Source of the DNA: Thiomicrospira sp. | GTDB taxonomy: Bacteria; Pseudomonadota; Gammaproteobacteria; Thiomicrospirales; Thiomicrospiraceae | Assembly (NCBI RefSeq): GCF_014859555.1 | Contig: NZ_JACUTY010000005.1 | Location: 1,462-65,461, forward strand | DNA length: 64,000 nt | Direction: 5' to 3' | Part shown: in pieces, positions 1 through 64,000 of the stretch | How the letters are laid out: every line of letters starts with the position of its first letter | Position numbering within the stretch: position 1 is the first letter of the stretch | The notes under the pieces: model-generated | The model's input: the letters and a program-made list of their open reading frames with translations, nothing else | Databases searched by the model: none | Told to the model about the DNA's origin: nothing | Program-made: the position numbers and the translations under genes

Positions 1-136
1 AATACAAAACTTTTGATGCGGTGGCGTAGGGTATTTTCGGTTGAGTCGGCTTGTTCGCTCATGGCGTAATCTCTCAGCGGGCGTTGAAAAGTCTGCTAGT
101 ATAACCGACTTCGTGGACGCTTTACAGGAGAGGGGT

Positions 137-1222
137 TTGAGCTTTGCAGCACGTTTATTAGCTTGGTTTGATGTGCATGGCCGTCACGATTTGCCTTGGC
201 AGCATCCGCGTTCGCCTTATCAGGTTTGGGTGTCGGAAATTATGTTGCAGCAAACCCAGGTGCAGACGGTGATTCCATACTTCGAACGTTTTATGCAGCG
301 CTTTCCTGATATTAAGGCGTTGGCGTTGGCAGAGCAGGATGAGGTTTTGGCGCATTGGGCTGGGCTGGGTTATTACGCACGTGGACGAAATTTGCACAAA
401 GCGGCTCAGATTATTGACACCCAGCATGGCGGCGAGTTTCCTGATGAATTTGAGGCGATTATAGCGTTGCCGGGAATTGGACGTTCGACCGCTGGGGCGA
501 TTTTGTCGCAGGCATTTGAGCAACGTTATGCGATTTTGGATGGCAATGTAAAGCGTGTGTTAACGCGTTATGCGGCGATTGAAGGTTGGCCGGGCCATAA
601 AAAGCTCGAAACTAAATTATGGCAATTAGCCGAAGACTTAACCCCGCCAACCCGTTTTGCCGATTACACTCAGGCGATTATGGATTTAGGCGCGACCTTA
701 TGCAAAAGAACCAGGCCCGGTTGTGATCAATGCCCGCTTAAACAGGATTGCCAAGCTTATCAAGCCGGGCGCGCCGCCGAGTTCCCTTATTCTAAGCCTA
801 AAAACCCCAAACCCATTCGCCAGGCCTGGTTTTTATTATTGTTAAACACGGATGGAAAAATCGCTTTGATACAACGCCCAAACAGCGGTATTTGGGGCGG
901 TTTGTATAGTTTGCCGGAGTTTGATTCTTTCGATGCGTTAAGCTTGGCTGGGGTGGATTTGAATAGTCTGGTAAAATGGTCGGGTATTCGGCACAGTTTT
1001 AGTCATTATCATTTAGATATGATGCCAGTGTGTGCGTTAAGTGCGCCGACTGTGGCCGAACCAAGCGAACCTTATAATTGGTTAACGATAGAAGAGGCTT
1101 TAAAAGTCGGGCTTCCGGCACCGATTAAAACCTTATTACAACGTGCATTAAATCAAACAGATGTAGAAACAAAACCTTTTGGAGGTATCTATGACAAGAC
1201 AAGTACATTGCGCAAAATTTAA
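137..1222 (+). CDS. mutY: A/G-specific adenine DNA glycosylase
   Basis: Motifs [10 protein letters not shown], Hh[20 protein letters not shown] and 4Fe-4S C-x6-C-x2-C-x5-C. Likely TTG start at 137 after AGGAG (ORF track opens at 41). Confidence 0.95.
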
Positions 1223-1460
1223 CGAAGATATGGAAGGCTTGGACTTTTCGCCTTTTCCGGGTGAGCTGGGTAAACGTGTTTACGAGAGCGTTTCTAAAGA
1301 AGCTTGGAAACAATGGTTAAGCCAACAGACGATTTTGATAAATGAATACCGTTTATCCAGTTTAGATCCGAAAGCGCGGTCGTTTCTGCAAGAAGAGATG
1401 CAAAAGTTCTTATTTGGTGATGAGGATATTGACATGCCGGACGAATTTAAGCCGGTTTAA
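1191..1460 (+). CDS. yggX: Fe(II)-trafficking / oxidative damage protection protein
   Basis: [10 protein letters not shown]...[17 protein letters not shown] family signature; GGAGG RBS at 1181; canonical mutY-yggX synteny. Confidence 0.93.
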
Positions 1461-1503
1461 GCCTTTATATGCAGCAAAATTAGAATTTTTAGGCAATAGA
1501 GTT

Positions 1504-1512
1504 TGTTATAAT
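1504..1512 (+). promoter_or_regulatory. Extended -10 sigma70 promoter element (TGTTATAAT)
   Basis: Perfect TGnTATAAT ending about 32 nt upstream of the EAL/HDOD start codon. Confidence 0.6.
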
Positions 1513-1544
1513 GAATTCCAATTGTCTGTTTTTGTAGTTAATAA

Positions 1545-2759
1545 ATGTCTAAATTGATCGATATCTTTGTTGGGCGTCAGCCAGTCTTTAATGGTCAACT
1601 GCAACTATTTGCTTATGAATTGCTTTTTCGCACCAATAGTGAAGACAATCATGCCGTAATTGTCGGCGGTGATAGCGCGTCCGCCCAGGTCATGCTGAAT
1701 ACCTTTGGTGACATAGGTATTAAAGACGTGGCAGGTGATCATAAAGTATTTATTAACTTCACCGAAGGCTTGCTGCTACGCGAATATCAACCCTTCTTCC
1801 CTAAAAGTCAGGTTATTATTGAGATCCTAGAGGATGTTAATGTAACGCCGACTCTGCTTAAAGCTATTCAAAAACTGCGTGATAAAGGCTATACCATCGC
1901 CTTAGATGACTATGTGTTTAACCCCAAACTTGAACCGCTGGAAGCCTTAGCCGATATTATAAAAGTTGATATTCTCGAAGTTGGTCCCAAACAAATGTTG
2001 GAGCACGTGCAGCGTTTGAAGGACAAGGGTGTGCGTTTACTCGCCGAAAGGGTCGAAACCCGCGAACAGTACGATTTTTGTAAAAAAATTGGCTTTGATT
2101 ATTTCCAAGGTTACTTTTTTGCCAAGCCGGTGATTATTAAAGGTCAGCGTTTACCGACTAACAAAGCCAGTGTATTAGAGCTGTTATCGAACGTTTACGA
2201 TCCCAATGTGGATATGGTAAAACTCAGTCATATCATTGCAAAAGATGTATCGTTAAGCCAAAAACTACTGCGATTTTTAGCCCAAGATGGCGTGGCTGGT
2301 AAGACAAAAATCACCTCGATTCACGATGCGGTATTACGTTTTGGTTTAGAGCGTTTAAAGAGTTGGGCGGGCATGTTGGTTTTGTCGGGTATGGACGATA
2401 AACCGGATGAGTTATTTCATACCTCTTTAACCCGCGCTAAGTTTTGTGAACTGGTGGCTGAACGTTTAAAAGACGCACCAAAAGAGCTGTATTTTACAGT
2501 TGGATTGTTTTCAACTTTAGACGCGGTAATGGATTTAGACTTGCCCAGCTTGTTGGGCAAGTTGAGTTTAGATGAGTTAATTGTAGCGGCATTGATGGGT
2601 GAAGAAAATCCACCAGGCCTGGTGCTAAAAGCCGCCAGAAGTTTAGAGCAAGGTTCGACCCGTTTTAAATTGCCGGGTGATTTGACGCCGACTGAATTAT
2701 CGAACCTTTATTTGCAAGCAATGCAGTATACGCAAAGCGTGAACTTGTTGCCTTTATAA
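1545..2759 (+). CDS. EAL + HDOD domain protein (YuxH-like c-di-GMP phosphodiesterase family)
   Basis: FVGRQP, AYELLFR, EILE, ALDDY, LAERVE and FQGYFF motifs, followed by an HDOD-like region (DVSLSQKLLR, LFSTLDA). Confidence 0.88.
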   Translation: MSKLIDIFVGRQPVFNGQLQLFAYELLFRTNSEDNHAVIVGGDSASAQVMLNTFGDIGIKDVAGDHKVFINFTEGLLLREYQPFFPKSQVIIEILEDVNVTPTLLKAIQKLRDKGYTIALDDYVFNPKLEPLEALADIIKVDILEVGPKQMLEHVQRLKDKGVRLLAERVETREQYDFCKKIGFDYFQGYFFAKPVIIKGQRLPTNKASVLELLSNVYDPNVDMVKLSHIIAKDVSLSQKLLRFLAQDGVAGKTKITSIHDAVLRFGLERLKSWAGMLVLSGMDDKPDELFHTSLTRAKFCELVAERLKDAPKELYFTVGLFSTLDAVMDLDLPSLLGKLSLDELIVAALMGEENPPGLVLKAARSLEQGSTRFKLPGDLTPTELSNLYLQAMQYTQSVNLLPL

Positions 2760-2794
2760 GCTTTAATAAGAAGGCTTTATTTGATTTCATGTAC

Positions 2795-2823
2795 AAAAAA
2801 ACCACCGTGAAGGTGGTTTTTTT
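2795..2823. terminator. Bidirectional intrinsic terminator
   Basis: A7-CCACC-gtgaa-GGTGG-T7 between convergent EAL/HDOD and hemE genes. Confidence 0.85.
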
Positions 2824-2843
2824 GTTGTTAGCGTATGCGTTTA

Positions 2844-3908
2844 TTAAACGTGGTATTTAGGGCTTAACTCAACCACGGCTTCAATAAAGGCACCGGCATG
2901 TTCCGGTTTCACTTCTGGGTGAATACCGTGACCTAGGTTAAAGATATGGCCTGAACCTTGGCCATACTTTTCTAAAATATACTCGACTTCTTGGCGAATA
3001 CGTTCAGGTGATGCATATAACATGCTTGGGTCCATGTTGCCTTGAATCGCGACGCGATCACCAACACGACGACGAGCATCATCAATATCGGTTGTCCAAT
3101 CCAAACCAAGTGCATCCGCACCGGTATCGGCCATAGCCTCTAGCCATTGGCCGCCACCTTTGGTGAATAGAATAACCGGCACTTTAACGCCGTTATGTTC
3201 ACGTTTTAAGCCGTCAACAATCTTCGCCATGTAGTTTAGTGAGAATTCTTTATAGTCACGTGGCGTTAATACGCCGCCCCAAGTGTCAAAAATTTGCACA
3301 GCTTGCGCGCCGGCTTCAATTTGGGCGTTTAGGTATTCAATTACCGAGTCAGCCAATATATCCAAAATATGGTGCAAGGTTGCTGGCTGGTCGTACATCA
3401 TAGCTTTAATGATGGAAAAGGTTTTGCTTGAGCTGCCTTCAACCATATAGGTGGCCAAGGTCCAAGGACTGCCAGAGAAACCAATTAAAGGCACGCGACC
3501 GTTTAGGGCTTTACGAATCGTACTGACCGCGTTCATGACATAACCCAAATCTGAGCCCATATCCGGTACATAAAGTTTTTTAGCATCCGCCATTGAGCGG
3601 ATAGGTTTGTCAAAGACGGGGCCTTCGCCCGTCGCAAAACGTAATCCTAGCCCCATCGCATCCGGAATGGTTAAGATGTCTGAAAACAAAATCGCTGCAT
3701 CAAGAGGAAAACGCTCTAACGGTTGCAAGGTGACCTCACAAGCGAACTCTGCATTACGGCACAAATCCATAAACGAACCAGCTTGTGCACGGGTCGCGCG
3801 ATATTCTGGTAGGTAGCGACCCGCTTGGCGCATCATCCATACAGGCGTGCGGTCAACAGGCTGGCGCATTAAAGCGCGTAAGAAACGGTCGTTTTGTAAT
3901 GCAGACAT
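2844..3908 (-). CDS. hemE: Uroporphyrinogen decarboxylase
   Basis: [23 protein letters not shown] and HIFNLGHG motifs. Confidence 0.97.
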
Positions 3909-3996
3909 GAAAAGAACCTTTGTGAAAACAAAAACCGTATTCTACCGACAAAGCACGAGGCTGTCATCTTTGCTGTTGTGTTAGGTGAGGGTTTGC

Positions 3997-4018
3997 CAAC
4001 CACCAGGCCTGGTGGTTG
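3997..4018. repeat. 22-bp perfect palindrome CAACCACCAGGCCTGGTGGTTG (long intergenic copy of the iterated palindrome)
   Basis: Read directly; lies 15 nt past the thermonuclease stop codon. Confidence 0.95.
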
Positions 4019-4032
4019 AGTTATTTATGCGA

Positions 4033-4842
4033 TTAAGGTTGATATGGATTAAGTTTGTCGATCATGTTGGGATGGGAAATCACCACGTACATCGCGCCTT
4101 GGTAGGCAAAGCCATAACCACGCACTTCGATAGTTTGGCCTTTTAAGGCTTCTACGTCACGATAATTAAAGTTCGGCCAATCTTCACGTTTAACCCTAAT
4201 ACCGGTGGTGTCTAGGTTAATAATGATGTTGTTACGGCTTTGCGATACCTGTCGAACTTCACCACGGATAATACGAAACCCTAAATCGACATCCGAAAGC
4301 TGACTGCTCAGGGCGACCGGAAACTTGAGTTCGGGTTGATTCACACTTAAACGCCAAATACCACGGTTAGCCTGTCGGGCGCGTTGTTCGGCACGGAAAT
4401 AGCATTCTTGGTATTTTAAATTGGGTGGATTGGTTTCCACCATGCCTAAGCCATTTTCTAGCAACAGTTCATTAACATTGCGGCCATCTTCTAAAAATAA
4501 ATGCGCCACCACTCGACCAAAGCCATCCATTCGCTGTTGGTCAAACTCTATTCCAATTTTGCGGTCGTTATTGGCCAAGATACGATTTAGGAAAGTAAGT
4601 GATTCGCGTGATAATGGTCGCGGCGGGTCTGTTCGTTTGCTGAGATCACCCATTTCAGGGGCATAAACACCGGCCATAATATATTGGCGACTGCCAACGA
4701 TGACGACATTTCCGGCTTGGGCAATGCGGGCCTTTTCCCAGTTGTCGATATTAGTTGGCCCACAATTTTGTGCATGTACCGAACTCAACCACAGGGTGCT
4801 TAAAAGAAATAGAAGGCTAAAAAGGCTGGAGTGTTTTTTCAT
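4033..4842 (-). CDS. Secreted thermonuclease (SNase) family protein with C-terminal OB-like region; catalytic residues appear degenerate
   Basis: Signal peptide (SSVHA); GVYAPE, DGFGR, NVNELLLENGL and AEQRARQANRGIW match the SNase fold. Confidence 0.75.
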   Translation of the reverse strand: MKKHSSLFSLLFLLSTLWLSSVHAQNCGPTNIDNWEKARIAQAGNVVIVGSRQYIMAGVYAPEMGDLSKRTDPPRPLSRESLTFLNRILANNDRKIGIEFDQQRMDGFGRVVAHLFLEDGRNVNELLLENGLGMVETNPPNLKYQECYFRAEQRARQANRGIWRLSVNQPELKFPVALSSQLSDVDLGFRIIRGEVRQVSQSRNNIIINLDTTGIRVKREDWPNFNYRDVEALKGQTIEVRGYGFAYQGAMYVVISHPNMIDKLNPYQP

Positions 4843-4907
4843 GATGGGTTCATTCTAAAACAAGCGACGCCTAACCGCAATCGAATGCCGTGTTGGGCGC
4901 AAACAAA

Positions 4908-4931
4908 AAAGCCACATAAAAATGTGGCTTT
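4908..4931 (-). terminator. Intrinsic terminator of rpmE
   Basis: AAAGCCACAT-aaaa-ATGTGGCTTT stem with a U-tract on the minus strand. Confidence 0.75.
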
Positions 4932-4968
4932 AAAGACGCGTTTGACCGCGATAGGTAAAAACCTGATC

Positions 4969-5220
4969 TTACTTGCGAAGTGAACCGTATTTTTGACGGA
5001 ACTTCTCAACACGACCTTCGGTGTCAACCAGTGTCTGCTTACCAGTATAAAACGGGTGAGAAGCACTTGATACTTCAACACGAACCAGCGGATAGTCTTT
5101 ACCGTCTAGAGTGATTGTATCGCCAGAAGTTTTCATGGTTGAACGAGTCATAAATGTCTCACCAGTTGAGATGTCCTGGAAGACGACTTCGTTATATTCT
5201 GGATGAATGTCTGCTTTCAT
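4969..5220 (-). CDS. rpmE: 50S ribosomal protein L31, type B (no Zn-binding cysteines)
   Basis: MKADIHPEY...[12 protein letters not shown]...GRVEKF; 83 aa with no Cys. Confidence 0.95.
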
Positions 5221-5316
5221 AATGACGGTCCAAATTAATAGGGGTTAAAATTTAAAGACGAGATTTTAACAGAGAAAAAGTTAAAATCAAGTCATGTTTC
5301 TGATTTATCTAATAAA

Positions 5317-6576
5317 CTAGCGTTTCATCGACTCAAATAAAGCCGTGTTGGTTTTGCTCACTTTCATTTGATCAATCAGGGTTTCAATGGCTTCAACTTC
5401 GTTCATGCTGTGCAAGAAGCGACGTAGAATCCAAATGTTCTGAAGTTCTTCCGGTGTGGTTAGGAGTTCTTCTTTACGTGTGCCGGACTTGGTAATGTTA
5501 ATCGCAGGGAAAGTACGTTTTTCAGCAATATGGCGCGACAAATGAAGCTCCATGTTACCCGTGCCTTTAAATTCTTCGAAAATAACTTCGTCCATTTTAG
5601 AACCAGTATCAACCAATGCCGTTGCAATAATGGTTAATGAACCACCTTCTTCAATGTTACGCGCCGCACCAAAGAAACGTTTTGGACGATGTAATGCATT
5701 TGCATCCACACCACCGGTTAAAATTTTGCCAGAGGCCGGAACCACAGTGTTATAAGCACGCGCTAAACGTGTAATTGAGTCCAGCAAAATCACCACGTCG
5801 GTTTTGTGTTCGACTAGGCGTTTGGCTTTTTCAATCACCATTTCAGCAACTTGTACGTGACGGGCGGCCGGTTCATCAAAGGTGGACGCAATCACTTCAC
5901 CTTTAACGGTACGCTGCATTTCAGTTACTTCTTCCGGACGTTCATCAATCAATAACACGATTAAATAACACTCCGGATAATTTTCGGCAATCGATTGCGC
6001 CAAACCTTGCAGAATAACGGTTTTACCCGATTTAGGCGGCGCGACGATTAAGCCACGTTGGCCTTTACCAATTGGTGAGGCCATATCGATAATACGTGGG
6101 GTAATGTCTTCGGTACTACCGTTACCAATTTCCATACGCATACGGCTGTCGGCATGCAAAGGCGTGAGGTTTTCAAAGGCAATTTTTTTGCGCGCGACTT
6201 CCGGGTCTTCAAAGTTGACGCGATCCACTTTGAGCAGGGCAAAATAACGTTCGCCTTCTTTAGGTGGACGAATTTTGCCTTGAACCGTATCACCAGTGCG
6301 TAAGCCAAAACGGCGAATTTGGCTAGGTGAGACGTAAAGGTCATCTGGGCCAGCCAAATAAGAGCCATCTCCAGAACGCAGGAAGCCGAAGCCATCCGGC
6401 AGAATTTCAAGTACGCCTTCACCAAAAATATCTTCACCTTTTTGCGCGTGGCCTTTTAATATGGCGAAGATAATATCTTGTTTACGCTGACGAGCAAGAT
6501 TGCTATCCAACCCCATTTCGCTAACGAGTTCGATAAGTGAAGCGGCTGATTGTTTTTTTAAGTCGTTTAGATTCAT
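5317..6576 (-). CDS. rho: Transcription termination factor Rho
   Basis: [10 protein letters not shown], Walker [19 protein letters not shown]; 419 aa. Confidence 0.98.
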
Positions 6577-6661
6577 AGTGCTTTTTGGTGTTTAATTATT
6601 TAATGAATGGCCTGTTAAGGCGGGTTTGAAATTCTGATTGGGAACGTTGACTGGAGTGATA

Positions 6662-6685
6662 CGCGCTGAAGTTGCGTTCAGCGCG
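6662..6685 (-). other. GC-rich hairpin in the trxA-rho intergenic leader
   Basis: CGCGCTGAA-gttgcg-TTCAGCGCG, a perfect 9-bp stem. Confidence 0.6.
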
Positions 6686-6695
6686 CGAAACGAGT

Positions 6696-7022
6696 TTACA
6701 GATTGTTATCCAAGAAAGTGCAAAGCTGTGATTTAGACAGTGCACCTACTTGAGTAGAGTCTACTTCGCCGTTTTTGAACAACATAAGTGTTGGAATACC
6801 GCGCACACCAAATTGTGGTGGCGTTGATGGGTTTTCATCAATGTTCAATTTTACGATTTTAAGTTTACCATCGTAATCGCCAGCCACTTCATCAAGAATT
6901 GGCGCGATCATTTTGCAAGGACCACACCATTCGGCCCAAAAATCGACCAAAACAGGTAGTTCAGACTTTAAAACTTCGGCTTCGAAGTTGGCATCAGATG
7001 TCGCAATAATTTTGTTACTCAT
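6696..7022 (-). CDS. trxA: Thioredoxin 1
   Basis: WCGPC active site; trxA-rho synteny. Confidence 0.97.
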
Positions 7023-7397
7023 AGGTAACTCCTTATAATTTTATTTTTTTGGTACGAATAACCATTCTGAATGTGATCAGTGTGTGAGGGGATTCGTACG
7101 GAAAGTGTTCATTGAAACGAAGAGCAGTGGTTTTTCACTATTTTTTAGCTACTCTATTCACACTGTGATTCGGGGGCTATATTGTGCCCTGACAAAACAT
7201 TTTGACAATTATTACACTAGGTATGTAGGATTTGCAAGTTAATTTTTCAATTTGGTCTAATTTTTAATGCATTTTCCCTTTTGGTCATTTTTATCGTAGC
7301 ATAACGCACCGATAGGTTTTGCAGCACAAGAACACACAATCGAGGTGCTCAATCCTGTCAATCCACGCACATTATTAGGTTAAAGCAATCAACGCCC

Positions 7398-9596
7398 ATG
7401 GATATTACATTTATATTAAACGACTTAAACGATGCGCAACGTGAAGCGGTAACTTTAGAAGAACGCCACGCGTTAATTTTGGCCGGTGCGGGCAGTGGTA
7501 AAACACGCGTATTGGTGCATCGCATCGCTTGGTTAACCGAAGTGATGAAATTGTCGCCGTTTAATATTCTAGCCGTCACCTTTACTAATAAAGCCGCACG
7601 TGAGATGCGGGGCCGAATGGAACAGTTAATTGGTCACCAAGCCCAGGGCGTGACCATGGGAACCTTCCACGGTATTGCTTATCGCTTATTACGCCAGCAT
7701 TATGAAGCCGCCGGCTTACCGCAAAGTTTTCAAATTTTAGATTCGGATGATCAAAAGCGTTTAGTTAAACGTTTATTAAAGGCGATGGAGCTGGATGAAA
7801 CTCAGTGGCCGGTCAAACAAGTGCAAGCTTATATTAATGGTGAAAAAGAAGAAGGGCGTCGTCCGCATCATATTGACCCGGGTCACAATCCGTTTGTAAA
7901 AAAAATGCTGCAAATTTACCAAGCTTACGAACAACAGTGTCAAAAAGCAGGCCTGGTGGATTTCGCCGAGCTGTTGTTGCGTGCGCATGAACTCTGGCTG
8001 AAACGCCCTGAGATTCTGAGTTTTTATCAAGCACGTTATAAACACATCTTGGTGGACGAGTTCCAAGATACCAATAGCTTGCAGTATGCCTGGTTGCGTG
8101 TGTTGGCGGGCGCCACGGGCAAGTTGTTTGTGGTGGGTGACGATGACCAGTCTATTTATGGTTGGCGTGGCGCAAAAATCGAAAACATTCGATTGTTTGA
8201 GCAGGAGTTTGCCGATGTTAAAACCGTGCGTTTGGAACAAAATTATCGTTCCACCGGGCGTATTCTGAAAGCCGCCAACCATATTATTGCGTTTAACACC
8301 GAACGTATGGGCAAAGAGCTTTGGAGCGCGGGCGAAGATGGCGACCCTATTCGTATCTATGAATCTTTTAACGAATATGACGAAGCCAACTATGTGATCA
8401 GCCAAGCCAAAGCGTGGGTTGAGCAGGGTGGCGAGCGTTCTGATGTCGCGATCTTGTATCGTTCCAACGCACAATCGCGCGTGTTTGAGCAGGCGTTGAT
8501 TCAAGCCGAAATGCCTTATCGAATTTATGGCGGTTTGCGGTTTTATGATCGTGCTGAAGTCAAAGACGTATTGGCTTATTTGCGTTTATTGGTAAACCGC
8601 GATGACGATGCGTCGTTTGAACGGGTTTATAACCAACCCACGCGTGGCTTAGGCGAAAAAACCATGCAAACCGTGCGTGACTTAGCACGTGATTTGGGTT
8701 TGTCTTTATGGGATGCGGCCAAGGTTCAATTGGAATCCGGTTTAACTGCACGCGCGAAAGGAGCATTGAGTGGCTTTTTGGATTTAGTCGAGCAGTTGCA
8801 AATAGATACCCAAGGTAAAAGTTTACAAGATCAAGTAATGATGGTGATTTCACGTTCTGGGCTGCAAACGCATTTTGAAAAAGACCGCTCAGAACAAGGC
8901 CAAGCCCGGGTCGAAAACTTGGATGAACTGATTAATGCGGCCAGTGGCTTTGATAAAGCCCCGCCCGCCGAGAAAAACCCCAATCCCGATGATTTAGACG
9001 CGGCGATTAGCGATAATCCATTATTAAACTTTTTAGCTCAAGCAACCTTGGAAGCCGGAGATAATCAGGCCGAAGCTTGGGAGTCGGCGATACAGCTAAT
9101 GACCTTACATTCGGCCAAGGGTTTGGAGTTTCCACTGGTCTTTATGGTCGGGCTGGAAGAAGGTTTGTTCCCGTCTAAACCCTCGTTTGACGATCCGCTT
9201 CGGCTTGAAGAAGAACGTCGCCTAGCTTATGTCGGCATTACGCGTGCTGAACAAAAGCTGGTAATGACTTATGCTTTGCGCCGACGTTTGCACGGTACAG
9301 AAATTTACGCCGGGCCATCGCGTTTTCTAAAAGAGTTGCCGGAGGATTGTTTGGATTGGGTGCGGATGACTGGCCAAGTACAAACCGCGCGTGATTGGGC
9401 GTCGTCGAGTAGCCAAAAAACTCAGCATAACGAAGCTGGTTTTGTGATGGGGCAGCGTGTGTTTCATCAAAAATTTGGTGAAGGCACCGTATTGGCGACC
9501 GAAGGCTCGGGTGATCATGCACGTATTCAGGTTAATTTTAAACACGCGGGCTCTAAGTGGTTGGTTAAGGCTTACGCCAACTTGGAGACGGTTTAA
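7398..9596 (+). CDS. uvrD: DNA helicase II
   Basis: AGAGSGKT, DEFQDTN, VGDDDQSIY, MTLHSAKGLEF and EERRLAYVGITRA motifs plus C-terminal Tudor-like domain. Confidence 0.96.
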   Translation: MDITFILNDLNDAQREAVTLEERHALILAGAGSGKTRVLVHRIAWLTEVMKLSPFNILAVTFTNKAAREMRGRMEQLIGHQAQGVTMGTFHGIAYRLLRQHYEAAGLPQSFQILDSDDQKRLVKRLLKAMELDETQWPVKQVQAYINGEKEEGRRPHHIDPGHNPFVKKMLQIYQAYEQQCQKAGLVDFAELLLRAHELWLKRPEILSFYQARYKHILVDEFQDTNSLQYAWLRVLAGATGKLFVVGDDDQSIYGWRGAKIENIRLFEQEFADVKTVRLEQNYRSTGRILKAANHIIAFNTERMGKELWSAGEDGDPIRIYESFNEYDEANYVISQAKAWVEQGGERSDVAILYRSNAQSRVFEQALIQAEMPYRIYGGLRFYDRAEVKDVLAYLRLLVNRDDDASFERVYNQPTRGLGEKTMQTVRDLARDLGLSLWDAAKVQLESGLTARAKGALSGFLDLVEQLQIDTQGKSLQDQVMMVISRSGLQTHFEKDRSEQGQARVENLDELINAASGFDKAPPAEKNPNPDDLDAAISDNPLLNFLAQATLEAGDNQAEAWESAIQLMTLHSAKGLEFPLVFMVGLEEGLFPSKPSFDDPLRLEEERRLAYVGITRAEQKLVMTYALRRRLHGTEIYAGPSRFLKELPEDCLDWVRMTGQVQTARDWASSSSQKTQHNEAGFVMGQRVFHQKFGEGTVLATEGSGDHARIQVNFKHAGSKWLVKAYANLETV

Positions 9597-9619
9597 AACG
9601 GGTGCAATTGAACGCGAGA

Positions 9620-10630
9620 TTAAAGTGCCACTTTGCGAGAGAAGGCTTCAAAACTGACTAGCACAAATGGATTGGTTTGATAACCTAGTTGCAGTGGTGC
9701 ATGCACGCCGGGTGTAATCGATAAAAATAGCCAGTTATCATAAAATTGGTTACGCCAGCTAAACTGCAAATAAGTATCAAGTTGGCTGAAATTTTGTTCT
9801 GGTGTCCAGTCCCATAAACGCCCTAGGCGGTAACTGAGGCGGTTGTTGCTATCCCGGTTATGTCGCCATTCAAACACCTGTGCCACCTGCCATGCAGGCA
9901 ATTCATCGTACTTAAACACATTCGAAGTGGCCCGCAAATAATGCTTGTCATCATACTGATACGCTAAGTTTAACGTGCCTTCTTTACCTGTTCCCTCAAT
10001 ATGACGCCAAAATAATTCCGGCTCAAAGGTTACAAACCAAGCAGGGTTAATCGCCCATTCAAATCTCAATTTAGCCGTGCTATAAGGGTTTAATTGCCCA
10101 CCGCTCAGGCGTGTGCCAGTGCGGACTTTAAAACCGACCACATCCGACACTCGATAGATGGCACTCAAACCTAATAAGGTTTCTTGCTCGGCGTCTAACT
10201 GGCTTAGTTCGCTCGACTGGGCGCTCCGTTCATCCGGCCCAGCAAAGGACTCGATATATAGATTCCAACGTTTTTGGGTTTTGGGTAAGTGGGCGATCAA
10301 TTTAAATGTCAGTTGGTTTTGTTGCGCTAGATGCAGTGAGCTTTGATGGCTGAGCGTGGTTTTGATCAGCGATTTGCCTTCGGGCACGTCGGATTCGGGC
10401 GTAAAAAACCGATCAATACTGTTGGCATAACGATCAACGTAATTGGTTAACCAGGCCATGCTGTCTTTAATGGTTGCCAACTCAAAATTCAATTCAAATT
10501 TTTCCCCATTATCGCGGGATGTTTCCATGCTAGGCGAGCCGGCTTGAGCCGTTGCCGAATAAGCTAGCGCCCAAAATAAAAAACTTAAGCTCAGCCAAAG
10601 CCATGTTCTGAAGTTTTTGTGGGTCGGCAT
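9620..10630 (-). CDS. Hypothetical exported protein, possibly an outer-membrane beta-barrel
   Basis: 336-aa ORF with N-terminal signal peptide (ATAQA) and aromatic-rich amphipathic strands. Confidence 0.6.
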   Translation of the reverse strand: MPTHKNFRTWLWLSLSFLFWALAYSATAQAGSPSMETSRDNGEKFELNFELATIKDSMAWLTNYVDRYANSIDRFFTPESDVPEGKSLIKTTLSHQSSLHLAQQNQLTFKLIAHLPKTQKRWNLYIESFAGPDERSAQSSELSQLDAEQETLLGLSAIYRVSDVVGFKVRTGTRLSGGQLNPYSTAKLRFEWAINPAWFVTFEPELFWRHIEGTGKEGTLNLAYQYDDKHYLRATSNVFKYDELPAWQVAQVFEWRHNRDSNNRLSYRLGRLWDWTPEQNFSQLDTYLQFSWRNQFYDNWLFLSITPGVHAPLQLGYQTNPFVLVSFEAFSRKVAL

Positions 10631-10750
10631 GGTCGGTTCTCAGAAAAGATAACAGGGTATATTTTATCCTCTAAGATATTTTTCTGCGCGCTAATTGGGA
10701 TTTGCAGTGGCTTTATGGTTTAATAAAAACAACGCATTAGGAGAGTTAGC

Positions 10751-11533
10751 ATGGTTTCCTGGCTGATTTCAACCGACTTAGATGGCACTTTGTTAAATCA
10801 TAAAACCTATGACTACACCGGGATTGTTGCGTTATTGGCGAAGTTAGAAATGCAGGCAGTGCCAGTGATTTTGAACTCCAGTAAAACCCTAGCCGAGCTC
10901 ACAAAGTGGCGTCAAACCCTGCATTTAAAATGGCCAGTGATTGGTGAAAATGGCGGGGTTATTCAAGTAGATCAGTCGCCACCGATGTTAATCGGCCGAC
11001 CAATTAACGAAATAAGGGCGTTTTTAAACCGCTGGCGAGACCATCATGGCCAGCTGTTTGAAGGTTTTGGTGATTGGTCAGTCGAGCAGGTGATCAAGCA
11101 TACCGGGCTAAGCCGAGAAGATGCTTTGAATGCTCAACAGCGTTTGGTTTCCGAACCGATTTTATGGTTGGCTGAACCACCAGGCCTGGTGCTATTGGAA
11201 CAGGCTTTAGCACAGCAGGGTTTGCAGCTTCAAAAAGGTGGCCGTTTTTATCATGTGATGGCACAACATTCCAAGGCCAGCACGCTCAAAATTCTACTCA
11301 AAAACAGTGATCGCTATTTGGGCGATCAGACCGATTGGCATCTACTCGCATTAGGTGATGGCGAAAATGACCGCGCGATGCTCGAAATGGCCGAGGTTGC
11401 GGTGGTAATGCCGGATGCTAGTGGCCAATATTTAAGCCTAGATTCAAATAATCAAATCTATCAAGCCCAACAATCCGCCCCGCAAGGTTGGTTGGATGCG
11501 GTCAATCGGTGGGTATTAAAGGAGGCGGAATGA
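10751..11533 (+). CDS. gpgP: HAD-IIB glucosyl/mannosyl-3-phosphoglycerate phosphatase (GpgP/MpgP family)
   Basis: TDLDGTLL, NSSKT, GENGG and LGDGEND motifs; first gene of the cluster. Confidence 0.85.
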   Translation: MVSWLISTDLDGTLLNHKTYDYTGIVALLAKLEMQAVPVILNSSKTLAELTKWRQTLHLKWPVIGENGGVIQVDQSPPMLIGRPINEIRAFLNRWRDHHGQLFEGFGDWSVEQVIKHTGLSREDALNAQQRLVSEPILWLAEPPGLVLLEQALAQQGLQLQKGGRFYHVMAQHSKASTLKILLKNSDRYLGDQTDWHLLALGDGENDRAMLEMAEVAVVMPDASGQYLSLDSNNQIYQAQQSAPQGWLDAVNRWVLKEAE

Positions 11534-12741
11534 GCGATTTTTTCCAAAACGGCACAATCACAACTCTACACAATTTAACGCGGCGAGATTTGTCGGAGCT
11601 TGAGTGGGATTTGGTGAACTTCTCCCGTGAACGCCCCTTGGGTTTGGTGCTGCCTTCTTTATATAGTGAGCTTGAAGGCGAAGCCTTAACCCATATTCTG
11701 GACGAGCTGGAACGTGTGCCTTATTTATCCGAAATTGTGGTCGGTTTAGATCAAGCCGATCAAGCCCAGTTTGAACATGCCAAACACTTCTTTGCACGTT
11801 TACCTCAGCCACATAACATTCTGTGGAACGATGGCCCCCGATTGCAAAAAGTCATGCAACCACTTAAAAAGTTAAGCTTGGCGCCCACCGAACCGGGTAA
11901 AGGCAAAAATGTGTGGGGTTGTTTTGGTTATATCTTGGCCTCCGGTAAAACATCGGTGGTGGGATTGCACGACTGTGATGTGCTGACTTATAACCGTGAA
12001 ATGTTGGCGAGGTTACTTTATCCGGTCGCCCACCCCACTTTTAACTTTGTGTTTTCGAAGGGCTATTACGCGCGTTATTCAGACGGACATATGAATGGAC
12101 GCGTTGCGCGATTGCTCGTAACGCCGTTATTACGCAGCTTAGAAACCGTATTGGGACAGGATGATTTAATTACCTATTTAGATTCATTTCGTTATCCGTT
12201 AGCCGGTGAGTTTGCGCTGGAAGTGAATGCATTAAAAGATGTGCGAATCCCGAGTGATTGGGGATTGGAAATCGGAATTTTGGCTGAAATTCGACGTAAC
12301 TATTCTAACCGCCGCGTGTGCCAAGTTGAGATTGCGGATCGTTACGATCACAAACATCAAAAAGTTTCGTTTAATGATGTTAATGCCGGTTTATCGCGCA
12401 TGAGCCAAGATATTGCCAAGTCTTTGTACCGTAAGTTAGCCATCAGCGGCCATCAGTTTTCGCCGCAAACCATGCGCACGATCCGAGCGGTTTATCACCG
12501 TACCGCGCTGGATCAATTGGAGTCTTATGCGTTTGATGCCCAAATGAATGGTTTGTCGTTAGATCGTCACGAAGAGGAACGGGTGGTTGAGCTGTTTGCG
12601 GATAACTTATTAGTCGCCGGAAACGCTTTTATGGAAATGCACGACGATAAACCCTTTGTGGCCAATTGGAATCGGGTGATTAGTGCTTTCCCAGATATCT
12701 TAGAAGAACTTAAACACGCGGTAGAGCAGGATAACGCTTAA
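11530..12741 (+). CDS. gpgS: Glucosyl-3-phosphoglycerate synthase (GpgS-type glycosyltransferase)
   Basis: MSDFFQNGTITTLH N-terminus, GKGKNVW, HDCD, GRVARL, YPLAGEF and DWGLEIG. ATG at 11530 overlaps the gpgP stop (ATGA). Confidence 0.82.
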   Translation: MSDFFQNGTITTLHNLTRRDLSELEWDLVNFSRERPLGLVLPSLYSELEGEALTHILDELERVPYLSEIVVGLDQADQAQFEHAKHFFARLPQPHNILWNDGPRLQKVMQPLKKLSLAPTEPGKGKNVWGCFGYILASGKTSVVGLHDCDVLTYNREMLARLLYPVAHPTFNFVFSKGYYARYSDGHMNGRVARLLVTPLLRSLETVLGQDDLITYLDSFRYPLAGEFALEVNALKDVRIPSDWGLEIGILAEIRRNYSNRRVCQVEIADRYDHKHQKVSFNDVNAGLSRMSQDIAKSLYRKLAISGHQFSPQTMRTIRAVYHRTALDQLESYAFDAQMNGLSLDRHEEERVVELFADNLLVAGNAFMEMHDDKPFVANWNRVISAFPDILEELKHAVEQDNA

Positions 12742-12753
12742 GGAGTTGAAGGT

Positions 12754-14529
12754 ATGAGTCAGATGATATTTGAGCGCATTAAGCATCGTTTAGAAAAACT
12801 CTACCCGCTGGAATCGGCGAAAGATGCGTATCAAGAATTAAACCGACTGATTCAAATCTGCGGCGTCGAACCGGAGCTTGAAGTTGAACGCTGGAACCAA
12901 GAAGATGTGGTGTTAATTAGTTACGCCGACAGTATTATTGACAGCGAACAAGGCCATCAACCTTTGCAAGTGTTGCGTGAGTTTCTGCAAGAGTATGTCA
13001 AAGATGCGGTGAATACGATTCACCTGTTGCCGTTTTTTCCATTTAGTTCTGATGATGGCTTTTCGGTGATCGATTTTGTCAAAGTCGAGCCGGACTTTGG
13101 TGACTGGCCGGATATTCAGGCCATCAGTGCGGATTACCAACTCATGGTGGATTTGGTGATTAATCATATCTCGCGTGAGAGTTTATGGTTTACCGATTAC
13201 AAAGCCGATGTGCCACCGTTTAATCGGTTTTTTATTGAAGTGGATGGCCGCGAAGATGTGACGATGGTGGTGCGTCCACGAAACTCGCCGTTATTGGTGC
13301 CGGCTTATACCCACCGTGGACGCAAAATGGTTTGGGCGACCTTTAGTGCCGATCAGATTGACTTAAACTTCGAAAATCCCGCTGTTTTGGTGAAAATGAT
13401 TGAAGTCTTGTTGTTTTACGTTAAACAAAAAACCCATATTCTGCGTTTAGACGCAATTGCATTTTTATGGAAAAAACTCGGTACTAACTGCATTCATTTG
13501 CCCGAAACCCATGAGGTAGTGAAACTGATTCGTGATGTATTTGAATTGGTAAATCCGAACGGCATGGTTTTAACCGAAACCAACGTTCCGCACAACGAAA
13601 ACCTATCCTACTTTGGGCAGCAAGACGAAGCGCATTTGGTGTATCAATTTAGTTTAGCGCCTTTGGTGTTACATGCTTTATACCGTGGCGATGGTGCTTA
13701 TTTAACCCAATGGGCGCAACAACTTAAACCACCGGCGCAAGGCTGTAACTTTTTGAACTTTACGGCGTCGCATGATGGGATTGGTTTACGTCCGGTCGAA
13801 GGTATTTTGCCGCAGCGGGAAATTGAAGATTTGATCACCGGTATGCACCGTCAAGGTGGTTATATTTCGATGCGTACTCGGCCAGATGGTTCAGAGTCAC
13901 CCTATGAAATCAACATCGCTTTGTTTAGTGCATTTCGTGAAACCGCCAACAGCCAAGGCCCGGATCAGTGGCAGGTGGATCGGTTTATTAATTCGCAATT
14001 AATTATGTTGAGTTTGCAGGGCATCCCAGCCATTTATATCCACAGTTTATTGGCCACTGAAAACGATCAAACCGGGGTAGAGCGCACCGGTAGAACCCGC
14101 AGCATCAATCGCAAAAAATGGGATAAAACCTATTTAAAAGCCTTGTTGGATGGTCAAAACACCGCCAACTCGCAAGTTTTAAACCGCTTAATTCATGTGT
14201 TGAAACGCCGCAAAAAACACAAAGCCTTTCATCCAGATACGTCACAAAAAGTGTTGGATTTAGGTACGGGGTTTTTTGCGGTTTGGCGCGGGTTAGGTGA
14301 ATTAGATTTTCCATTATTATCAATTTTCAATTTAACCAGTGAGGTTAAAGAACTCGATATTCAGCATGAAATTGGATTCGAGAGTGCTGAAGGTTGGGTG
14401 AATATTTTAGATCACGAACATTATGAACCTCAGAATCAGCTGTTGGTTTTGCAGCCATACCAAGTATTGTGGTTAATGCCGGATAACGTTGATAACGTTA
14501 GCCCGTTATGGGCAATGAGCACCAGTTAA
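12754..14529 (+). CDS. GH13_18 sugar phosphorylase, likely glucosylglycerate phosphorylase
   Basis: HLLPFFPFSSDDGF, DLVINH, RLDAIAF, TETN, SHDGIG and PYEIN motifs. ETN/YE variants are typical of the glucosylglycerate-specific branch rather than sucrose phosphorylase (EIH/YQ). Confidence 0.82.
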   Translation: MSQMIFERIKHRLEKLYPLESAKDAYQELNRLIQICGVEPELEVERWNQEDVVLISYADSIIDSEQGHQPLQVLREFLQEYVKDAVNTIHLLPFFPFSSDDGFSVIDFVKVEPDFGDWPDIQAISADYQLMVDLVINHISRESLWFTDYKADVPPFNRFFIEVDGREDVTMVVRPRNSPLLVPAYTHRGRKMVWATFSADQIDLNFENPAVLVKMIEVLLFYVKQKTHILRLDAIAFLWKKLGTNCIHLPETHEVVKLIRDVFELVNPNGMVLTETNVPHNENLSYFGQQDEAHLVYQFSLAPLVLHALYRGDGAYLTQWAQQLKPPAQGCNFLNFTASHDGIGLRPVEGILPQREIEDLITGMHRQGGYISMRTRPDGSESPYEINIALFSAFRETANSQGPDQWQVDRFINSQLIMLSLQGIPAIYIHSLLATENDQTGVERTGRTRSINRKKWDKTYLKALLDGQNTANSQVLNRLIHVLKRRKKHKAFHPDTSQKVLDLGTGFFAVWRGLGELDFPLLSIFNLTSEVKELDIQHEIGFESAEGWVNILDHEHYEPQNQLLVLQPYQVLWLMPDNVDNVSPLWAMSTS

Positions 14530-14530
14530 A

Positions 14531-14544
14531 CACCAGGCCTGGTG
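14531..14544. repeat. CACCAGGCCTGGTG palindrome between convergent genes
   Basis: Occupies most of the 21-nt gap between the phosphorylase and glycerate kinase stop codons. Confidence 0.95.
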
Positions 14545-14550
14545 GTTAAG

Positions 14551-15672
14551 TTAATGTAAATAAAGCTTTAACGCACTGTAGAGGGTCGATTTGAGCCAAT
14601 GTTCGGTGTGATTCATGGCATCTGCTTCATCGGTTAAACGATGGATTAGACTAAACAACGCTATAAATTCCGGCATTTGCTCGGCGCTGATATCAAGCTG
14701 ACCGCAAAGGCCGAGAATCGGTACATCATAACGTTGCGCCATTTCCGCTAGTTTCATGGGCAGTTTGCCGTGGCGAGTTTGTGCGTCCATGCGGCCTTCA
14801 CCCGTAATCACTAAATCTACGCCTTGTTCAAAGGTTTGATGTAGTCCAATGGTTTCAGCGAGCAAATCAAAGCCACTAAAGGTTTGCGCATTCAAAATCC
14901 CCATAAATCCGCCGGCCATACCGCCCGCCGCACCAGCACCAGGCCTGGTGGTTATATTGTGGCCGGTTCGTTGTTCAATTAATTCGGCAAACTTGGTTAG
15001 GGCTTGTTCAAATTCGGCATGAGTTTGTGGCGTCACACCTTTTTGCGGACCGTAGACTGTGGTGGCGCCTTGCTCGCCAAGCAATGGGTTGGTGACATCG
15101 CAGGCCAGATGCCATTTGATATTTGATAAGTGTGCGGGAATATGCCCGATTTTGTCTAGTTTCAACAAGCCCTGAACGCCGGGCTTGATTGGTTGGTCTT
15201 TATCATCCGACAATTCAATTCCCAGCGCTTGCAAAGCCCCTGCGCCGCCATCGTTCGTGGCGCTGCCGCCTAGTCCTAATATGATAGTGCGAGCGCCCAG
15301 TTCGAGCGCGGCTTTAATCACCAGGCCGGTGCCATAGGTGCTGGCTTGCATCGGATCGCGTTCTTGTTTGCTGATTAGGGGTAAGCCGGAGGCTTGTGCC
15401 ATTTCGATCATCGCGGTTTGACGGTCGGCTTGCCAACCAAACGTGGCTTGAATCGGGCGAGCTAGCGGATCAAGGCTGTCGACAACTCGACGTTCGGCTT
15501 GGCCAGATTCTGTAATCGCCGCCACAAAACCTTCGCCGCCATCAGACAAGGGGCGTTCAATCACTTCGATATCAGGCCAGTGGTGTTTGATAACTTGAGC
15601 ACCGATGCGGCAAAATTCCACTGCCGTAAGCGAGCCTTTAAAGCTGTCGGGGGCGATTAGAATTCGGCGCAT
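14551..15672 (-). CDS. glxK: Glycerate kinase (GlxK/GarK family)
   Basis: IAPDSFKGSL, DGGEG, GLGGSATNDGG, GAGAAGG and ITGEGRMD motifs. Confidence 0.92.
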   Translation of the reverse strand: MRRILIAPDSFKGSLTAVEFCRIGAQVIKHHWPDIEVIERPLSDGGEGFVAAITESGQAERRVVDSLDPLARPIQATFGWQADRQTAMIEMAQASGLPLISKQERDPMQASTYGTGLVIKAALELGARTIILGLGGSATNDGGAGALQALGIELSDDKDQPIKPGVQGLLKLDKIGHIPAHLSNIKWHLACDVTNPLLGEQGATTVYGPQKGVTPQTHAEFEQALTKFAELIEQRTGHNITTRPGAGAAGGMAGGFMGILNAQTFSGFDLLAETIGLHQTFEQGVDLVITGEGRMDAQTRHGKLPMKLAEMAQRYDVPILGLCGQLDISAEQMPEFIALFSLIHRLTDEADAMNHTEHWLKSTLYSALKLYLH

Positions 15673-15686
15673 AGTAAAAACTCCGG

Positions 15687-16571
15687 TTACATGGTTTCGA
15701 GTTGCAGGGTAACGTGGTGTACCGCGTGGCGATCGTTAAGATAGGATTTAATTTCAAACAAGGTCGCGTCATTAATGTGTGCTAAATCGGTTTTGGCGTG
15801 TAATGTCATCATGACTTGTTGTTCTGCAATCGCCCATAAATGAATGTGGTGAATTTCTTCTAGGTAAGGGAAACGTTCAGCCAAGTCGTCTTTAATGGCC
15901 TGGATTTCGTAACCCGCTGGCACACCTTCTAATAAAATGGTGGCGGCCGAACGGGTCAGTTTGAAGGCATTATAAGCAATAATACTGGCGACCAGGATCG
16001 ACAAAATCGGGTCGACAATGTTCCAGCCGGAAAAGTAGATAATAATCGCGGCGCTAATGACCGCAACCGACGCTAAGGTGTCGCCCATAAAGTGAAGTGT
16101 TGCGCCGCGCATGTTTAGGTTTTTTTGATCACCGCTGTGTAACATCACAAATACGGTTAAATTAATCCCTAAACCAATAATGGCGATCATAAACATTTCC
16201 GCGCCCATGACTTCTTGCGGGTTAAACATACGTTCAATCGCCATGGCGGTGATGCCGACCGAAATTAACAGCAAGGCGGCACCGTTTACAAATGCGGTTA
16301 GAATTTGGGCGCGCATATAACCAAACGTCATGCGTTCGGTGGCCGGTTTTTGCGCGATATGAAAACCCCACCAAGCAATCATTAAGGCGATTGAGTCGGT
16401 TAGCATGTGCATACCATCGGCAATCAGCGCGACCGAGTTGACCCAAAAGCCGCCAATAACTTCGACCAGCATATAGCTAAAGGTTAAAACGGCGGCAATG
16501 ACTATTTTACGCTGATTTTTTGTATCAGGTTTGGCGCTATGGCTATGGTGCGGCGAGCTATGTGAGTGCAT
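15687..16571 (-). CDS. Cation diffusion facilitator (CzcD/ZitB-like Zn/Co/Cd exporter)
   Basis: His-rich N-terminus, ALIADGMHMLTD, NMRGATLHFMGD and HHIHLW. Confidence 0.9.
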   Translation of the reverse strand: MHSHSSPHHSHSAKPDTKNQRKIVIAAVLTFSYMLVEVIGGFWVNSVALIADGMHMLTDSIALMIAWWGFHIAQKPATERMTFGYMRAQILTAFVNGAALLLISVGITAMAIERMFNPQEVMGAEMFMIAIIGLGINLTVFVMLHSGDQKNLNMRGATLHFMGDTLASVAVISAAIIIYFSGWNIVDPILSILVASIIAYNAFKLTRSAATILLEGVPAGYEIQAIKDDLAERFPYLEEIHHIHLWAIAEQQVMMTLHAKTDLAHINDATLFEIKSYLNDRHAVHHVTLQLETM

Positions 16572-16581
16572 GCTAAAAGTC

Positions 16582-16803
16582 TCAAAAATTAAAAAATTGG
16601 CGATTAAATGAGTTTAATCCGGGTGGGTTCACGCTGGCGACGGTAAAAAACGAATAAGGCGCCAAATTTTGCACACCGTCCGAATTTAGGGTGATGATCC
16701 AGGCAATCGGGCGTGGCACAATGCCGCCGACTAAAAAGCGGTAGATTTCCGGTGGACTCAACTCGGATACAGACTTAAATATATTAACTTTTTCTAAAAC
16801 CAA
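16582..16803 (-). pseudogene. Truncated flavin reductase-like (DIM6/NTAB) gene
   Basis: IVPRPIAWI...NLAPYSFF...NPP matches the family N-terminus, but the ORF ends after 73 aa (family about 200 aa) and runs into the CDF gene. Confidence 0.75.
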
Positions 16804-16837
16804 TCATCATTTTACAACAATCTAACCGAAGTTAAAC

Positions 16838-17512
16838 TTAGAGTGTTTTCGCCATCGCCCAAGCCTCAACCACCAGGCCTGGTTGGGCGTCTTGAAGACG
16901 GCTGGCGGCGGCTTGCATGGTTGCGCCAGTGGTAATGACATCGTCGAGTAATGCGACGCGGTCAAAATCTTTTAATAAGACCGCGTCGGCTTCAAAGGCT
17001 TGCTTAAGATTTTGACGACGTTGTTTGGCTTTAAGTTGGGTTTGACTCGGGGTGGCGAGCGGGCGTGTTAATGCCGAAACAATCGGAATATTTAGCATTG
17101 GGCTTAACATCCGCGCCAATTCATACGCCTGGTTATAGCCACGTTCGCGCAGTCGTGTGCTATGCAGTGGGATCGGAATGATGGCTTGAATCCCTTGGGT
17201 GTGTAATTGCGGGGCTAACAGTTCGGCAAACAGACGACTTAAATCCAGTCGTTGGTGATATTTAAATTGGGCCATTAAATCGCGAAATTCAGCTTGGTAA
17301 GTGAACGCCACTTGGGTGCGACTGAATTGGGGTGGCTTGGACAAACACTGACCACATAGCAAACCCTGCGGACTGGGCTCGGCACAACATGGACAAACGT
17401 CGGAGCCAATTTGCCACTGAGCTATAAAGCTCGGGTCTAAGTCGTGTTTTTTGGTCGTAACCGCCGTGATGACGCAGGTTGGCGGAAATAGCCATTTTTC
17501 AAGCCAATGCAT
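16838..17512 (-). CDS. comF: ComF family competence protein (PRTase fold)
   Basis: CPCC...CGQC Zn motif, RGYNQA and LLDDVITTGAT. Likely ATG at 17512 (MHWLEK). Confidence 0.92.
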   Translation of the reverse strand: MHWLEKWLFPPTCVITAVTTKKHDLDPSFIAQWQIGSDVCPCCAEPSPQGLLCGQCLSKPPQFSRTQVAFTYQAEFRDLMAQFKYHQRLDLSRLFAELLAPQLHTQGIQAIIPIPLHSTRLRERGYNQAYELARMLSPMLNIPIVSALTRPLATPSQTQLKAKQRRQNLKQAFEADAVLLKDFDRVALLDDVITTGATMQAAASRLQDAQPGLVVEAWAMAKTL

Positions 17513-17573
17513 TTTCCAAATCCTGGTTGAATAATCGTTATAATAACCGCTTATTCTAAACACGAGTCTCGAA

Positions 17574-18566
17574 ATGAAATCTTTAGGACAAGTTCGTCAC
17601 GATTGGACCTCGGCGGAAATTCACGCCATTATGAATCAACCCTTTAATGACTTAATGTTTCAAGCGCACACGGTTCACCGTATGAACTTTGAACCTAACG
17701 AAGTGCAAATTAGCAGCTTGGTTAATATTAAATCAGGCGGCTGTGCGGAAGACTGTTCGTATTGTTCACAAAGCTCGCGTTACGACACAGGTTTGGAAAA
17801 ACAAAAAATGATGGCGGTACAAGAAGTATTGGATAAAGCCATGCAAGCCAAAGCCAAAGGCGCAACCCGTTTGTGTATGGGCGCGGCTTGGCGTAACCCG
17901 AATAAAAAAGACTTTCCGGTGGTATTGGAAATGGTCAAAGTGGTGCGCGATTTAGGCATGGAAACTTGTATGACCTTAGGCATGTTGGACGATGACCAGG
18001 TCGCGGCTTTAAAAGAAGCCGGCTTGGATTATTACAACCACAACCTGGATACTTCCGAAGCCTATTATTCAAAAGTGATTACCACCCGTTCTTTCCAAGA
18101 CCGTTTGGATACCATTGACAAGGTACAAAAATCCGGTATCAACGTCTGCTCAGGCGGCATTATCGGTATGGGCGAACAGCATAAAGATCGCACCGAATTA
18201 TTGCGCACCTTCGCTAATATGGATAATCATCCCGGCAGTGTACCGATTAACTTGTTAGTGCCAATCGAAGGCACCCCTTTGGCTGAAATGAAGGGTAAAA
18301 CCGATGCGTTTGAGTTTATTCGTGTGATTGCGACCGCACGTATTTTAATGCCGCAATCTTATGTGCGTTTGTCCGCCGGTCGGATGGAATTAAACCAACA
18401 AGCCCAGGCCTGGTGCTTTTTTGCCGGCGCCAACTCGATTTTCTATGGCGATAAGTTATTAACCACCGACAATCCCGAAGCCGATCATGATGTGCAATTG
18501 TTTAAAAAGCTAGGTTTAAATATGCAAGCCCAGGCTAAAGCCCATCTTGCAGAAGAGTCGGCTTAA
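17574..18566 (+). CDS. bioB: Biotin synthase
   Basis: Radical [28 protein letters not shown] and VRLSAGR. Confidence 0.97.
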
Positions 18567-18574
18567 GTTTTGCC

Positions 18575-19738
18575 ATGAAACCCACTATCGCAGATCGGTT
18601 TCAACCTAAGTTAGACGAACGCCAAGCGCAATCTCTTTATCGCCAACGCCCGTTGGCGTTTTCCCCACAACGTCCGCAAATGCAAATCAATGGTTTGCCG
18701 ATGCTGAATTTTTGCTCGAATGATTATTTAGGCCTCGCCGCCGATCCGCGCATAAAGCAAGCCGTGTGTAATGACGATACAGCAGGCTGGGGATCCGGAG
18801 CGGCGCATCTGGTGACGGGTCATCATTTGCATCATCATTTATTGGAAGATGAATTGGCCGACTGGTTAGGCGTGGAGCGTGTGTTGTTATTTTCGACCGG
18901 TTATATGGCGAACCTGGCGGTGCAACAAACCCTGATGCAAAAAGGCGATCGAATACTCGGCGATAAACTGAATCACGCCTCGTTAATTGATGGCGCATTG
19001 GCCAGCGGCGCGGACTTTAAACGTTATTCGCATCTTGATTACCACGCCTTAGAAACCCGCTTGGAACAATCCGATGCGCCCAGCTTAATCGTCAGCGACA
19101 GTGTGTTTAGTATGGATGGCGATTTAGCCGATTTAGCCAAACTGCAACAGCTAGCAAATAAGCACCAGGCCTGGTTGTTTGTGGATGATGCGCATGGTTT
19201 AGGTGTTTTGGGTAAACAAGGTAAAGGCAGTTTTGATCACTTTAACCTGCCGATCGACGCCGATAACATCTTAGTTGGCACATTTGGCAAGGCGTTCGGT
19301 ACATCGGGCGCATTTGTGGCCGGCTCGAGCGTGTTAATCGAAAGCTTAATTCAGTTTGCGCGACCGTTTATTTATACCACCGCCATGTCACCGATGAATG
19401 CCTTAGCGACACGTACCGCTTTAAAACTGTTGCGAGAAGGTGATGACTTACGTGATCAACTGCACGCTAACATTGCACAATTTAGAACCGGAGCGAAGGC
19501 GTTAGGTTTGAACTTAATGCCTTCGGTCAGCGCAATTCAGCCGATATTATTGGGTGATAGTGCAAAAGCCGTGGCCTGGAGTGAAGCACTTAAGCAAGCC
19601 GGTTTTTGGGTTTCAGCGATTCGCCCACCCACCGTGCCACAAGCACGCTTGCGAGTGACCTTAAGTGCCGCGCATTCTGACGCGCAAATTGAAGCACTCT
19701 TATCTGCACTCGCACACATAAAAAAAGCGGACATTTAA
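18575..19738 (+). CDS. bioF: 8-amino-7-oxononanoate synthase
   Basis: FCSNDYLGL, NHASLIDG, VDDAHG, GTFGKAFG and AIRPPTVP. Confidence 0.96.
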   Translation: MKPTIADRFQPKLDERQAQSLYRQRPLAFSPQRPQMQINGLPMLNFCSNDYLGLAADPRIKQAVCNDDTAGWGSGAAHLVTGHHLHHHLLEDELADWLGVERVLLFSTGYMANLAVQQTLMQKGDRILGDKLNHASLIDGALASGADFKRYSHLDYHALETRLEQSDAPSLIVSDSVFSMDGDLADLAKLQQLANKHQAWLFVDDAHGLGVLGKQGKGSFDHFNLPIDADNILVGTFGKAFGTSGAFVAGSSVLIESLIQFARPFIYTTAMSPMNALATRTALKLLREGDDLRDQLHANIAQFRTGAKALGLNLMPSVSAIQPILLGDSAKAVAWSEALKQAGFWVSAIRPPTVPQARLRVTLSAAHSDAQIEALLSALAHIKKADI

Positions 19739-19749
19739 TCCGCTTTTTT
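19721..19749. terminator. Intrinsic terminator overlapping the bioF stop
   Basis: AAAAAAGCGGA...TCCGCTTTTTT; immediately followed by a 22-bp copy of the palindrome. Confidence 0.75.
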
Positions 19750-19771
19750 TAACCACCAGGCCTGGTGGTTA
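19750..19771. repeat. 22-bp perfect palindrome TAACCACCAGGCCTGGTGGTTA
   Basis: Read directly; its last 3 nt are the stop codon of the DsrE-like gene. Confidence 0.95.
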
Positions 19772-20266
19772 CCAGGCAATAAATGCAAAGCCTGCGGCTT
19801 GAAGCTCCATTAAAGCGGCGGCACCAACTTCGGCGTATTCTGCAAATGGGCGCATGTCTTTATGTTCCCAGCCGATGGTGTGCATGGTGTTGCCGCAAGC
19901 AATCCAACGCACGTTGTAGTCTTTTGCAAAACTCTCAACGCGGTCATAAATTAAAGACGGGACTTCGCGCTTAGGTTCTTTGGCCAAAACGTGAATGCCT
20001 GGGCCTATTACCACTACCGCAATTTCAACATCATCGCCGTACTGACGAATCATCGCTTGAATCGAGTTAAGAATGCTGGCTTGATAAGCTTCATCGGCTT
20101 GGTTAAACATATATACCACTTTATGCGTGGCGGGGTCGCCTGGGAAACGGTCTTGGCTTGGGCCTTTAATTTCAGGCACCGTCTTAAGGTTGTCACTAGC
20201 GATGGTTGGGGCGCTAAAGCCTAGGCTGGCGATTAAGCTAATCGCAAATATTTGAAGAAAACGCAT
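19769..20266 (-). CDS. Periplasmic DsrE/DsrF-like family protein
   Basis: Signal peptide, HKVVYMFN, VVVIGPGIH, IACGNT and GAAALMELQ. Likely ATG at 20266 after AAGGAG. Confidence 0.8.
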   Translation of the reverse strand: MRFLQIFAISLIASLGFSAPTIASDNLKTVPEIKGPSQDRFPGDPATHKVVYMFNQADEAYQASILNSIQAMIRQYGDDVEIAVVVIGPGIHVLAKEPKREVPSLIYDRVESFAKDYNVRWIACGNTMHTIGWEHKDMRPFAEYAEVGAAALMELQAAGFAFIAW

Positions 20267-20474
20267 TACACAGCTCCTTACCTTAAACAAAGACACAAAT
20301 ACTTATGGCTATAAGTATAAAGAAAATAATGCAGGCTTGTTGACTTGAATCCGGAGAATTCGCATTGCTTACACGATTGGCTAGGGATTTTAGGCGAAAA
20401 AAAACCGCGAGGCTGAAAAGACAATCTCACGGTTCCGGCTGCTTAAACACAAGTGTTAGAGCAACAAATTAGGA

Positions 20475-20684
20475 TTAAAGTGCTGTAACGTTTTCCGCTT
20501 GTAAGCCCTTATCACCTTCAGTAATGTTGAAAGTCACTGCTTGACCTTCAGCTAGGGTTCTACGGCCGTTGCCATTGATGGCACGGAAATGTACGAATAC
20601 ATCTGGACCATTTTCTTGTGCTAAAAAACCGAAACCTTTTTCATCGTTAAACCATTTAACGGTGCCTGTTACTATATCTGACAT
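20475..20684 (-). CDS. cspA: Cold-shock protein
   Basis: [14 protein letters not shown] (RNP1) and DVFVHF (RNP2); 69 aa. Confidence 0.95.
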
Positions 20685-20895
20685 AACTACCTCAAAAAAA
20701 ACAAATAAAACGCCATCAAACTTAATGACGCTTGATCATTGTATCACCATGTTTTTAAAAAAGTATTGTTATATATGAATTATTTATTAATCAGTTCGCG
20801 AAAATGAGTGCCTGACATGCAAAAAAGCGCCTTTTCTATGGCGTTGGCGTCACGCAATCGTTACAATCCTTACAACTTATTTTTTGAGCAAAATC

Positions 20896-21699
20896 ATGAA
20901 ATCCAGCATTAAATTGAATACCGAAACCTTTGGTCAAGGCAAATCGCTCTGCCTAATTCATGGCTGGGGCGCGCAAAATTCGGTTTGGCGAGAGTGGGCT
21001 CAAACCCATCTTGCGCCTCATTTTGAAGTTACATTAATTGAATTACCGGGTTTTGGTGGTAGTCCAAAAATTGAATTGCAAGCGGGTGAAGACCTCAACC
21101 AGGCCTGGTTGGATGCGGTGGCCGATGTATTGCCGACCAAAACGTATTTATTAGGCTGGTCACTGGGTGGTTTGATTGCACTACAATTGGCCGAACGTTA
21201 TCCACAGCACATTAAATCTTTGATATGTTTGGCTTCTACGCCCAGTTTTGTGCAAACCGAGAATTGGAAATGGGGCGTTTCACCGGAATTAATGGGCGAC
21301 TTTATTAAAACCTTGGGTCTAGATAGCTTGGCGCTTTTAAGTCGGTTTTGGAAATTACAGTTGCAAGGATCGGATGGTGCACGCCAACTGATCAAACATT
21401 TTACGACCCAGATGAAAAATCGACGGATGCCAAGTTTCATCGGGTTATTACAAGGTTTGGAGTTATTACGTGATATTGATATGCGCAAAAATTTAGCCTC
21501 AATCCAACAACCCACGTTATGGTTGCTAGGCGAAAACGATCCGTTAGTACCGCAAGAGATCGTCAAGCTTTTACCCGAAATGCAGCCGAATTCGCAAGTT
21601 GAAATTATTCAAGGCGCCGCGCATGTTCCGTTTTTTTCGCATCCTGAGCAAACCGCGCAAAAAGTGAATGCTTTTTTATTAGGCGGTACACATGGTTAA
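20896..21699 (+). CDS. bioH: Pimeloyl-ACP methyl ester esterase
   Basis: LIHGWG, GWSLGG nucleophile elbow and AAHVPF. Start could be TTG 20884 or ATG 20896. Confidence 0.9.
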   Translation: MKSSIKLNTETFGQGKSLCLIHGWGAQNSVWREWAQTHLAPHFEVTLIELPGFGGSPKIELQAGEDLNQAWLDAVADVLPTKTYLLGWSLGGLIALQLAERYPQHIKSLICLASTPSFVQTENWKWGVSPELMGDFIKTLGLDSLALLSRFWKLQLQGSDGARQLIKHFTTQMKNRRMPSFIGLLQGLELLRDIDMRKNLASIQQPTLWLLGENDPLVPQEIVKLLPEMQPNSQVEIIQGAAHVPFFSHPEQTAQKVNAFLLGGTHG

Positions 21700-22627
21700 T
21701 CGCCAACATTTACGACAACATTTCTCCAAAGCCGCCGCACGTTACGATGAAGCGGCGGTATTGCAAAAGCTGTCCGCGCAAAACCTGGACAATCGTTTAG
21801 ATTTAATGGCGATGCAAGTAAACCAAGTATTAGATGTGGGCGCGGGCACTGGGTTTTTAACCGACAAATTGCTCGCGCGTTATCCCCATGCACAGATTAG
21901 CGCGTTGGATTTATCCCATAGCATGTTGCAACAAGCCAAGCGGCGTTTAATGCGCCCAATCTTTAACTGGTTGCCACCAAACTGGTCAACCCGTTTGGGT
22001 TGGTTAGCTTGTCCGGTGGCTTTAATTCAAGCCGATGCTTATGCTTTGCCGGTAGCCGATGCCAGTCAGGACTTGGTTGTTACCAACTTTATGTTGCAAT
22101 GGTGCGACGATTTAGATGCGGTGTTGGCGGAATTTCGACGCGTATTGCGCCCGGAAGGTTTGTTAATGCTTACCAGCTTGGGGCCGGATACCTTAAAAGA
22201 ACTCCGCCAGGCCTGGGTGTCGGTAGAAGGCGAAGCCGGGCATCAGCGTATGAATCATTTTATAGATATGCACGATTTAGGTGATGCGTTAATTCGCGCC
22301 GGCTTTGGTCAGCCAGTTATGGATGTGGAGCATTATACTTTAACGTATGATGAACCAATTGGTGTAATGCGCGACTTAAAAGCCATCGGTGCGACCAACG
22401 CGCAAGGCGAGCGCGCACAAGGTTTAACTGGCAAAACACGCTTTAAAGCCATGTTGGATGCGTATGAACTGGCGCGCAAACAGGGCAAAATTCCCGCTAG
22501 TTATGAAATTGTGCATGGCCACGCTTGGGCGGCTGAAGAAGTTATGAAAGGCCCGGGCCGCAATAAAGCCGGGGTTTATGAAATCACGTTAGACCAGTTT
22601 CAAAATCAATTAAAACCAGGGAGTTAA
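21692..22627 (+). CDS. bioC: Malonyl-ACP O-methyltransferase
   Basis: FSKAAARYD, LDVGAGTG, SLGPDTLKELR, FIDMHDLGD and DLKAIGA. Confidence 0.92.
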   Translation: MVNRQHLRQHFSKAAARYDEAAVLQKLSAQNLDNRLDLMAMQVNQVLDVGAGTGFLTDKLLARYPHAQISALDLSHSMLQQAKRRLMRPIFNWLPPNWSTRLGWLACPVALIQADAYALPVADASQDLVVTNFMLQWCDDLDAVLAEFRRVLRPEGLLMLTSLGPDTLKELRQAWVSVEGEAGHQRMNHFIDMHDLGDALIRAGFGQPVMDVEHYTLTYDEPIGVMRDLKAIGATNAQGERAQGLTGKTRFKAMLDAYELARKQGKIPASYEIVHGHAWAAEEVMKGPGRNKAGVYEITLDQFQNQLKPGS

Positions 22628-22631
22628 GTTT

Positions 22632-23003
22632 ATGTATTTCGGATTAGTTTTATTGCACAAAATCGCGGTGTTATTAAGCATTGTTGGGTTTTTTGGCCGC
22701 GGTGTTGGGCATATTTTTAACCAAAACTGGGTCACCAAAAAGCCGGTTAAAATTCTGCCACACATTGTGGATACTTTATTATTGGTCTCAGCGATCGGGA
22801 TAGTACTGGTCACCGGTTTTAGTTTCACCGATCCGTGGATTGTCGCCAAAATCTTAGGTTTAGTTGCTTATATTGGCTTAGGTTTAATGGCCTTCCGCTT
22901 CGCCAAAACCCGCGCCCAAAAAGCGATTTATTGGTTAATCGCCTTAGTTGTGTTGTTCTATATCGTTGCAGTAGCGGTACATAAGGTTGTTTGGCCGTTC
23001 TAA
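22632..23003 (+). CDS. SirB2-family inner membrane protein
   Basis: 4-TM protein with ILPHIVDTLLLVSAI and WIVAKI...YIGLG signatures. Confidence 0.8.
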   Translation: MYFGLVLLHKIAVLLSIVGFFGRGVGHIFNQNWVTKKPVKILPHIVDTLLLVSAIGIVLVTGFSFTDPWIVAKILGLVAYIGLGLMAFRFAKTRAQKAIYWLIALVVLFYIVAVAVHKVVWPF

Positions 23004-23031
23004 TGCAAGCTATGTGGCGCAAGTGTGTAGC

Positions 23032-23706
23032 TTAGCGGCGGAATGGGCTTTGGTTTTTGAGTGCGAGTCTGAACCAGGCGATGGCAATTGGAATGCAGGC
23101 CAATGCTGGGATCAGTAGACTGGCACCATGCCAGTTGGCAAACATGATGATGCCGAAGATGCCGCCGACAAGAAAGGTCGAAACTAGCGTAATTAACAAC
23201 CAGGCCTGCCAAGGCCAGCCCTGGCCTTTGATCATTCTAGCCATATAAACACCCAAGTCGGTGACGATGCCAGTGACGTGGGTTGTGCGCATTTGTAGGC
23301 CACGGTATTTAGCGGTGAGGGCGTTTTGTAGGCCGCAAGCAAAAGCAGTGGTAAATAAGGTCGCTAGGTGCATTTGGCTGGCGAGCCAGGCGCTAATAAA
23401 CAGGCTAGCGGAAAGCAAGGTCATGCCGAGTGCAAACCGCCGATCTTGAGGGCTTTCTCGATCACCAATCACCAGGCCTGAAACCAGTGCGCCAAGTATA
23501 AATCCAATCAGCACTAATAAACCTTTAAAACCTAACGCCCAATCTGTGTGATACATGCTTTCACTTAAACGAGACATGATCCCGGTCATTTGGCTGACGG
23601 GTAAGCCAAATTCTAAGAATAAAATAGTGTTGATATAACCGGCTTGCATGGCCATAAAGCCACCCAATAGCATAAAATTTCGAATAGAAAAGGGGTTTGG
23701 GTTCAT
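23032..23706 (-). CDS. YoaK/DUF1275 family membrane protein
   Basis: AGYINT, SQMTG, ACGLQNA and RTTHVTG motifs. Confidence 0.85.
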   Translation of the reverse strand: MNPNPFSIRNFMLLGGFMAMQAGYINTILFLEFGLPVSQMTGIMSRLSESMYHTDWALGFKGLLVLIGFILGALVSGLVIGDRESPQDRRFALGMTLLSASLFISAWLASQMHLATLFTTAFACGLQNALTAKYRGLQMRTTHVTGIVTDLGVYMARMIKGQGWPWQAWLLITLVSTFLVGGIFGIIMFANWHGASLLIPALACIPIAIAWFRLALKNQSPFRR

Positions 23707-23732
23707 TATGTTGGATTTATGTTTTTTAAAGT

Positions 23733-23754
23733 AAAAGCGCCCATTAAAGGGCGC
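23733..23754 (-). terminator. Intrinsic terminator of rpoH
   Basis: GCGCCC-tttaat-GGGCGC-TTTT on the minus strand. Confidence 0.65.
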
Positions 23755-23779
23755 GTATAAAGAGAGAGTTGAGCGAGTG

Positions 23780-24646
23780 TTAGGCCGTTAATGTTATGTC
23801 TTGATTTAATATGGCTTTCATTTTTTTCATGGCTTGTTGTTCGATTTGGCGAATACGTTCCATCGAAACACCATGTTTTGCAGAGAGCTCTTTTAAACCG
23901 AGCTTGTTTTCACCTAACCAGCGCGATTGGATAATATCTAAGCTGCGTTCATCAAGTTGTTTCAGTGCGGCTTGCATGAGTTCAGTTTGACGCGATTCTT
24001 CAGTTTCGCGCACCCAGTGAGTTTCCGGATCAAGTTCATGACTCACCAGAATAGGTGAGTTATAACCACGTTCTTCTTCCTCATCCGAACTCATGTCGAC
24101 TTGAATGTCTTTGCCGTATAAACGACTGTCCATTTCAAGCACGTCAGCACGAGTTACGCCAAGTTCTTCAGCGACACGGTCGGCATCTTTGTCAGTAAAC
24201 CAAGCTAACGCATGTTTCGCACCGCGCAATTTAAAGAACAACTTACGCTGTGCTTTGGTGGTGGCGGTTTTGACAATGCGCCAGTTTTTAATCACAAACT
24301 CGTTAATTTCAGCGCGAATCCAATGCACCGCAAAGGTCATTAAACGCACTTTTTCTTCTGGATTAAAACGTTTAACAGCTTTCATTAAACCAATATTGCC
24401 TTCCTGGATTAAGTCGCTTAATGGCAAACCGTAGCCTTTATAGCTACGCGCCACCGATACCACATAACGTAGTGAAGACAAGATCAGTTGGCGAGCCGCT
24501 TCTAAGTCTTGTTGATAATACAAGCGCTCAGCTAATGCACGTTCTTCCTCGGCGTTTAATTGAGGAAGCGTACGAACTGTGCGCAAATAGCTATCTAGGT
24601 TTTTGCCAGGAGTTAGCTGTTGGATTGTAAGCGCAGTAGTTGTCAT
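23780..24646 (-). CDS. rpoH: RNA polymerase sigma-32 factor
   Basis: DLIQEGNIGLMKAV, RpoH box QRKLFFKLR, and VSMERIRQIE. Confidence 0.96.
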   Translation of the reverse strand: MTTTALTIQQLTPGKNLDSYLRTVRTLPQLNAEEERALAERLYYQQDLEAARQLILSSLRYVVSVARSYKGYGLPLSDLIQEGNIGLMKAVKRFNPEEKVRLMTFAVHWIRAEINEFVIKNWRIVKTATTKAQRKLFFKLRGAKHALAWFTDKDADRVAEELGVTRADVLEMDSRLYGKDIQVDMSSDEEEERGYNSPILVSHELDPETHWVRETEESRQTELMQAALKQLDERSLDIIQSRWLGENKLGLKELSAKHGVSMERIRQIEQQAMKKMKAILNQDITLTA

Positions 24647-24821
24647 GTTTCACGACCTCTTCAGTTGTTTTTTCTATCCGTTTAAAATAACACTTGTGAA
24701 CAAAAATAGCAAGTGTGTTTTGTATATGGCTTGTAATGATGCTGGCCGATATTGTGTAATTATTACAGTAGGTTGGATGTCAAAGTTAAAGCTAAATTTA
24801 GAGTAAATTGTGGATGGCGGC

Positions 24822-25343
24822 TTAGGTTTTTGTCGATGGGTTTAAGCGCGATTGCATGACTTGCTGAACTTCAGAAAGTTGCGCGCCTGTTAGCGAATAG
24901 GTTTGGGCAAATCCGGCGACATAATGGGCTTGCTGAGGTGTGAGTTTTAAGAGTTGGAAATCTTGCATGCTGGTGAGTAAAGACATCATTTGGGGGTGTT
25001 GTTGGCTAAATAACCCGATGATGTCTGCCCAAATATCAGTGTCACGCGGGATGGTTTCAGCGATTACTTTAAGCCTGACACGTTCGCGCGCAAATAAATT
25101 GTGGGTTTTGGATTCGTCTTCAATAAACAATAGCTCAGCTTGCGGGTGATTTTTAAGGTTTTGGGTGTGACTCGCCAGTTCCGAAATATAAATATAAAAG
25201 CAGGCCTGGTGCTGGATAACGGGTGCATAACTTACCTCTGGTTCACCATCGCTGGAAAGACTGCCAATCACAGCGGTTTGAAAGCTGGCGATAAACTGCT
25301 GAAATTGAAGCCATATGGTTTGCGGATCATTTTTGTTCATCAC
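24822..25343 (-). CDS. HugZ/HutZ-like pyridoxamine 5'-phosphate oxidase-fold heme utilisation protein
   Basis: VSYAP, YIYISELASHTQNL, LFIEDE, FARER and AGFAQTY. Confidence 0.78.
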   Translation of the reverse strand: MMNKNDPQTIWLQFQQFIASFQTAVIGSLSSDGEPEVSYAPVIQHQACFYIYISELASHTQNLKNHPQAELLFIEDESKTHNLFARERVRLKVIAETIPRDTDIWADIIGLFSQQHPQMMSLLTSMQDFQLLKLTPQQAHYVAGFAQTYSLTGAQLSEVQQVMQSRLNPSTKT

Positions 25344-25348
25344 GTTAC

Positions 25349-27385
25349 CTAAAGTTTAACGCGCCTCAACAGCTGCGCATTGATGGCGACGATAACGGTG
25401 CTGGCCGACATTAATACGGCGCCAACGGCGGGCGACAATAAAATACCCCAAGCGGCTAATGCACCGGCGGCAAGTGGAATAGCGGCGATATTGTAGCCAG
25501 CCGCCCACCACAAGTTTTGCAACATTTTACGATAAGTGGCTTTGGATAAGGTAATGATACGCGGAATGTCGCGTGGGTCGGAGCGCACTAATACGATATG
25601 ACCGGCTTCGACTGCGACATCCGTGCCAGCGCCAATCGCAATGCCGATATCGGCGGTTGCTAAAGCAGGCGCATCGTTGACGCCATCTCCCACCATAGCC
25701 ACCCTGCGACCACCTGTTTGAAGTTCCTTAATTTTGGAAGCTTTATCTTCCGGTAACACTTCGGAAAATACCAGGTCAATACCTAATTGTTTTGCCACTG
25801 CATCGGCAACGTTTTTCGCATCGCCGGTCAGCATCGCGACTTGAATGCCCAGTTTATGCAGCGTTTGAATCGCGGCTTTACTTTCTTCACGCACCGCATC
25901 GGCGACCGCAAATAACGCGATGGCTTGTTGTTTGTGTAGTAGATAAATGACCGCATGGCCTTGTTGTTCGGCTTTTTGGGCGGCTTGTTTTAAATCTTCG
26001 CCTAGTTCGGCCTTTTCTAATTCGAGTAGGTTGGCACCGCCCATTAAATAGGCTTCGCCATCAACCTGAGCAGAAACCCCTTTGCCAGTTAAAGATTGAA
26101 AGTTTTGTGCAGCAGGAAAGCTTAATTTATGATCTTTAGCAGTGCGAACAATACCTTGTGCAATCGGATGTTCGGATTCAGATTCAATGCTGGCGGCAAT
26201 CTTTAGTGCTTGCTCATCTGATAAGCTGTGTGTGGCTTGACTGACCACTCGAAATTCGCCCAGTGTAAGGGTGCCGGTTTTATCAAATACAATGGTATCA
26301 AGGTTTCGTGCCTGTTCGAGACCACGTTGATCCCGCACTAATAAACCGTTGTTCGCACCCAAACTGGTGGAGATCGCAATCACTAAAGGCACGGCTAAAC
26401 CTAATGCGTGTGGGCAAGCGATAACTAAAACCGTAACCACGCGTACAATCGAGAACTCGATGTCGGCACCGACAAACTGCCATGCGATCAAAGTAATGAC
26501 ACCGGCACTAATTGCGACGGCTGTTAAAGCGCGAGCGGCGCGATCCGCCAGGTGTTGGGCACCGGATTTGGATTGTTGTGCATCTTTAACCAAACGCATA
26601 ATGCCGGATAATTTGGTTTTATCACCCGTTTGGGTGACTTCAAGCCGAAGTGAACCACGGCCATTAATTGTGCCGGCAATTAGGTTGTCACCAGGTTTTT
26701 TGCTTACCGGTTTTGATTCGCCAGTAATCATGGATTCGTTAACATCGCTCTGGCCTATTTTTAGCACGCCGTCGGCTGGAATACTGCCACCAGGCCTGAC
26801 TAATAATAGGTCGCCCGTTTTGAGTTCACTCACCGCGACTTGTTGTTCTTGGTCGCCACTTATACGTGTGGCTTGGTCGGGTAATAACTTGGCTAGTTCT
26901 TGCAACGCACCTTGGGCTTGATTGATCGAGCGCATCTCAATCCAGTGACCTAATAACATAATAGTAACTAAGGTTGCCAGTTCCCACCAAAGGGCTTGCG
27001 CATCAATCCACCCCAGTTGCACCACCCAAGAAAATATAAACGCGACCCCGATGGCGAGTGAAATTAAGGTCATCATGCCGGGTAAACGCTCGCTTATTTC
27101 ATGCCAAGCGCCTTTTAAAAATACCAGGCCGCCATAAAGAAAAATAGCCGTACCCAATACAGGAGCAATCCAGTCGGAACCCCAAAATTGTGGTGCATCG
27201 TAGCCAACTAGCGATTGAATATGACCCGACCAAAATACAATAGGCAAAGTCATTAAGAGTGATAACCAAAATCGGTCGCGAAACATTTCTGGGCTATGGC
27301 CAGCATGTTTGTCATGATGATGAGTATTTGAATGAGATGAGTGTTCTGAATGCGAATCATGACCATGATGTGTTGGATGAGTCAT
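25349..27385 (-). CDS. copB: Copper-translocating P1B-3 ATPase (CopB type)
   Basis: His-rich N-terminus, TGES, CPH transmembrane motif, DKTGT, GDGVND, YN and MSAST. Confidence 0.9.
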   Translation of the reverse strand: MTHPTHHGHDSHSEHSSHSNTHHHDKHAGHSPEMFRDRFWLSLLMTLPIVFWSGHIQSLVGYDAPQFWGSDWIAPVLGTAIFLYGGLVFLKGAWHEISERLPGMMTLISLAIGVAFIFSWVVQLGWIDAQALWWELATLVTIMLLGHWIEMRSINQAQGALQELAKLLPDQATRISGDQEQQVAVSELKTGDLLLVRPGGSIPADGVLKIGQSDVNESMITGESKPVSKKPGDNLIAGTINGRGSLRLEVTQTGDKTKLSGIMRLVKDAQQSKSGAQHLADRAARALTAVAISAGVITLIAWQFVGADIEFSIVRVVTVLVIACPHALGLAVPLVIAISTSLGANNGLLVRDQRGLEQARNLDTIVFDKTGTLTLGEFRVVSQATHSLSDEQALKIAASIESESEHPIAQGIVRTAKDHKLSFPAAQNFQSLTGKGVSAQVDGEAYLMGGANLLELEKAELGEDLKQAAQKAEQQGHAVIYLLHKQQAIALFAVADAVREESKAAIQTLHKLGIQVAMLTGDAKNVADAVAKQLGIDLVFSEVLPEDKASKIKELQTGGRRVAMVGDGVNDAPALATADIGIAIGAGTDVAVEAGHIVLVRSDPRDIPRIITLSKATYRKMLQNLWWAAGYNIAAIPLAAGALAAWGILLSPAVGAVLMSASTVIVAINAQLLRRVKL

Positions 27386-27429
27386 AAAAGCTTCCTTTTG
27401 TAAAAGGCCATGAATAGAATGCTTGTTTC

Positions 27430-27458
27430 ATCATAATCATCTGGGTTGTAAAAGTCAA
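27430..27458 (-). promoter_or_regulatory. sigma70 promoter of copB (TTGACT-17-TATGAT)
   Basis: On the minus strand: -35 at 27453-27458, -10 at 27430-27435, 17-nt spacer. Confidence 0.65.
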
Positions 27459-27590
27459 AAGACTAATTAATTGATTTGTAATGCATTATTAATGCTGTGA
27501 TTAAGGGTGGCTCTGCTTGACGAACTGAATTGATGCCTGATTGGCTAAGAGTGGGTACAATGTTTGCATTTGTTGATTGGCGTAATTTAA

Positions 27591-28616
27591 ATGCAAAACC
27601 GTTTATTAAATTCCCCTAGCCTAGCCTTGATTGGCCTGGTTAGTTTTCTCTTGGCTTTGAGCGTGTTGTCACTCCAAGTCGGCGCGATTGACTGGCGCTG
27701 GTCGGAGGTTTTGCATGCTTTGGTTTCCAGCGAGTCGGAGGCGCATTGGGTCGTATGGGAAATCCGTTTGCCACGCTTACTGGTGGCGATTGCGGTGGGC
27801 GCTGGTTTAGGAATGGCCGGAGCCGCGATGCAAGGCTTGTTTCGTAATCCATTAGCCGATCCAGGCCTGGTGGGAGTATCAAGTGGCGCGGCTTTGGCGG
27901 CGGTATTAGTGATTGTTTTTGGCCCGGCTTGGTGGTTGGATTGGGTGGGGTTAGGTTTAGCGATTCCGTTGGCGGCTTTTTTAGGTGGTCTTGCAGTGAC
28001 TTGGTTAATTTATAGATTAGCGAGTTATCGCGGTACAACTGATGTTGCGTTAATGTTGTTGGCGGGGATTGCGATTAATGCCATGGCGGGAGCCGCGACG
28101 GGTTTACTGGCTTATTGGGCGAGTGATGAAGCGCTACGCAGCTTAACTTTCTGGGCGTTTGGTTCATTGGCGCATTCGAGTTGGCGTGAAGTCATGATGA
28201 TTTGGTGGCCAATGTTGATGGTTTGGTTGATCCTGCCTTTATGGGCGAGCGATTTAAATCGTTATTTGATGGGTGAAGCCAGTGCACGGCATTTGGGTGT
28301 GCATGTGAAACGCTTAAAATTTGTCATTATCACCTTAGTCGCATTAGCGGTGGGCGCAAGTGTGGCGGTGGCCGGTGTGGTGGGATTTGTTGGTTTGATT
28401 GCGCCACATTTGGTGCGTTTGTTAGTCGGGCCGGATCATCGTTGGTTGTTGGTGTTAAGTGGTTTAATGGGCGCGTTGTTAGTCGTGACCGCCGACAGCT
28501 TGGCACGCAGTTTAATTGCACCGAGTGAATTACCGATTGGATTATTAATTGCGGCTTTGGGCGGTCCGTTCTTTTTATGGTTGTTGTTAAAACAGCGTCA
28601 TCGGTTACACGTTTAA
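27591..28616 (+). CDS. FecCD/HmuU/BtuC-family ABC permease (no partner genes adjacent)
   Basis: IRLPR, LFRNPLADP, GEASARHLGV, GFVGLIAPH and ELPIG...GGPFF. Confidence 0.9.
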   Translation: MQNRLLNSPSLALIGLVSFLLALSVLSLQVGAIDWRWSEVLHALVSSESEAHWVVWEIRLPRLLVAIAVGAGLGMAGAAMQGLFRNPLADPGLVGVSSGAALAAVLVIVFGPAWWLDWVGLGLAIPLAAFLGGLAVTWLIYRLASYRGTTDVALMLLAGIAINAMAGAATGLLAYWASDEALRSLTFWAFGSLAHSSWREVMMIWWPMLMVWLILPLWASDLNRYLMGEASARHLGVHVKRLKFVIITLVALAVGASVAVAGVVGFVGLIAPHLVRLLVGPDHRWLLVLSGLMGALLVVTADSLARSLIAPSELPIGLLIAALGGPFFLWLLLKQRHRLHV

Positions 28617-28630
28617 ATCTATTCGAGTGG

Positions 28631-29329
28631 CTAGCGTCTAAAGCCGCTAAACCATTTCCACAGATTAAATAAACTCGCCAAACTGCTGCTGACATAGGTC
28701 ATAGCGCAGGCGGTTAAAATATGGCGTGCGCGTTTCATATCTTTTTTATCCAGATATTCGCCTTCTTGCAATAACGGCAAGGCTCGTTTGTAGCTGGCAT
28801 CAAACTCGACCGGCAGGGTGGATAAATGAATCAACACCGGAATGCCCATTGCAATAAAGCCAGCCGCAAAGGTCACCATGCCGATAACAGGCGTGTGCAT
28901 TAGTGGGATTAAAACGGGCGTTGCCATTAAGGCAATCCCACTAAATTTTTGTAACCATTGCGAACGCTCCACCATTTGGGTGCGAGTTAATAGTGGTTCA
29001 TAATGGGTTTTATGCTGAATCGCGTGGCCAATTTCATGGGCCGTCGTCACTATGGCGGTAAGCGAGTTACTGTGAAAGTTTTGACTGGATAAACGCACGA
29101 CTTTATCGATCGGGTCATAATGATCACCGATTGCTGAACCGGAAGGGATTTCTTCAATTCGTACATCTTGAAGTGAATATTTACGGATTAAATGTTCTCC
29201 AAACTCATGTGCGCTGCCAGGTAAGCTTGGGTGTGGGTGACTGTGCTTTTTAAGAATAGCTTGTGTCCACCACTGAGGAACAAAGCTGATTATCGCCAAC
29301 AAAACCAGACCAATAATTAAAACCGCCAT
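28631..29329 (-). CDS. YugP-like neutral zinc metallopeptidase
   Basis: DHYDP, AHEIGHAIQH (HExxH), LPVEFDAS and AMTYV. Confidence 0.85.
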   Translation of the reverse strand: MAVLIIGLVLLAIISFVPQWWTQAILKKHSHPHPSLPGSAHEFGEHLIRKYSLQDVRIEEIPSGSAIGDHYDPIDKVVRLSSQNFHSNSLTAIVTTAHEIGHAIQHKTHYEPLLTRTQMVERSQWLQKFSGIALMATPVLIPLMHTPVIGMVTFAAGFIAMGIPVLIHLSTLPVEFDASYKRALPLLQEGEYLDKKDMKRARHILTACAMTYVSSSLASLFNLWKWFSGFRR

Positions 29330-29335
29330 AAGGGG

Positions 29336-31069
29336 TTAGCAGCCTTCATGTGTTAAATAACTGGCATAACGCCAAAGCGGCAAACCTGGTTGGGTTTGAA
29401 TCGATAGTGGGGTTTGATTGTCTGACGGAAAAGAACAACGTAATAACCCGCTCACAGAGGGTGTAGCCGAGTCGGCATAGTCGAGTTGGACTTGTTGCGT
29501 CGGAAGTAAGTTAGCTTGGTTAGTGGCCCAGCCAGCGCTGCGCCAAAATAGTTGATTTGTTTTATGGCTGAGTTGTTTAATTGGCTGGCTTAAATCGAGT
29601 TTAGTAGCGGTTTGCCAATCTATTAAACCCGCTAAGCTGTAAGCAAAATCTTCTAAGCCAGCGGTGTCTGAAAACTGCCCTTGGTCATTAATAGCTCGGG
29701 GCGCTTCTTCGAGCAAAAGCAGTTGAATTAAGCGTTGTGCAAGTGCATGGCCAAGCAACGCATAATGCGGGCTTTTTGTGGTGGTATAAGCCTGAGCATA
29801 AGCACTCAGCAATAAGCCATTCCAGCCGATTAATTGTTTATCATCCGTCAAACCAGGGCGTATCGCTAAGTTTGACTGTATGTCTAACCAGGCCTGGTGG
29901 TTATCCAGTGGTTTGGGTAGCCAGCCATAATTTAGCAAAGGCGGGGCTTGATTAAGTGACCAGGCTTGCTGGACTATTTGATAAAGTTCTGGCGTTAAGG
30001 TTTGTTCGAGTTGTTGGCGAGTCCATAGGTAACGCCCGCCATCTAAGCCGTCTTCGTCAATGGCGGATTGGCTGGATTGAGCTAAGCCGGTGAGCGGGCT
30101 TAATAACTCGGTTTGTATATAGTTTAATGTGTTTTCTGCGGTTTCTAGAAAGTCGCTGCGTTGAAATCTCTGATAAGCCAGAAAATAAATTTCAGACAGT
30201 TGCGCATTGTCATATAACATTTTTTCGAAGTGGGGTTCTTGCCATGTTGGGTCAACGGTATAACGGAAAAAACCGTGATGTACATGATCATAAAGATGTT
30301 CGGTTTGCATCGCCTCTAACGTGATTTCTAGCCAATCCAGTAGACCACTTTCAAGGTCTTTTTGCATTAGCAGTGCTTTAAGCAATGGGCTGTTGGGGAA
30401 TTTTTGGGTGGCATTTAAACCGCCACTGAAGTTGTCAACTTGGTCAGGCAGTTGTCTAATTAATTCAGGCTTAAGTTGTTCAAAACTGATGGGTTCGAGA
30501 GCGGATGTTTGATCGGCTTGGCTGAGTCGTTTAACCGTTCCAGCTTCGGTTTGCCAAAGTTGTTGAACGCGGTTAAGTCGATTGATTAAATCATCGCGCG
30601 GTAAATAAATGAAACTGGTAAAAGGGTAGCCGTCGGGGGTTAAAATCACATGCAAAGGCCAGCCCGCTTGCCCCGTCGCTCGGCGGGCAAACGCCAGTAG
30701 GTGGTCATCCAAGTCTGGTGAGAGTTCACGGTCAATTTTTACCGAGATAAAGTGCTGATTAAGTAAAGCCGCCACCTGAGGATCTTGATAGTTTTCTTGC
30801 TGCATGACATGACACCAATGGCAGGCAAAATATCCTGATGAAATTAGAATAAGTTTGTTTTGCTGTTTGGCTTGGTTGAGGGTGTCTTGTTGCCATAATT
30901 GCCAGTTGACGGGGTCGTCAGCATGCATCGCCAGATAAGCAGAAGGGTGGTTCGTTAAAGCACTGGCCTGTATCGGTAAAGGCAGCATAAAAATGAGCAC
31001 AAACCCCCAACCACTTAGCCATGACGGACGTCTGGCTAAATGATTTAAAGTCGCCTTAAGGTTTGTCAT
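29336..31069 (-). CDS. YyaL/DUF255 thioredoxin-domain protein with (alpha/alpha)6 barrel
   Basis: HPSAYL, SSGYFACHWCHVM, KIDRE, GWPL, GGFF-like HGFFRY, PHFEKMLYDNA and WNGL. Likely ATG at 31069. Confidence 0.85.
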   Translation of the reverse strand: MTNLKATLNHLARRPSWLSGWGFVLIFMLPLPIQASALTNHPSAYLAMHADDPVNWQLWQQDTLNQAKQQNKLILISSGYFACHWCHVMQQENYQDPQVAALLNQHFISVKIDRELSPDLDDHLLAFARRATGQAGWPLHVILTPDGYPFTSFIYLPRDDLINRLNRVQQLWQTEAGTVKRLSQADQTSALEPISFEQLKPELIRQLPDQVDNFSGGLNATQKFPNSPLLKALLMQKDLESGLLDWLEITLEAMQTEHLYDHVHHGFFRYTVDPTWQEPHFEKMLYDNAQLSEIYFLAYQRFQRSDFLETAENTLNYIQTELLSPLTGLAQSSQSAIDEDGLDGGRYLWTRQQLEQTLTPELYQIVQQAWSLNQAPPLLNYGWLPKPLDNHQAWLDIQSNLAIRPGLTDDKQLIGWNGLLLSAYAQAYTTTKSPHYALLGHALAQRLIQLLLLEEAPRAINDQGQFSDTAGLEDFAYSLAGLIDWQTATKLDLSQPIKQLSHKTNQLFWRSAGWATNQANLLPTQQVQLDYADSATPSVSGLLRCSFPSDNQTPLSIQTQPGLPLWRYASYLTHEGC

Positions 31070-32042
31070 CACCCTTTGGCTGGTTAGGATTTTCGCTATC
31101 TTTGGTTTGTTCATTTTGTTGACGCTTCTGTTGTTCTTTATTTAAAGCCGACATTTCAGCATCAATCTTATCAAACTCAGCGTCATAATCGAAGTCATCA
31201 TTTACTTGATCAGCATAACGGTCGTCAAAACCTTCTTCGTCCATTTTTGAGCGTTGGGCTGAATGGCTATCCGCACTGGTTTCAGATGGTTCTTTATCTA
31301 ACCCTTTGCGTTTGAGAATTAACGCACCGACCAATATACCAAGTTCGTAAAGTAACCAAACGGGTACCGCGAGTAAGGTTTGTGAAATAATGTCCGGTGG
31401 CGTGAGTAACATGCCTAGTACAAAAGCGCCGACAATTACGTAAGGGCGAGCATGTGACATTGATTTGGGTTTAACCATGCCAGTTAAAATCAATAACACC
31501 ACTACTACGGGCACTTCAAAAGACAGGCCAAAGGCAAAGAACATTTTGATCACAAAATCGAGATAAAGTGAAATGTCGGTTGCGATCGTCACGCCTTCGG
31601 GTGCCGTTTGCGATAAAAATCCAAATACTAATGGAAATACCACATAGTAGGCAAACGCGCCGCCTGCATAAAATAAAAACGAGCTAAAGAACAGGATCGG
31701 GGCAACCAGCTGGCGTTCGTGTTTGTAGAGCGCTGGTGCAATAAATGTCCAGAACTGATAAAGCAAGTAGGGCATCGCGAGATAAATCGCTAAAATTAAG
31801 CTTAATTTAAATGGCGTTAAGAACGGAGAGGCCACGCCTACCGCAATCATGCTAGCGCCTTCGGGCATAAAGCGGGTTAAGGGCTCGGCAATGTAAACGT
31901 ATAAATCATTTGCAAACGGGAAAAGCACTAAGAATAGCACTAATACCGCGATAACGGCTTTGGCCACCGCATTGCGAAGATCCAACAAATGTTGAACCAG
32001 CGTCATTTCTTGATCGTGGGGTGGGAGTGCGCTATTGCTCAT
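31056..32042 (-). CDS. tatC: Twin-arginine translocase subunit TatC with long acidic C-tail
   Basis: HLLDLR, SPFLTP, FGLSFEVP and LTPPD motifs. Confidence 0.95.
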   Translation of the reverse strand: MSNSALPPHDQEMTLVQHLLDLRNAVAKAVIAVLVLFLVLFPFANDLYVYIAEPLTRFMPEGASMIAVGVASPFLTPFKLSLILAIYLAMPYLLYQFWTFIAPALYKHERQLVAPILFFSSFLFYAGGAFAYYVVFPLVFGFLSQTAPEGVTIATDISLYLDFVIKMFFAFGLSFEVPVVVVLLILTGMVKPKSMSHARPYVIVGAFVLGMLLTPPDIISQTLLAVPVWLLYELGILVGALILKRKGLDKEPSETSADSHSAQRSKMDEEGFDDRYADQVNDDFDYDAEFDKIDAEMSALNKEQQKRQQNEQTKDSENPNQPKGDDKP

Positions 32043-32057
32043 GCCGGGCCAGTGTTG

Positions 32058-32531
32058 TTATACGTTAGATTTAGAAGCCGATTCGCTGGGATTGACCGTC
32101 TGAACAGAGTCCGTTGGGTTTTTCGCAGTTTTATCGCTTGGTGGGGTTTCGGTTTGATCTTGCGCGACGTCATTGGTAGAGTCCAATTGACGTTGGGCTT
32201 GTTCGATATCAGCTTGAGTAGGCTCAGGATTCGAGAAAGGACGCTGAAGCTCATCAAAGTTGATTTGATCTTGCACATCTTCAAAACCTTTATAAAGATC
32301 TTGTTTAATGTGATCAAATTCACGTTTGTGTTCTTGAACATCCACCGCATCTTGTAGCTCACGAACGGTTTCTCGTAGATTGGAATCGTCTTTGACTGAG
32401 TTGATGAAGTTTCGCATTTTGCGCAGGTATTCACCCGCTTTACGCGCCACTTCTGGCATGCGCTCAGGCCCCACCACCATTAAGGTGATGATGAGGATAA
32501 TAATGATTTCGAGAAAACCGATATCAAACAT
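32058..32531 (-). CDS. tatB: Twin-arginine translocase subunit TatB
   Basis: MFDIGFLE...VVGPERMP. Confidence 0.93.
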   Translation of the reverse strand: MFDIGFLEIIIILIITLMVVGPERMPEVARKAGEYLRKMRNFINSVKDDSNLRETVRELQDAVDVQEHKREFDHIKQDLYKGFEDVQDQINFDELQRPFSNPEPTQADIEQAQRQLDSTNDVAQDQTETPPSDKTAKNPTDSVQTVNPSESASKSNV

Positions 32532-32557
32532 GACTTAAACCTCAGGCGCGTTGCGCA

Positions 32558-32824
32558 TTAAACCTTAGGTTTCGTTTCGTCAGAATTAGCGGGTTTCTTT
32601 TCGGTCGCCTGGCTGTCGTATACGTTGCCTTTTTTATCTTCCGACTCTTCTAACTTAAGTTCTTCAGCCTGTTGGGCTTTTTTCTCGTCTTCATCACTGA
32701 CGGCTTTTTTGAAGCCTTTGATTGCGCCACCTAAGTCACTGCCCACGTTTTTCAAACGTTTTGCACCGAAAATAACCAAAACGATGGCGAGGATGATTAA
32801 TAGTTGCCAGATGCTGATGCCCAT
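32558..32824 (-). CDS. tatA: Twin-arginine translocase subunit TatA
   Basis: [10 protein letters not shown]...FGAKRL...[12 protein letters not shown]. Confidence 0.94.
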
Positions 32825-32895
32825 AGTGTGCTCCATTTAAAACAGGGTTAATTGTCTGCTAAACCGCAAACGATAAATAATAGCAAAATAAACGT

Positions 32896-33216
32896 TTATT
32901 TACCAAGTAAATGTATGTGTAGGTGAAACACTTCTTGACCACCGGTTTCGCCAGTATGAATGTGAGTTTTGAAGCCATCCAAGTTTTGCGACTGCGCAAT
33001 TTGTGGTAAAAGTAACATCATATGACCCATTAAGTCTTTATCTTCAGGCTTTAGGTCAAACAAGGTTGGAATAGGTTTTTTGGGAATAATCAACAAATGT
33101 ACACGCGCTTTAGGGTTGATATCTTTGATGACAACACACTTGTCGTCTTCATAAACAAACTCGGCTGGCAGCTCTTTGTTGATAATGCGTGTGAATAATG
33201 TCGGTTCGGTAATCAT
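32896..33216 (-). CDS. hinT: Histidine triad (HIT) nucleotide-binding protein
   Basis: DINPKARVHLLIIPK and GQEVFHLHIHL. Confidence 0.9.
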   Translation of the reverse strand: MITEPTLFTRIINKELPAEFVYEDDKCVVIKDINPKARVHLLIIPKKPIPTLFDLKPEDKDLMGHMMLLLPQIAQSQNLDGFKTHIHTGETGGQEVFHLHIHLLGK

Positions 33217-33240
33217 TGGAGGATCTCTCTTGGGTGAAGT

Positions 33241-33558
33241 TTATTGTTCTCTCTGGGCCTTTTCGGCTAATCCAGACAGTCCAAATCGGCGTTGCAGTTC
33301 TTTTAGAACATCGGCACTCGATAAGTTTTGGTGTGCCAGCAACACAAGGCTGTGAAACCATAGGTCGGTGACTTCGTAAATTAAGTGGTCTTTATCGCCG
33401 TCTTTGGCCGCCATTACGGTTTCAATAGCTTCTTCGCCAAGCTTTTTCAAGATTTGATCTAGCCCTTTGGCGTATAAACTCGCCACATAGGAGCTATCGG
33501 CAGACTCAGCTTTACGAGCTTCAAGCAGTTGATCAAGTTGCGTTAAAATTTCACTCAT
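33241..33558 (-). CDS. hisE: Phosphoribosyl-ATP diphosphatase
   Basis: [15 protein letters not shown] and DLWFH. Confidence 0.95.
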
Positions 33559-34328
33559 AAACGCACCTCAATGCCTTGGTCTTGCATGGCTTGCTTGGCT
33601 TCTTGAATAGTATGCTCACCAAAATGGAAGATGCTGGCGGCTAATACGGCTTGTGCATGACCCTGTTGAATGCCGTCAACTAGGTCTTGTAACTTGCCGA
33701 CGCCACCTGATGCGATGACGGGAATATTAACCGCATCCGCAATATGGCAAGTCAGATCGTTATCAAAACCAATTTTGGTGCCGTCTCGATCCATGCTGGT
33801 GACCAGTAATTCGCCAGCGCCAAAGTCTTGCATTTTCTTTGACCATTCAATCGCATCAATACCGGTTGGATTACGTCCGCCATGGGTAAATATTTCCCAG
33901 CGATTAGGTTCACCTTCAGCGCTGACCTTTTTAGCGTCAATCGCCACCACGATACATTGTGAGCCAAATAGGTCACTGGCCTGTTGAACAAACTCTGGGT
34001 TGTTGATTGCGGCGGTGTTGATCGAAACTTTGTCTGCACCGGCATTTAACATGCGGCGCACATCTTCAACGGTGCGAATGCCGCCACCTACGGTTAGCGG
34101 GATAAATACTTGGCTGGCAACCGCTTCTACCACATGCACCATGGTTTCACGGTCATCTGAGCTGGCGGTAATGTCTAGGAATGTGATTTCATCAGCACCT
34201 TGTAAATCATAGCGTTTCGCTACTTCTACCGGATCACCAGCATCACGGATATCCAAAAACTGCACGCCTTTTACGACCCGTCCATCTTTGACATCTAAGC
34301 AAGGAATAATGCGTTTAGCGAGTCCCAT
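33555..34328 (-). CDS. hisF: Imidazole glycerol phosphate synthase cyclase subunit
   Basis: [22 protein letters not shown] and LAASIFH. Confidence 0.97.
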
Positions 34329-35083
34329 TAACGTGATCCTGCGATTTGTTGTGAAAGCTTGTCTGCGAGGGCTTGGCCTTCTGCAAAGTCCAAGCTACCT
34401 TCGTAAATTGCGCGACCAGTAATGGCCCCGGTGACACCATCGGCTTCAATTTTAGATAACGCATGAATGTCGTCTAAATTGGTGATCCCCCCCGATGCAA
34501 TCACCGGAATACTGAGGGCTTGAGCAAGCGCTTGGGTCGCTTCAATATTAACGCCTTGCATCATGCCATCACGACCAATGTCGGTGTAAATAATCGCTTC
34601 AACCCCGTCGTTTTCAAATCTTTTGCCCAGATCAATGACTTGGTGTTCTGTAACTTCAGCCCAACCGTTAATCGCGACAAAGCCGTCTTTCGCATCTAGG
34701 CCAACCATAATGTGACCAGGGAATGCTTGACAAGCTTGAGCCACAAACTCAGGCGTGTGTACGGCTTGAGTGCCAATAATACAGTAGCTGACACCGGCTT
34801 TTAAATAAGCTTCGATGGTTTTAAGGTCACGAATGCCACCACCGATCTGGATCGGCAAGTCAGGATAAGCCTGGCTGACTTGCAACACCGCATCACCATT
34901 AACCGGCGTGCCTTCAAATGCACCATTAAGGTCGACCATATGCAGGCGACGTGCACCTTGGGTTACCCAGCGTTCGGCCATCGCTACAATGTCAGATGAG
35001 AAAACCGTCGCGTCCTCCATCACACCTTGTCTTAGGCGAACACATTGGCCGTCTTTTAAGTCAATTGCAGGAATAAGTAGCAT
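34328..35083 (-). CDS. hisA: ProFAR isomerase
   Basis: [21 protein letters not shown] and TDIGRDG. Confidence 0.97.
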
Positions 35084-35116
35084 AAATTTAGGTCCTTAGA
35101 TTGAAACGCATTTGGG

Positions 35117-35755
35117 TTATGCGCCATTCCAGTTTAAGAAGTTTTTAAACAGCTGAAGTCCGGCATCCGCACTTTTTTCTGGATGAGCCTGAATCGCAAA
35201 CAATTGATCCTGCGCGACGGCTGAAGCAAAGTCAGTAGCGTAGTGGGTCAGGCCGGTTATTTCAGTTTTTAATTTGGGTTGGATGTAATAACTGTGTACA
35301 AAATAAAAACGAGATTGATCTTCAATCTTATGCCATAAAGGGTGAGACTGAGTTTGTTGAATTTGGTTCCAGCCCATGTGCGGAATTTTTAGGTCGGGAT
35401 TGGCTGTTTCATCAAACCGAATCACGTTGCCGGGGATGACATCTAAGCAATCAATGCCGTTGTTCTCTTCAGAATGCGACATTAAAACCTGTAGTCCCAT
35501 GCAAATGCCTAGGAATGGTTTGGTTTTAGCGGCTTGTTTGATGGGGTCGATCATGCCCGTATTTTGTAAAGCTTGCATGCAGGCTTTGGCGGCACCTTGC
35601 CCTGGAAAAATTATGGCATCGGCGTCGGCCACATCTTGCGGGTTCTGGGTAACGAGAATTCGGGTTTGGCTATCGGCTACATGTTCTGCCGCTTTGGCGA
35701 CTGAACGTAAATTGCCCATACCATAGTCAATAACAACGACCTGCTTTAGTGCCAC
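35117..35755 (-). CDS. hisH: IGP synthase glutamine amidotransferase subunit
   Basis: DYGMGN, LGICMGLQ, PHMGWN and HPEKS. Confidence 0.96.
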   Translation of the reverse strand: MALKQVVVIDYGMGNLRSVAKAAEHVADSQTRILVTQNPQDVADADAIIFPGQGAAKACMQALQNTGMIDPIKQAAKTKPFLGICMGLQVLMSHSEENNGIDCLDVIPGNVIRFDETANPDLKIPHMGWNQIQQTQSHPLWHKIEDQSRFYFVHSYYIQPKLKTEITGLTHYATDFASAVAQDQLFAIQAHPEKSADAGLQLFKNFLNWNGA

Positions 35756-36343
35756 TTACAAACTCCCCTTGGTTGAAGGCAATTGGCCTCCCATTCTTGG
35801 GTCATCACTTAAAGCCATGCGTAACGCACGGCCAAAGGCTTTAAAGATGGTTTCAGCTTGGTGGTGCGCGTTTTGACCACGGATATTGTCAATGTGCAGG
35901 GTTGCTTGTGCATGATTTACAAAGCCTTGAAAAAATTCTGCAACCAGCTCGGTTTCAAATTGACCAATTTGTGCGCGTGTGAAGTTAGCATTAAACACCA
36001 GGCCTGGTCGTCCTGATAAGTCAATCACTACACGAGACAAGGACTCATCTAGCGGCACATAGGCATGACCATAACGTGTGATACCTTTTTTATCGCCGAC
36101 GGCTTGACGAATTGCTTGGCCTAACGCAATACCTATATCTTCAACCGTGTGGTGATCGTCAATATGGGTATCACCATTCGCTTGAATGTTGAGATCAATT
36201 AAGCCGTGACGCGCTATTTGGTCAAGCATATGTTCGAAAAAAGGCACACCAGTATTGAGTTTGGCTTCGCCAGTACCGTCTAGGTTGACGCTGATTTTAA
36301 TTTGCGTTTCTAAAGTGTTGCGTTCAACTTGAGCTGTGCGCAT
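35756..36343 (-). CDS. hisB: Imidazoleglycerol-phosphate dehydratase
   Basis: [19 protein letters not shown] and NAHHQAE. Confidence 0.97.
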
Positions 36344-36629
36344 TGCTTATCCCACCAAGCTTAAAAGAAAACTATGATACTGAAATTTGTTTAAATTTGC
36401 ACTTAAAAGCGTTTTGGTCGATAAGACAATTATGTCGGACAAATGTAACTGCAGCACTGGCTTACGGACTTGTGAGTGCGAGAATTGTCGGGGTAAAAGC
36501 ATTAGCAATAGCCGCGCTCAACGGGTCATAAATAATTTTTAGTTGTACCAGGGTGTGGATTTATTAGATAATTCGGCTGATTTTTATAGCCGTTCCTGAA
36601 CTAGCCACAATGCGAAGTGCTAGCAAATC

Positions 36630-36643
36630 TTGACCTAAATTAA
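36630..36643 (+). promoter_or_regulatory. FNR/Anr-like box upstream of ccoN
   Basis: TTGAC-CTAA-ATTAA, 8/10 match to TTGAT-N4-ATCAA. Confidence 0.55.
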
Positions 36644-36778
36644 GTTTTCTGGCGATTTTAAGCAGCAATCACTCTATAAAGTCCTTATAATTGGGCGCTG
36701 AGGAGTTCTTGCACTGTTTGAGATGATTAAAACAAGGGCAGGCAGGAGCGAAACATTAAGACTAAAAGGGGAATCCAC

Positions 36779-38212
36779 GTGGATACTACAATGACAAAAC
36801 CACAATATGATGATGGGGTGGTCAAATATTTGACTGTTCTAGCTGTCGTGTTTTTGGTGCTGGGTACGCTTATGGGGACATTTGCGGCCTCTCAGCTAGC
36901 ATGGCCAGCTTTGAATTTTGATATTGCTGAAATTACCTTTGCTCGTCTGCGTGTAATGCATACCAACACCGTTATTTTTGCGTTTGGTGGCATGACGTTG
37001 ATGGCAACGGCGTTTTATACAGTTCAGAGAACCAATGGTATTAAGTTGTTTAGCAATAAACTAGCTTGGATTACAGCCGTTCTATTTACGGTCGGTTTAT
37101 TATTGGGTGTGATCACTTTATCTATGGGGATGACTCAAGGTAAGGAATACCATGAGCTGATTTGGCCTTTGGATATCGCAGTAGCACTTGTGTGGGTGCT
37201 GTATACGTTTAACTTTGTTATGACGATTGCGTCACGTAACAAAGAAACTCATTCACACGTTTACGTTTCTAACTGGTTCTTCTTGGGTATGATGATCATG
37301 ATCACTTACCTATATGTTGTAAACGGTTTAGCGATTCCAGTATCATTGTTTACCTCCTACTCTATTTTTAGTGGTGTTCAAGACGCTATGATTCAATGGT
37401 GGTGGGGTCACAACGCGGTAGGTTTCTTCCTAACAGCTGGTTTCCTTGGGATTATGTATTATTTTGTACCTAAGCAAGCCCAGCGCCCTGTTTACTCATA
37501 TCGTTTATCGGTTATTCACTTCTGGGCTTTGATGTTTGGTTACGTATGGTTAGGTGCTCACCACCTTCAATATACCGCGTTACCTGACTGGACAGGTTCA
37601 TTAGGTGCCGTTATTTCGTTAGCGATGATTATTCCTTCTTGGGGTGGTGCATTGAACGGTATGTTGACCTTATCAGGGGCTTGGGATCGTTTGCGTACAG
37701 ACTATATTTTGCGCTTCCTAATTATGGCCTTGGCTTTCTATGCAATGGCCACGTTTGAAGGCCCAGTAATGGCGGCTAAGACAGTTAATGCATTGTCGCA
37801 CTACACTGACTGGACCATTGGTCACGTTCACTCCGGTGCATTAGGTTGGGTTGCGATGGTGTCGATAGGTGCGATTTACCATATGGTAATGAAACTGTGG
37901 AAAACTGAGATGTATTCCATGCGTTTGATTAACTTCCACTTCTGGTTGGCGACGATTGGTACGGTTCTGTATATCGTTGCAATGTGGGTGTCAGGCATTA
38001 TGCAGGGCTTGATGTGGCGTGCTTATGATGAGTACGGCATGTTAGCTTACACCTTTGCTGAGTCTGTGGCTGCGATGCATCCATACTATGTAATGCGTGC
38101 TGTCGGGGGTGTGTTGTTCACCTCTGGTGCGGTGGTGATGTTATATAACATCGTCATGACCATTAAGATGGCAAAAGCAAGACAAACCAGCACTGTGGCA
38201 GCGAATGCCTAG
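36779..38212 (+). CDS. ccoN: cbb3-type cytochrome c oxidase subunit I
   Basis: QWWWGHN, GAHHL and HVHSG motifs. Start GTG 36779 or ATG 36791. Confidence 0.97.
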   Translation: MDTTMTKPQYDDGVVKYLTVLAVVFLVLGTLMGTFAASQLAWPALNFDIAEITFARLRVMHTNTVIFAFGGMTLMATAFYTVQRTNGIKLFSNKLAWITAVLFTVGLLLGVITLSMGMTQGKEYHELIWPLDIAVALVWVLYTFNFVMTIASRNKETHSHVYVSNWFFLGMMIMITYLYVVNGLAIPVSLFTSYSIFSGVQDAMIQWWWGHNAVGFFLTAGFLGIMYYFVPKQAQRPVYSYRLSVIHFWALMFGYVWLGAHHLQYTALPDWTGSLGAVISLAMIIPSWGGALNGMLTLSGAWDRLRTDYILRFLIMALAFYAMATFEGPVMAAKTVNALSHYTDWTIGHVHSGALGWVAMVSIGAIYHMVMKLWKTEMYSMRLINFHFWLATIGTVLYIVAMWVSGIMQGLMWRAYDEYGMLAYTFAESVAAMHPYYVMRAVGGVLFTSGAVVMLYNIVMTIKMAKARQTSTVAANA

Positions 38213-38222
38213 TTAGAAAAAG

Positions 38223-38247
38223 GGTGGGGCCATATATTGGCCTCACC
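38223..38247 (+). other. 10-bp stem-loop between ccoN and ccoO (no U-tract; possible mRNA stabiliser)
   Basis: GGTGGGGCCA-tatat-TGGCCTCACC. Confidence 0.5.
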
Positions 38248-38280
38248 AGTCTAAATTAATGAGTTGAGGAGCAGAAACTC

Positions 38281-39102
38281 ATGGCAGATCAAACTCCAAA
38301 AAATTTCCAGGATCGTGTTGAACGCAATATATTTGCGATGATCTTGGCCACCGCTTTTGTGGTATCAATCGCGGGTATTGTTGAAATCGTACCGTTGTTT
38401 TATCTAAAGTCGACGGTTGATTACACAGAAAAAACCGATAAATACGGTAACGTTAAAAATGAGAAATTCCCTGAGCTAGTATGGGAGCGTACCTTTACGG
38501 AGCAAGATGGCAAAGTAGTATCAGACAAACGTCTTTACTACAAAAAAGCCGATGGAACGTGGGGATCAGACTGGAAACAAGGTGATGGGGTTCGTCCACA
38601 TACACCTTTAGAGTTTGCAGGTCGTGATATCTATATTCGTGAAGGTTGTTATATTTGTCACTCACAAATGATTCGCCCTTTCCGTGATGAGCGTGAGCGT
38701 TATGGTCACTTCTCACTCGCAACCGAGTCTATGTATGATCGCCCGTTCCAATGGGGTTCAAAGCGTACAGGGCCAGACTTGGCACGTGTGGGTGGAAAGT
38801 ACTCGGATGAATGGCATGTTATGCATTTATTAAGACCTCAGGATCTAGTGCCAGAGTCGGTGATGCCTGCTTACCCATGGCTAGCTGAGAATAGTGTAGA
38901 TAACTATTTCTTTGGCTTAACACGTAACATGAAGGCTCGTATGACCGCATTACGTCGCGTGGGTGTCCCTTATACGGATGAAGAAATCGAATTAGCACAA
39001 GAGCATATCGAAGGCAAAACAGAAATGGATGCAATCGTAGCTTACATGCAGGTTCTAGGTACCATGGTTAAACTCGACGACAGTAAGGTTTATCGTGAGT
39101 AA
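38281..39102 (+). CDS. ccoO: cbb3-type oxidase subunit II (monoheme), with an N-terminal insertion
   Basis: [26 protein letters not shown] and SVMPAY. Confidence 0.95.
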
Positions 39103-39277
39103 AATTCAACAATACTTCAGCACGGACTGGTCCTCAATGACAGGCCATGACTGGGCTGGACTAATCGTAACAGTACTGGTGTTTGTCGGTTTAGCTGTTG
39201 CTTTTTGGTGGGCATTAAGACCCAGCAAACGTAAAGAGCTGGAAGAACAAAAATACAAAGTACTTGATGATGATTGA
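39095..39277 (+). CDS. ccoQ: cbb3-type oxidase subunit 3/CcoQ
   Basis: 60-aa single-TM protein between ccoO and ccoP (WWALRPSK). Confidence 0.85.
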
Positions 39278-39297
39278 TTATTCTGAGGAGAATAAGT

Positions 39298-40224
39298 ATG
39301 GCACAACACAATCCATGGCCTGATGAAGGCAACACCGGCCACATTTGGGACGAAGACCTACGTGAACTGGATAATCCACCTCCATTATGGTGGATGCTGG
39401 CATTTTATGCTGGTTTGATAATGATCGTTTTTTATGCGGTTTATTATCCAACTGTTCCGTTAGTTGATTCACACACTAAAGGGGTAGCGGGTTGGACTCA
39501 GATTGAAGAGTATAAAGAAGACTTTGAAGTTCTGAATAAATGGCGTGAACGAACGTTTTCTTCACAAGAAGAAAAGCTAGCCAGTCTGGATGTAGCCGAT
39601 ATCATGAAAGATGATGAGTTACGCGCTTATGCGGTAGCGACCTCTAAAGTGTTATATGGTGACTACTGTATGGCTTGTCATGGTGCGGGTGGATCTGGTA
39701 ATCCGAACTTCCCGGTATTAGCCGATGATGACTGGTTATGGGGAGGCTCCGTTAAGCAAATTGAAGCATCTCTTGAAAAAGGCCGTGTTGGTAACATGCC
39801 AGCGAAGGGCATGATGGGCAACTTAAATGATCAAGAAATTGAACAGGTTGCGGATTATGTCATCGGTTTAGCAACAGGTGAAAGTGAAAATGAAGCATAT
39901 GCTGCAGGTAAAGCGATTTATAACGGTAAAGGTTTGTGCATGGCCTGTCATGGTCCATTAGGTAAGCCTGTTGCTCCAAATGGAGCCACCAACCTTACCG
40001 GTAGTGTGGAACGTTTTATGGGTGTACCGGGTAACTTACAAGCCGATCGTCGTGCATCGATTATTCACACCATTACATATGGTGTGAATGTTAAAAAAGA
40101 CGGCGCTTACTTACCTGAAACACGTCGCGCTGAAATGCCTTCTTTTAAAGAGCGCTTACCTGATGCCGATGTCAATATTAAACGCCTAGCGGTTTATGTT
40201 CATGAATTAGGTGGCGGTCAGTAA
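39298..40224 (+). CDS. ccoP: cbb3-type oxidase subunit III (diheme)
   Basis: TGHIWDEDLRELDNPPP, two CMACH motifs and DDDWLWGG. ATG at 39298 after GAGGAG. Confidence 0.95.
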   Translation: MAQHNPWPDEGNTGHIWDEDLRELDNPPPLWWMLAFYAGLIMIVFYAVYYPTVPLVDSHTKGVAGWTQIEEYKEDFEVLNKWRERTFSSQEEKLASLDVADIMKDDELRAYAVATSKVLYGDYCMACHGAGGSGNPNFPVLADDDWLWGGSVKQIEASLEKGRVGNMPAKGMMGNLNDQEIEQVADYVIGLATGESENEAYAAGKAIYNGKGLCMACHGPLGKPVAPNGATNLTGSVERFMGVPGNLQADRRASIIHTITYGVNVKKDGAYLPETRRAEMPSFKERLPDADVNIKRLAVYVHELGGGQ

Positions 40225-40328
40225 GGCCATTATGACGCCTTTTATTTTGGGTGTCTCAATTGAATAGAGAGTTAATCCATGGCTAGGATTGTCTTAGTTG
40301 TGGATCTTCAGAATTGAGGAGAATGTTC

Positions 40329-40460
40329 ATGAATGAATTAAACAATGACTGGGTTTTATGGGTTTCCCTTCTTGCCTTAGTTTTCAGTGTGATCGCTTTT
40401 GTCGCGTTCGGCTGGAAAGCTTTCAAAAGTATGGAAGGCAATGACGAAGACAAGTCTTAA
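40329..40460 (+). CDS. Small single-TM protein (43 aa), absent from the ORF track
   Basis: GAGGAG RBS 7 nt upstream; MNELNNDWVLWVSLLALVFSVIAFVAFGWKAFKSMEGNDEDKS. Confidence 0.7.
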   Translation: MNELNNDWVLWVSLLALVFSVIAFVAFGWKAFKSMEGNDEDKS

Positions 40461-40470
40461 TTGCAGATAA

Positions 40471-40484
40471 TTGATGTAAATAAA
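40471..40484 (+). promoter_or_regulatory. FNR/Anr-like box upstream of ccoG
   Basis: TTGAT-GTAA-ATAAA, 9/10 match to consensus. Confidence 0.55.
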
Positions 40485-40516
40485 AATAGGCCTATATATA
40501 GGCCTATTTTTATTTA
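40477..40516. terminator. Loop-less 40-bp perfect palindrome (likely terminator or cruciform)
   Basis: TAAATAAAAATAGGCCTATATATAGGCCTATTTTTATTTA. Confidence 0.7.
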
Positions 40517-40617
40517 TGGCAAATGATAAAATTTTTCAAGAGTTAAAATCAATCAAAGCGGTTAGAATAATCTACAATTTTCAGGTTAATCGTGTTGTTC
40601 CATCCTAAATTAAGAGA

Positions 40618-42087
40618 ATGCTAATGTCAGGCTCAAAAAAAGAAGCTTACCGCCCAAAAATTCATACAGGTTCGTTACTTGATGATGTTCATGTCCAGTC
40701 TAAAACCCTAGATGATATCGGTGTCGAAATTTTACCATTACATACAGGCGGCACCGTGCATGCAAAACGGATTGGTGGAAGTTTTCGTACCTTTAAGTGG
40801 TTGGTCGCTTCTTTTTGGTTACTATTATTTGTAGGGCCCTACATACGCTGGGATGGTAGCCAAGCTATTTTATGGGACTTGGGGAATCGGCAGTTTCATA
40901 TTTTTGCATTAACGGTATTGCCACAGGATATTTGGATGTTGGCGATGATCTTGCTGTTTTTTGCTTTGTTATTAGCGGCTTCAACCGCGATTGCAGGTCG
41001 CGTATGGTGTGGCTACTTTTGTTTCCATACAGTTTGGGTAGATGTATTTACCTGGTTAGAAGAAAAAATTGAAGGTAAGCCGGGCAAACGTATCAAACTA
41101 GATGCCGAGCCAATGAGCTTTACTAAGTTTAAGGTTAAGTTACCTAAGCATATAATTTGGCTGCTGATTGCCTTTATGACCGGCTTCAGCTTTGTGGCCT
41201 ATTTTACCGATGCGTTTCAGCTCTGGGCGCGACTGTTGCATTTCCAGCTTGCGTATTATGAAACCATTATTATTTTGGTCCTTGCAGGCTTAACGTATTT
41301 AACGGCGGGTTTCATGCGCGAACAGGTCTGTATGGGTTTTTGCCCATACTCCCGTATTCAGGGCGCGATGACCGATACTGAGACGGTTATGCCAACTTAT
41401 GATCGAGATCGTGGAGAACCACGCGGTCGTCAACGACGAGCTAAACCTGGTGAAGAAGTGCCGGTTTTGGGGGATTGTATAGATTGTCGAATGTGCGTGG
41501 ATGTCTGTCCAACCGGCGTTGATATTCGTTTAGGTCAACAGTTTGGTTGCATTACTTGTGGTTTATGTATTGATGCCTGTGATGAAATCATGGAAAAGGT
41601 TAATAAACCTAAAGGCTTGATTCGTTACGCGGCTATTAATGAGTTTGCTGGAAAAATTTTGCCGCCAATTTGGCGTCGGCCTCGGGTGATTGTATACTCC
41701 TCTATCATGATATTTGCAGCGGCGGCACTGATTTGGGGTATGGCAAATATGGCGCCAATCAATGTTACGGTTCTAAAGGAGCGTGCACCACTTTATGTAC
41801 AAATGAGTGATGGTAGTATTCAGAATAAATATGATGTCAAGGTGGTCAATAAAACCAATGAGTTTATGCAGGTCGAAGTTGAAGTGTTTGGCCATGATGA
41901 TTTAATTTTTATGGCTGACCGAGTGGCGGAAGTGAGCCCAGGTAGTGTTGCCACTATAAGGTTGTTTGTTCGAATTCCTCGAAACAAACTAGACGAGAAA
42001 TCTACGCCAATAGACGTGGTGGTTAAAGACTTAAACAACAAGGATAATAGTGACCGTTATCGCAGTGTATTTCATGGGCCTAAATAA
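40618..42087 (+). CDS. ccoG: Cytochrome c oxidase accessory 4Fe-4S protein CcoG/FixG
   Basis: [14 protein letters not shown]...[15 protein letters not shown] and [11 protein letters not shown]. Confidence 0.95.
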
Positions 42088-42170
42088 TAAAATTACGGTA
42101 CCGTTTACAATCAATAGCTTTCTATATGGAAGGCCATAACCAAGTTAATCGACTGGTTTTAGGAGAAAGA

Positions 42171-42692
42171 ATGCAAACACAAAAGAAAGACACTCGTGAC
42201 TGGAGTGTGGCCTGGAAAAATCCATTGGTTATTTTCTGGGTGGCGATTATATTGGTCGTGTTGATGGTCAATTTTTTCATGGTCAGTATGGCCATCGTAA
42301 CCAATCCAGGCCTGGTGATTGATGACTTCTACGAACGTGGCAAAAACCATGCCGCCGTATTGGCTGAACGTCAGAAGATGGAAAAGTTGGGGTGGCAGTT
42401 AAAGGTTGATATGCCAGATTTGGTCGAAGCAAAGTCTGAGCGAATTGCACTTGAGGTGTTAGACAAAGATAATGTGCACTTTGATGTCGATTCGGCCACT
42501 TTATATTACTATCGACCTTCAGACCGTAACTTGGATGGCTCGTTGGTGTTGGCTCAACTCGATACCACTGGAAATTATGCGGCTGATCTGAACTTGCCAC
42601 TAAAAGGTAAATGGGATTTTATTATTGAAATAGTTAAAGGTGACAAGAAATACAGTATTGGGCAATCGTTTATGGTCAAAGACCCAGAATAA
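42171..42692 (+). CDS. ccoH: FixH/CcoH family protein
   Basis: Single N-terminal [19 protein letters not shown] and GKWD. ATG at 42171 after AGGAG. Confidence 0.85.
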
Positions 42693-42695
42693 CTA

Positions 42696-45173
42696 ATGAG
42701 CCAATGCTACCATTGTGGTCAAGATGTTCCTCAGAATGAACGGATTGACAAGGTTATTAAGGGTCAAAGTCGATCTTTTTGTTGCCACGGTTGTGCTTCA
42801 GTCTGCGAGGTTATTCATAATTCAGGTCTAGAAAGTTTTTATAAACTTTCGCCAGATACACAGCGCCCGATTGCCCCTCTTCAACTAAATACGCAAACCT
42901 CCGATTTTTTTGATTATGATGAAGTCCAGTCTCAGTTTGTTAAAGAGCTGGGGCAAGTGCGTCAAATCACACTCATGTCGGATGCGATTCATTGCGCTGC
43001 TTGTATTTGGTTAATTGAACATAGTCTTGCGAAGGTAGATGGTGTTCTACATGCCAATGTAAATTTTACCAATAAGCAAATCAAAGTACGTTGGGACAAT
43101 TCAAAAATTCAACTCTCGCAAATTCTTCAACGCCTTAACCAAGTTGGGTACGATGCTCGCCCATATAATGCAGAAGAAAGTGAACAAGCCTATCGAAAAG
43201 CCAACCGCGACTTACTTTATCGGCTAGGTTTTGCAGGCTTTGCCGTAATGAATGCAATGTGGTTTTCGGTTGCGCTATATACCGGTGCACGTGATGATGC
43301 GGAATACCGAACCTATTTTTATTTTGTATTATTCTTATTAGCCAGTGCGACATTGGTGTATTCCGCACAGCCTTTTTTTAAAGGTGCTTTACAAAGTCTT
43401 AAAGCCAAAACAGTGGGCATGGACGTCTCTATCAGCCTAGGTTTGCTTATTACCTATGGTTATTCCACCTGGGTAATGGTTCATCCAGATCAGATCGGTC
43501 AAGCCTTTTATGCGACCGTGATCGATCTTACTTTTCTATTATTAATCGGGCGTTATCTCGAGGCTATTTCTAAAAATAAAGCCTTGGATGCGACACGAAG
43601 ATTAATGGACTTACAGCCAAAAATGGCACGTCAATTTATTGATGGTATGGAACAAGTAGTGCCGGTTCGCCTGCTAAAATCCGGTGATATGGTATGGGTC
43701 AAACCCGGCGATAAAATTCCGGTTGACGGTCAAGTTATGGACGGCGAAAGCCAGGTTAATGAGTCGATGCTGACTGGGGAATCAAGAGAGATTTTTAAGC
43801 AGTTAGGCCATAAAGTATCGGCGGGCACCATAAATTTAGATGGAACCTTGATGATTCAAGTCGAGGCAACGCTTGATGATACCCGTTTGGCGCGAATTAT
43901 TCATTTAGTTGAAGATGCACAAGGTTCAAAAGCGACGATCCAATGTACGACTGAAAAAATCATGCCTTGGTTTGTAAGTGTAACCTTGGCGTTAGCCACC
44001 CTGGCATTTTTATTTTGGTGGTGGCAGGCAGATATTGAAACGGCGATTATGGCAGGCACGGCCGTTCTCATTATTACCTGTCCTTGTGCATTAGGTTTAG
44101 CTACACCTATGGCCATGGCCGTCGCGGCAGGCGTATCGGCAAAAAACGGTATATTGGTTAAAAATAGTGTAGTACTGGAAATGCTGAATGAGATTGATCA
44201 TTTTGTCTTTGATAAAACAGGCACCCTGACAAAAGGTCAAATGCAATGGGTTGATGAGGTCTGGTCACCAGGCCTGGTGGTTGAGGAGTGGCTAGTCAAA
44301 ATTGCTAAAATTGAACAAAAATCCGAGCACAGCTTAGCACGTGCCATTGTTAAAACCATGGAGGCCCGTCAGCCGGATTGGCAAAAAAACATATTGGTTA
44401 TCGAGGATTTTAAGGCGGAACCAGGCCGTGGAGTGAGCGCCAAAATTGATCAAGACCTGGTTCGAATAGGCACTGGGGTTTGGTTAAAGAAATTTGATAT
44501 TGAACTCCCAAATGAGATGCTATTGGCAGAACATGATCAAGCGCAACAAGGTCGCAGTAGTGTTTGGGTCGCGAATAATGAGAAAGTGATTGGTGTACTC
44601 TTTATTGAGGACGAATTACGTATGGATGCTAAGGACTTAATTGAACACTTACAAGCGCGCGGAAAACAAGTAACTCTGTTGAGTGGCGATAGACAATTAG
44701 TCGCACACGCGGTTGCAAACCAACTCGGCGGAATGAACGTGATTGCTGAAGTATTGCCTGAAGATAAAAGTCGGGTGATCGCCGATCTACAAAAGCAGGG
44801 CCAAAAAGTAGCAATGGTCGGGGATGGAATTAACGATGCTCCCGCATTAAGTCGAGCAAATGTTGGGTTTGCATTGGGAGCTGGAACCGATGTTTCAATG
44901 GATTCAGCAGACATAATTTTATTAAATAATGAGTTATTGGCCATTGATAAATCACTCGCTTTATCGGAGAGAACACTTAAAACGGTTAAGCAGAATATTA
45001 GCTTGTCGATTGCCTACAATATCATTATGGTTCCTTTAGCCATGGCGACACTGCTCACTCCACTTATGGCCTCTATTACGATGCCTTTAAGCGGTTTAGC
45101 CGTCATTTTAAATGCGATGCGTATTCGAAGTTTTTTTAACAAACCTATTAATTCCAAAGTTGGAAAGAGGTAA
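42696..45173 (+). CDS. ccoI: Cu-translocating P-type ATPase CcoI/FixI
   Basis: CYHCG...CCHGC, HCAAC, CPC, DKTGT and GDGIND. Confidence 0.95.
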   Translation: MSQCYHCGQDVPQNERIDKVIKGQSRSFCCHGCASVCEVIHNSGLESFYKLSPDTQRPIAPLQLNTQTSDFFDYDEVQSQFVKELGQVRQITLMSDAIHCAACIWLIEHSLAKVDGVLHANVNFTNKQIKVRWDNSKIQLSQILQRLNQVGYDARPYNAEESEQAYRKANRDLLYRLGFAGFAVMNAMWFSVALYTGARDDAEYRTYFYFVLFLLASATLVYSAQPFFKGALQSLKAKTVGMDVSISLGLLITYGYSTWVMVHPDQIGQAFYATVIDLTFLLLIGRYLEAISKNKALDATRRLMDLQPKMARQFIDGMEQVVPVRLLKSGDMVWVKPGDKIPVDGQVMDGESQVNESMLTGESREIFKQLGHKVSAGTINLDGTLMIQVEATLDDTRLARIIHLVEDAQGSKATIQCTTEKIMPWFVSVTLALATLAFLFWWWQADIETAIMAGTAVLIITCPCALGLATPMAMAVAAGVSAKNGILVKNSVVLEMLNEIDHFVFDKTGTLTKGQMQWVDEVWSPGLVVEEWLVKIAKIEQKSEHSLARAIVKTMEARQPDWQKNILVIEDFKAEPGRGVSAKIDQDLVRIGTGVWLKKFDIELPNEMLLAEHDQAQQGRSSVWVANNEKVIGVLFIEDELRMDAKDLIEHLQARGKQVTLLSGDRQLVAHAVANQLGGMNVIAEVLPEDKSRVIADLQKQGQKVAMVGDGINDAPALSRANVGFALGAGTDVSMDSADIILLNNELLAIDKSLALSERTLKTVKQNISLSIAYNIIMVPLAMATLLTPLMASITMPLSGLAVILNAMRIRSFFNKPINSKVGKR

Positions 45174-45176
45174 GCT

Positions 45177-45410
45177 GTGGAGATTATTTTTATCACCATT
45201 CCGCTGGTGTTGATTGTGGGCGGTTTAGTTGTAGCAATGTTTATTTGGATGGCTAAAAAAGGTCAGTTTGATGATTTAGATGGTGCTGCACATCGAATTT
45301 TATTGGATGATGAAGATCAAGGTTCAGAATTGGAAGCTATAAATCAAGATAAGGATAACAAGCTTGGTGCTAAAGAATCTAATCAAGCTGGAAAAAACAA
45401 CGCGTGTTAA
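45177..45410 (+). CDS. ccoS: cbb3 oxidase assembly protein CcoS/FixS
   Basis: GTG start; WMAKKGQFDDLDGAAHRILLDD. Confidence 0.92.
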   Translation: MEIIFITIPLVLIVGGLVVAMFIWMAKKGQFDDLDGAAHRILLDDEDQGSELEAINQDKDNKLGAKESNQAGKNNAC

Positions 45411-45994
45411 AGTTTGCGCCCGATATACCAAGCCTCGCGCATTAACCGATTGTCGGAAGATTTGATCCAACCTTCACCATAGACTTCGCAGTTTAAGCTT
45501 GGCCAATAAGCTTGATATTCACTAGGTTGAATATAAAAATCGGGATTACTTGGCCCAGCGGCTTGAGTTGGAGCCAGGAAGGTTTGATAAAACAACCATC
45601 CTTTGGGTTTTAAAGATTGTGCCAAATTGTCCATGATCGTGCGGTCGAGATAATGGCTTACCACAATCACATCGAATTGATTAGATACAAAATCCTGCAC
45701 TGCAATGTCTTTACAGTGGGCCTGCAAATGGGTTAACCCTTGCAGCTTTGCCCAACGAGACACTAAATCCGTGGCCGTTTCAGAAATATCCCACGCCTGG
45801 GTGCTTAAACCGCAACGCGCTAAAAAACGCGCGTTACCGGCTAATCCACTGGCTAAATCTAATGCTTGGCCCCGCAAGGGCAAACAACGAATGTGTTGTT
45901 TTAATAGCCAGCAAGCTTCAGCAGGTGTCGATAGCTCAGCCGTTTGGTAGCGTTGATTCCACTTTTGGGCGCGGGTTTCTGGCATATTAAGCAC
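45407..45994 (-). CDS. Class I SAM-dependent methyltransferase (TehB-like)
   Basis: KWNQRY, ALDLASGLAGNA, FDVIVVSHYL and LKPKGWL. Confidence 0.8.
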   Translation of the reverse strand: MLNMPETRAQKWNQRYQTAELSTPAEACWLLKQHIRCLPLRGQALDLASGLAGNARFLARCGLSTQAWDISETATDLVSRWAKLQGLTHLQAHCKDIAVQDFVSNQFDVIVVSHYLDRTIMDNLAQSLKPKGWLFYQTFLAPTQAAGPSNPDFYIQPSEYQAYWPSLNCEVYGEGWIKSSDNRLMREAWYIGRKL

Positions 45995-47438
45995 GCCAGA
46001 AGGTACGGGTTAAAATCACCAATAAGGTGAATATTTCTAAACGACCTAACAGCATCGAAAAAGTCAAAATCCATTTCTGTGGATTACTGATGCCACCAAA
46101 ATTGGCTGCCACTTCGCCTAACCCCGGCCCCAAGTTGTTAAGGGTCGCCGCTGTGGCTGAGAAGGCGGTTACCTGATCCATACCAAATGCCATCAAGGCT
46201 AATAAGATAATGGCAAAGGTGGCGACATAAAGCGCAAAGAAGCCCCATACGGAAGACATAACTCGTTCCGGAATCGCGCGACCGCTTAATTTAACTGGCA
46301 TTAACGCATTCGGATGCATTAAACGTTGAATTTCACGAATACCTTGTTTAAATAACAGTAAGAAACGAATCACTTTCATGCCACCGCCAGTTGAGCCGGC
46401 ACTGCCACCAATAAAGCTCATAAAGATCAACATTACTGGCAAAAAGCCTGGCCACATCGCAAAGTCTGCATTACTAAATCCAGATGTGGTTGCAATCGAT
46501 ACTGTCATAAATAAGCCATAACGGAAAGCTTCTGACAGTGTGCCATACACTGATTGAAAGTATAAATAGCTGGTACTGATGGCAATTCCGATCAACAAAA
46601 CCATAACGTAAGTGCGGAACTCTGGGTCAAACAAATAGGGTTTGACTTCAAATGAGCGGAATGCACGGAAATGCAAAGCAAAATTGGCTCCGGCTAAAAA
46701 CATAAAGAAGATCGCAATCGATTCAATAACCTGGCTGTCAAAATAACCGATACTGGCATCATGGGTAGAAAATCCACCAATTGCAACGGTAGAAAAACTG
46801 TGGCCTATTGCATCAAACCAACTCATGCCTGCAATCCAGTAAGCCATGGCACAAGCAATGGTTAACGCGACATAAATCAGCCAAAGCGTTTTGGCCGTTT
46901 CGGAGATACGCGGCGCCAATTTATTATCTTTCGCTGGGCCGGGCATTTCGGCGCGGTATAGCTGCATTCCACCAATACCTAATAAGGGCAAAATCGCGAC
47001 GGCTAATACAATGATCCCCATGCCGCCTAACCATTGAAGCTGTTGGCGATACCACAAAATGGCATGCGGCATGGTATCTAAGCCACTTAATACAGTAGCA
47101 CCAGTAGTGGTTAAGCCAGAAAAGGATTCAAAAATGGCATCACTGATCGAAATCGGTACGTCTTCTTCAAGCAAGAAGGGTAAAGCACCGACCATGCCCA
47201 GCGCAGTCCAGAACATCACGACAATAATAAAACCATCGCGTATTTTGAGTTCTCGGCGGTGTTTTCGATTCGGTAGCCATAAAGATAAACCGGTAATCTG
47301 GGTTAAAACCATAGCGGATAGAAAGGCGATGAGTGCACCGTCTTGATAAATTAGAGCGATCGCAATCGGCGGCAATAGACTTAAGCTATACACCATTAAC
47401 AATAGGCCGAGAATTTTTATAATGATCTGAAATTGCAT
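45987..47438 (-). CDS. trkH: Trk potassium uptake membrane protein
   Basis: ESFSGLTTTG, QWLGGMG, GGSAGSTGGG and LLGRLEI. Confidence 0.96.
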   Translation of the reverse strand: MQFQIIIKILGLLLMVYSLSLLPPIAIALIYQDGALIAFLSAMVLTQITGLSLWLPNRKHRRELKIRDGFIIVVMFWTALGMVGALPFLLEEDVPISISDAIFESFSGLTTTGATVLSGLDTMPHAILWYRQQLQWLGGMGIIVLAVAILPLLGIGGMQLYRAEMPGPAKDNKLAPRISETAKTLWLIYVALTIACAMAYWIAGMSWFDAIGHSFSTVAIGGFSTHDASIGYFDSQVIESIAIFFMFLAGANFALHFRAFRSFEVKPYLFDPEFRTYVMVLLIGIAISTSYLYFQSVYGTLSEAFRYGLFMTVSIATTSGFSNADFAMWPGFLPVMLIFMSFIGGSAGSTGGGMKVIRFLLLFKQGIREIQRLMHPNALMPVKLSGRAIPERVMSSVWGFFALYVATFAIILLALMAFGMDQVTAFSATAATLNNLGPGLGEVAANFGGISNPQKWILTFSMLLGRLEIFTLLVILTRTFWRA

Positions 47439-47442
47439 CTAT

Positions 47443-48843
47443 TTATCCTAGCCAAGACCGGCGCGCTTCTGGCTCAAACAAATCATGAATCTCGGTAATG
47501 CGTGAGCGGTCGGTTAAGAATAAAATCACATGATCTTCGGCTTCAATCACCAGGTCTCTGTGTGCAAACAGTACCGCACCATCACGCACAATACAGCCGA
47601 TGGTGATGTCTTTTGGCCAGTCAACGTCGATTAAACGCTTACCGACAATTTTGGAGGTGTTTTCACTGCCATGCACAATTACTTCCATCGCTTCCGCCGC
47701 GCCCCGTCGCAGAGTGAAAGCTTTAACAGTATCGCCTTGGCGCATGTAATGAAGTAGGTTGTTGGTCGTAATTCGGTCGGCAGAGATCGCAATGTCAATT
47801 GAGTTAAGGTGAATTAACTCGATATAGGATTGGTTGTTGACTAATGCAATCACACGTCGAACACCAAGCTTTTTAGCCAGCATAGACGAAATAATATTGG
47901 CTTCATCTTTATTGGTGACCGCCACAAACAAATCGATTTCGTCGATATTCTCTTCAATCAACAGGTCTTTATCGGCCACATCACCGTGGATAATAATGGC
48001 TTGATCTAATATCTCGGATATCTCACGCGCTCGCACAATGTTGTGATCAATGATTTTTACCTGATGTGAATGTTCAAGCTGTTTAGCCAGGCTAAAACCA
48101 ATGTGTCCGCCACCAGCGATCATAATATTACGAGCTTTTTTCTGTTTTTCGCGGCGGAATTCTTCTACGATAATCGAAATATCGTGTGGCTCGGCAATAA
48201 AGAAAACTTCATCACCCACTCGGATTGGCTCATCGCCCGTTGGCATTACGACTTCGTCTTGACGATAGATCGCAACAATGCGGGTTTTAACTTTTGAGGG
48301 TAAGTGTTGTTTAAGTTCGCGGATTTTTTTGCCGACCAGTGGGCCGCCATTATGGGCACGCATTGCGACCAAACGCACTAAGCCACCCGCAAAGTCGACG
48401 ACCTGGAGTGAACCAGGATAAGCAATCAATTGCAAGATGTAATCCGTCACCAGGTTTTCCGGGCTGATTAATAAATCAATGGGGATCGCATCTGGATTTT
48501 GATTACGATCAAACAACTCGGGATGCATTAAATAATCGTTACTACGAACCCGTGCTATTTTTGTCGTAGTTTTAAACATGATGTGCGCGATTTGGCAGGC
48601 GCAAATATTGGTCTCATCATTTTGAGCGGCCGCAATTAAAAGGTCTGCATATTCTAAGCCGGCCTGTACTAACACATTCGGGTGGGAAACATGGCCTTGA
48701 ACGGTGCGGATATCAAGACGATCTTGCAGGCGCTGTAAGCTTGCATTGTCAAGGTCAACGACTGTGACATCGTTATCATCATTGGCTAACAATTCGGCTA
48801 GTGACGAGCCGACCTGGCCTGCTCCGAGAATAACAATATTCAT
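47443..48843 (-). CDS. trkA: Trk potassium uptake NAD-binding subunit
   Basis: Two RCK domains (ILGAGQVG; IAGGGHIG). Confidence 0.96.
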   Translation of the reverse strand: MNIVILGAGQVGSSLAELLANDDNDVTVVDLDNASLQRLQDRLDIRTVQGHVSHPNVLVQAGLEYADLLIAAAQNDETNICACQIAHIMFKTTTKIARVRSNDYLMHPELFDRNQNPDAIPIDLLISPENLVTDYILQLIAYPGSLQVVDFAGGLVRLVAMRAHNGGPLVGKKIRELKQHLPSKVKTRIVAIYRQDEVVMPTGDEPIRVGDEVFFIAEPHDISIIVEEFRREKQKKARNIMIAGGGHIGFSLAKQLEHSHQVKIIDHNIVRAREISEILDQAIIIHGDVADKDLLIEENIDEIDLFVAVTNKDEANIISSMLAKKLGVRRVIALVNNQSYIELIHLNSIDIAISADRITTNNLLHYMRQGDTVKAFTLRRGAAEAMEVIVHGSENTSKIVGKRLIDVDWPKDITIGCIVRDGAVLFAHRDLVIEAEDHVILFLTDRSRITEIHDLFEPEARRSWLG

Positions 48844-48854
48844 AATTGATTTCC

Positions 48855-50246
48855 TTAAATGGGATCTTTTGGATCGATCTCTAGCACCTTGAGTTTGCGG
48901 TAGAGATGGGTACGTTCAATTCCAGAGCGTTTCGCGGTTTCTGAAACACTCCCGCAGGTTTCACGCAATAACTGCTTTAAATAAGCGGCTTCAAAACTCT
49001 CTTTAGCCGACTTTAAATTCATGGAGGTATCAATTGATGCGCTATTGTAGTATTGCTGCGAAGACTGGGTCAAGCTATGGCGGACTTCTTCTTCCGATAC
49101 TTCTGGTGCGGTGCCTAGAATTAATAATCGCTGCACCAAATTTTGCAGTTCGCGCAAATTACCCGGCCAAGCGTATTGGCGTAATAAATTGAAAACTGGT
49201 TCAGAGAAGGTGCGATTAGGCAGGCCCTCTTGGAAAGTAAAGTGGTCTACAAAATGCCGGACCAGCTCAGGGATGTCTTCGTTGTGTTGACGCAAAGCTG
49301 GAACCACAATCGGCATGACATTGAGTCGTTTAAACACATCCTCACGGAACTCGCCGTTTTCGACGGCCAGTTCCAGGTCAACACGGGTGGTGCAAACTAA
49401 ACGTATATCAATCGGATGTAGTTTTTCACTGCCTTGGCGACGGTAGGATTGATGAAAAATCAAATCCGCTAATCGGCTTTGGGCGTCTTCACTTAGTCGT
49501 TCAACGTTAGATAGCACCAGCGTACCGCTTTTAGCCTGTTCGATTTGACCAACCTGAGTGTTACGTTCTTCGGCTTTACCCAACCAGACGCCCAGTTGTT
49601 CTGAAAAATCTTTGGCGTGTATATTATAGATAGGCGCTTCTTTACGTGGGCTCATTTGATGCAAGGCGTTGGCAAAAAAATGTTTACCTGTACCGGCTTC
49701 ACCGGTCAGTAGAATCGGCATGGTATATTTGGCTAAGCGTTCAATCGTACTGCGTTGTTCGCGTATTAACTTGCTTTTGCCGACAGGCATCACCAGGCCG
49801 GGTTGATTGCCTTTTAAACGTCGGTTTTCATGAGCGAGCCGATTGTGTTCTAACGCGCGTTCAGCCATCACAATCAGTTTAGCCAGCGACAAGGGTTTTT
49901 CCATAAAATCATAAGCCCCAAAGCGGGTGGCTTCGACTGCAGTTTCAATAGTGCCATGACCCGACATCATAATGACGGTGGTATGATCTAATAACTTTTC
50001 GGATTGCATTTCTTTAAGCAAAGATAAACCATCCACATCCGGCATCCAAATGTCTAGAAAAATGACATCCGGCACATTGTCTCGCCAAGCCGAACGTGCT
50101 TGCACACCATTCGCAGCGGTCATGACTTGGTAGCCTTCTTCGGCAAAAATTTCTTGCATTAGGTTACGAATATCTTTTTCATCATCAACGATGAGTAGTT
50201 TACCCGAGGCCGCTGAGTGATTATTTGAACTTGACGGTTTTTGCAT
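48855..50246 (-). CDS. ntrX: NtrX-like sigma54-type response regulator
   Basis: Receiver (FLDIWMP, MSGHG), AAA+ (GEAGTGK, FREDVFKRL, WPGNLREL) and Fis HTH. Confidence 0.85.
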   Translation of the reverse strand: MQKPSSSNNHSAASGKLLIVDDEKDIRNLMQEIFAEEGYQVMTAANGVQARSAWRDNVPDVIFLDIWMPDVDGLSLLKEMQSEKLLDHTTVIMMSGHGTIETAVEATRFGAYDFMEKPLSLAKLIVMAERALEHNRLAHENRRLKGNQPGLVMPVGKSKLIREQRSTIERLAKYTMPILLTGEAGTGKHFFANALHQMSPRKEAPIYNIHAKDFSEQLGVWLGKAEERNTQVGQIEQAKSGTLVLSNVERLSEDAQSRLADLIFHQSYRRQGSEKLHPIDIRLVCTTRVDLELAVENGEFREDVFKRLNVMPIVVPALRQHNEDIPELVRHFVDHFTFQEGLPNRTFSEPVFNLLRQYAWPGNLRELQNLVQRLLILGTAPEVSEEEVRHSLTQSSQQYYNSASIDTSMNLKSAKESFEAAYLKQLLRETCGSVSETAKRSGIERTHLYRKLKVLEIDPKDPI

Positions 50247-52444
50247 CAGTGTCCATCCGCGTTAAGTTTTGAGAGTGTGATTACAAAGCAGGTACCCTCG
50301 TTATTACTGGCTTGTAATTCAATCTGTCCGTTGAGCTCTTCGACAATTTTTTTAACAATGGCTAACCCCAATCCGGTACCTTTGGGTTTGTCGGTGGCGT
50401 AGGGTTCGAAAATCCAGTTGACGGCTTGCTCTGGGATGCCGGGCCCATTATCAATTACTTGGATTGTAATCTTATCAGGCTGCGCTGCACAATCGGTGAT
50501 AATTTGTACCTTCGCAACATCGGACTCCTCAGTGGCTTCAAGTGCGTTTTTAATCAGGTTATGAAACAGCTGCCGCAAACGAGACGCGTCCGCCAGAATA
50601 GCCGGGCATTCTGGATCAAACTTAAGTTCAATGATGCCGTCGTCATGTGGTGTCTGATACAAGGATACAATATCCAAAATCAGTTCATTTAAATCCAGCA
50701 GCTGCAGCTGCATTTCCGGCGTATGAGCATAATCGATAAAGGCTTGAACCAATGTTTGCATGGTATCGACCTGGTCGACAATGGTGCGTGTCATGCGCTC
50801 AAGAAAGGCCGCATCGTCGGGTTGAAGTTTATTAGTCAGCTTAAACTCTAGCCTTTCCGCGCTCAACTGAATCGGTGTCAGCGGGTTTTTAATTTCATGC
50901 GCTAAACGACGAGCCACATCACTCCAGGCGGCGTGTAACTGAGCTTGAACCAGTTCAGTAATATCATCCAGTACAATGACAAATCCGCCAATTTTTTGGT
51001 CGATGCTCGGCAAGGTTGAGCCATGCAACAGAATTATGCGTTGCTGGTTATGATGTTGAATCGTGACTTGCTCGCTCCAGGGCCGCGCATCCATTTGCAT
51101 TAAATTCGAGTTTTCAAAGCGGGGCATCATGGCATCAAAAAAAGGCTTAAGGTGCGGGGTGTCGGCCTGATCCATAATGTCGCAAAACCGCTCACCCACT
51201 AGCGGTTGCAAATTAATGCCGAGTATCTGACTGGCCTTATCGTTAATGGTGCGCAAACGTCGATTCATATCCAGTGTGACCACGCCATTGGTTAGGTTGC
51301 GGATCACGGCCTGGAAATACAAACGCTGTACTTCGGTTTGTTGATGGTTAATTTTTATATCATTACGAGCCTTCGCGACCTGGCCGATCATGTCGTTAAA
51401 AGACTGAATTAAGGTACCAAATTCATCATCTCGATCCACCTGCATTTTGGTGCTGTAATCACCTTGTGCTACGCGCTGTGTACCCTGGGCCAAATATCGA
51501 ATCGGTCGGGTTAAATTTTGGGCGGCTTGCACCATAAACAATAAGGCACTGACTAAAGTCAGCAATAACACCATGGATAAGATTAAGGTAAAACTGGTTT
51601 TTAACGGTGCACGTAAATAGTTTAGTTCGTGATACTGGCTTTGGGCCAAACGCACCGACTGCGCATAGCGCGTGATGTTTTCAGGGATATTAAAAATAAC
51701 CTGCAATGGAAGCACTTGGTTTGAAAATGGGTTAAATACCGGAATTAATATTCGGACAATTTGTTGGTTGGTGGGGCTGAGTGTTTCGACGGCGGCGTAG
51801 CTATGACGTTGGCGCAGCTGCTGAAATAAGTTGTCACCCGGTTGATTCGGCAGGCTTTGATCACCAAAACTATTGCTATAGGCAATTAACTGACCGTTAG
51901 ATTGATACAGGGCGACTTCTTGTGCGCCCAGTTTATTGCGCAACTGGCTTACTGAATAGGCCGGGCGTTGAGCTAAAAAAGGCCGTAAGGATTCTTCGGC
52001 ACGCAGGGTGGCATTTAAACTATCGCGTGTTAAATTATCTAGATTGGCGCGCACCAGTGCACTAGCATCACTGAGAGCTTGTTCGGTTCGGACATCAAAC
52101 CACTGATCAATGCTTTGGTGTACCAAGCTGACCGAAAAATAAAACAAAGTCATAATCGGGAAGGCCAGTAACAGCGTCAGGGTGCTGGTAATTTTAACCG
52201 TGGTGCGGATGCCGGATACATTTTGTTTATACTGACGATAGAGCTTAAGTAGGGTACGAATCAACAAGGTTAACAGGATAAGTGTGCCTATCATGCTAAA
52301 GGCCAGTAAGCCAATATAGTACTCAACAAACTCGGGAGCGTTTTGTAGGATTTGGTGCATAATGAACAACGAGCTCAGTAATAGCCCGGTCACAATGGCC
52401 AACCAACCATACTGTTTCAGAAATAAGCGTGTTTTCACATTCAT
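50246..52444 (-). CDS. ntrY: NtrY-like PAS/HAMP sensor histidine kinase
   Basis: AWSDVARRLAHEIKNPLTPIQLS, NLIKNALEA, DNGPG and GTGLGL. Confidence 0.88.
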   Translation of the reverse strand: MNVKTRLFLKQYGWLAIVTGLLLSSLFIMHQILQNAPEFVEYYIGLLAFSMIGTLILLTLLIRTLLKLYRQYKQNVSGIRTTVKITSTLTLLLAFPIMTLFYFSVSLVHQSIDQWFDVRTEQALSDASALVRANLDNLTRDSLNATLRAEESLRPFLAQRPAYSVSQLRNKLGAQEVALYQSNGQLIAYSNSFGDQSLPNQPGDNLFQQLRQRHSYAAVETLSPTNQQIVRILIPVFNPFSNQVLPLQVIFNIPENITRYAQSVRLAQSQYHELNYLRAPLKTSFTLILSMVLLLTLVSALLFMVQAAQNLTRPIRYLAQGTQRVAQGDYSTKMQVDRDDEFGTLIQSFNDMIGQVAKARNDIKINHQQTEVQRLYFQAVIRNLTNGVVTLDMNRRLRTINDKASQILGINLQPLVGERFCDIMDQADTPHLKPFFDAMMPRFENSNLMQMDARPWSEQVTIQHHNQQRIILLHGSTLPSIDQKIGGFVIVLDDITELVQAQLHAAWSDVARRLAHEIKNPLTPIQLSAERLEFKLTNKLQPDDAAFLERMTRTIVDQVDTMQTLVQAFIDYAHTPEMQLQLLDLNELILDIVSLYQTPHDDGIIELKFDPECPAILADASRLRQLFHNLIKNALEATEESDVAKVQIITDCAAQPDKITIQVIDNGPGIPEQAVNWIFEPYATDKPKGTGLGLAIVKKIVEELNGQIELQASNNEGTCFVITLSKLNADGH

Positions 52445-53010
52445 CGGCGCCGTCCTGTTTGCACATCAAGCTCAAACCATTCACTTTTAAAGCGCCAATC
52501 CGCATCCAGCAAGGCTTGTGTAAACATGGGAGCCGGTAAGCTCCAATAGTTCAAACGAAAACGCAGTTTTAGTTTATAACGCAAACCTGAATGCAGTTGG
52601 TTTAAGCTGGTAATCGGGAAGTTTTGGATTTCGCCCAGCGTCGCTAAGGCCGGTTCTAATTGGCTAAAGTACAGGATGTTTTGATTACGCAAATTATGAA
52701 GTTTGTAGCGCCGATCATAATGCGAATAGGACAGCTCGGTGGTGTAATCGATTCGGGTTTGCTGACTGTTATAGGGAAAAATAAAGATCTGGTCGCGGCG
52801 GGTTAATTCGATTTGCGTAATAAACTGGATAGGAATTTCATGCTGGATGGCCTCCACTACTTTTTCAGATAATTGGATGTGGGCTTTGGCATCCATGTAA
52901 AGCGTGCTTTCAAACTGTTTATCGACTAATTCTAGCAGGGTTATTTGTGACCAAGCCGGTTGAGCGGCCAGCATGAATAAGATACTCACTAAGCCACCTA
53001 GGCATTTCAT
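52441..53010 (-). CDS. DUF4390 family exported protein
   Basis: Signal peptide; conserved position between rsmB and ntrY; LPAPM...W motif. Confidence 0.75.
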   Translation of the reverse strand: MKCLGGLVSILFMLAAQPAWSQITLLELVDKQFESTLYMDAKAHIQLSEKVVEAIQHEIPIQFITQIELTRRDQIFIFPYNSQQTRIDYTTELSYSHYDRRYKLHNLRNQNILYFSQLEPALATLGEIQNFPITSLNQLHSGLRYKLKLRFRLNYWSLPAPMFTQALLDADWRFKSEWFELDVQTGRRR

Positions 53011-54314
53011 GCCGTAATATCCGCTTTGTGGAGTAAGGCATAATAAAAGCCATCCATGCCCTCTTCACCAGGTAGGATTTGTTTACCAATCTCGCCTTGC
53101 CCCCAGTCGCCAGCCATGGATTGCAATTGAGCATCGTTTTGGCGCTGCAAAAAGGCCGCAATTTGCTGTGTATTTTCTTGCGGTAACACCGAACAGGTGG
53201 CATAAAGCAATTGGCCGCCAGGTTTCAGTGTTTGCCAAAGTTGATCTAATAAATGCGCTTGAATCACGACCAAGGCCTCAATATCTTCTGGACGACGGTG
53301 ATGTTTGATATCTGGATGGCGCCGAATAATACCGGTCGCCGAGCAGGGCGCATCCAGCAATATCTGATCGAAGGGTTGGCCGTCCCACCAGGTTTCAATA
53401 TCGCCCGCATCGGCCACTTTCGTGTGCACATCAAGCTGAAGGCGCGCCAAGTTTTCCTGCAAACGTGGCAACCGATCGGCTTGTTTTTCAAGGGCCAACA
53501 ACCAGGCCTGGTTATCACAAAATTCAAGTAAATGTCCGGTTTTACCGCCGGGGGCAGCACAGGCATCTAACAGGCGCATGCCCGCTTGTGGCTGTAAAAT
53601 CAACGCAGCTTGTTGCGCGGCGATATCTTGCACACTAAAACCACCCTGTTCAAAACTCGGTAATTGGCTGATATCTACCGGACTGGTTAAAGCAATACCG
53701 ACTGGGCTAAGAGGGTGCGCATGAGCTGAAACCCCGACTTCGTTTAGTTGGCTTAAAAAGACATCACGTGTTTGCACACGTTGGTTCACTCGTAAAGTTA
53801 ACGGAGCCGTTTGATTGTTTTGTTGCAAAATTTGTTCATATTGATCTGGGTAAGCCTGTTTTAAATTCTTAACTAGCCAGGCTGGGTGGGAGGTTTGCAT
53901 GCCAATGTCATTAGGTAGCTTGGATAAAATGGCTTCTCTGTCACGTAGAAATGTACGTAAAACGCCGTTTAATAGACCACGAGCCCAAGGCTTTTTGAGC
54001 TTCTGACTTAAATTCACGGTTTCTGATACTGCCGCATGATCGGGCGTATCCAGATACAAAAGCTGATAAAGCGCGAGCAGAATTAAGCTGTTAATGTCTT
54101 CGTCTTTGGCTTTGAGTGGTTTGGCTAATAATTGATCACGCACCGCAACTAAACGCTGGTACCAGCGCAAGCAGCCAAACACCAGGTTTTGGGTAAAAGC
54201 TCGATCGCGCCGATCGGAAATAGCCTGTAAGGCATTCGGCAAAGCTTGGCTAAGTGATTGACCCTGGTGAGTCACATTTAACAACGCATTAAGAGCAGCA
54301 CGACGTGGATTCAT
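53007..54314 (-). CDS. rsmB: 16S rRNA m5C967 methyltransferase
   Basis: NusB-like N-terminus, DACAAPGGKT, LDAPCSATG and YATCS. Confidence 0.96.
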   Translation of the reverse strand: MNPRRAALNALLNVTHQGQSLSQALPNALQAISDRRDRAFTQNLVFGCLRWYQRLVAVRDQLLAKPLKAKDEDINSLILLALYQLLYLDTPDHAAVSETVNLSQKLKKPWARGLLNGVLRTFLRDREAILSKLPNDIGMQTSHPAWLVKNLKQAYPDQYEQILQQNNQTAPLTLRVNQRVQTRDVFLSQLNEVGVSAHAHPLSPVGIALTSPVDISQLPSFEQGGFSVQDIAAQQAALILQPQAGMRLLDACAAPGGKTGHLLEFCDNQAWLLALEKQADRLPRLQENLARLQLDVHTKVADAGDIETWWDGQPFDQILLDAPCSATGIIRRHPDIKHHRRPEDIEALVVIQAHLLDQLWQTLKPGGQLLYATCSVLPQENTQQIAAFLQRQNDAQLQSMAGDWGQGEIGKQILPGEEGMDGFYYALLHKADITA

Positions 54315-54326
54315 AAGGACCTAAAA

Positions 54327-55253
54327 TTAAATAAGCGTTTTGCCGATGACATTGCGCGCTTGGCAAAAGTCATAGGCCGACATAGGTTTTTTACCCGCCG
54401 GTTGCAACTGCGTAATACGCACCAAGCCTTCGCCCGCCATTACGTCCACACCGAGTTTTTCTAATAAAATCATTTCGCCGGGTTTGTCGTGTTTGGGACC
54501 GTCTAAGGCTTGTGCTTGTAAAATACGCAAAGGCTGGCCGTCAAAATGCGTGAAGGCCATCGGCCAAGGATTAAATGCATGAATTCGACGTACGATGTGC
54601 TGGGCGGATAAAGACCAATCAATTTCGGCTTCGGCTTTAGTCAGCTTGGCGGCATAGCAGGCCTGGTGGTCTTGCTGTGCTTCTGGGTTAAGCTGAATAA
54701 GTTTTGCCAGTGTGTCTAATAAAGCTTGTGCGCCCATCGGAGCTAGGCGGTCATGCAGTGTGTGGGCCGTATCATTCGGTCGAATATCGGTTTCGAGCTT
54801 ATACAACATAGCACCCGTATCTAAGCCGGCATCCATTTGCATAATGGTAATGCCAGTTTGTTGATCCCCGGCTTCAATCGCGCGTTGAATCGGCGCCGCA
54901 CCACGCCAGCGAGGTAACAAGGAGGCGTGAATGTTTAGACAGCCTAGCTTGGGTGTGTCTAGCACCGTTTGCGGTAGAATCAAGCCATAAGCCACCACCA
55001 CCATAATATCCGCATTTAACGCGGCCAACTCAGTTTGGGCTTCGGGTGTTTTAAGGCTTTCGGGTTGAAATACAGGCAGATTGTGTGCGAGCGCGAGTTG
55101 TTTGACTGGGCTGGGCGTGAGTTTTCGACCACGACCCGCTGGACGGTCAGGTTGGGTATAAACCCCGACCACTTGATGCGCTGAATCCAATAAGGCTTGC
55201 AAAGGCGCGACCGAAAACTCTGGTGTACCAGCAAAAATAATTCGATAACTCAT
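54327..55253 (-). CDS. fmt: Methionyl-tRNA formyltransferase
   Basis: FAGTPEF, QPDRPAGRG and NIHASLLPRWRGAAPI. ATG at 55253. Confidence 0.97.
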   Translation of the reverse strand: MSYRIIFAGTPEFSVAPLQALLDSAHQVVGVYTQPDRPAGRGRKLTPSPVKQLALAHNLPVFQPESLKTPEAQTELAALNADIMVVVAYGLILPQTVLDTPKLGCLNIHASLLPRWRGAAPIQRAIEAGDQQTGITIMQMDAGLDTGAMLYKLETDIRPNDTAHTLHDRLAPMGAQALLDTLAKLIQLNPEAQQDHQACYAAKLTKAEAEIDWSLSAQHIVRRIHAFNPWPMAFTHFDGQPLRILQAQALDGPKHDKPGEMILLEKLGVDVMAGEGLVRITQLQPAGKKPMSAYDFCQARNVIGKTLI

Positions 55254-55280
55254 AAGCGCTCCTTTCAAGTGATGCCGTAT

Positions 55281-55793
55281 TTAAACGTTTGTGTTGGCTT
55301 CGGCTTGCAGTTTTTTGTATTTTTGCAAAATACGAGTACGTTTTAGGCCGGACAAGTGGTCTACAAACAGTTTACCATTTAAGTGGTCAATTTCATGCTG
55401 TATGCAGATGGCCATTAAATCGAAGGCTTCCATTTCAATCATTTGTCCATCACGATCCATCGCGCGTACCAAAATATCGCTTGGCCGATCCACGTGTGCA
55501 TAAATTCCGGGCAAAGATAAACAGCCTTCTTCCCAAGTGATTTGTCCGGCGCTACGCACAATCTCCGGATTAATCAGCGCGATGGGCTGGTTTTTGTCTT
55601 CCGACACATCTACTACAATAACACGTTGTTGCACGGCCACCTGTGGCGCGGCTAAGCCAATGCCTGGCGCGTCGTACATGGTGTAAAACATATCATCAAT
55701 CAGGCGATCTAAATCGTCCGTCATTTCCGGCACGGGCGCGCACACTTCGCGCAGGCCTTCATCCGGGAATAAAACAAGGTTGAGTTTTTGCAT
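55281..55793 (-). CDS. def: Peptide deformylase
   Basis: GIGLAAPQ, EGCLS and HEIDH. Confidence 0.97.
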   Translation of the reverse strand: MQKLNLVLFPDEGLREVCAPVPEMTDDLDRLIDDMFYTMYDAPGIGLAAPQVAVQQRVIVVDVSEDKNQPIALINPEIVRSAGQITWEEGCLSLPGIYAHVDRPSDILVRAMDRDGQMIEMEAFDLMAICIQHEIDHLNGKLFVDHLSGLKRTRILQKYKKLQAEANTNV

Positions 55794-55855
55794 GGAATAG
55801 TTACTTTTAGGTTTATACTTGAAACTTTACGGAATCCAAGCATTATAGCGAATTT

Positions 55856-56968
55856 ATGAATAAAAATGCCGACAATACCGAGCTGACCCTTTGGCTGCGA
55901 CTTCATTTGGCTTATTTAAGCGCCAAGCAGGTTCAGCGGGTTGTGAATCATATAGGTGACTTCGCGCAATTGGCGTATACTCAACGTTCAGACTGGTTGC
56001 CAGTGCCCAAAATTACTGAGAAGCAGGCCGATGCGTTTTTTCAGGTAGAAGAGGCGCAAATTCAACAAGCCTTAGACTGGGCGCAGCAACCCAATCACCA
56101 TATTGTTACGCTAGACGATGACGCTTTTCCAGAGCTGTTGCGCGAAATTTCTGACCCACCCATTTTATTGTATGTGCGCGGTGATTTGAGCTTGTTAAAA
56201 AGTCCGCAACTAGCGGTGGTTGGCAGTCGTCACGCATCACGCCAAGGCCTGCAAATTGCAGAAGACTTTGGTGAGCACCTGTCTCGCGTCGGCTTGTGTA
56301 TCACGAGTGGTTTAGCGCATGGCATAGACGCCGCCGCCCATCGCGGTGGCTTGCGTGGACAAGGTCAAACTTTAGCCGTGGTGGGCACGGGGTTAGACCG
56401 AATTTATCCGGCCGCCAATCAAAACTTAGCACGCCAAATTGCCGAGCAAGGTGCGATTGTTTCGGAATATCCACTTGGTACTCGACCTTTGGCACAGAAT
56501 TTTCCTAAACGTAATCGAGTGATCAGCGGCATGTCCACTGGCTGTTTGGTGGTGGAGGCGGCCTTAAAAAGTGGCTCTCTCATTACCGCTCGTCAGGCCA
56601 TGGAACAAGGGCGCGAAGTATTTGCGGTTCCGGGTTCAATCAATAACTCGTTGGCGAAAGGTTGTCATCAATTGATTAAACAAGGCGCCAAACTGGTCGA
56701 GTCGGCGCAAGACGTGTTGGAAGAGTTGGCCCCTTTGGTAGCCTTCAGTTGGGATAACGATAACACCAAGCCTGAAACATCAGCACCAGGCCTGGTCGAA
56801 CAAACAAAACATCCGTTATTGGCGGTGGTGGAGTACGAGCCGATAAGTTTAGATGAGTTGGTGGTGATGACAAAAATGGCCGCATCGGATATCCAGGCTC
56901 AAATGATGATTCTGGAACTCAGTGGTCAAGTGGAGTCCCTTTCAGCCGGACGCTGGCGACGCATATAG
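55856..56968 (+). CDS. dprA: DNA-processing protein DprA
   Basis: AVVGSR, SGLAHGID, FPKRNR, SGSLITA and REVFAVPG; C-terminal winged helix. Confidence 0.96.
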   Translation: MNKNADNTELTLWLRLHLAYLSAKQVQRVVNHIGDFAQLAYTQRSDWLPVPKITEKQADAFFQVEEAQIQQALDWAQQPNHHIVTLDDDAFPELLREISDPPILLYVRGDLSLLKSPQLAVVGSRHASRQGLQIAEDFGEHLSRVGLCITSGLAHGIDAAAHRGGLRGQGQTLAVVGTGLDRIYPAANQNLARQIAEQGAIVSEYPLGTRPLAQNFPKRNRVISGMSTGCLVVEAALKSGSLITARQAMEQGREVFAVPGSINNSLAKGCHQLIKQGAKLVESAQDVLEELAPLVAFSWDNDNTKPETSAPGLVEQTKHPLLAVVEYEPISLDELVVMTKMAASDIQAQMMILELSGQVESLSAGRWRRI

Positions 56969-57051
56969 TCATCAGGTTTGCAGCTGAGGTGGATTTGGAT
57001 TATATTAAACATTAAAGCTTTCATTATTTTAATGAAACAAGGAGCGTTAAC

Positions 57052-57432
57052 ATGTTAAAGAAATGGACGAGTGCGGTATTGGCTTTAGCCTTTTTAGGTT
57101 TATCAACTATGCCGTTGCAAGCTGCGATGGTATCAACTGATGAATTAATTTCAACGCAACAAGCCCAAATGGACCGTGAATCTATCGCGGCTTTATTAGA
57201 TCGTGCTGATGTACAAGAAAAATTGGTCGCGATGGGTGTAACAGTCGGTGATGTTGAACAGCGTATTGCCTTAATGACAAACGCAGAAGTGGCACAACTG
57301 AACCAACAAATAGCCGACTTGCCAGCGGGTGAAGGTGTGGTTGGTATATTGGTGTTATTGTTTGTTATTTTCGTCGTCACGGATGTAATTGGCGCAACGA
57401 ATATTTTCCCGTTCATCAGACCGGTTCGTTAA
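57052..57432 (+). CDS. PA2779-family exported/membrane protein, copy 1
   Basis: Signal peptide, AMVSTDELI...VEQRIALMT...LPAG...TDVIG...FPF pattern; AGGAG RBS. Confidence 0.82.
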   Translation: MLKKWTSAVLALAFLGLSTMPLQAAMVSTDELISTQQAQMDRESIAALLDRADVQEKLVAMGVTVGDVEQRIALMTNAEVAQLNQQIADLPAGEGVVGILVLLFVIFVVTDVIGATNIFPFIRPVR

Positions 57433-57465
57433 TGTTCAGAAGATTTAGGGTTAAATGCTTTACTC

Positions 57466-57493
57466 ACCCAGCTTCGGCTGGGTTTTTTGTTTT
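57466..57493 (+). terminator. Intrinsic terminator after PA2779 copy 1
   Basis: ACCCAGC-ttcg-GCTGGGT followed by TTTTTGTTTT. Confidence 0.85.
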
Positions 57494-57638
57494 AGGGTTA
57501 TTGATCCTGACACCGGTTCGCAATCTATTTTAACTGGACGTTGGCGGCCCCTAGAGTTTACAGCTTGCGGTTTAAAAGAATAGGGTTTATATTTTATATG
57601 AAGTCTTCATAATTTTAATGAAGCAAGGAGCGTTAAAT

Positions 57639-58019
57639 ATGTTAAAGAAATGGACGAGTGCGGTATTGGCTTTAGCCTTTTTAGGTTTATCAACTATGCC
57701 GTTGCAAGCTGCGATGGTATCAACTGATGAATTAATTTCAACGCAACAAGCCCAAATGGACCGTGAATCTATCGCGGCTTTATTAGATCGTGCTGATGTA
57801 CAAGAAAAATTGGTCGCGATGGGTGTAACAGTCGGTGATGTTGAACAGCGTATTGCCTTAATGACAAACGCAGAAGTGGCACAGCTGAACCAGCAAATAG
57901 CCGATTTACCGGCGGGTGCGGATGTGGTTAGCGTGCTGGGGTTATTGTTTATTATTTTCGTGATAACAGACGTGTTTGGTTTAACGAATGTTTTCTCTTT
58001 TATTAGACCGGTTCGTTAA
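57639..58019 (+). CDS. PA2779-family protein, copy 2 (tandem duplicate)
   Basis: First 245 nt identical to copy 1; ATG at 57639 after AGGAG. Confidence 0.82.
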   Translation: MLKKWTSAVLALAFLGLSTMPLQAAMVSTDELISTQQAQMDRESIAALLDRADVQEKLVAMGVTVGDVEQRIALMTNAEVAQLNQQIADLPAGADVVSVLGLLFIIFVITDVFGLTNVFSFIRPVR

Positions 58020-59026
58020 TGTTCAGCAGATTTAATGCCATACACACCCAGCTTCGGCTGGGTGTTTTGTTTATGGGAATTTTAGGTTTGTCAGTTCTGA
58101 CTGGTTGCGCCACTAGTCCGCAAACGCAGCAATTGATAACGCAACCCTCCGCAACATTCAAAGCAACCGAGTTAACAGCCGTGCCTTTTTTTCCACAAAC
58201 CGAATATCAGTGTGGTCCGGCGGCTTTAGCGACCGTGATGCAATACCGTGGGCGAGAAGTGTTTCCAGATGATTTGGTAAGCCAGGTTTATATTCCAGAA
58301 AAAAAAGGCAGTCTGCAAATTGAAATGATCGCGGCCACACGCAAGCAAGGTTTAATGCCTTATCCCTTGGCACCTAAACTATCGGCTTTACTCAGCGAAG
58401 TTGATGGGGGTAATCCGGTGTTGGTGATGCAGAATTTGGGGCTAGATTGGTTTCCGGTTTGGCATTATGCGGTGGTGGTGGGTTATGATTTAGCAGAACA
58501 ACAGCTTGTTTTACGTTCGGCTGAAACTAAGCGTTGGATTAGTGATTTGTCAACGTTTGAACGTACCTGGCAGCGCAGTAATTATTGGGCGTTGGTGATG
58601 GTTAAGCCGGATCAGTTGCCCGCTACTGCCGAACCAGCCGCTTGGCTTAAAACCGCGTTTGAGCTTGAGCAGGTCGGGCAAACGACGGCCGCCGCTCAAG
58701 CTTATCAAGCCGGTTTAACTCAATGGCCGGATTCATTTGAAACCGGGTTGGCTTTAACCAACTTGCATTACAATCAGAAAAACTTTTCCCAAGCAGGTAC
58801 CGTTTTTGAATCCATGGTTTCGCAACATGGCTCAAATGCGATCCTATGGAATAACTGGGCTTATAATTTAAAAGCTCAATCCTGCATAATTCAAGCCAAA
58901 CAAGCCGCAGCTTGTGGGCTTAAACGTCAACCGGAGTTGATTAATATCCAATCCACTTGGTCCGAAATGCAAACCCTGTCGGAAAAAACTCAAGCGGCCA
59001 ACTGCCCCGTTATAAAATGCGATTAA
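58019..59026 (+). CDS. PA2778-family lipoprotein (C39-like cysteine peptidase + TPR)
   Basis: Lipobox LTGC, QCGPAALA (Cys), WHYAVV (His) and TPR-like C-terminus. Confidence 0.82.
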   Translation: MFSRFNAIHTQLRLGVLFMGILGLSVLTGCATSPQTQQLITQPSATFKATELTAVPFFPQTEYQCGPAALATVMQYRGREVFPDDLVSQVYIPEKKGSLQIEMIAATRKQGLMPYPLAPKLSALLSEVDGGNPVLVMQNLGLDWFPVWHYAVVVGYDLAEQQLVLRSAETKRWISDLSTFERTWQRSNYWALVMVKPDQLPATAEPAAWLKTAFELEQVGQTTAAAQAYQAGLTQWPDSFETGLALTNLHYNQKNFSQAGTVFESMVSQHGSNAILWNNWAYNLKAQSCIIQAKQAAACGLKRQPELINIQSTWSEMQTLSEKTQAANCPVIKCD

Positions 59027-59229
59027 CGCTGAGTGCTACCAGGCCTGGTGGTAATAAATCGAAGCTAATAGTTGTAAAACCAAACATTTGATCGCAATAT
59101 ATTTGGGTTTTTGCATCACAATGGTTACAATCGCGACAAATTACGGTGTAATGACTTTTTGATTTTTAATGTTTGCATTATGAATAAAATTTTTGCAGTC
59201 TTTATATAGAGCGTCATACACAAACATTA

Positions 59230-59389
59230 GGGCACCTCGATTAACCCCTGGTTGATTCTGCGGGGCTTAGCCAAGTTTCTCAGCTCTGCGTTGTGAACCT
59301 TTGCAAGGTCTAGACATTCCTTCAGGTTCACGCCTTGATCTGAAAAACTTGGCGTTGCCAGAATGAATCAGGGGTTAATCGAGGTGCCC
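59230..59389. mobile_element. 160-bp non-autonomous MITE-like palindromic element
   Basis: 21-bp perfect TIRs GGGCACCTCGATTAACCCCTG (59230-59250 / 59369-59389), flanked by direct ATTA repeats (59226-59229, 59390-59393), with nested internal inverted repeats. Confidence 0.75.
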
Positions 59390-59409
59390 ATTATATTTAA
59401 GGTTTATCA

Positions 59410-61878
59410 ATGAAGAATTTGGTGATAGTAGAGTCGCCGGCCAAGGCCAAGACCATCGAACAATATCTGGGCAAAGATTTTACTGTGCGCTCCAGTTACG
59501 GACATATTCGTGACTTGTCGAAAAAAGGTATGGGGATTGATCTGGCTAATCGATTTGAGCCGAGCTATGAAATATCACCGGACAAAAAGAAAACCGTCAC
59601 CGAGCTGCGAAAGCTCGCTAAAGAGGCCGATGCGGTTTGGTTGGCGACGGATGAGGACCGCGAAGGGGAAGCCATTGCTTGGCACCTAGCGGAAGCCTTA
59701 AAGCTGAATGTGGCAGAAACCAAACGTATCGTATTCCACGAGATCACCAAAGATGCGATCACCCATGCGGTCGCGCATCCGCGTACCGTGGATCTAAACT
59801 TGGTGAATGCGCAACAAGCACGTCGAATTCTAGATCGTGTGGTCGGGTTTGAATTATCGCCAATCTTGTGGAAAAAAATTCGTACTGGGCTCTCGGCCGG
59901 TCGTGTGCAATCGGTTGCGGTGCGTTTGATTGTTGAACGTGAACGTGAAGTTGACGCTTTTAATGCGCAAGTGTCTTATAAAGTTCAAGGCCAGTTGCAA
60001 CCAATTGGTGAGCAGGGCGAACTCGGCGAAACGTTTAATGTGAAACGTGTTGCCGGTTTTGAAACCGAACAGCAAGCGCAACAGTATTTAGAAGCGCTGG
60101 CGTTATCCAGCTTAAAGGTTGAAAACCTAGAACAAAAACCCGCCAAACGTGCGCCTAAAGCGCCGTTTACCACTTCAACTTTGCAGCAGGAAGCCTCACA
60201 AAAACTGGGATTTTCGGTCAAACAAACCATGGTGATTGCCCAGCGTTTATATGAGTCCGGTAAGATCACTTATATGCGTACCGACTCAGTCAACCTGTCG
60301 GAAACCGCGATTGCGCAAGCTAAGCAAACCATTGAATCTGATTTTGGCGCGAAATATAGTCATCCACGTCGGTTTAAAACCAAGCAAGCGGATGCCCAAG
60401 AAGCCCACGAAGCCATCCGCCCCACCGAGTTTTCGGTGCGCGAAGTCAATGGCGAGCGCAACGAACAACGTTTATATCAGCTAATTTGGCGACGCACGAT
60501 GGCCTCGCAAATGGCGGAAGCTGAACTGCTGCGCACCACGGTCGATATCAGCGTGAGTGAATTGGCGCAAGAAAGATTACAAGCCAAAGGTGAAATGGTC
60601 ACGTTTGATGGCTTCCTAAAGGTTTATAACCTTGACGGAACCAAAGATGACGATGTGTTGCTGCCAGCCATGCAAGTGGGTCAAGCGCTTAATTTGGTTG
60701 AGATGGTCGCCAAACAAAGCTTCAGTCGTGCACCAGCACGTTACAACGAAGCCAGCCTAGTCCGTACCCTAGAAGAAATGGGAATTGGTCGTCCCTCTAC
60801 TTATGCACCCACCATTGATACAGTTCAACAACGTGGCTATGTAGTCAAAGAGGATCGCGAAGGCACACCACGCGAAATTCGTCAGCTCACCCTTAGTGGT
60901 GGAAAAGTCGAAGCCGAAACCTTGTCTGAAATGGCGGGGGCGGAAAAAAACAAACTTTTCCCAACCGATATTGCTGGCATAGTGAATGACTTTTTAGTGA
61001 AAAACTTCGGTGAAGTGTTGGATTATAAGTTCACCGCTAAGGTCGAAGCCGAGTTTGATGAAATCGCGACAGGCGACCAGGCCTGGCAGGATATGTTGGA
61101 AAGTTTTTACACCAAGTTTCATCCGAAAGTTGAAGTGGCCGAAACGCTTTCTAGAGAAGAGGCTGGTCAAGCGCGGGCGTTGGGTGATGACCCTAAAACC
61201 GGCAAACCCGTGTTTGTTAAAATCGGACGTTTTGGCCCTTATGTTCAGCTAGGCGAAGGCGAAGATGATGAAAAACCCACCTTTGCCAGTTTAAGACCCG
61301 GCCAAAAAATGGATACGCTGAAGTTAGATGATGCGATGGAGTTGTTTAAATTACCTCGCAGTTTGGGCGAAATGCCTGAGTCCTATTCAGCTAAAGCCGC
61401 CGATGGCACCGAGTTTGTTGTCGAAAAAGGTCAAACCTTGATCGCCAAACAAGGGCCATTCGGGCCTTATTTGGAATACGGCGAAAAACTGTTTGCGCCG
61501 ATCAAAGGTTACGATCCATTAAGCATTACTTTAGACGAAGCGGTGGTGTTGGTTGAAGCCAAAATTCAAGCCGATGCGGACAAAATTGTGCGTAGCTTCG
61601 CGGGCACGGATGTCAAAATACTCAATGGCCGTTGGGGACCATATATTACGGATACCTCAACCAAGGTGAATGCTAAAATTGCCAAAACCGAAGACCCGAA
61701 TGATTTGACCTTAGAAGAATGTCAAAAACGTTTAGCTGAAGCACCACCACCTAAAAAACGTGGCCGAGCCGCGGCTAAAAAACCCGCCGCCAAAAAAGCG
61801 ACGGCTAAGAAGGCCCCCGCTAAAAAACCAGCGGCCAAAAAGCCCGCCAAAAAGCCCGCGACTAAAGCTAGCAAATAG
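59410..61878 (+). CDS. topA: DNA topoisomerase I with C-terminal repeats and Lys/Ala/Pro-rich tail
   Basis: IVESPAKA, ATDEDREGE, SAGRVQ, ITYMRTDS, GIGRPST, GRFGPY repeats and PAKK tail. Confidence 0.97.
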   Translation: MKNLVIVESPAKAKTIEQYLGKDFTVRSSYGHIRDLSKKGMGIDLANRFEPSYEISPDKKKTVTELRKLAKEADAVWLATDEDREGEAIAWHLAEALKLNVAETKRIVFHEITKDAITHAVAHPRTVDLNLVNAQQARRILDRVVGFELSPILWKKIRTGLSAGRVQSVAVRLIVEREREVDAFNAQVSYKVQGQLQPIGEQGELGETFNVKRVAGFETEQQAQQYLEALALSSLKVENLEQKPAKRAPKAPFTTSTLQQEASQKLGFSVKQTMVIAQRLYESGKITYMRTDSVNLSETAIAQAKQTIESDFGAKYSHPRRFKTKQADAQEAHEAIRPTEFSVREVNGERNEQRLYQLIWRRTMASQMAEAELLRTTVDISVSELAQERLQAKGEMVTFDGFLKVYNLDGTKDDDVLLPAMQVGQALNLVEMVAKQSFSRAPARYNEASLVRTLEEMGIGRPSTYAPTIDTVQQRGYVVKEDREGTPREIRQLTLSGGKVEAETLSEMAGAEKNKLFPTDIAGIVNDFLVKNFGEVLDYKFTAKVEAEFDEIATGDQAWQDMLESFYTKFHPKVEVAETLSREEAGQARALGDDPKTGKPVFVKIGRFGPYVQLGEGEDDEKPTFASLRPGQKMDTLKLDDAMELFKLPRSLGEMPESYSAKAADGTEFVVEKGQTLIAKQGPFGPYLEYGEKLFAPIKGYDPLSITLDEAVVLVEAKIQADADKIVRSFAGTDVKILNGRWGPYITDTSTKVNAKIAKTEDPNDLTLEECQKRLAEAPPPKKRGRAAAKKPAAKKATAKKAPAKKPAAKKPAKKPATKASK

Positions 61879-61965
61879 TTGAAGTTTAAAAGGCCGTCAA
61901 GGCCAAGCGGTTTGGGATAAAATAGCCAACTTTCCGCGCCACCTATTTACGCAAACGAGACAAGC

Positions 61966-63729
61966 ATGAAAACAAAATTAAACCAAATTTTGATTGAAGT
62001 AGCCGATCAACTTAAACAGCAGGGTGTGATTCCGGCTGACCAAGACGTTAAGGTTCAAGTTGATCCAACCCGTGATAAAGCGCATGGTGATTTTGCCACC
62101 AACCTTGCTATGACACTTGCCAAACCAGCGGGATTGCCGCCACGTGAGTTGGCCGCCAAAATTATTGCGTTATTACCCGCACAATCGGTGATCACCAAAG
62201 TTGAAATGGCTGGCCCTGGTTTTATTAACTTTTTTGTTGATGATCAAGCCAAGTTTGCCGTGGTGCAACAAGTGCTGCAACAAAAAAACCAGTTTGGTCA
62301 AAATGGTGCCGGACAAGGGCGTTCGGTGTTAGTCGAATATGTGTCGGCTAACCCAACCGGGCCTTTGCATGTCGGTCACGGTCGCGGTGCGGCTTATGGC
62401 GCGAGTTTGGTGAATCTGCTTGGGTTTGCCGGTTTTGATGTGACCGCCGAATATTATGTTAATGATGCCGGTCGTCAGATGGATATTTTAGCGACGTCGG
62501 TCTGGTTACGTTATTTAGAAATTTGTGGCGAGCAATTCCCGTTCCCAAGTAATGGTTACAAGGGTGACTATATTTATGCCATCGCGCGTCAATTGTTTGA
62601 CCAGCACGGCGATGCGTTACGTAAACCGGCGTTTGAAGTCTTTGCCGGTGCCTTCCCAGATGAAGGTCAAGACGGTGGCGATAAAGAAAAACACATTGAT
62701 GCCTTGATCGAGCGCGCTAAAGCCTTATTAGGCGGAGTGGATTTTGAACAAGTTTTTAGCTTAGCCATAAAGGATATTCTGACCGATATCGAAGAAGACT
62801 TGTCGGAGTTTGGGGTTAAGTTTAATAATTGGTTTTCTGAGCGTTCATTAATGCATACTGGCGTGGTGGATGCAGCGCTGGAAAAGTTGCAACAAGCCGA
62901 TAAAATTTACGAAAAAAATGGCGCACTTTGGTTTCGTTCAACCGAATATGGTGATGAAAAAGACCGGGTGGTGGTGCGCGATAATGGCTTAAAAACCTAT
63001 TTTGCGTCGGATATTGCCTATCACTTTAATAAACTTGAACGCGGTTACGAAACCATCATTGATATTTGGGGATCTGACCACCACGGTTATATTCCACGTG
63101 TAAAAGCGGCGATGCAAGCGATGGAAACCAATCCAGATGCGTTGCAAGTGTTGTTAGTGCAGTTTGCGATTTTGTACCGCGGCGGCGAACGTGCGCAGAT
63201 GTCAACGCGAAGCGGTCAGTTTGTGACCTTACGTGAATTGCGTGAAGAAGTCGGTACCGATGCGGCGCGTTTTTTCTATGTCGCACGTAAATCCGAACAA
63301 CATATGGATTTTGATTTAGATTTGGCCAAATCGCAATCTAACGACAATCCGGTTTATTATATTCAATATGCGCATGCTCGTATTTGTAGCGTATTGGGTC
63401 AGTTGGCTGAAAAAGGTTATGCGCTTGACGAAGCGATGGGCTTGGCTAATTTAGATCAGTTAAGCACCGAGCACGAAGTGGATTTGGCGACCAAATTAGC
63501 CCAGTTTCCAGATTTAATTGGACGCGCGGCGCTGGCTTATGAACCACACCAAATCGCCTATTATTTAAAAGAATTGGCGCATGGTTTACACAGCTATTAC
63601 AACTCGGAGCATTTTATTGTCGAACAAGCCGAGTTACGTAATGCACGTATGGTGCTGATTTTAGCCGTGCAGCAAGTTTTGCAGAACGGCTTGGCGATTA
63701 TCGGTGTTACCGCGCCTGAGAAAATGTAA
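61966..63729 (+). CDS. argS: Arginine--tRNA ligase
   Basis: SANPTGPLHVGHGR, GSDHHGY, MSTRSG and YIQYAHAR. Confidence 0.97.
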   Translation: MKTKLNQILIEVADQLKQQGVIPADQDVKVQVDPTRDKAHGDFATNLAMTLAKPAGLPPRELAAKIIALLPAQSVITKVEMAGPGFINFFVDDQAKFAVVQQVLQQKNQFGQNGAGQGRSVLVEYVSANPTGPLHVGHGRGAAYGASLVNLLGFAGFDVTAEYYVNDAGRQMDILATSVWLRYLEICGEQFPFPSNGYKGDYIYAIARQLFDQHGDALRKPAFEVFAGAFPDEGQDGGDKEKHIDALIERAKALLGGVDFEQVFSLAIKDILTDIEEDLSEFGVKFNNWFSERSLMHTGVVDAALEKLQQADKIYEKNGALWFRSTEYGDEKDRVVVRDNGLKTYFASDIAYHFNKLERGYETIIDIWGSDHHGYIPRVKAAMQAMETNPDALQVLLVQFAILYRGGERAQMSTRSGQFVTLRELREEVGTDAARFFYVARKSEQHMDFDLDLAKSQSNDNPVYYIQYAHARICSVLGQLAEKGYALDEAMGLANLDQLSTEHEVDLATKLAQFPDLIGRAALAYEPHQIAYYLKELAHGLHSYYNSEHFIVEQAELRNARMVLILAVQQVLQNGLAIIGVTAPEKM

Positions 63730-64000
63730 TGGCGCAAGACTTTCGACATGCGCCGATGCGTCGTAAGACTTATCAGCGCAAATCTCAACTCAATCCTGAT
63801 TCAAGTTCCACATCTACCAGGCCTGGTGGTTCGTTTAGCTCAGCTCAAACCTTATGGTTAGTGGGTTTCGTATTAAGCCTTGTACTCGTTACGGTGTTTT
63901 TTGTGGTTAAACACTTTGCCTCGCAAGGGGTAAAAGCCTCCGAATCACGTAGCAGCCAAGTATATCAAGCACAAACGCCCGTTTCGGTTGAAGCTGATAA
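63729..64000 (+). CDS. 5' part of a SPOR/FtsN-like protein (runs off the window)
   Basis: ATG overlaps the argS stop; MAQDF...basic region then a TM helix (LWLVGFVLSLVLVTVFFVV); open to the window end; argS-SPOR synteny is common. Confidence 0.65.
   Translation, partial: MAQDFRHAPMRRKTYQRKSQLNPDSSSTSTRPGGSFSSAQTLWLVGFVLSLVLVTVFFVVKHFASQGVKASESRSSQVYQAQTPVSVEAD

Follow-up and report, generated by a model that had tools for sequence, protein, structure and literature searches.

Several groups of short, mobile bacterial repeats resemble the 160-bp element found immediately upstream of topA in this Thiomicrospira genome. The nearest in kind are the IS5-derived MITEs, which are short, non-coding and polymorphic between strains, and which occur as multiple intergenic copies with an IS5-type TIR and a 4-bp AT-rich TSD, as does the element described here. 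Unlike them, this element matches an IS only over 20 nt of its TIR, and that IS has been seen only in other bacteria (Acidithiobacillus-like). The IS5 group is recorded in the ISfinder classification as duplicating 4 bp of target, a value for which no citation was found in the papers examined.

Correia elements (NEMIS) are of comparable size (~100–160 bp), have long TIRs that pair in mRNA, and occur as full-length and internally deleted variants. They duplicate TA and have 26-bp TIRs, and to our knowledge they have no known transposase. Frequently they are found immediately upstream of a gene and share its transcript, and their paired TIRs give a duplex of sufficient length for RNase III (PMC10969869). 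Unlike Correia elements, which carry IHF sites and promoter elements, our element has neither among the features found, its TSD is 4 bp long and its TIR is of IS5 type; an IHF-like motif (WATCARNNNNTTR) is absent from both of its strands. Its sequence appears unrelated to theirs. ERIC sequences (IRU) of enterobacteria and vibrios are ~127-bp imperfect palindromes that likewise span the whole element and are transcribed with neighbouring genes. Their effect on mRNA decay is context-dependent (PMC10969869), and it is orientation-dependent through an RNase E site. They differ from our element in sequence and host range, and our family showed neither a bias in orientation nor an asymmetry between strands.

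Tn3-derived inverted-repeat miniature elements (TIMEs) share with the present family a non-autonomous nature, AT-rich targets and an IR that starts with a G-run. The IRs of TIMEs measure ~38–40 bp and their duplications 5 bp (PMC4133298), in contrast to the TIR of 21–31 nt, the 4-bp TSD and the end common to IS5-family IS that we observed. Rickettsia palindromic elements are also mobile repeats, ~100–150 bp long and palindromic over their full length. They frequently sit in frame inside protein-coding genes, without clear TIR or TSD signatures, whereas the copies in our analysis all lie between genes and bear both.

A MITE family with a recent copy at topA

The window, i.e., the whole 64-kb stretch of DNA that was analysed, contains one copy of the element (Table 1). 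An earlier note, written from the sequence alone, had described perfect 21-bp TIRs, ATTA repeats and nested stems, and all of these are present. The two TIR arms are perfectly complementary over 21 nt and 94% complementary over 31 nt, and the TIR 21-mer occurs at only 2 places in the window, against a chance expectation of 0.01. Between the arms lie the stems ATTCTG/CAGAAT, GCCAAGTTTCTCAG/CTGAAAAACTTGGC (one mismatch) and GTGAACCT/AGGTTCAC, and the whole element forms a single long hairpin. As single-stranded DNA, 168 nt fold at −50.9 kcal/mol compared with −19.0 ± 3.1 kcal/mol for shuffled sequences (z = −10.5; 0 of 200 as good), and as RNA the 160-nt element folds at −93.5 kcal/mol. No ORF of at least 40 aa overlaps the element, and a tblastn search of the window with IS5 transposase pieces gave no match. 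The downstream ORF, with Toprim, Topoisom_bac and Toprim_C_rpt domains, is topA, and its ATG lies exactly 20 nt beyond the element.

Table 1. Coordinates of the element and of the adjoining topA features in the window
Feature	Position	Strand	Remarks
Conserved upstream block, two TTTGCA boxes	59168–59206	+	Conserved in T. pelophila, L016 and L017
Left target-site duplication ATTA	59226–59229	.	Single ATTA at empty sites (T. pelophila, metagenome contigs)
MITE, 160-bp short form	59230–59389	+	Strand set by long-form reference L005; aligned with 11 other distinct copies
Left TIR GGGCACCTCGATTAACCCCTG	59230–59250	+	First 20 nt identical to IS5-family IS end (L018, L021, L028)
Deletion junction GGGGCTTA	59259–59266	+	Alignment places the loss of the long form's ~100-nt hairpin module 1 here
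Internal hairpin, module 2	59270–59353	+	Stems 59270–59283/59340–59353 and 59293–59300/59324–59331; apical loop near 59306–59317
Right TIR	59369–59389	-	With left arm: 24 contiguous base pairs (59230–59253/59366–59389)
Right target-site duplication ATTA	59390–59393	.	Read from sequence; single ATTA at empty sites
Likely topA Shine-Dalgarno AAGG	59399–59402	+	Read from sequence; 9 nt past element, 7 nt before ATG
topA, type IA DNA topoisomerase I, 822 aa	59410–61878	+	96% identical to T. pelophila TopA

Genomes of Thiomicrospira and Hydrogenovibrio, together with metagenomes, contain related copies of 150–267 bp at no fewer than 10 independent intergenic sites, and the family is also present in Thiotrichales and Piscirickettsiaceae MAGs. 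The TIRs are kept in 12 of 12 distinct aligned copies. Perfect 4-bp AT-rich duplications flank the element at 6 of 10 independent sites (ATTA, TAAA, TAAT, AATA, TTTA and TAAA), the length typical of the IS5 group; at three more sites the duplication matches at 3 of 4 bases, and it is absent in one old, decayed copy. Several copies lie 12–41 nt upstream of start codons, and relative to neighbouring genes seven are co-oriented and two anti-oriented, without significant bias. A complete Hydrogenovibrio chromosome carries at least 2 copies.

Of the 238 contigs that fall on the element in the source metagenome (X1), 156 are at least 99% alike and 68 cross its ends as junction contigs. Summed depth there is ~79,000–84,000 at the element ends versus 1,000–1,100 in the flanks, a ratio of ~75 or more, and several variant unitigs stand at ~1,000×, the depth of the source genome. 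From these summed unitig depths we estimate roughly 35–80 or more copies, which mostly share ≥99% identity; the metagenome includes at least one other Thiomicrospira that carries the element. Because the copies are so alike, the family must have been active recently, and it has amplified to tens of copies in the source Thiomicrospira lineage. The single-copy case that the earlier note had set against its own reading thus does not apply. Searches of a plasmid collection (blastn) and of viral contigs (exact TIR search) gave no match. An apparent spread into Methylococcales ('Methyloprofundus sp. Kmv24') was rejected, as the protein beside the element resembles those of Thiomicrospira and the contig represents a 38× population in the same sample.

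The topA site itself is empty in T. pelophila (L014, L015), with one ATTA (...ACACAAACATTATATTTAAGG...), and it is also empty, with a single ATTA, in populations ~98% identical to the source. The joint skips exactly 164 bp (160 + 4) in DNA contigs (X2, X3) and in RNA contigs (X7, X11, X12, X16). Alleles of this kind, which the earlier note had proposed to look for, thus occur in T. pelophila as well as in several populations sampled by metagenomics. One copy entered 20 nt before the topA start codon after the split from the ~98% identical populations. The insertion at topA is recent and has no counterpart in close relatives, and thus it does not belong to any conserved control of the gene. The locus, occupied in one population but vacant in others ~98% identical to it, marks very recent strain divergence.

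TIRs, copy-specific TSDs, small size, multiple copies, empty sites and a TIR shared with an IS together identify the family as a MITE. The family is new, its kind is ordinary, and no new principle follows from it; the TIR string occurs in none of the papers searched, and we found no paper connecting Thiomicrospira with MITEs. Its practical weight lies partly in annotation: the family breaks assemblies, and in genomes of Thiomicrospira and Hydrogenovibrio it is likely to be overlooked or wrongly annotated. Three contigs (L001, L010 and L012) terminate inside the element.

IS5-type ends and the putative mobilising enzyme

At three loci (L018, L021 and L028), 20 of 20 nt of the TIR are identical to an IS end. 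In L028 the TIR is followed by a transposase C-terminus that matches DDE_Tnp_1 (4.5e-11) and, at 5.5e-18, positions 214–284 of 285 of NF033581 'IS5 family transposase'. A complete relative of 1,213 bp (L033), with ends GGGCACCTCGA..., encodes a read-through transposase with DUF772 and DDE_Tnp_1 domains that scores 236.8 bits on NF033581 (cut-off 140). The earlier note had guessed at the IS5 family, and the guess is borne out, since 20 nt of the TIR recur unchanged at the terminus of an IS with a transposase that fits this model. The 20-nt TIR is all that the IS and the element have in common; their interiors are unrelated, and therefore the element is not a simple internal-deletion derivative of the IS.

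The autonomous partner sought by the note was found in part: an IS with the same 20-nt end exists, but no such IS or transposase was found in the host sample. The L028 IS end, at ≥80% identity, is absent from the contigs of X1, X2, X3 and X7, and exact-TIR scans of Thiomicrospiraceae genomes returned MITE copies only, a more divergent partner being possible. Where the host of a related IS copy could be identified, it was Acidithiobacillus or Thiomonas and never Thiomicrospira. Loci with a lone TIR (L002–L004) were considered as IS ends and rejected, their neighbouring ORFs encoding ADP-ribosylglycohydrolase, phosphatase and similar proteins and no transposase; a shared 22-mer was noted alongside these loci. 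We infer from the TIR alone that an IS5-clade DDE transposase may move the element in trans, duplicating a 4-bp AT-rich target.

Long and short forms of the element

A long form of the element, ~263 bp, consists of the TIR stem and two long internal hairpins, and alignment shows the 160-bp form to be a deletion derivative of it. The short copy L007 and the long copy L027 share one orthologous site. Across the alignment, 97.3% of cells are paired, and 21 pairs have changed on both sides, compared with 6.3 ± 1.8 in shuffles (0 of 500) and 2–6 in slid controls; in module 2, for example, 59299 C>G accompanies 59325 G>C. Both internal hairpins are thus kept by compensatory changes, a well-supported example for the question of why bacterial MITEs conserve the secondary structure of the whole element. 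The G-U versus C-A asymmetry between strands is weak, as is the difference in alifold energies, which gives no hint that selection acts on the RNA of one strand.

Conservation of the whole hairpin exceeds what a transposase would need, which hints at a constraint or mechanism beyond a pure 'passenger'. The hairpin itself might be functional, either needed for mobilisation or selected as an insulated RNA module that leaders tolerate, a reading that we consider doubtful. Side by side with it stand the two-hairpin architecture held across genera, the recent burst, searches that found no cognate transposase, and copies near start codons. If the hairpin were needed for mobilisation, a folded single-strand or cruciform substrate might let a distant or unrecognised enzyme act in trans. 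If a self-closing RNA module alone were tolerated in 5' leaders, the family would amount to a natural, portable hairpin for leaders, influencing what becomes of the mRNA from dozens of genes, topA among them.

The probable place of the element in the topA leader

RNA contigs of empty-site relatives begin at 59183, 59162, 59115 and 58790, i.e., at least 46 nt upstream of the insertion point, and all continue into topA; being assembled metatranscriptome contigs of relatives, they cannot map the TSS and may contain DNA. In the RNA runs searched for the filled allele, only empty-site relatives and other copies were seen. The insertion point falls within topA-carrying RNA of the empty-site relatives, and by extension from them the filled copy, too, is most likely transcribed, as part of the 5' leader of topA. 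The placement in the leader that the earlier note had favoured, and with it the reading as a non-autonomous IS5-type element, is thereby supported, as it is by the multiple copies, the empty sites and the IS5-type TIR. The conserved block with two TTTGCA boxes, outside the element and upstream of the insertion point, is a candidate promoter or operator region of topA.

Could the insertion control topA after transcription? RNase III might cut the outer stem, or the hairpin might block or attract other RNases and so alter mRNA stability, and by analogy with Correia elements in Neisseria cleavage would part topA from its native 5' end. The contiguous pairing of the outer stem (24 bp), the very stable RNA hairpin overall, the transcribed site indicated by the relatives' RNA contigs and the short distance of several copies from start codons all suit such a role. 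RNase III cuts Correia-containing mRNAs at their TIRs, and ERIC elements show RNase E effects (PMC10969869). Against it, no filled-allele RNA was present among the runs searched, the copies show no significant orientation bias and only a weak strand asymmetry, and the empty sites in T. pelophila and the ~98% identical populations mean that topA control is independent of the element; post-transcriptional control is accordingly conceivable but unlikely. A change in transcription is quite improbable, whether the element acts as an outward promoter or as a terminator of the upstream peptidase gene. In its favour, the insertion breaks the native leader just 20 nt before the ATG, AUUAUAUUU comes after the GC-rich stem base, and many copies have a U-rich tail behind them (e.g., TTTATTT in L013), which is expected because AT-rich sites are targeted. 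MITE-borne promoters and terminator-like MITEs are documented (PMC10969869). A consensus scan of both strands of 58900–59500, however, gave 0 sigma-70-like promoters or terminator-like sites, and reading the upstream region and the right end by eye revealed no convincing, properly spaced −35/−10 pair. The same interval has no intrinsic terminator (short GC-rich hairpin, 3–8-nt loop, T-run); the stem base does run into ATTATATTT, but ~110 nt of additional structure take the place of a 'loop'. If a strong terminator stood 20 nt ahead of topA without a later promoter, this important gene would moreover be silenced. At the DNA level, a cruciform extruded by supercoiling could alter the topA promoter and serve as a homeostatic supercoiling sensor. 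The near-perfect 160-bp palindrome, its stable hairpin as single-stranded DNA, the adjoining gene that relaxes negative supercoils and a strand-symmetric conservation of pairing compatible with a DNA-level constraint are what speaks for this, yet the idea stems from position, and the same element adjoins many unrelated genes. The insertion is also recent and unconserved at topA, and it lies downstream of the conserved block, probably downstream of the TSS and not inside the promoter. A 10-nt centre and several mismatches disfavour extrusion as well, and we regard a cruciform sensor as very improbable.

Two further readings concern what the element is. That the element derives not from IS5 but from some other class of mobile sequence, be it Tn3-derived TIMEs, REP/BIMEs or integron attC sites, is highly improbable. 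The TIR begins GGGCACCTC, which resembles the start of Tn21-type IRs (GGGG.CACCTC), the AT-rich targets would fit the Tn3 family, and a long imperfect palindrome is reminiscent of attC sites. The identical 20-nt end is, however, attached to an IS5-family transposase gene, and 6 sites carry a 4-bp duplication, one base shorter than the 5 bp duplicated by Tn3-derived elements (PMC4133298). A 5-bp duplication was tried and rejected: 5 letters are ambiguous at the window site, but L007 and L009 permit only 4. REPs are much shorter and have neither TIRs nor TSDs, and neither a cassette array nor an integrase, as expected of attC, lies nearby. A structured non-coding RNA gene or riboswitch belonging to topA would account for the strong fold and the compensatory changes. 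The orthologous leader of close relatives nevertheless lacks the element, and its multiple copies stand with TSDs at unrelated loci, so that this reading is effectively refuted by the empty sites and has next to no probability left. No Rfam model matches, although the earlier note had allowed for one: the whole window gave nothing at the gathering score, 59030–59450 gave only noise at E up to 10, and six other family loci gave no match on the element at E up to 1.

Nothing shows a role of the element in regulating topA, nor do our results lend support to the supercoiling- or RNase III-sensitive control that the earlier note had raised as a possibility. The best reading is that of a tolerated passenger and not of a dedicated topA regulator, near-neutrality being suggested by the predicted fold. 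The element is predicted to close on itself, and the pairing probability over the Shine-Dalgarno to AUG segment is 0.57 with the element and 0.59 without it. In the leader RNA, the element would fold into a closed hairpin of about −90 kcal/mol that rejoins its two flanks, leaving the Shine-Dalgarno sequence and the AUG as accessible as before, which would explain why an insertion is tolerated before an important gene. Overall, we consider it likely that the locus holds an IS5-type MITE in its deleted form, spread in a recent burst by mobilisation in trans and carried in the topA leader as a tolerated passenger. The locus offers a clean natural example of a 160-nt perfect-stem hairpin placed 9 nt ahead of the topoisomerase I ribosome-binding site. 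Nature supplies isogenic filled and empty alleles, so that one could measure directly how an insertion of this kind affects leader processing and supercoiling homeostasis.

Anatomy and age of the insertion upstream of topA

The 160-bp element in front of topA is a non-autonomous mobile element whose ends are of IS5 type and whose target-site duplication (TSD) is AT-rich and 4 bp long. The outermost 21 nt at either end, the terminal inverted repeat (TIR; GGGCACCTCGATTAACCCCTG), are perfectly complementary, the arms retain 94% complementarity over 31 nt, and the 21-mer occurs at two sites in the 64-kb window, both of them element ends, against a chance expectation of 0.01. The nested inner stems are all found in the sequence, and no ORF of at least 40 aa overlaps the element. 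The anatomy described in the earlier note (TIRs, ATTA on both sides, nested stems, no ORF, topA 20 nt on) was thereby fully confirmed. Folded as single-stranded DNA, the region reaches −50.9 kcal/mol, compared to −19.0 ± 3.1 in shuffles (z = −10.5), and the predicted fold of the element alone as RNA is −93.5 kcal/mol.

The insertion at topA is recent. When contigs of other sequencing runs were aligned to window 58600–60000, an empty-site joint (59224 to 59389) that skips exactly 164 bp, i.e., the 160-bp element plus one ATTA, was present in the DNA metagenomes X2 (flank ~98% identical to the window) and X3, and in four salt-lake metatranscriptomes (X7, X11, X12, and X16). Thiomicrospira pelophila, the closest named genome (TopA identity 96%), keeps the gene order dprA, DUF6627, C39 peptidase, topA, and argS, and its topA spacer (...ACACAAACATTATATTTAAGGTTTATCAATG) carries a single ATTA without the element. 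The empty allele that the earlier note proposed to look for is thus found in T. pelophila and in these six runs. One intact target in relatives at several degrees of divergence points to the empty site as the ancestral state, not to excision. Close relatives are without the insertion, so it cannot form part of a conserved control of topA. In X1, a volcano metagenome resembling the source sample (94% of the query's sampled words occur in it; flanks 100% identical at a depth of ~1,000–1,100), filled junctions alone were seen, at a depth equal to that of the flanks. Filled and empty alleles of the topA locus form a natural pair. The C39-like peptidase is preceded by two tandem DUF6627 genes in this genome and by one in T. 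pelophila, which points to local duplication or to an insertion in this lineage.

Features of the window and of related loci
Feature	Position	Description
MITE, short form	59230-59389	160 bp
ATTA flanks	59226-59229 and 59390-59393	
Deletion junction GGGGCTTA	59259-59266	falls between the long form's short direct repeats, GGGACTTA and GGGGCTTA
Module 1		inner hairpin, ~100 nt, long copies only
Module 2		inner hairpin, core of the short form
TTTGCA block	59168-59206	~19-nt direct repeat, boxes 20 nt apart; kept in T. pelophila and relatives with 85-90% TopA identity
Likely Shine-Dalgarno AAGG	59399-59402	9 nt after the insertion point
topA ORF	59410-61878	start 20 nt downstream of element; Toprim, Topoisom_bac, three Toprim_C_rpt matches
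Upstream gene	58019-59026	C39-like peptidase with TPR repeats
Tandem DUF6627 genes	57052-57432 and 57618-58019	
ACCAGGCCTGGT palindrome, 16 copies	2612, 4002, 11179, 14532, 14938, 16872, 19164, 19755, 21098, 29887, 35997, 44267, 53501, 56785, 59038, 63816	12 bp each
Complete but frameshifted IS	L033:3197-4409	1,213 bp; ends GGGCACCTCGAAAAAC... and GGGCACCTCTAAAAAC...
Long-form pair, metagenome contig	L020:693-953 and L020:1448-1707	495 bp apart
Element with same TIRs, Alphaproteobacteria MAG	L008:3208-3342	135 bp
Lone TIR matches	L003:5344-5365, L004:3484-3505, L025:5351-5372	common 22-mer GGGCACCTCGATTAACCCCATG

A recently amplified family with IS5-type ends

The element is multi-copy, as its mobile character in the earlier note would have it. 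A scan of species-representative genomes (one per species) for an exact match to the 19-nt TIR core returned 13 loci, nine of them true copies, in MAGs labelled Thiomicrospira, Hydrogenovibrio, Thiotrichales, Piscirickettsiaceae, and 'Methyloprofundus', and metagenomes scanned with the same exact 19-mer added eight loci with copies. De-duplication left 12 distinct sequences from 10 independent sites of insertion, a set that under-represents diverged copies, as well as partner IS that have diverged, because both scans demanded the exact 19-mer. Perfect 4-bp TSDs flank six of the 10 sites and vary by site (ATTA, TAAA, TAAT, AATA, TTTA, and TAAA); three are imperfect (3/4 bases agree), and one old copy (82% identity) has none. 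A 5-bp TSD was rejected: three sites permit it only because the element starts with G and ends with C, and it is impossible at L007 and L009. All other family copies are intergenic, several of them (L005, L007, and L013) 12–41 nt upstream of start codons, and their orientation relative to neighbouring genes (seven co-oriented vs two anti) shows no significant bias.

Among the copies found, the family is so far seen only in Thiomicrospiraceae. The 'Methyloprofundus sp. isolate Kmv24' host (JACUUF01; L001, L006, and L010) was rejected in favour of apparently mis-binned Thiomicrospira DNA, since the EAL/GGDEF protein flanking the L006 copy best matches Thiomicrospira proteins (86–89% identical). 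The L006 locus is present in X1 at 100% identity and 38×, alongside the 1,000× Thiomicrospira of the window, and this second population explains the three Kmv24 contigs. Two of these three and L012 end inside the element, the usual mark of an assembly-breaking repeat.

The family was amplified recently in its host lineage, a Thiomicrospira near T. pelophila. Of the 238 X1 contigs that lie on the element, 156 match the window copy at ≥99% identity and 68 extend past its ends. Depths summed over the terminal bins come to ~79,000–84,000, with higher values in the core, and several variant-specific unitigs reach ~1,000, the depth of the window genome. Once junction and collapsed unitigs that are counted twice are allowed for, these figures suggest ~35–80 copies per genome, possibly more, a rough figure drawn from unitig depths in a mixed sample whose second Thiomicrospira population (38×) also carries the element. 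Such a number is compatible with a single copy in the 64-kb window.

Three metagenome contigs (L018, L021, and L028) have the first 20 nt of the TIR unchanged, with a different interior behind it. The L028 interior leads into a transposase C-terminus with matches to Pfam DDE_Tnp_1 (4.5e-11) and, over the final 70 positions of the model, to NCBIfam NF033581, the IS5 family transposase (5.5e-18). Homologues of this fragment gave related IS ends in Acidithiobacillus caldus-type contigs (GGGCACCTCGATCAACCGC) and in three others (GAGCACCTCGATCAACCCC, GGGAACCTCGATCAACCTC, and GGGCACATCGAACAACCCC). They also led to the complete IS of L033, whose transposase, read through its frameshift, matches NF033581 over the full length of the model (236.8 bits against a cut-off of 140), with DUF772 and DDE_Tnp_1. 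These matches place the TIR in an IS5-family clade, and the IS5 group (ISfinder classification) makes a 4-bp duplication. The IS5-family origin suggested earlier accordingly stands on TIR identity and 4-bp TSDs; the likeness between MITE and IS is limited to the TIR, and the interiors differ. We infer that an IS5-clade DDE transposase moves the element in trans. IS with a matching end lie in other contigs, but the autonomous partner that the earlier note proposed to look for was not found in the host: the window contains no IS5-type transposase (the one class screened there, for which the note's lack of a transposase holds), and the L028 IS end was absent at ≥80% identity from X1, X2, and X7. 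Related IS assignable to a host belong to Acidithiobacillus and Thiomonas. The burst is very recent and without a detectable cognate transposase.

The element behaves like classic bacterial MITEs, with every testable defining feature present. It differs from Correia elements in its 4-bp rather than TA duplication, lack of an IHF motif, and unrelated sequence, and from TIMEs, which make 5-bp duplications and have inverted repeats of ~40 bp (PMC4133298). A REP identity was rejected, no Rfam family matches (the ncRNA match that would have counted against mobility), and neither the TIR string nor a Thiomicrospira-MITE link is present in the searchable literature. The family is new, and its kind, a MITE, is already known.

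Conserved pairing and the topA leader

The short form is a deletion derivative. The majority of copies measure 260–267 bp, and alignment and consensus folding give a TIR outer stem around two long hairpins, of which the window copy lacks module 1. A short (L007) and a long (L027) copy occupy one orthologous site (flanks 92% and 87% identical, both with TSD TAAT), which establishes the derivation; the 150-bp L009 is a separate deletion between CCCGAA repeats. This two-hairpin architecture is upheld by compensatory change. Pairing is conserved well past the TIRs (97.3% of 963 cells are standard pairs), and among 12 sequences related by descent, both sides changed in 21 of 90 pairs, compared to 6.3 ± 1.8 in shuffles (0/500) and 2–6 in slid controls. 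These changes come from every helix of modules 1 and 2 save two short ones, and one compensatory pair (59299 C>G with 59325 G>C) lies within X1. Since the strands fold near-equally (alifold −87.7 vs −83.6 kcal/mol) and G-U is not clearly above C-A, the constraint cannot be pinned on one strand's RNA. It may reflect selection for a hairpin, in DNA or in RNA, or arm-to-arm templated correction of the quasi-palindrome.

The native topA promoter probably reads through this copy. The insertion point lies downstream of the block with two TTTGCA boxes, a candidate topA promoter or operator within which no sigma-70 consensus was recognised. Empty-site metatranscriptome contigs start at 59183, 59162, 59115, and 58790, all reaching into topA, and that from 59183 has a depth of 93, where the gene upstream of topA has ~6 in that run. 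As assembled contigs from relatives, which may contain DNA and are not TSS maps, they place the insertion point inside topA-carrying RNA, at least 46 nt from its 5' end. The filled allele was found in none of the public RNA runs. Promoter donation and termination by the element are possible in principle but gained no support in this analysis, consensus scans of both strands of 58900–59500 giving no sigma-70-like promoter or terminator-like site. Cruciform-based sensing of supercoiling, one form of the supercoiling-sensitive control raised earlier, is likewise possible in principle and equally unsupported. In the predicted leader fold (59185–59450), the element closes on itself with 24 contiguous outer pairs, the energy is −111.4 kcal/mol filled vs −18.4 empty, the rest of the structure is the same, and the pairing probability from Shine-Dalgarno to AUG is 0.57 in the filled leader and 0.59 in the empty one. 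The element would thus behave as an insulated hairpin that closes on itself and hardly disturbs translation initiation, which may explain its persistence before an important gene. The main rival, compatible with such a passenger, is that RNase III could cut the perfect 24-bp duplex and so alter the 5' end and stability of topA mRNA; cleavage of this kind is documented for Correia elements (PMC10969869).

Other repeats and TIR matches

The two L020 copies differ in age (young, 94% identical to the long-form reference L005, TSD TAAA; old, 82%, TSD gone), which points to repeated insertion in the same intergenic neighbourhood. The L008 element carries these TIRs as well, with an exact match in one arm and three mismatches in the other, around a palindromic, GC-rich interior unrelated to the MITE of the window; the shared IS5-clade ends have apparently produced a second MITE family, in a different class of bacteria. 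The lone TIR matches of L003, L004, and L025 lie on unrelated high-GC contigs with no similarity beyond the 22-mer and no second TIR inside the locus; no transposase adjoins those of L003 and L004, and the inward side of L025 resembles a thrS start. They may be solo IS ends or another conserved site.

The 12-bp palindrome ACCAGGCCTGGT (extended ~CACCAGGCCTGGTGGTT) has 16 copies in 64 kb vs 0.00 expected, 11 within long ORFs and five intergenic, and recurs every 3–5 kb in Thiomicrospira loci, those of T. pelophila among them. It resembles a DNA uptake sequence, or else a word over-represented across the genome for another reason, and one copy sits in the topA upstream spacer, 11 nt past the peptidase stop codon.
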